Notes: generated by a model from the sequence alone, not told the origin. Numbered from the stretch's first letter, positions 1 to 11,101 are shown. The stretch is DNA of 11,101 nt from Candidatus Enterousia sp. (GCA_045613785.1 JAZLBQ010000002.1:1-11101), one strand, 5' to 3'. Program-made: numbers and translations.

Positions 1-124
1 TGTTATGAAACTCACGCTGCTTCGGATACGGGTCGTAATATAAAAAACGCCGCCGCTCCTCGTCCCGAAGAGTCGCTAGTAAAGCACTTAAGTCTTGCTG
101 GCTAAACCCGTCTAGCTTCCTCAT
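1..124 (-). CDS. terL: Terminase large subunit, N-terminal 41 codons (runs off the left edge of the window)
   Basis: Manual translation from ATG at 124-122, which overlaps the upstream stop as ATGA: MRKLDGFSQQDLSALLATLRDEERRRFLYYDPYPKQREFHN. PYPKQREFH matches the adenine-binding Q-motif region that precedes Walker A in P22-gp2-like terminases (PYxKQREF). Not in the ORF track. Confidence 0.85.
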   Translation of the reverse strand, partial: MRKLDGFSQQDLSALLATLRDEERRRFLYYDPYPKQREFHN

Positions 125-729
125 AGGTCGTCCTCATGTATTGTGATTGGTTGAGGGGTTTGGATTGGTGTAGGGATAGAGATTGGTGTGGGTGTGGATG
201 GAGTAGAGGCGGGCGTGGATGCCGGAGTCGTTAATGCCGCTATCAGCTCCTTAATGCTCTCGTTGCTTAGGTGGCTTAGAGTCGCCTGTGTCTTACGATT
301 ACGAAGGCTGGTGCTTTTGGATGGATTGCTGTAATGTGCCTTTATCAGAGAATACTTCGATGTTGAGACTTTGTGCTCGTGAAGGTCGGTGGTACTTAAG
401 GACTCGTCTAAGTATTGCGATGATAACACCTCTTCTTCTACCTCAGTAAGCGTGTCTAGGAAACTGGAATCGCCATCACGCCGCCAAAAATAATATACAA
501 CACCCCATGGCGGTATGGACTGCGAGTATGTGTGGGGGAAGTATAGTGGTGGCTGATGGTTGGCACAACGCTTCGCATCCTCGTCAAACATCGTGTGAAG
601 GGGGAGACGGTGGGTGCTTATGAGGGATATATAAAAATCCATCAGCTCAGGTGTCTGTGGAGCCAGTAACGAATGGTCTCGATATAGTGAAAGACTGTCA
701 GCAGTCGGAATGGTCGGTGTCTTCTTCAT
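121..729 (-). CDS. terS: Probable terminase small subunit with a Pro/Thr/Ser-rich C-terminal tail; likely start is ATG 729, not TTG 765
   Basis: Directly upstream of terL and coupled to it by an ATGA overlap. The segment IPPWGVVYYFWRRDGDSSFLDTLTEVEEEVL loosely resembles the HTH-plus-helix core of Sf6-type TerS. The TTG at 765 coincides with the -35 hexamer, so the MKKTPT start at 729 is preferred. Confidence 0.65.
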   Translation of the reverse strand: MKKTPTIPTADSLSLYRDHSLLAPQTPELMDFYISLISTHRLPLHTMFDEDAKRCANHQPPLYFPHTYSQSIPPWGVVYYFWRRDGDSSFLDTLTEVEEEVLSSQYLDESLSTTDLHEHKVSTSKYSLIKAHYSNPSKSTSLRNRKTQATLSHLSNESIKELIAALTTPASTPASTPSTPTPISIPTPIQTPQPITIHEDDL

Positions 730-736
730 ACATAAA

Positions 737-765
737 ATAGTAATACCATCATCAGGACATGTCAA
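737..765 (-). promoter_or_regulatory. sigma70-type promoter for terS-terL
   Basis: Minus strand reads TTGACA (765-760), 17-nt spacer, TACTAT (742-737), with an A/T tract upstream. Only 7 nt separate the -10 from ATG 729. Confidence 0.75.
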
Positions 766-796
766 CCCTTTTTTAAAAACCCAGAGTGTTTGTCGA

Positions 797-869
797 GGGG
801 GGAGTTAGTGTGTGTGTGCCACCCCCCGTTTCCGGACCCGCCCCCCGTCAGCCCGTTGAAAAAAATTTC
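797..869. other. G/C-run element upstream of terS: candidate packaging site or genome terminus
   Basis: G6 (797-802), (TG)5, C6 (822-827), C3, C6 (841-846), C3, then AAAAAAATTT, between divergent promoters. Base composition and k-mer usage change here. Confidence 0.45.
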
Positions 870-897
870 TTGCTATCGTATTGGCATGTGGTACACT
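870..897 (+). promoter_or_regulatory. Early promoter P1 (extended -10)
   Basis: TTGCTA (870-875), 16 nt, TACACT (892-897) with TG at 889-890, and an A-tract upstream. Followed by hairpin CCAGTG-ACAA-CACTGG (909-924). Confidence 0.6.
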
Positions 898-955
898 ACG
901 ACCATAACCCAGTGACAACACTGGCACATTAACAGACTAACAAAGGACTACGACT

Positions 956-1255
956 ATGAGTAAAATTGACACTATGTCAGCAATCAGATTCAGAACAGGA
1001 CAACCATACCACAACACTAATACACAAGTGACAGTCAGCGACAATGGCGAATCACGACTATTCTTATGGGGCAACCTAATCGCATGGACAAGCGACAACC
1101 GCAGTAAATTACACGTCAATCAATGTGGTTGGGATACAACGACCACCAACAGCAGATTAAGAGCCTTGGGAGTGGACATCTGCCACAAGCGGACCAAGTT
1201 ATACATTAACGGACAGCCTGCGGACAGTGAAACAACTTATACAATGGCATACTAA
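956..1255 (+). CDS. Small early phage protein of unknown function (99 aa)
   Basis: AAAGGA RBS, upstream promoter and downstream terminator. The pattern L-x-GNLIA...GW-x-T-x-TT-x-SRL-x-AL resembles, from memory, a recurrent phage hypothetical family. Confidence 0.85.
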   Translation: MSKIDTMSAIRFRTGQPYHNTNTQVTVSDNGESRLFLWGNLIAWTSDNRSKLHVNQCGWDTTTTNSRLRALGVDICHKRTKLYINGQPADSETTYTMAY

Positions 1256-1524
1256 CCAGCGACAACGCATGCAGGGCGATTTTTGCCCTGCTTTTTTTAA
1301 CACTAACAAAGGACCTAACGACCATGAGCAAGCGACACACGTACATACAGCATACAACGCATGCGAGAGCCTGCACACGTCACACATGGACAGCGATAGC
1401 GACAGAGATACAACCGAGCCAGCGGACAGCGATACCAGCGACAGCCAAGCGATTAAATCAATGGACATATTACAGTGTGAGCGACAACGGCTTAACACTA
1501 CACACATGGCGACTACAACAGCGA
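1037..1524 (+). repeat. Cluster of 11 same-strand AGCGAY hexamers
   Basis: Copies start at 1037, 1091, 1258, 1331, 1392, 1398, 1428, 1437, 1448, 1480 and 1520. Plus-strand AGCGA seen elsewhere in the window is followed by a purine. Confidence 0.6.
1271..1298 (+). terminator. Intrinsic terminator after the first early gene
   Basis: GCAGGGCGA-TTT-TTGCCCTGC followed by T7. Confidence 0.85.
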
Positions 1525-1533
1525 TTTTATTAA
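1324..1533 (+). CDS. Small basic ORF (69 aa), possibly a decayed relative of the 956-1255 gene
   Basis: Carries the same leader/RBS repeat and shares VSDNG and short DNA blocks with gene 956. The sequence is low-complexity and lies just after a terminator with no clear promoter. Confidence 0.4.
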   Translation: MSKRHTYIQHTTHARACTRHTWTAIATEIQPSQRTAIPATAKRLNQWTYYSVSDNGLTLHTWRLQQRFY

Positions 1534-1539
1534 AAACCC

Positions 1540-1687
1540 AGTATTTTCAATGACTTATTACTAACTGACCCCGATACTAACAAATACGGGTACGCATTGC
1601 CGCACCAAAAATCAAGTAAATTCAATGACTTATCAAATATCAATTTTTTGTCAACATTGAAAAAATAAAGTAAAAACAATGAGTTAT
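1540..1687 (+). repeat. Three direct 19-bp repeats AGTAwwwwCAATGA(C/G)TTAT
   Basis: AGTATTTTCAATGACTTAT (1540-1558), AGTAAATTCAATGACTTAT (1615-1633), AGTAAAAACAATGAGTTAT (1669-1687); offsets are 75 and 54 bp. Confidence 0.85.
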
Positions 1688-1745
1688 TGCGGTTTTCAGA
1701 CCCCAAAAGTTGACAAAATCAAAAAAATGGCGGAAATCGGGCATT

Positions 1746-1908
1746 TGCGTAGACTTCCACATATAGATATATATACATATACATAATGAAAAGAAAATCA
1801 ATCACACATTTTTTAAATATATATATAGATACCCCCCAAGTCTATTTGGGGAAGTCTACGCAGTTGGCTGTTTTCTGGGAAAATATCTATATGGGTAAAT
1901 CTACGCAC
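1746..1908. other. Candidate replication-origin core: 13-bp inverted repeat flanking (AT)n tracts
   Basis: TGCGTAGACTTCC (1746-1758) and GGAAGTCTACGCA (1850-1862) are perfect reverse complements enclosing alternating-AT tracts (about 1761-1786 and 1810-1831). A third partial copy, AAATCTACGCA, is at 1897-1907. Confidence 0.55.
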
Positions 1909-1936
1909 TTGACATTTTAATAAAAAAATATATACT
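1909..1936 (+). promoter_or_regulatory. Early promoter P2
   Basis: TTGACA (1909-1914), 16 nt, TATACT (1931-1936). Followed by CATAACC, as at P1, and by hairpin ACCCT...AGGGT (1950-1970). Confidence 0.75.
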
Positions 1937-2000
1937 TTATGACATAACCACCCTTATAATATAACAGGGTACACAACACTAACATAAAGGACTAACGACT

Positions 2001-2285
2001 ATGCAATGGAAAACTACATTTTGGCAAGATTTTAGTATTGCCGATATATTTGGCATTAACGCAATCAGAGACACATACAATACATGCTATAACCAATACA
2101 AGGACAACACCGAATACGTCACAGAGTTGGTTATAGTATTGAATCACAAGATTTGGCAACACTACGAGAAAAACAATCATGCCGTTGCCAAGGTATATGA
2201 CGAGTTATGGCGAGAGTTGCACGACTATTGCTTGAACACATTAAAGGGCGATGACTTGCGTTATTACATACAAACAACAGATTAA
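2001..2285 (+). CDS. Small helical phage protein of unknown function (94 aa)
   Basis: Strong RBS and promoter. The pattern TTFWxDFSIADxFG...TELVxVLNHKIWQHYE...YxxTD resembles, from memory, a family common in gut phages. Confidence 0.9.
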   Translation: MQWKTTFWQDFSIADIFGINAIRDTYNTCYNQYKDNTEYVTELVIVLNHKIWQHYEKNNHAVAKVYDELWRELHDYCLNTLKGDDLRYYIQTTD

Positions 2286-2302
2286 CCAAAGGACAGTAAA
2301 CT

Positions 2303-2950
2303 ATGTATATTGCTTATGATTATGAGACAGGCGATATTATTGCACAAAGCCCCACGATAATGGGGCTTTCACAAAAAGTAAATATCAACAGAAAAACGAT
2401 TGCTACACACATATCAAAAAACACTAACAGAGAGTTATACCCGATGACATATATGGGTAAAATTTGCTTTATAAATGACAAGTGTACAGAAATCATGACT
2501 AAATTGCCCGATGACGAGTTTGAGCCAGAGATTTTTCACGTATATAAAGCCAGTACAGGCGAGTATATTTGTCCATGTACATTGCAGGCATTATGCGACA
2601 GACTTGATATAAGTGTGAAAGCAGGGGTTGCAAAGTCAGTTGATAACTATGTATTGACTAAATATAATATATTTTTATCACGCACACAGGCGGAAAGTTT
2701 GCCACCAAAGAAATCAGTATATGAGATATTTACTGATGACAATAATTTAGTGTTAAGTACGTTCCACCCAGATAATTATAAGTACTGGAAACCAGTAAAT
2801 ATGACGTTCTACCCGAATCCATATAAACCAAATCATTATATGGTAAAATTGCCTTATGATTTTGATAATTTGCCACCAAAGCACAGGTTGCCAGTGATTG
2901 ACTATTTAGAACGACCAGAAAATATTTTACTTGACAGTGATGATGACTGA
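2303..2950 (+). CDS. NUMOD1/IENR1-like repeat DNA-binding protein with no visible nuclease domain
   Basis: The N-terminus YIAYDYETGDIIAQSPTIMGLSQKVNINRKTI and the internal FHVYKASTGEYICPCTLQALCDRLDIS fit the NUMOD1 beta-hairpin plus HTH pattern. AAAGGAC RBS. Confidence 0.65.
   Translation: MYIAYDYETGDIIAQSPTIMGLSQKVNINRKTIATHISKNTNRELYPMTYMGKICFINDKCTEIMTKLPDDEFEPEIFHVYKASTGEYICPCTLQALCDRLDISVKAGVAKSVDNYVLTKYNIFLSRTQAESLPPKKSVYEIFTDDNNLVLSTFHPDNYKYWKPVNMTFYPNPYKPNHYMVKLPYDFDNLPPKHRLPVIDYLERPENILLDSDDD
2346..2369 (+). other. Perfect 9-bp hairpin inside the 5' end of the CDS; possible weak terminator or processing site
   Basis: AAAGCCCCA-CGATAA-TGGGGCTTT. Confidence 0.4.
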
Positions 2951-2959
2951 TAGTATTAT
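2931..2959 (+). promoter_or_regulatory. Early promoter P3 for the MoxR-VWA operon
   Basis: TTGACA (2931-2936), 17 nt, TATTAT (2954-2959). Followed by hairpin CCTGCC-AACA-GGCAGG (2971-2986). Confidence 0.75.
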
Positions 2960-3015
2960 ACCACCAAGCCCCTGCCAACAGGCAGGAAATTAAACAAAAC
3001 ATGAAAGGACTTTAC

Positions 3016-3828
3016 ATGACTAACAAAGAGTTGTACAAAAAGTACATTAAAAACAATATTCCATTACTTTTAATAGGTAAATCGGGTACAGGTAAATCAG
3101 AAATTATTAAATCTATTGCAAGCGAGTTAAATATGCCAGTGGTTGACTTGCGTATGTCACAGTTGCCACCAGAGGACTTAAATGGTTTGCCAGCCCCGAC
3201 AGAGGACAAAAAAGCATTTACATATCTGTTGCCAGAGTGGTTTTATAAATTCCAGCCAGACACACCATTTGTGTTGTTTTTAGATGAAATCAACCAAGCC
3301 ACACCAAATACAATTAACGCATTGTATGCGTTGGTACATGATAAAATGTTGGCAGGGCGAGTAAACCCAAATATGCGAGTAGTTGCCGCAGGCAATTTGA
3401 TAGATGAATCAGACTACTTAAATGAATTGCCAAAACCATTGCTGAATCGTTTTGTGGTAAAAGCACACGAGGCAAAGGCAAAAGAGGTTATAGATTATTT
3501 GTCAGAAAAATACAAAGACAATGAAAAAGCACAACGAATCTTGAAAGCGGTACAGAAATTAGATTGGTTGGAAAACATGAACCCACGAGCATTAGAACGT
3601 TGTATAAAAATCTTGACTGTACATAAAATCAAGGACAAAGATGAGATATTGTGCCAAGCAAACGGCAATGAGGGTTTGGCAAGTATTATTATAGACAGTT
3701 TGTCAGACAAAGAGCCAGAAACATGCGATGAAACCTCAACAGAGGAATTGATTAACGCAGTGAAAAATGGCAAAGCGGTTGAAATGATAACAGAGGAAAT
3801 AAAGGAGTTATTAAATGACAAAAACTAA
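3016..3828 (+). CDS. MoxR-family AAA+ ATPase
   Basis: Walker A GKSGTGKS, DLRMSQ..PEDLNGLP, Walker B LFLDEIN, sensor I AAGN, arginine finger LLNRF. Start moved to ATG 3016, which follows AAAGGAC at 3004-3010. Confidence 0.9.
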   Translation: MTNKELYKKYIKNNIPLLLIGKSGTGKSEIIKSIASELNMPVVDLRMSQLPPEDLNGLPAPTEDKKAFTYLLPEWFYKFQPDTPFVLFLDEINQATPNTINALYALVHDKMLAGRVNPNMRVVAAGNLIDESDYLNELPKPLLNRFVVKAHEAKAKEVIDYLSEKYKDNEKAQRILKAVQKLDWLENMNPRALERCIKILTVHKIKDKDEILCQANGNEGLASIIIDSLSDKEPETCDETSTEELINAVKNGKAVEMITEEIKELLNDKN

Positions 3829-4336
3829 TAAATGGTATGTTATCAAAGTTGATGACAGATATGTACACGATATTACACTAGACATTGAAAACACCCGATT
3901 TGAAATTGAGGGTACAGCCGACAAAGATGATATTAAACACGCAAGGTTGTTTGATTCCGAGGGCAGAAAAATAAAACTGTTAGGACTAGGGTTAATATCT
4001 GATAAAAATACGACAATACAGTCTTTTTCTGTTGACGTTCGCACTGAAATTGTGGACAAGTCTGATGACTATGTATTCCAGTGTGAAACCAAAGGCGGAA
4101 AAAAGATATATTTTAGCAGATTCCACAAAGAACATGGTATTGGCATGACTAAACCAGAGTTAGAACAAGACATTGCGTTGGCACAAGCCATGGTCTGCGA
4201 TGAAACACAAATAATAGCATTGCAGAATCTGTTTGCCGACATGGAAAGCAAGGACATATTAAATGATGACTTGCAAGGGGCAACATGGACAGCAATACCA
4301 GTAAAAAAGACTTTTGAAAACATAAAAGAAATATAA
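3815..4336 (+). CDS. Hypothetical protein (173 aa) between the AAA and VWA genes
   Basis: AAAGGAG RBS at 3801-3807; start overlaps the end of the AAA gene; no recognised motif. Confidence 0.85.
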   Translation: MTKTNKWYVIKVDDRYVHDITLDIENTRFEIEGTADKDDIKHARLFDSEGRKIKLLGLGLISDKNTTIQSFSVDVRTEIVDKSDDYVFQCETKGGKKIYFSRFHKEHGIGMTKPELEQDIALAQAMVCDETQIIALQNLFADMESKDILNDDLQGATWTAIPVKKTFENIKEI

Positions 4337-4342
4337 AAATCA

Positions 4343-4362
4343 GTGGGGTGGAAACACCCCAC
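4343..4362 (+). other. Intergenic GAAA-tetraloop hairpin (mRNA stability or processing element)
   Basis: GTGGGGTG-GAAA-CACCCCAC, with no U-tract on the plus strand. Confidence 0.6.
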
Positions 4363-4383
4363 AAGCACATGAAAGGACTAACA

Positions 4384-5688
4384 ATGACTAGAAAAAATTA
4401 TGGTATTATGGGGTACACAAAAAATCACAAAAACCCCAGCACAAACAGCAGTGTAAAATATCTTGCAGATTTATTTGATATAAAAGACAATACTAAAATT
4501 GAACAGATTTTAGAAAAAGAGTTTAATATCAGAGACAATTATGAAAAAGAAATGGTTGCAGAAACTGTAAAATCGGTTTTTTTGGAAAAACAGTTAGAAA
4601 AACACAATCGGGCTAGATTATGCCCCGAGGTAAATTTAACACCATACACAGATAATACAATCAGAGGTATTATAAAAACATATTTTCAAGAGCGAGACAG
4701 GGTTAGTGAAAATCGCAAAAACTATGAAAACAAAACAGCAGATGAACAAATAAAAGCAAGCAATGAATATTGGGGTTTTCATGACAAAAACAGTCAAGCA
4801 AGAGAAAAATACAGAAAAGTATTAAAACAGAGCAAAAAACGGCAACAGCAACAGCAATCATCAGCCAATAAGAATCAACAGCCTGCGTTGACACAAGCAG
4901 ACTTGAATAAAATGGTTGCTGAATCAAAGCAATCATTGCCAGATGACATGCAATTCCTTGAATCATATTTAGATGATGACTATACAAAACATGCAGTAAA
5001 AGAAATTGAATCGCACGCAGGTCGTGAAATATTCCCTATGCAAGGTCAAGGGAGGCACGAAACAATGGCAAAATTAAAGACTGATAAACAAGGCAAATAT
5101 GAATCTATTGGTTTGCACAAAGCATTGACAAAGATTTTAGATGACATATTAGGTCAGACAGAAATTCGGTCAGTAGAGCGAGGGTATAACAGACCAAGCC
5201 GATTTAGTCACTTTGTTAAAGGTTGTTTTTTGCCAGTGTACAAATCAAATAAACCACGCAAACGACCTGCGTTTTTCATTGATTCGTCAGGCAGTATGAG
5301 CATACGCAGGGGGCATTTTAATTGCATAACGTCTGCGATTGGGGCATTTTTGCGAGTACACCACAGACGAATCAGCGAATTGAGACCAAAGTATTATTCT
5401 TTCACTGGTGGTTTTGACGTAAAAGAAATTGACATTAAAAATCAGTTGCCTGTTGCATGCGGTGGAACAAGCACAAGATTTTTGTGCAATGTAAATAACA
5501 AAGAAAAGTCAATAATCATAACAGACGCAGAATTTGAAAACTATGAATTGGCAGAATTAAGACTGTGGGCAACGAATCACAGGACAGCCGATATTCATTG
5601 GATTACAAATAACAAAAGACATGCAGAGAGATTGAAAGGGGCATTAACAGGGTTTGGAAATCAAAAAGTGCATTATGCAGAATTTTAA
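4384..5688 (+). CDS. VWA (MIDAS) domain protein, probable partner of the MoxR ATPase
   Basis: C-terminal FFIDSSGSM (DxSxS), GGT and IIITDA, preceded by YNRPSR....LP, as in DUF2201-type VWA proteins. Central poly-Q linker. Start moved to ATG 4384, after AAAGGAC at 4372-4378. Confidence 0.88.
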   Translation: MTRKNYGIMGYTKNHKNPSTNSSVKYLADLFDIKDNTKIEQILEKEFNIRDNYEKEMVAETVKSVFLEKQLEKHNRARLCPEVNLTPYTDNTIRGIIKTYFQERDRVSENRKNYENKTADEQIKASNEYWGFHDKNSQAREKYRKVLKQSKKRQQQQQSSANKNQQPALTQADLNKMVAESKQSLPDDMQFLESYLDDDYTKHAVKEIESHAGREIFPMQGQGRHETMAKLKTDKQGKYESIGLHKALTKILDDILGQTEIRSVERGYNRPSRFSHFVKGCFLPVYKSNKPRKRPAFFIDSSGSMSIRRGHFNCITSAIGAFLRVHHRRISELRPKYYSFTGGFDVKEIDIKNQLPVACGGTSTRFLCNVNNKEKSIIITDAEFENYELAELRLWATNHRTADIHWITNNKRHAERLKGALTGFGNQKVHYAEF

Positions 5689-5705
5689 CAAAAGAGGTAA
5701 AAAAA

Positions 5706-5894
5706 ATGAATAGAATTTTATTTAATTTAGGCTGGTGGTTGGGTAGTCAAGTACGTTGCATTTGTTTTGTGCTTGTTATACTGATAATAAACTTATTTAA
5801 CCCATTGGCAACCATAAAAGCATTGGTTGACATTGGCAAATCGTCAGAAAAAGTATTAGAAACATTAAAAAAAAGAGGTAAAAACAATGACTAA
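5706..5894 (+). CDS. Small predicted membrane protein (62 aa)
   Basis: AGAGGT RBS; hydrophobic stretch CICFVLVILIINLF; basic C-terminus. Confidence 0.75.
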   Translation: MNRILFNLGWWLGSQVRCICFVLVILIINLFNPLATIKALVDIGKSSEKVLETLKKRGKNND

Positions 5895-6150
5895 AACAAA
5901 AGCACAGATTCAATCTGAATTAGATGACATGGCAAAACTTGCCATGTCTTATAAAAACATTGCACTAGATTGTTTGAAAAAAGAATCAACGCATGATGAA
6001 ATTTTGGGTATGTTGTGGTATATCGTTGCCTTGATTTTGTCACATGGTCACAGTTTTGTGGGGCATGCGTGTAGTGTAATAGCACTTGTAATCAGCATAC
6101 ATTATGCGATACAATCATGGAAAACATATAAGAAAAAAAGACAATTATGA
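5887..6150 (+). CDS. Small protein with two predicted transmembrane helices (87 aa)
   Basis: ILGMLWYIVALIL and ACSVIALVISIHYAI followed by a KKKR tail. Leader AAAAGAGGTAAAAA is shared with the previous gene. Confidence 0.8.
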   Translation: MTKTKAQIQSELDDMAKLAMSYKNIALDCLKKESTHDEILGMLWYIVALILSHGHSFVGHACSVIALVISIHYAIQSWKTYKKKRQL

Positions 6151-6416
6151 TAGAAATATATGATAGTGCAAACGATTATATTGCCAGTGTTGAATCTTAT
6201 GTGCAAGCCAGCAGATTAACAGGCGAGCAAGCCAGCACAGTACGCAATCGGTTAAACAACCCGATTGAGGGCAGATATAATTATTACACAAAGGACAATC
6301 GTGGTTATTTACTGCGGTTGTCTTTTACATTATACACACTAGCAAGGCAGACAGAATACCCGACACCACAGCAAATTGAAATCATCGGCAAAGCAGTAAG
6401 GGAATTATTAAAATGA
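6147..6416 (+). CDS. Single NUMOD1-like HTH DNA-binding protein (89 aa)
   Basis: MIEIYDSANDYIASVESYVQASRLTGEQASTVRNRL fits the NUMOD1/IENR1 pattern. ATGA coupling on both sides. Confidence 0.7.
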   Translation: MIEIYDSANDYIASVESYVQASRLTGEQASTVRNRLNNPIEGRYNYYTKDNRGYLLRLSFTLYTLARQTEYPTPQQIEIIGKAVRELLK

Positions 6417-6841
6417 CAGACACAAAATTTTTATTAGAAAAAAATGTCCGCAATAACATTATTTTATTGTCGGCAAAGAGCGGTATTACACTTTTTAACA
6501 ACCCAGTAGGCACAGCATGGGCAGGAAAGTATAACCCCAGCACACACAGTGTAATTGCCCCACGAGCGGTTAAATATGGGCTTGCAGTAGGGTCATCAGA
6601 TTTGATTGGTATAACACCTGTAAAAATAACGCAAGATATGGTCGGCAAAACCATTGGCGTTTTTACTGGCGTTGAGGTAAAATTAGATAAAAATGGCAAG
6701 TACAAAGAAACAGCGGAACAGAAAAAGTTTGGAAAATTTATTGAAAAAAATGGCGGTTTTTATATACTTGCAGACAGTTATGGCGATATATTAAATTTTT
6801 TTAATTCCAAAGCCTTGACATTTGGAATCGCAGCATTATAA
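6413..6841 (+). CDS. VRR-NUC domain nuclease (phage Holliday-junction/flap endonuclease type)
   Basis: E...NIIL, LFNNPVG, GLAVGSSDLIG, GVEVK and EQKKF...GG motifs of the PD-(D/E)xK VRR-NUC family. Confidence 0.88.
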   Translation: MTDTKFLLEKNVRNNIILLSAKSGITLFNNPVGTAWAGKYNPSTHSVIAPRAVKYGLAVGSSDLIGITPVKITQDMVGKTIGVFTGVEVKLDKNGKYKETAEQKKFGKFIEKNGGFYILADSYGDILNFFNSKALTFGIAAL

Positions 6842-6842
6842 T
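6804..6842 (+). promoter_or_regulatory. Promoter P4 with an operator-like inverted repeat around the -35
   Basis: TTGACA (6815-6820), 16 nt, TATAAT (6837-6842). ATTCCAAA (6804-6811) and TTTGGAAT (6821-6828) form a perfect 8-bp inverted repeat. Confidence 0.75.
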
Positions 6843-6878
6843 TATAATAAAGAAATAACGAAAAGAAGGATTTTTGTA

Positions 6879-7784
6879 ATGGTAGTCATAAACCCTTTCA
6901 AAAGTGCTAGTAGCATGAAGGCGAAAACCCCGATTATTGTTAGTCTGGTCGGGGAATCGTCTTGCGGTAAAACCTATTCCGCATTAAGACTTGCAACAGG
7001 CTTAACAAATAACCCAAAAGAAATTTTTTTAATTGATACTGAAAATCGTGGGGCTATGTACGCAGATATTTTTGGCGATTATCAAGTCGCTAACGTTTCC
7101 GAGTACGCAGTAGCGGTTGGCAGACCCACGCACAGACCACAGAATTACATTGAATTGATTGACATTGCTAAAAAAAATGGGGCAAAAGTGTTAATCATTG
7201 ATTCGTTGTCTGACCCATGGGCTGGCGATGGCGGTTGCGTTTCATGGGCAGCGGCATTAAAAGAAAAATACGAAAGCACACACAATGGCAGACAGGCTGG
7301 AATATCGGTATGGGCATTGCCAAAAGCCTCGTATTCCGAAATGATGAATAAAATATGTAATTCATCAATGAATATTATTTTTACTTTCCGCACCAAAGAA
7401 ATAGTTGATGTTCAAAAAAACGAATACGGTAAAGCGGTGGTTAAGGAAGAAAAGAAAATTGAAATTGTACGTGAATCGGGCAATAAATATAACATTACTT
7501 GGGAATTACACCTTGACGGCACCACAAAAAAGATTGCGAAAATCGGCAAGACGTTTGACGGTGGCGATTGGATATTCAAAAGTGGCGAATTGCTTACAGA
7601 AGAACACGCAAAACGCATGTTAGAGTGGCAAAACGCAACAAAAGAATCGGTTATAAGTGCTGGCAGACAGGCGAAAGACCGAAAGGCTTGGTTTGAATCA
7701 TTAAACCCTGCCGAAAAACGGTTAGCAACACAATTTGCTGACGAAATCAAACAAGAACAAACAATAACAGAAGAGAATTTATAA
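6879..7784 (+). CDS. sak4: Sak4-like / AAA_24 RecA-fold ATPase (ssDNA-annealing recombinase)
   Basis: Walker A GESSCGKTYSAL, LIDTENRG, Walker B LIIDSLS..W...GG. Lies next to an SSB-like gene and an exonuclease. Start moved to ATG 6879, after AAGGA. Confidence 0.8.
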   Translation: MVVINPFKSASSMKAKTPIIVSLVGESSCGKTYSALRLATGLTNNPKEIFLIDTENRGAMYADIFGDYQVANVSEYAVAVGRPTHRPQNYIELIDIAKKNGAKVLIIDSLSDPWAGDGGCVSWAAALKEKYESTHNGRQAGISVWALPKASYSEMMNKICNSSMNIIFTFRTKEIVDVQKNEYGKAVVKEEKKIEIVRESGNKYNITWELHLDGTTKKIAKIGKTFDGGDWIFKSGELLTEEHAKRMLEWQNATKESVISAGRQAKDRKAWFESLNPAEKRLATQFADEIKQEQTITEENL

Positions 7785-8125
7785 TGGACGAAAAGAAAAC
7801 ACCAATTATAAAAATTCGTGGCGATGGCGGTTTTTCTGTGGCGGTATTTGCTGACATGAAAAAACGCAGTGACGAAACCGAATATGTTAGTTATTCAGCA
7901 GTGTTGCAAAAATCATGGAAAGATAAGAACGACCAGTGGCAACAACAGTCTGTATCAATGTTTGATAATAACTTGCCAAACGTGGCATTGTTATTGCAAA
8001 AAGTAGCGAGTGCAATTATGGACTTGCGAAACAACACACAACCGCCTGCAACACAACAGCAACCAGCGGTTGAAAAAACTAACGCACAAGCAATCGATGA
8101 ATTATCAGATTCTGTGCCATTTTAA
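7784..8125 (+). CDS. ssb: Probable single-stranded DNA-binding protein
   Basis: Beta-rich core with KSWKDKNDQWQ, a Q/P-rich linker and an acidic tail ending DELSDSVPF. Directly follows the Sak4-like gene. Confidence 0.7.
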   Translation: MDEKKTPIIKIRGDGGFSVAVFADMKKRSDETEYVSYSAVLQKSWKDKNDQWQQQSVSMFDNNLPNVALLLQKVASAIMDLRNNTQPPATQQQPAVEKTNAQAIDELSDSVPF

Positions 8126-8143
8126 GAACAAAAGGAACTAAAA

Positions 8144-8680
8144 ATGTCAAAAAACATACACGAAATTACTATAACAGCAGAAGAAAAAGTTAAAGAATAT
8201 GACTGTGGAAAGTGTGTCGGGTACGATTGCCATACAACATACAAAGGCAAAAGCAAAGACGGCATCACACCACCGATGGCAACGGCACTGATTGGCGATT
8301 TATTGGCGATTCAAGATTTGGAACCAGAAGATATTGACGAAATCTTGACTCTTATAATGAAAAAAATCTTGCCAAACGCAACATGTTTGTCAACAAAAGG
8401 CAAATCATTAGATGAATCAATGGAAGAATCTATTGAAATCCATAAGAAAAAGGGTAAAAAGTCTGCGAAAGATACGTTTATGGAACTTATGGAAGATGAA
8501 CGTTGGCGTGATTTGTTGTTTGATAGAACAGCCTTGAAACAAGACAAATTAGGCAAGAAAATATGTGCATGGATGGTCACTGCATTGAAAGACATTGAAG
8601 ATTTGGGCGGTAAAGTACAGAAGAAAAATTTGGAAAAAGTACTGTTCGAAGATGTCTTGGTAGAAGAAGATGACGAATAA
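8144..8680 (+). CDS. Hypothetical charged protein (178 aa)
   Basis: AAAGGAA RBS; acidic C-terminus; no recognised domain. Confidence 0.85.
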   Translation: MSKNIHEITITAEEKVKEYDCGKCVGYDCHTTYKGKSKDGITPPMATALIGDLLAIQDLEPEDIDEILTLIMKKILPNATCLSTKGKSLDESMEESIEIHKKKGKKSAKDTFMELMEDERWRDLLFDRTALKQDKLGKKICAWMVTALKDIEDLGGKVQKKNLEKVLFEDVLVEEDDE

Positions 8681-8692
8681 TAAGGTTATACA

Positions 8693-8830
8693 ATGACACG
8701 AAATCAGATAAGGAAAAGAATCGCAGAGATTGAACAGTTTATATTAGTAAACCCAGAACAAGCAAAAATACTTGGGTTTAATGAACTGTTAAAACAGTTG
8801 CGAAAAGACCTTGAAGATTGTAAAAGATGA
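8693..8830 (+). CDS. Small helical-hairpin protein (45 aa), not in the ORF track
   Basis: TAAGG RBS, then MTRNQIRKRIAEIEQFILVNPEQAKILGFNELLKQLRKDLEDCKR*. Fills the gap in the operon and has an amphipathic pattern. Confidence 0.7.
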   Translation: MTRNQIRKRIAEIEQFILVNPEQAKILGFNELLKQLRKDLEDCKR

Positions 8831-8839
8831 GTGTATAAT
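8811..8839 (+). promoter_or_regulatory. Promoter P5 driving the structured RNA
   Basis: TTGAAG (8811-8816), 17 nt, TATAAT (8834-8839). Expected start is about 8845-8847. Confidence 0.75.
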
Positions 8840-8845
8840 CAAACA

Positions 8846-9119
8846 GTTTGGTGGAATCTCTATGGGCCTTCTTTCTCTCCATTCCTTCCGTCCTTTAAGA
8901 TTCCACCACCAAGTTCGGGCATGTGACCTCCTTTAAAGGGCTAAGTAGTGTATATTGGCTCTCAGAAAACTGTGTTATGCTGGTTTTGTTATTTCCAGTC
9001 AAAACATGTCGTCACGCATACAGCCCAGCTACCGTATCACGCTAGTCAAAAGCATGTAATAACACAGAAATATACACCATGTGGGGAACAAGACCTCAAG
9101 TTGTTGCCCCACATTTTTT
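8846..9119 (+). ncRNA. Unrecognised structured RNA (sRNA or regulatory leader) with anti-SD motifs
   Basis: ~300-nt gap with no credible ORF in an otherwise tightly packed operon. Has its own promoter and terminator. Stems: 8849-8859/8898-8908 (11 bp, perfect), 8948-8956/9069-9077, 8970-8978/9059-9067. CU-rich loops. Confidence 0.7.
9079..9119 (+). terminator. Intrinsic terminator closing the structured RNA, just upstream of the exonuclease RBS
   Basis: ATGTGGGGAACAA-GACCTCAAG-TTGTT(G)CCCCACAT followed by a T-run. Confidence 0.8.
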
Positions 9120-9139
9120 AAAACGAAAGGAACTAAGAC

Positions 9140-9985
9140 ATGAACTTATACAGAAATATATCAATCGCTGATTATCACAGCGAAAAAACAATCCCATCTC
9201 GCTCAGCATTAGTACAGGCATTGAAATCGCCTGCACACTTAAACATGTACCTAAACGGCACACACAAAGTCAACGACAGTATGAAGTTAGGCACTTTTAT
9301 TCATGACTTCATTGAAAATGGCATTAAAATATCGGCAGATTGGACAACAAAACAAGAATTATATCAACGTGCCACAAACGGCAGACCAGCAGGCAGCCCA
9401 AAACTTGATGACGAGGGCAACCCGCTTTTTTCTTATGTAAATACAGTCGATGAAAGTCTTGCACTTACACCTGCAAAGTCTGTACTAGCGGTGTCGATGA
9501 TGAAAGCTATTGAAAACGACATGTTTATTGTGTCGGCTATGGACTTAGATGACTTGGTTATTGAACCGACATTTGTTGGGGAAATCAACGGCATGAAAGT
9601 AAAAGCAAGACCAGACTTGGCGTTTACAAACAACGATTCATTGATTGAAATTAAAACAACCTCATCGCTAGACCCAGCCGACATTGGTCGTGAATTTTTT
9701 GAATACGGTTATGACATGCAGGCGTATTTAGAACTAGAACTTAGCGGTGCAGATAGGGTTTATTTTTATTTTGTATCATCAGAAACACCGTCAGGCACAG
9801 CAAGATTTTGTGTCGACAGGGAATCACAGTGGTACAAATTGGGTAAATTTAGAACTGAAAAAGCATTAGAATTGTATTATAAACACAAAGATTCGGTTGC
9901 CGAATCTTATACGCAAGCGGATATTGAGGTGCCGTTGTGCTACAAAGCTGCGAATTACATGGCTGAGAACGGCATAGAGGCTTAA
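9140..9985 (+). CDS. RecE/exodeoxyribonuclease VIII-like PD-(D/E)xK exonuclease (DUF3799 type)
   Basis: YH...SRSAL...KSPAH, MKLGTFIH, IEPTF, KARPD, IEIKT and YGYDMQA motifs; AAAGGAA RBS. Confidence 0.88.
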   Translation: MNLYRNISIADYHSEKTIPSRSALVQALKSPAHLNMYLNGTHKVNDSMKLGTFIHDFIENGIKISADWTTKQELYQRATNGRPAGSPKLDDEGNPLFSYVNTVDESLALTPAKSVLAVSMMKAIENDMFIVSAMDLDDLVIEPTFVGEINGMKVKARPDLAFTNNDSLIEIKTTSSLDPADIGREFFEYGYDMQAYLELELSGADRVYFYFVSSETPSGTARFCVDRESQWYKLGKFRTEKALELYYKHKDSVAESYTQADIEVPLCYKAANYMAENGIEA

Positions 9986-9986
9986 A

Positions 9987-11101
9987 ATGTATGTCTTGCG
10001 TGATTATCAAGAAAAAGCAGTAAAAGACACAAGACAAAGTTTCTGCGATGGTTATTCTGCCCCTTGTTTGGTATTATCCACAGGGGCAGGAAAGACTGTT
10101 TGTGCAGGACAGATTGTCCATGACGCATTTCATAAAGGAAAGCGTGTTGTTTTTGTCGTACACCGCCAAGAATTAGCAAAACAAACAGCAAAAACATTCC
10201 GAGGTTATGGTATTGAACCAGCGTTTATTATGGCGAACGTCAAGCCCGATACAGACAATCCGGTACAGATTGCCACAATAGGCACGTTGCGTAATCGTCT
10301 TGATAAATACCAAGAACCAGACCTTATTATTTATGATGAAAGCCAACACTGCATGGCGAACCAATGGCTTACCATCAAAAAAACATGGAACAAAGCAAAA
10401 ATAATTGGTTTAACAGCAACGCCATGTCGATTAGACGGCAAGCCACTACGTGAATTTTTTGATAAACTTGTTATAGGTCCATCTACCGCAGATTTAATAA
10501 AGGCTGGTGCATTAACGCCATACGATTATTATGCACCGAGTGTTATTGATACAACAGGCATGAAGCATAACAAGACAGATTTTACTGCCGATGCCCTTTC
10601 TTTTTTTTCACAGAAAAGGGAAATAATTGGCGACAATATAAAACAATATCAGCAACTGGCGAATGGCAAACGAAATATTGTGTTTGCCTGCAATGTAAAA
10701 CACAGTATGGAAATCGTCAAACGCTACCAAGATGCGGGAATACCCGCTGCACACCTCGATGGTGAAACCCCTGCCGCTGAACGTGAGGATATTCTTTCAC
10801 GTTTTGCAACCGGTGAAATAAAAGTTTTATCAAACGTAGAACTTTTTGGCGAAGGGTTTGACCTGCCTGCTATTGAGGTTGTGTCCTTGCTACGTCCGAC
10901 CTTATCGACCTCACTGTATCTACAACAGGTCGGACGGGCATTAAGACCTTGCCCAGAATTAGGCAAAGAACGTGCGATAATATTAGACCATGTCGGCAAT
11001 TATGAACGGCATGGCATGCCGGACGATGAACGAGAATGGTCGTTAAAAGGCGGTCTTGTTAAAAAAACGTCATCAAGACAAACAGAATCAACAGTAAGGG
11101 T
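9987..11101 (+). CDS. Superfamily 2 DExD/H helicase (RadD/YejH/IRC3-like), truncated by the window end
   Basis: Manual translation from ATG 9987: MYVLRDYQ..., LSTGAGKT, VHRQELAKQ, IYDESQH, GLTATP.RLDG, EGFDLP, LRPTLS.SLYLQQVGRALR, ILDHVGN..RHG.PD. Not in the ORF track. Confidence 0.95.
   Translation, partial: MYVLRDYQEKAVKDTRQSFCDGYSAPCLVLSTGAGKTVCAGQIVHDAFHKGKRVVFVVHRQELAKQTAKTFRGYGIEPAFIMANVKPDTDNPVQIATIGTLRNRLDKYQEPDLIIYDESQHCMANQWLTIKKTWNKAKIIGLTATPCRLDGKPLREFFDKLVIGPSTADLIKAGALTPYDYYAPSVIDTTGMKHNKTDFTADALSFFSQKREIIGDNIKQYQQLANGKRNIVFACNVKHSMEIVKRYQDAGIPAAHLDGETPAAEREDILSRFATGEIKVLSNVELFGEGFDLPAIEVVSLLRPTLSTSLYLQQVGRALRPCPELGKERAIILDHVGNYERHGMPDDEREWSLKGGLVKKTSSRQTESTVR

Follow-up and report, generated by a model that had tools for sequence, protein, structure and literature searches.

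How viruses of prokaryotes avoid the recognition sites of R-M systems is reportedly the subject of one study (PMC6286503). Where PMC10644984 deals with the phages T5 and BF23, restriction is attributed only to sites in the ~8% of the genome that enters first, other sites being tolerated, and the leading segment is described as bordered by a repeat-rich non-coding region. The sections of PMC12455610 on Murciavirus and Mme2I report experiments in which sensitivity was set only by motifs in the first-injected region. Further sections of this source argue that the segment injected first is where selection concentrates, that earlier site-avoidance analyses ignored site location and that headful packaging would undo a leading-region model. 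An early anti-restriction function is proposed there to protect the remainder of the genome in Autographiviridae, and in conjugative plasmids the first-entering DNA is described as poor in R-M targets and as encoding anti-defence genes (PMC12455610).

The window, i.e. the whole stretch of 11,101 nucleotides analysed here, is from an uncultured gut phage. It represents about one quarter of a genome of ~46 kb which assembles as a circle; the word map spans these 11.1 kb, with ~35 kb lying outside. The original prediction had proposed that restriction-like words are purged from position 728 onwards, and on recount every position it gave was exact. Of GAAG/CTTC there are 13 copies in 1-727; up to 6865 the only further ones are at 1754 and 1851, and another 21 copies follow up to 11101. 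TCGA is located at 357, 679 and 793 and next at 8094, AGCT at 114, 245 and 644 and next at 9027, CCGG at 222 and 832 and next at 10260. GATC is missing from the entire window. So are GCGC and CGCG, and GGCC has a single, non-coding copy at 8865. The scarcity of the latter three words and a depletion of GGAT/ATCC had been overlooked. Both exceptions in the GAAG/CTTC-free zone (728..6864), 1754 and 1851, are in the arms of inverted repeats, and GGAT/ATCC is present in the zone only three times. TCGA (after 793), AGCT, CCGG (after 832), GATC, GGCC, GCGC and CGCG are lacking there as well. The word-free runs of GAAG(A), TCGA, AGCT, CCGG and GATGG all begin at 644-832, which is the junction between terminase and early genes. 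The purged block comprises 6.1 kb or ~13% of the ~46 kb.

Among 136 four-letter words GAAG/CTTC showed the strongest depletion in 728-6864, with 2 copies observed versus 45.8 expected from base composition and 20.1 from a Markov model. GGAT/ATCC ranked second (3 observed versus 39.8 and 20.1, respectively). The depletion of GAAG/CTTC withstood a codon-preserving null, for which the 11 early genes were shuffled synonymously 1000 times: GAAG was observed 0 times versus 15.3 ± 2.6 expected, CTTC 0 times versus 4.5. In the same shuffles 11.7 TCGA, 6.4 AGCT, 4.3 CCGG and 5.8 GATC were expected and none observed; for GGAT the figures were 2 versus 12.2 and for ATCC 1 versus 10.2. Counts as low as those observed were reached in 0.3% of the shuffles for CTTC and GATC, in 0.8% for CCGG and in none for the other words listed. 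Control words had observed/expected ratios near 1.0-1.2 in the same genes, and ACGT, CATG, TGCA, GTAC, CTAG and the AT-only palindromes were at expectation. These data support a word-specific depletion. CGAAA, to our knowledge not a familiar restriction target, was present once in the early genes versus 10.3 expected, and 18 times elsewhere versus 10.9. The z-scores of the shuffles were over-dispersed (SD about 2.2; 2.15), and by a uniform-null scan statistic, which scores compositional islands highly in control loci too, the window ranked only 5th of 119 loci. Therefore, we put weight on the zero counts, on the codon context and on the comparison with other phages. The observed depletion is confirmed as real.

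The purge is achieved by synonymous codon choice. As predicted, Glu in front of a G-initial codon is written GAG 12 times and never GAA in the early genes, whereas in other contexts of these genes GAA is used 72 and GAG 24 times (Fisher 4.5e-7). Ahead of G-initial codons in the next six genes, Glu is GAA in 13 and GAG in 5 cases. Because both strands are depleted, selection operates at the level of DNA, not RNA. None of the four GAAGN and none of the four NGAAG is used in the early genes, which indicated that the avoided word is GAAG itself and not just GAAGA or CCTTC. MboII and HpyAV had been named as specificities; since every GAAGN is avoided, this was unwarranted.

Taken together, nine words (GAAG, TCGA, GGAT, GATC, AGCT, CCGG, GGCC, GCGC and CGCG) had observed/expected values of 3/89 for the 11 early genes, 39/103 for the six genes that follow and 28/25.8 for those on the terminase side. 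For single genes, the ratio ranged from 0.00 to 0.15 among the early ones and from 0.18 to 0.67 among the following six, and it was 1.10 (23/20.9) for the gene at the small-terminase position. The purge had been described as sharp and graded. It looks step-like; the grading is weak, because the ratios per gene form a step. The trend within the last six genes was not significant (Spearman p 0.27), and the staggered return of words had a p of 0.023 for the five words present there and of 0.0035 for the three words which had been picked by hand. We conclude that the early block is under continuing purifying selection against nine short double-strand DNA words. The recombination and replication genes are under such selection only in part, and the terminase-side genes, a few hundred bases off, escape it. 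It is well supported that selection against these words depends on position.

On the terminase side, 2..124 (minus strand) codes for the N-terminal 41 codons of the large terminase and runs off the contig end. The fragment alone had a weak tblastn match to terminase (E 0.05). Its product is 90% identical to the N-terminus of a 503-aa ORF in L094, a diverged syntenic relative, and this ORF matches Terminase_6N/6C and phrog_2. The gene at the small-terminase (terS) position, 121..726 (minus strand), is 84% identical to L094 1649-2236; its product has no Pfam or PHROG match. It is rich in the words purged next door, and GC in 1-727 is 0.49. Between the divergent gene sets is a conserved non-coding block, 759..868, which is nearly identical in the L094 alignment, whereas the flanking early proteins are only 35-50% identical. 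It holds the last TCGA (793) and CCGG (832) ahead of the long free runs and two direct 11-nt repeats (819-829 and 838-848). It is a candidate for a packaging site, a genome end or a regulatory element. At the contig level, the terminase/early junction was bridged in four of four runs. The 46-kb contig of one run (X1) ends at ~1827/1870 of the window, not at ~800. Its own ends thus fall inside an AT-rich repeat region, 1532..1907, with three 27-nt iterons (1532-1687) and inverted repeats at 1733-1767, 1841-1875 and 1883-1907, located ~0.7-1.1 kb from the junction.

The early genes are on the plus strand. The first one, 956..1255, is Kyano_Gp96-like (PF23790, 1e-12; phrog_554); a terminator scan placed a terminator-like hairpin behind it, at 1271-1291. 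1324..1533 encodes a small basic protein of 69 aa (pI 10.6) which is 51% identical to L094 2952-3155. A promoter-like site with 11/12 matches (1909..1936, plus strand) is located 5' of an operon of nine early genes, 2001..6841. This contains a MoxR-like AAA ATPase (3001-3828; AAA_5 4.7e-12, phrog_1297 1e-38), a 434-aa protein (4384-5688) and a phrog_93-like protein (6413-6841), the rest being without assigned function. With bpMoxR the ATPase scored 26 bits (E 5.5e-6), just below the 27-bit cut-off. The 434-aa protein carries the motif D-x-SGSMS, which we take to be MIDAS-like and which is all it has in common with its partner in the unrelated phage L128 (E 0.01); it had no Pfam match to a von Willebrand A (VWA) domain. 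One or more genes of the zone were predicted to neutralise host restriction, but known anti-restriction families were not found by Pfam or PHROG, even at E<=1. Nor was there a strongly acidic DNA-mimic candidate in the zone; the lowest pI of an early protein was 5.0. The Pfam/PHROG scan of the window ORFs also gave an endonuclease-like match.

The right edge of the GAAG-free zone is at a perfect sigma-70 consensus promoter (6815..6842, plus strand; TTGACA, 16-nt spacer, TATAAT), and the first GAAG past the zone (6865) is just 5' of the ATG of the next gene (6879). This far edge has the promoter only, without a repeat-rich region. Six recombination and replication genes follow on the plus strand (6865..11101), namely a Sak4-like AAA_24 (6879-7784), a PDDEXK exonuclease (9140-9985), a ResIII helicase (9987 onwards) and three without assigned function. 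In this part GAAG and TCGA are near expectation and GGAT, AGCT and CCGG are still low; GATC, GCGC and CGCG remain absent, with GGCC limited to the copy at 8865. Observed/expected CpG is 0.73 in 2001-6864 and 1.06 in 6865-11101.

L094 has an early-only purge, too, with a partly different word list. It contains GAAG/CTTC 29 times in 1-2381 and twice in 2382-7054. Observed versus expected counts in its early genes were 1 versus 10 for GAAG, 0 versus 6 for TCGA, 0 versus 8 for GATC, 2 versus 22 for GATG, 0 versus 13 for TGAG and 0 versus 9.8 for GTAC, while GAAG, TCGA, GATG and TGAG were at expectation in its TerL/terS genes. Two words, GAAG and TCGA, are early-only in both phages. That the lists of relatives differ in part is as host-specific targets would behave. 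The protein identities between window and L094 are 84-90% for the terminase genes and 35-73% for the early genes. Where a residue is conserved, the two phages share its codon in 55% of cases for the ATPase gene and in 46% for the terS-position gene. Both modules have diverged to about the same extent at synonymous sites; therefore, lack of time cannot explain the un-purged terminase genes. As the purge was kept in both phages despite heavy synonymous divergence, it has been maintained over a long shared history. In L094 the iteron core is kept; the repeat arms which bear GAAG are not. L128 shares the layout and has a block of 10.5 kb with neither CCGG nor GATC (6801-17178; CCGG 0 versus 24-25 expected, GATC 0). 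Both runs start beside TerL and their edges coincide within 25 and 70 nt, one coincident edge falling inside a gene. C21, a further phage from the same bin and with a similar layout, has the reverse pattern, i.e. GATC, CCGG and GGCC cluster at the junction.

The phage is assigned to its host solely by binning, and a search of 60 relatives of this host did not find it. The search for host R-M systems covered five methylase families and gave only about two candidates. A HhaI-like methylase (E 5e-59) adjoins a gene with an NgoFVII-type (restriction-type) domain; the other finds were one 658-aa N6-methylase frame and one CcrM-type orphan. The HhaI-like enzyme fits the avoidance of GCGC, for which the ratio in the host, as assigned by binning, is 0.15 and the phage has 0 sites. 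None of the five families yielded a candidate for GAAG, TCGA or GGAT. The proposal that the purged words list the R-M specificities of the host is only weakly backed. CGCG, GCGC, GATC, GGCC and AGCT are avoided by host and phage alike. GTAC and CATG, the words most avoided by the host, are not purged in the phage, and GAAG is not avoided in the host (ratio 1.06).

The best fit to these data is a T5/T7-like order of entry, in which a slow or staged entry may be involved. We estimate a probability of roughly 0.55 that the early block is leading DNA, exposed to restriction-type nucleases of the host before phage protection acts. The purged words would be the targets of such nucleases, the early block would enter the cell first and an early-expressed protective function would then shield the rest of the genome. 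Purging 13% of a genome would be useful only if the rest is protected otherwise, as in the accounts of T5/BF23 and Murciavirus in the relevant parts of PMC10644984 and PMC12455610. Words purged window-wide (GATC, GCGC, CGCG, GGCC) may be targets which the phage cannot neutralise; the early-only words (GAAG, TCGA) may be targets neutralised once early genes are expressed.

It is unlikely, though conceivable, that the blocks come from lineages under different host R-M repertoires and were recombined, so that the map reflects ancestry and not entry order. The zone edges at a gene junction and at a promoter/gene boundary would suit this, as would the different GC and CpG of the blocks, the far higher conservation of the terminase than of the early genes with respect to L094 and the site-rich junction patch of C21, which looks like an insert. 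A recombination joint would likewise suit the edges which coincide in L128, one of which is intragenic. Yet the early-only purge of GAAG and TCGA was kept in the window and in L094 under about equally heavy synonymous divergence, and L128, though unrelated, repeats both layout and purge. Moreover, late sites for an active host enzyme would be lethal unless shielded, and this leads back to position-dependent protection. We consider it improbable that the words are sites of a phage function on double-stranded DNA which must spare the early block, e.g. a nickase or nuclease, methylase marks disturbing early promoters or sites to which a regulator binds. Such a function would explain that GAAG, without avoidance or a candidate enzyme in the binned host, is early-only in both relatives together with TCGA, that the zone's two GAAG/CTTC are both in inverted-repeat arms and that CGAAA is strongly depleted early. 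However, most purged words are classic 4-bp palindromes which the host avoids, the lists vary among the relatives and L128 (CCGG, GATC) as with changing host enzymes, and conservation in L094 does not extend to the repeat arms carrying GAAG. It is hardly credible that the pattern is an artefact of the statistics or of the composition of an A-rich, AT-rich coding block: against the over-dispersed z-scores and the scan rank of 5/119 stand zero counts versus 15-20 expected under three nulls, a codon-context p of 4.5e-7, control words at expectation in the same genes and the replication in L094.

How does an early block which probably enters first compare with known systems? The leading region found in conjugative plasmids offers an analogy only, as these are a different element which enters by single-strand transfer. 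Genome-wide avoidance is resembled in that the 11.1 kb contain no GATC, GCGC or CGCG and a single GGCC, and the host avoids the same palindromes; it differs in that GAAG and TCGA are avoided in the early block only and GGAT, AGCT and CCGG have three levels across the blocks. Of a MoxR + VWA system, the AAA_5/MoxR ATPase domain is present and a recognisable VWA partner was not found. In Murciavirus a single Type I motif was defined experimentally, whereas here many short Type II-like words were read from sequence. A T7-like leading region is approached in that selection is concentrated on the presumed first-injected segment; unlike in T7, the window has no Ocr family match and no phage RNA polymerase, and early and terminase genes are divergent, not collinear, at the junction. 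Differences from the first-step-transfer (FST) region of T5 are a genome of ~46 kb versus 122 kb, terminase genes diverging from early genes and, in searches of all window ORFs with PHROGs and Pfam, no homologues of T5 pre-early genes. The repeat-rich region (1532-1907) is inside the zone and not at its far edge. A long terminal repeat and two-step transfer are features of T5; the present genome is represented by contigs only. The likeness to the FST of T5/BF23 is an early block devoid of words which are plentiful in the neighbouring terminase genes, a contrast seen in L094 as well, and the sharp coincident edges in L128 resemble those of a discrete transfer unit.

Restriction-type words are under position-dependent selection at the level of DNA in this phage, and this selection is strongest in the early block beside the terminase junction. 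On recount, each word position of the original prediction was exact. When all 136 strand-symmetric 4-mers were ranked without hand-picking, GAAG/CTTC was the most depleted between 728 and 6864 (2 observed, where base composition predicts 45.8 and a Markov model 20.1). The second, GGAT/ATCC, had been overlooked. Codon-aware expectations were derived from 1000 synonymous permutations inside each of the 11 early genes (956-6841), and the depletion survived this codon-preserving shuffle. GAAG, CTTC, TCGA, AGCT, CCGG and GATC were entirely absent from the early genes, the expected counts being 15.3±2.6, 4.5, 11.7, 6.4, 4.3 and 5.8, respectively; GGAT was found twice (expected 12.2) and ATCC once (expected 10.2). 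The six genes to the right of the early block had GAAG and TCGA at 17 vs 21 and 8 vs 10.7 expected, and GATC, AGCT and GGAT at 0 vs 8, 2 vs 10.7 and 4 vs 11.4 expected. The predicted switch in glutamate codons was borne out as well: before a G-initial codon the early genes used GAG in 12/12 cases, elsewhere GAA in 72/96 (Fisher 4.5e-7). In the genes to the right, GAA preceded G-initial codons in 13/18 cases.

Both strands were depleted. Therefore, the constraint acts on DNA, and an RNA-level explanation was rejected. All four GAAGN and all four NGAAG pentamers were missing, i.e. the avoided word is the 4-mer GAAG itself, and the proposed assignment to MboII and HpyAV sites was too narrow. Because ACGT, CATG, TGCA, GTAC, CTAG and the AT-only palindromes occurred at expectation, the effect is word-specific and general palindrome avoidance was rejected. 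For the nine purged words taken together (GAAG, GGAT, TCGA, GATC, AGCT, CCGG, GGCC, GCGC and CGCG) the early genes had 3 occurrences against 89 expected, the next six genes 39 against 103 and the terminase-side genes 28 against 25.8. Some further words varied along the window. GAAC/GTTC, GCTA/TAGC and ACGG/CCGT were likewise early-depleted; coding-strand CGAAA was found once in the early genes (956-6841; expected 10.3) and 18 times in the next genes (6865-9200; expected 10.9). The CpG observed/expected ratio was 0.73 in 2001-6864 and 1.06 in 6865-11101.

The statistics call for restraint. A z-score of -6 overstates significance because the synonymous-shuffle z-scores of the early genes are over-dispersed (SD 2.15). 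With a scan statistic for the longest word-free run GAAG/CTTC was first among 132 words (Bonferroni 2e-6), followed by TCGA (0.012), CCGG (0.06) and AGCT (0.2). Across 119 loci, host chunks included, the window ranked only fifth since compositional islands score too, and after this control the scan statistic was rejected as stand-alone proof. In view of the over-dispersion and the 119-locus control the weight lies with the zero counts, with the codon-context test and with the other phages compared. Gene by gene, no early gene exceeded a nine-word ratio of 0.15 (range 0.00-0.15 over all 11), the six that follow lay between 0.18 and 0.67, and the gene at the small-terminase (terS) position reached 1.10. 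A graded purge had been predicted. Its position dependence held up; the gradation was weak, with no significant trend inside the last six genes. The shape of the pattern is one step, or two steps. The left edges of the word-free runs all coincide (644-832), and the right GAAG edge adjoins a perfect sigma-70 consensus promoter (6815-6842).

The window is the complete contig C2 (11,101 b) of an assembly of 26 contigs, 1.04 Mb and 96.5% completeness. It was compared with Logan contigs from four runs of four studies of animal-gut metagenomes. One contig of 46,396 b, from run X1, holds the entire window and is self-closing, with 34,629 letters from window position 11101 round to 1. Thus, the phage genome has about 46 kb and a circular map, of which the window is about one quarter. 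Contigs bridged the terminase/early-gene junction in all four runs. The other contigs of the bin were rejected as the remainder of the phage: the small ones belong to different phages, and C2 has no DNA in common with other bin contigs, just generic ATPase similarity. A different siphovirus, which has a complete terminase itself, accounts for C16, C17 and the small fragments. Its pieces (C16, C17, C6, C9, C11, C13 and C23) come from two or three strain variants, and fragments of portal, terminase, Erf and exonuclease genes are present in duplicate. GGCC is absent from these pieces and CCGG nearly so, GAAG is frequent (12-19 per kb), and they encode DNA methylases of their own.

Two genes at the left are on the minus strand, the first 41 codons of the large terminase (2-124) and the 201-codon gene in terS position (121-726), the latter without a family match. 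The terminase call is based on the relative L094, whose 503-aa ORF is 90% identical over the 41 residues and matches Terminase_6N/6C and phrog_2. As a guide to the packaging type, TerL relatives were compared; the best named matches were 32-37% identical, and their records begin at arbitrary points. Every gene rightwards of 956 is on the plus strand. After a Kyano_Gp96-like gene beginning at 956 come a terminator-like hairpin, a small ORF for a basic protein, 470 nt of AT-rich DNA and a nine-gene operon including a MoxR-like AAA ATPase and its 434-aa partner. The stretch from 6879 onwards encodes a Sak4-like ATPase, three proteins of unknown function, a PDDEXK exonuclease and a ResIII helicase. 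The AT-rich non-coding DNA at 1532-1907, possibly an origin or operator, contains 27-nt iterons in three copies together with a set of three inverted repeats; the iteron core is conserved in L094, and the 46-kb contig has its own ends at about 1827/1870. Between 860 and 1540 the DNA has an unusual excess of A+C and little T (AT skew up to 0.35, GC 0.47-0.48), and short direct repeats with a common AGCGACA-type core are numerous. The alignment with the X1 and X4 contigs breaks at about 941-949, where these relatives have some 207 extra letters directly upstream of the first early gene. A non-coding gap of 310 nt (8831-9139) contains the only GGCC of the window, two of the three CTTC beyond 6865 and, by eye, a long inverted repeat (about 8851-8910); the gap had no Rfam match, and the Rfam search of the whole window gave nothing at E<=0.1. 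The window has no tRNA genes. The phage collection contained no Megablast match to the window, and single-protein searches of viral, genome and metagenome contigs confirmed no related locus. Pfam and PHROG scans of the window ORFs recognised no anti-restriction family; the protein atlas returned just a sub-threshold NUMOD1-like lead (score 0.85) for the 215-aa protein.

A syntenic relative, L094, was found by a metagenome scan that used an alignment of ATPase homologues. This contig of 7,054 b has the gene order of the window; identities are 90% for TerL, 84% for the terS-position gene and 35-73% for the early genes. Distant ATPase-bearing loci were rejected as syntenic relatives, synteny being seen in L094 alone. 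There, 29 GAAG/CTTC lie in 1-2381 and 2 in 2382-7054; the terminase part contains every one of the five TCGA, and GATC is absent. Against codon-aware expectations the early genes had GATG/CATC 2 vs 22.1, TGAG/CTCA 0 vs 13.1, GAAG/CTTC 1 vs 9.8, TCGA 0 vs 6.0, GATC 0 vs 8.1 and GTAC 0 vs 9.8. In the TerL and terS genes the same words stood at 25 vs 17.8, 23 vs 18.7, 23 vs 19.6, 5 vs 5.8, 0 vs 2.5 and 2 vs 7.4. GCGC (53), CGCG (44), GGCC, CCGG, AGCT and GGAT were plentiful. Thus, the contrast between early and terminase genes is conserved and the word list is just partly in common, as would be expected if host enzymes change. At about 759-868 both phages have a nearly identical non-coding block, although the adjoining early genes have diverged; this block may be a site of packaging or a genome end or, alternatively, serve regulation.

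The comparison with L094 bears on the main rival explanation, module history, according to which the contrast would reflect the separate pasts of the two modules. The early genes are indeed the more diverged at the protein level. At conserved residues, however, codon identity is 55% in the ATPase gene and 46% in the terS-position gene. With synonymous divergence this heavy and similar in both modules, a lack of time for purging the terminase genes is implausible, and so is a frozen relic in the early genes. We consider module history unlikely; the position-dependent selection has persisted through long divergence. Behind it comes a phage-internal function of the avoided words, which would also act on both strands of DNA; with word lists that differ in part between the two relatives we regard it as quite improbable. 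A statistical or compositional artefact is most improbable of all, with the zero counts, the codon-context test and the contrast present in L094.

The control scan brought up a second, unrelated lineage, L128 (Ga0272448_1000623, range 13715-34110 reversed), with a GC content of 55-60% and only a 32%-identical ATPase in common with the window. Its layout is alike: after minus-strand TerL (4778-6391) and the junction, a block of plus-strand genes includes the MoxR-like ATPase, and a helicase lies beyond this block. Here, a block of 10.5 kb (6777-17248) has no CCGG against 24-25 expected and 52-54 outside, and 6801-17178 has no GATC against 48-49 outside. The edges of both zones coincide within 25 and 70 nt. 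The signature, as read from these contigs, thus recurs in at least two lineages. No regional purge was seen in the distant ATPase-bearing loci L112 and L113. Another phage of the bin with a similar layout, C21 (40,594 b), is a counter-example: GATC, CCGG and GGCC are concentrated at its junction. The patch at about 19-25 kb, with TerL/HNH genes and the terminase/early junction, holds 7/7 GATC, 14/27 CCGG and 11/14 GGCC. C21 has one AGCT and one CGCG in 40.6 kb, and two TCGA in the first 22 kb and 15 thereafter.

The link between phage and host rests on binning; in a search of 60 host relatives for the Sak4-like protein the phage was present in the binned assembly (G000) itself only. The seven most under-represented host 4-mers, by Markov ratio, were GTAC (0.12), CGCG (0.13), GCGC (0.15), GATC (0.24), GGCC (0.51), CATG (0.51) and AGCT (0.55). 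Five of them are on the purge list of the phage; GTAC and CATG are not purged there. In the large host contigs two 6-mers are avoided as well, GTCGAC (8 against 90 expected) and ATTAAT (32 against 246 expected). A search for five methylase families located CcrM-type and M.HhaI-like genes (G000:C1:46593-47264 and G000:C7:140716-141663). The M.HhaI-like C5 methylase (E 5e-59) adjoins a gene with a C-terminal NgoFVII-type restriction domain. One strong N6-methylase match was obtained, in a 658-aa frame. The CcrM-type methylase has a RAMA domain (E 6e-124 to CcrMI), and we take it to be an orphan cell-cycle methylase. The five-family search yielded no Dam-type match and no candidate for GAAG, TCGA or GGAT; the predicted methylase set fits GCGC.

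In the original prediction the purged DNA enters first and the rest is protected. The observation was confirmed and extended, and the interpretation was supported in part. We consider it the best explanation, with a probability of roughly 55%. Purging 13% of a genome helps only if sites elsewhere are shielded. Possibly, though this is rather a long shot, these phages form a previously unrecognised class in which a discrete segment, 6-10 kb long, leads and enters or acts ahead of the remaining genome. In such a class the terminase genes would diverge from an early operon with the MoxR-like ATPase and a MIDAS-motif partner, and sequence alone would reveal the leading segment, as a zone with sharp bounds that lacks host-specific restriction words. 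The ATPase pair would then help to complete DNA entry or broadly shield DNA that enters later. To our knowledge, a factor with such a broad shielding action is still unidentified even in T5.

If first entry is the correct reading, the principle operates in uncultured gut phages of different architecture, and its signature is strong enough for detection by sequence alone. Genome ends, injection polarity and candidate anti-restriction operons could then be inferred from metagenomic contigs, and genome-wide avoidance statistics, which are blind to site position, would be corrected. The partly different word lists of the two relatives would be a natural record of changing host defences. Should the leading-segment class be real, word-free zones would also give the set of neutralisable defences for uncultured phages.

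The concept itself is already known; here it is met in uncultured phages of different architecture. Restriction-driven selection limited to first-entering DNA has been demonstrated experimentally in T5-like phages (PMC10644984) and, since 2025, in T7-like phages (PMC12455610). In T5 and BF23, Type I and II systems are described as acting only via sites in the first-step-transfer region (PMC10644984). In Murciavirus (Autographiviridae), sensitivity is ascribed only to motifs in the first-injected region; the authors argue that selection is concentrated there and that headful packagers fall outside the principle (PMC12455610). The principle in T5/BF23 and Murciavirus is identical to that proposed for the present phage, where it is derived from sequence alone.

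What the first reader, a model, noticed from the sequence alone, without database searches (positions are those of the whole stretch)
8846..9119. Unannotated phage sRNA carrying several anti-Shine-Dalgarno motifs that complement the phage's own early RBSs
Seen: a promoter-to-terminator unit with no credible ORF. Domain 1 is an 11-bp stem presenting a 22-nt almost pure pyrimidine loop (CUUCUUUCUCUCCAUUCCUUCC) followed by GUCCUUU (8890-8896). The linker holds GACCUCCUUU (8925-8934), and the terminator loop repeats GACCUC (9092-9097). GUCCUUU is the exact complement of the AAAGGAC RBS before six early ORFs (942, 1308, 1986, 2288, 3004, 4372), and ACCUC complements the GAGGU RBS of genes 5706 and 5887. 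The downstream genes at 6879, 8144 and 9140 use AAGGAU or AAAGGAA instead. Known: ACCUCCUUU matches the 16S rRNA 3' anti-SD, and CU-rich loop sRNAs (alphaproteobacterial cuckoo RNAs, AbcR, staphylococcal RsaE/RNAIII) act by occluding RBSs. Inference: a phage-encoded multi-target translational repressor that shuts off early genes and/or host SD-led mRNAs. Caveat: GUCC may be partly paired with GGGC at 8864-8867, and short matches to SD sequences are generic.
Basis: partly seen in the sequence, partly recalled or inferred. Interest (0 to 1): 0.85.

Follow-up and report, generated by a model that had tools for sequence, protein, structure and literature searches.

The report
Conserved structured leader RNA before phage recE
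A roughly 275-base non-coding stretch in an uncultured gut/rumen phage is a real, conserved, intricately folded RNA placed directly in front of the phage's recombination and helicase genes; it more likely controls those genes than silences the phage's early genes.

Summary
The unit is real. A metagenome relative (L003) and two contigs from other sequencing runs carry the same gap between the same genes. Window and L003 differ by five compensatory double changes in five helices, with a sixth by hand. No Rfam family matches, and no copy was found in the phage, IMG/VR or GTDB collections searched.

The target-specific reading does not hold up. GUCCUUU and the hairpin-loop GACCUC are not conserved, and GUCCUUU is mostly paired. 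Translation start regions are not the best predicted partners of the CU-rich loop. Conserved are the pyrimidine-rich character of the 22-28-nt loop, ACCUCCUUU, and an adjacent start-site-like AAAGGGCUAAGUAGUG.

Only 20 bases, and no promoter, separate the 3' hairpin from the recE start. The U-tract is missing in L003. My best reading (about 0.4) is a cis-acting leader that gates the recE-helicase genes. The terminated product may also exist as a small RNA. Expression is untested: the one RNA run laid gave no reads.

The parts
8811..8839 (+). Promoter-like site: -35 TTGAAG (8811-8816), 17-nt spacer, -10 TATAAT (8834-8839). The -35 lies in the last codons of the 45-aa ORF.
   Evidence: 10 of 12 matches. 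Both hexamers are identical in L003. No listed change in either hexamer in the X2 contig. The transcription start is inferred, not measured.
8846..9119 (+). The whole predicted RNA (about 274 nt) if transcription starts about 7 nt after the -10 and ends at the T-tract.
   Evidence: No reads in the one RNA run laid, so the ends are predictions.
8849..8908 (+). D1 hairpin: 11-bp stem 8849-8859/8898-8908, inner GGGC/GUCC pairs 8864-8867/8890-8893, 22-nt CU-rich loop 8868-8889.
   Evidence: L003 folds to the same kind of hairpin with a different stem sequence and a 28-nt loop. The listed changes in X2 include C-G to A-U at 8858/8899 and three changes to G-U.
8868..8889 (+). Pyrimidine-rich loop. 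The core UCUCCAUUCCUUC (8876-8888) is identical in L003.
   Evidence: unpaired probability 1.00. X2 changes here are mostly C>T or inserted C.
8917..8927 (+). 5' strands of helix A (GGGC 8917-8920 and GUGAC 8923-8927). They pair with 9023-9026 and 9011-9015.
   Evidence: U-A to C-G double change at 8924/9014. By hand, C-G to U-A at 8920/9023 if L003 is shifted one column.
8925..8934 (+). GACCUCCUUU. Nine bases (ACCUCCUUU) equal the 3' tail of the host 16S rRNA.
   Evidence: Invariant in L003, with no listed change in X2.
8935..8950 (+). Start-site-like motif AAAGGGCUAAGUAGUG. It resembles the phage's early motif AAAGGACUAAC...AUG. Base 8935 is the only variable position (A, U or C).
8948..9077 (+). 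Domain closed by P1 (8948-8956/9069-9077) and P2 (8970-8978/9059-9067). Inside are P3 (8980-8983/8995-8998), P4 (9005-9008/9053-9056), the 3' strands of helix A (9011-9026) and hairpin H5 (9028-9031/9043-9046).
   Evidence: (I10, I12), 38, 45 and 48: one compensatory double change each in P1, P2, P4 and H5. The insertions in X2 and X4 fall in the H5 loop. P3 has no covariation.
9079..9119 (+). 3' hairpin (13 pairs, -16.4 kcal/mol) plus T6. It has the features of an intrinsic terminator in this phage.
   Evidence: The lower stem is identical in L003, but the tail there is AAAUAUU. The 3' arm is also readable in the N-terminal extensions of four RecE relatives.
9126..9142 (+). RBS (AAAGGAA) and ATG (9140) of the RecE-like gene, 20 nt after the T-tract.
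8948..9121 (+). Open frame from GUG (57 codons) through the core and the hairpin. This is a candidate translated leader frame, not a conserved protein.

Best explanation
The gap 8831-9139 encodes a real, conserved, highly structured non-coding RNA of a family not yet described. It has three parts:
- a 5' hairpin (D1) that presents a 22-28-nt pyrimidine-rich loop;
- a ~170-nt core in which helix A crosses the P1/P2 stack, forming a pseudoknot or two alternative folds;
- a G+C-rich 3' hairpin.

I think it most likely works in cis, as the leader of the RecE-like nuclease and helicase genes. Transcripts from its own promoter, or from the Sak4 operon upstream, must pass through it. In this phage they meet a hairpin with a U6 tract 20 nt before the recE RBS. 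The fold of the leader would then decide how much transcription and translation reaches recE and the helicase.

Candidate contacts are ACCUCCUUU or the CU-rich loop pairing with the recE Shine-Dalgarno sequence, and the loop pairing with the G-rich 5' arm of the hairpin.

Shown: conservation, base-pair covariation, absence of a conserved protein, and position.

Inferred: transcription, termination, and any switch or trigger.

The terminated ~274-nt product may also persist as a small RNA.
For: Conservation.
- The same gap lies between the same genes in L003.
- 36 of 38 columns are identical over 8925-8962, and 16 of 16 over 8972-8987.
- The flanking genes are 53-84% identical at the DNA level.

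Structure.
- Of 48 proposed pairs, 97.9% of cells are paired.
- Five pairs changed on both sides, one each in helix A2, P1, P2, P4 and H5. Slid controls gave 0-1 such pairs, and 16 of 500 shuffles reached the observed value.
- A sixth double change (8920/9023) was found by hand.

Independent check with X2.
- Of its 11 listed differences in 8909-9119, none lies in helix A, P1, P2, P3, P4, the H5 stem or the lower 3' stem.
- Two lie in the apex of the 3' hairpin. Note that 18 substitution rows and 4 indel rows of that table are not shown.

Not a conserved protein.
- Window and L003 indels are +2, +3, +11, +6 and -3.
- The two translations share only about the first 7 residues.
- No protein in the 5.8-billion-sequence set matches.

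Cis position.
- There are 20 nt between T9119 and ATG 9140.
- L003 keeps the hairpin but not the U-tract, so there the element must be part of the recE mRNA.
- N-terminal extensions of 4 RecE relatives begin in the hairpin's 3' arm. In 3 of the 4 this is 11-14 codons before the recE start.

Candidate contacts.
- In the window, the recE SD is predicted to pair with 8929-8934. Its unpaired probability is 0.20, against 0.69 without the leader, and 2 of 40 shuffled leaders were as low.
- The loop against the hairpin's 5' arm gives -9.2 kcal/mol (window) and -9.8 (L003), in the lowest 1% of 500 random 13-mers.
Against: - No expression data. The RNA run X21 gave 0 reads anywhere on the stretch, which is no test.
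- Only two full sequences are available, so covariation rests on few events.
- The SD-sequestration prediction fails in L003: unpaired probability 0.54, and 36 of 40 shuffled leaders were as low or lower.
- No antiterminator helix with covariation was found.
- The segments in the proposed long-range contacts are invariant, so they are untested by comparison.
- A 5' hairpin plus a strong terminator is also the classic shape of a free-standing small RNA.
- One relative (P0010) has about 38 codons between the hairpin arm and the recE start.
- No ligand, protein partner or trigger can be named.
Confidence: 0.4

Rival explanations
1. A free-standing phage small RNA uses its CU-rich loop, GUCCUUU and ACCUCCUUU to pair in trans with the Shine-Dalgarno regions of the phage's own early genes (the AAAGGAC class) and/or host mRNAs, and so shuts off their translation.
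For: - The window has a promoter-to-terminator unit.
- The loop is fully unpaired in predictions and stays pyrimidine-rich in L003 and X2.
- ACCUCCUUU is conserved and equals the 16S tail.
- AAAGGAC is truly enriched at early gene starts.
- C-rich unpaired motifs that occlude SD sites are a known small-RNA mechanism (PMC2790875; I saw only the search listing and the start of the abstract).
Against: - GUCCUUU is absent from L003, changed in X2 (8893 C>T and an insertion after 8890) and mostly paired in the window.
- The loop GACCUC is not conserved.
- None of the 25 best duplex sites of the loop on the contig lies at a gene start.
- No enriched target appears in the host genome: 22 near-complements against 13 for shuffles.
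- L003 lacks the U-tract needed to release a discrete RNA.
- Complementarity of 5-7 nt to SD sequences is generic.
Confidence: 0.12
2. A trans-acting RNA of another kind. It could be a decoy or scaffold that binds a protein or the ribosome through the pyrimidine-rich loop, the 16S-tail mimic and the start-site-like motif. Possible partners are an S1-like or Rho-like pyrimidine binder, a factor that recognises the 16S 3' end, or a phage translational regulator of the AAAGGACUAAC start sites.
For: - Sequence conservation in segments predicted to be unpaired is stronger than pairing needs: 8925-8947, with only 8935 varying.
- The loop keeps its composition while its sequence drifts. That fits recognition by a protein rather than by base pairing.
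- The pseudoknotted core has the complexity of a binding or sensing RNA.
Against: - No partner is identified.
- The neighbouring ORFs have no family match, even at E<=1.
- The tight linkage to recE is not explained.
Confidence: 0.2
3. A translated leader frame. Ribosomes start at GUG 8948, 7 nt after AAAGGG, read through the core and the hairpin, and stop at or next to the recE start. Translation of the leader would melt the hairpin and couple recE translation to it. The RNA fold would gate this start, because P1 covers the GUG and H2 or UCCU covers the SD.
For: - The motif AAAGGGCUAAGUAGUG resembles the phage's own start sites.
- The frame is open for 57 codons in the window, with its stop at 9119-9121. 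It is open for 70 codons in L003, where the stop TGA overlaps the recE ATG as ATGA.
- Shuffles give 0.05 and 0.02 for such open frames.
- In L003 the other two frames hold 4 and 5 stops.
- The 6-nt insertion in X2 and X4 keeps the frame (checked by hand).
Against: - In the window all three frames are poor in stops, with 1-2 each.
- The peptides are unrelated after about 7 residues.
- No gene caller's product matches.
- GUG with a G in the SD is a weak start.
- X2 has two single-base deletions in the hairpin apex.
Confidence: 0.12
4. A replication element: a primer or R-loop transcript, or a folded single-stranded DNA signal, inside the recombination and replication module.
For: - It lies between the Sak4-like gene and the RecE-like and helicase genes.
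- It has its own promoter.
- Compensatory changes would also preserve a DNA fold.
Against: - No iterons or AT-rich unwinding stretch are present.
- G-U pairs in several helices favour RNA.
- A promoter plus a terminator fits a defined RNA.
Confidence: 0.05
5. A small protein gene (57 aa) or no function at all.
For: An ORF of 57 aa exists.
Against: - Frame-breaking indels and unrelated translations.
- No homologue found.
- Conservation with compensatory pairs.
Confidence: 0.03

Closest known systems
Promoter-proximal leader transcripts ended by a terminator in front of phage genes: lambda pR'-tR' '6S' transcript with Q, and the HK022 put RNAs (recalled; one search gave only listings that mention put)
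   Same: A promoter is followed by a structured non-coding RNA of 70-270 nt, then a terminator, then the next block of phage genes with no promoter of their own.
   Different: There is no sequence or Rfam match. The core here is a ~170-nt pseudoknotted fold, not two simple stem-loops. The U-tract is not conserved in L003. No antiterminator protein is identified, and no effect on RNA polymerase is shown.
Riboswitch or attenuator leaders with an aptamer closed by P1 next to an intrinsic terminator
   Same: A conserved multi-helix core has invariant joining segments. Its closing helix P1 ends 1 nt before a terminator hairpin, just upstream of the regulated ORF.
   Different: No known riboswitch class matches. 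No conserved antiterminator was found. The downstream genes are a nuclease and a helicase, not metabolic genes or transporters. No ligand is known.
C- or CU-rich anti-Shine-Dalgarno small RNAs: staphylococcal RsaE and RNAIII with UCCC motifs (PMC2790875, listing and abstract start only); alphaproteobacterial cuckoo and AbcR RNAs (recalled)
   Same: Unpaired pyrimidine-rich loops, and a CCUCC-type sequence able to pair with SD regions.
   Different: There is one very long loop rather than repeated short C-rich motifs. There is no homology to those families. The exact complements proposed are not conserved, no target enrichment is seen, and the element abuts the gene it may control.
T4 gene 32 mRNA leader: a pseudoknot plus an unstructured tract that a phage DNA-metabolism protein binds to control translation (recalled)
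   Same: A pseudoknotted leader with a long unstructured tract, in front of a phage recombination or replication gene.
   Different: The unstructured tract here is CU-rich and sits in a hairpin loop, not A/U-rich around the RBS. No binding protein is known and there is no sequence likeness.

Membership tests
Any Rfam 15 family (4227 models) | Match to the covariance model at or near the gathering score | tested here: not met
   Window, both strands, E<=1: 0 matches. L003 2500-3134, E<=10: 2 weak matches (16.1 and 12.6 bits against cut-offs of 81 and 36), both inside the 45-aa ORF and outside the RNA.
C/CU-rich anti-SD small RNAs (RsaE, RNAIII, cuckoo type) | Discrete transcript with its own promoter and terminator | tested here: inconclusive
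   Predicted in the window. The U-tract is absent in L003. No RNA reads were obtained.
C/CU-rich anti-SD small RNAs (RsaE, RNAIII, cuckoo type) | Pyrimidine-rich motif exposed in unpaired loops and conserved | tested here: met
   Loop unpaired probability is 1.00 (window) and 0.99 (L003). The core UCUCCAUUCCUUC is identical in L003, and the composition is kept in X2.
C/CU-rich anti-SD small RNAs (RsaE, RNAIII, cuckoo type) | Conserved complementarity to the SD regions of defined targets | tested here: not met
   GUCCUUU and the loop GACCUC are not conserved. No gene start is among the 25 best duplex sites. There is no enrichment in the host genome.
Terminator-based attenuator or riboswitch leader | Structured element between a promoter and an intrinsic terminator, with no promoter before the downstream ORF | tested here: met
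   20 nt lie between the T-tract and the recE ATG.
Terminator-based attenuator or riboswitch leader | Terminator (hairpin plus U-tract) conserved among relatives | tested here: not met
   The hairpin is conserved, but the tail in L003 is AAAUAUU. The tails inferred from RecE N-terminal extensions vary.
Terminator-based attenuator or riboswitch leader | Mutually exclusive antiterminator fold, and a ligand or factor that chooses between folds | tested here: inconclusive
   The loop can pair with the hairpin's 5' arm at -9.2/-9.8 kcal/mol, but both segments are invariant. Helix A against P1/P2 may be a pseudoknot or alternative folds. A ligand is not testable with these tools.
Group I intron (considered because the strand order resembles P3-P7-P3'-P8-P7') | Match to the intron core, and flanking exons that join into one gene | tested here: not met
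   No RF00028 match. The 45-aa ORF has its own stop in both phages, and recE has its own RBS and start that aligns with the N-termini of relatives.
Small protein gene | Reading frame and peptide conserved among relatives | tested here: not met
tRNA or tmRNA | ARAGORN detection | tested here: not met
   0 genes in the window.

The most novel reading that the evidence does not exclude
This is a new class of pseudoknotted phage riboregulator. Its invariant unpaired stretch copies the 16S rRNA 3' tail (ACCUCCUUU) next to a copy of the phage's own start-site motif. Either the RNA senses a cellular signal (a ligand, the ribosome, or a factor that reads the 16S tail) to time the recombination and replication genes, or it acts as a decoy for SD-led mRNAs or for a host factor or defence enzyme that recognises the anti-SD tail.
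Probability: 0.12. Interest if true: 0.8.

Novelty: new variant of a known kind. Interest (0 to 1): 0.5.

Why it matters
Phages of uncultured gut and rumen bacteria with tiny genomes are almost unstudied, and few structured RNAs of phages have known roles.

This is a compact, testable candidate. It has a defined promoter, a ~170-nt core with helices supported by compensatory changes, an unusually long pyrimidine-only loop, and a perfect copy of the ribosome's anti-Shine-Dalgarno tail. All of this sits in front of the recombination and helicase genes.

If it gates those genes, it would be a new RNA-based timing device in a phage replication module. If it acts in trans, it would be a new kind of phage small RNA or decoy.

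Either way it would be a new RNA family for comparative databases. About 19 further relatives already exist in public assemblies that I could not read.

Tried and rejected
**Searches for more copies that found nothing**
- blastn of 8700-9200 against 50,697 phage records: no match.
- Own genome: only the element itself.
- DNA search in 60 relatives: 0.
- Covariance model R1 in 150 genomes of the order: 0.
- Sak4-like protein in 298 genomes of the family: 0.
- IMG/VR patterns: 0.
- IMG/VR pattern: one hit (L006). It lies inside a coding region and does not match R1, so I dropped it as chance.
- GTDB contig pattern: 0.
- RecE alignment in GTDB contigs: 0.
- RecE alignment in IMG/VR: one relative at 34% identity (L004) with no gap upstream.
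- Sak4 alignment in IMG/VR: 0.
- tblastn against phage records: only distant relatives, at most about 31% identity.

**RNA evidence**
- No RNA holder was listed among the runs.
- The one RNA run laid (X21) gave 0 reads on the whole stretch, and X1 gave 0 contigs. Neither is a test.

**Ideas rejected**
- Small protein.
- tRNA or tmRNA.
- Group I intron (the flanking ORFs are complete).
- AGTGTATAAT as a repeated phage promoter motif: 4 matches against 1.3 expected, reached by 12 of 200 shuffles.
- A 16-nt identity of 8843-8858 to host contig C7. It lies inside an ORF in the same sense as that ORF's mRNA, so it cannot pair with it.
- The best duplex sites of the loop (150-210 and 590-610, + strand) are the antisense of a minus-strand gene, so they are not plausible targets.
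- Family scans of neighbouring ORFs at E<=1 gave nothing usable.

**Literature**
- The searches turned up no description of such an element.
- These were narrow word searches. I read no paper beyond listings and the starts of abstracts, so they do not show that the element is unpublished.

**Not available**
- I did not run R-scape or IntaRNA. Two sequences are too few for R-scape, so I used pair counts and simple duplex energies instead.

Full report
**Context**

The window is the whole of contig C2 (11,101 nt) of a 1.04-Mb, 26-contig genome. Its G+C content (0.39) is close to that of the other contigs.

The contig looks like the early and replication region of a phage:
- an AAA ATPase at 3001-3828;
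- an endonuclease-like ORF at 6413-6841;
- a Sak4-like ATPase at 6879-7784;
- a RecE/DUF3799 nuclease at 9140-9985;
- an SF2 helicase from 9987.

The phage was not found in 298 other genomes of the host's family. It was not found in IMG/VR or among 50,697 phage records. Parts of it occur in contigs of gut and bovine-gut metagenome runs: 20 rows from 14 studies, with word shares of 0.12-0.56. The host 16S rRNA ends in the usual ...GGAUCACCUCCUUU.

**The observation**

- The 309-nt gap 8831-9139 lies between a 45-aa ORF and the RecE-like gene.
- It begins with TTGAAG-17-TATAAT at 8811-8839.
- An 11-bp perfect stem follows at 8849-8859/8898-8908, with a 22-nt loop that is all C or U except one A.
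- GUCCUUU, GACCUCCUUU and GACCUC sit where stated.
- The gap ends in a -16.4 kcal/mol hairpin with T6.

AAAGGAC is truly enriched: 8 matches against 1.79 expected, reached by 0 of 200 shuffles. It is part of a longer early start-site motif, AAAGGACUAAC...AUG, at 956, 1324, 2001, 2303, 3016 and 4384.

A single 7-mer complement of that motif in 11 kb is what chance gives. Folding energy alone is unremarkable: z = -2.38 for the window and -1.13 for L003.

**Relatives**

The RecE-like protein has 19 relatives at 50-76% identity in public assemblies, but I could reach the DNA of only one. L003 is a 3,950-nt metagenome contig with the same gene order and the same gap at 82% mean column identity.

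Laying contigs of other runs on 8400-9600 gave two more variants:
- A 12,148-nt contig of X2 spans the whole stretch, with 53 substitutions and 21 gap letters.
- A 612-nt contig of X4 covers 8889-9494.
- That table hides 18 substitution rows and 4 indel rows, so what I read from it is a lower bound.

**Structure**

I listed all helices of 4 or more pairs that both sequences can form. I then counted pairs on the alignment of the core (A4). This supports:
- P1, 8948-8956/9069-9077;
- P2, 8970-8978/9059-9067;
- P4, 9005-9008/9053-9056;
- H5, 9028-9031/9043-9046;
- helix A2, 8923-8927/9011-9015.

Each of these five has one pair changed on both sides (A-U to G-C, or U-A to G-C or C-G). Overall there are 48 pairs, 97.9% of cells are paired, and 5 pairs carry double changes. 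Partners slid by 1-3 columns gave 0-1 double changes, and 16 of 500 shuffles reached the observed value.

By hand, helix A1 (GGGC 8917-8920 with GCCC 9023-9026) becomes GGGU/ACCC in L003 if that row is shifted by one column. That would be a sixth compensatory change.

Helix A starts 5' of P1 and ends inside the P2-enclosed domain, so it crosses P1 and P2. The core is therefore either a pseudoknot or two alternative folds, both under selection.

The D1 stem differs in sequence between the window and L003, yet both fold to a hairpin with a 22- or 28-nt loop. In X2 the listed changes include C-G to A-U at 8858/8899 and three changes to G-U. By hand, the two bases inserted in the 5' arm together with the five changes in the 3' arm can be laid as one unbroken helix in a shifted register.

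None of X2's 11 listed differences in 8909-9119 touches helix A, P1-P4, the H5 stem or the lower 3' stem. The 6-nt insertion shared by X2 and X4 falls in the H5 loop.

G-U pairs in several helices mean that the + strand is the folded one. No Rfam family matches, and ARAGORN finds nothing.

**Coding**

A 57-codon frame opens at GUG 8948, but it does not encode a conserved protein:
- Window and L003 differ by indels of 2, 3, 11, 6 and 3 nt.
- The translations agree only for about 7 residues.
- Nothing in the 5.8-billion-protein set resembles it.

The frame is nevertheless open in both phages right up to recE. The stop is at 9119-9121 in the window, and in L003 the stop overlaps the recE start as ATGA. 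Shuffles give 0.05 and 0.02 for such openness. The start has a phage-like motif, AAAGGGCUAAGUAGUG. I therefore keep a translated but sequence-free leader frame as a rival.

**What is conserved and what is not**

Not conserved:
- GUCCUUU is absent in L003 and altered in X2.
- The hairpin-loop GACCUC.
- The U-tract: L003 has AAAUAUU, and the tails implied by RecE N-terminal extensions vary.

Conserved:
- the promoter hexamers;
- the pyrimidine-rich nature of the loop and its core UCUCCAUUCCUUC;
- the block 8925-8962, with 36 of 38 columns identical and 8935 the one free position among three variants;
- 8972-8987, with 16 of 16 identical;
- the lower 3' stem;
- ACGAAAGGA before recE.

The 3' arm of the hairpin can also be read in the N-terminal extensions that gene callers gave four more distant RecE relatives. 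These begin MPH or MLPH. In 3 of the 4 the start lies 11-14 codons before the true start, and in 1 it lies 38 codons before.

**Tests of the trans anti-SD model**

- The loop is predicted free, GUCCUUU mostly paired (0.35) and GACCUCCUUU half free (0.61 in the window, 0.41 in L003).
- A duplex scan of the loop along the contig puts G-rich + strand sites at 150-210 and 590-610 on top. These are antisense to a minus-strand gene. No gene start is among the best 25 sites.
- The host genome has 22 near-complements of the loop core, against a mean of 13 for shuffled cores, and none is striking.

The conserved features thus allow SD-type pairing in general. The specific targets proposed are not supported.

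**Mechanism**

Only 20 nt, and no promoter, lie between the T-tract and the recE ATG. No terminator separates the upstream operon from the element. L003 keeps the hairpin without a U-tract. The element is therefore part of whatever mRNA reaches recE and the helicase.

I favour a cis-acting leader, at 0.4. In this phage it would act by conditional termination at 9079-9119 and/or by masking the recE RBS.

Two candidate contacts exist:
- UCCUUU 8929-8934 with the recE SD. This is predicted strongly in the window (unpaired 0.20 against 0.69 without the leader; 2 of 40 shuffled leaders as low). It is not predicted in L003 (0.54; 36 of 40).
- The loop core with the G-rich 5' arm of the hairpin, at -9.2 and -9.8 kcal/mol, in the lowest 1% of random 13-mers.

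Neither contact can be tested by covariation, because the segments are invariant.

Conservation, pairing, position and the lack of a conserved protein are shown. Transcription, termination, switching and any trigger are inferred.

**Comparison and novelty**

The layout recalls the lambda pR'-tR' leader and the HK022 put RNAs, riboswitch-type attenuators, and the T4 gene 32 leader. The loop recalls C-rich anti-SD small RNAs. All of these are recalled knowledge, apart from search listings. The element is a member of none of them: it has no model match, its motifs are not repeated short C-rich boxes, and the terminator is not conserved.

I file it as a new variant of a known kind, namely a phage regulatory leader or small RNA, and as a candidate new RNA family. 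So far it is seen in one small clade of uncultured gut and rumen phages.

Noticed in passing
window 942-4384: Six early genes share an extended start-site motif, AAAGGACUAAC(GAC)U-AUG. For ORFs 3001 and 4348 it points to later true starts at 3016 and 4384. A seventh AAAGGAC at 6290 lies inside ORF 6147-6416.
   Followed up: partly
window 1534-2000: This is a 467-nt stretch with only two tiny ORFs. It holds (A/G)TCTACGCA-like boxes near 1750 (inverted), 1852 and 1896, AT-alternating runs at 1763-1785 and 1818-1828, and a near-consensus promoter TTGACA-16-TATACT at 1909-1936. It could be an operator or control region, or an origin.
   Followed up: no
window 1271-1297: A strong intrinsic terminator (9-bp stem, T7) lies right after the first rightward gene 956-1255. 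The early region therefore also begins with a gene-plus-terminator unit.
   Followed up: no
window 121-765 (- strand): A 214-aa ORF with no family match has a Thr/Pro/Ser-rich C-terminal tail...TPASTPASTPSTPTPISIPTPIQTPQP.... Its CU-rich mRNA resembles the D1 loop in composition. Its antisense strand is the best predicted duplex partner of the loop, at -18.6 kcal/mol.
   Followed up: partly
window 6815-6842: A perfect consensus promoter, TTGACA-16-TATAAT, lies just upstream of the Sak4-like gene's likely start at 6879.
   Followed up: no
window 6879-7781 and L003 563-1462: The Sak4-like protein is 94% identical between the two phages. The first 40 residues of RecE are 68% identical, and the 178/195-aa ORF between them is only 53% identical at the DNA level. 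Divergence across the module is very uneven.
   Followed up: partly
window 8830-8839 and 8947-8956: The -10 region (AGTGTATAAT) and the 5' strand of P1 (AGTGTATATT) are near-identical 10-mers. In read-through transcripts from upstream, the first copy could compete for the 3' strand of P1. In L003 only the true P1 strand carries the compensating change.
   Followed up: partly
G000 (whole genome): The genome that the contig is binned with is very small (1.04 Mb, 96.5% complete), and its relatives are 0.6-1.1 Mb. None of 298 family members carries this phage's Sak4-like gene, so the host assignment rests on binning only.
   Followed up: partly
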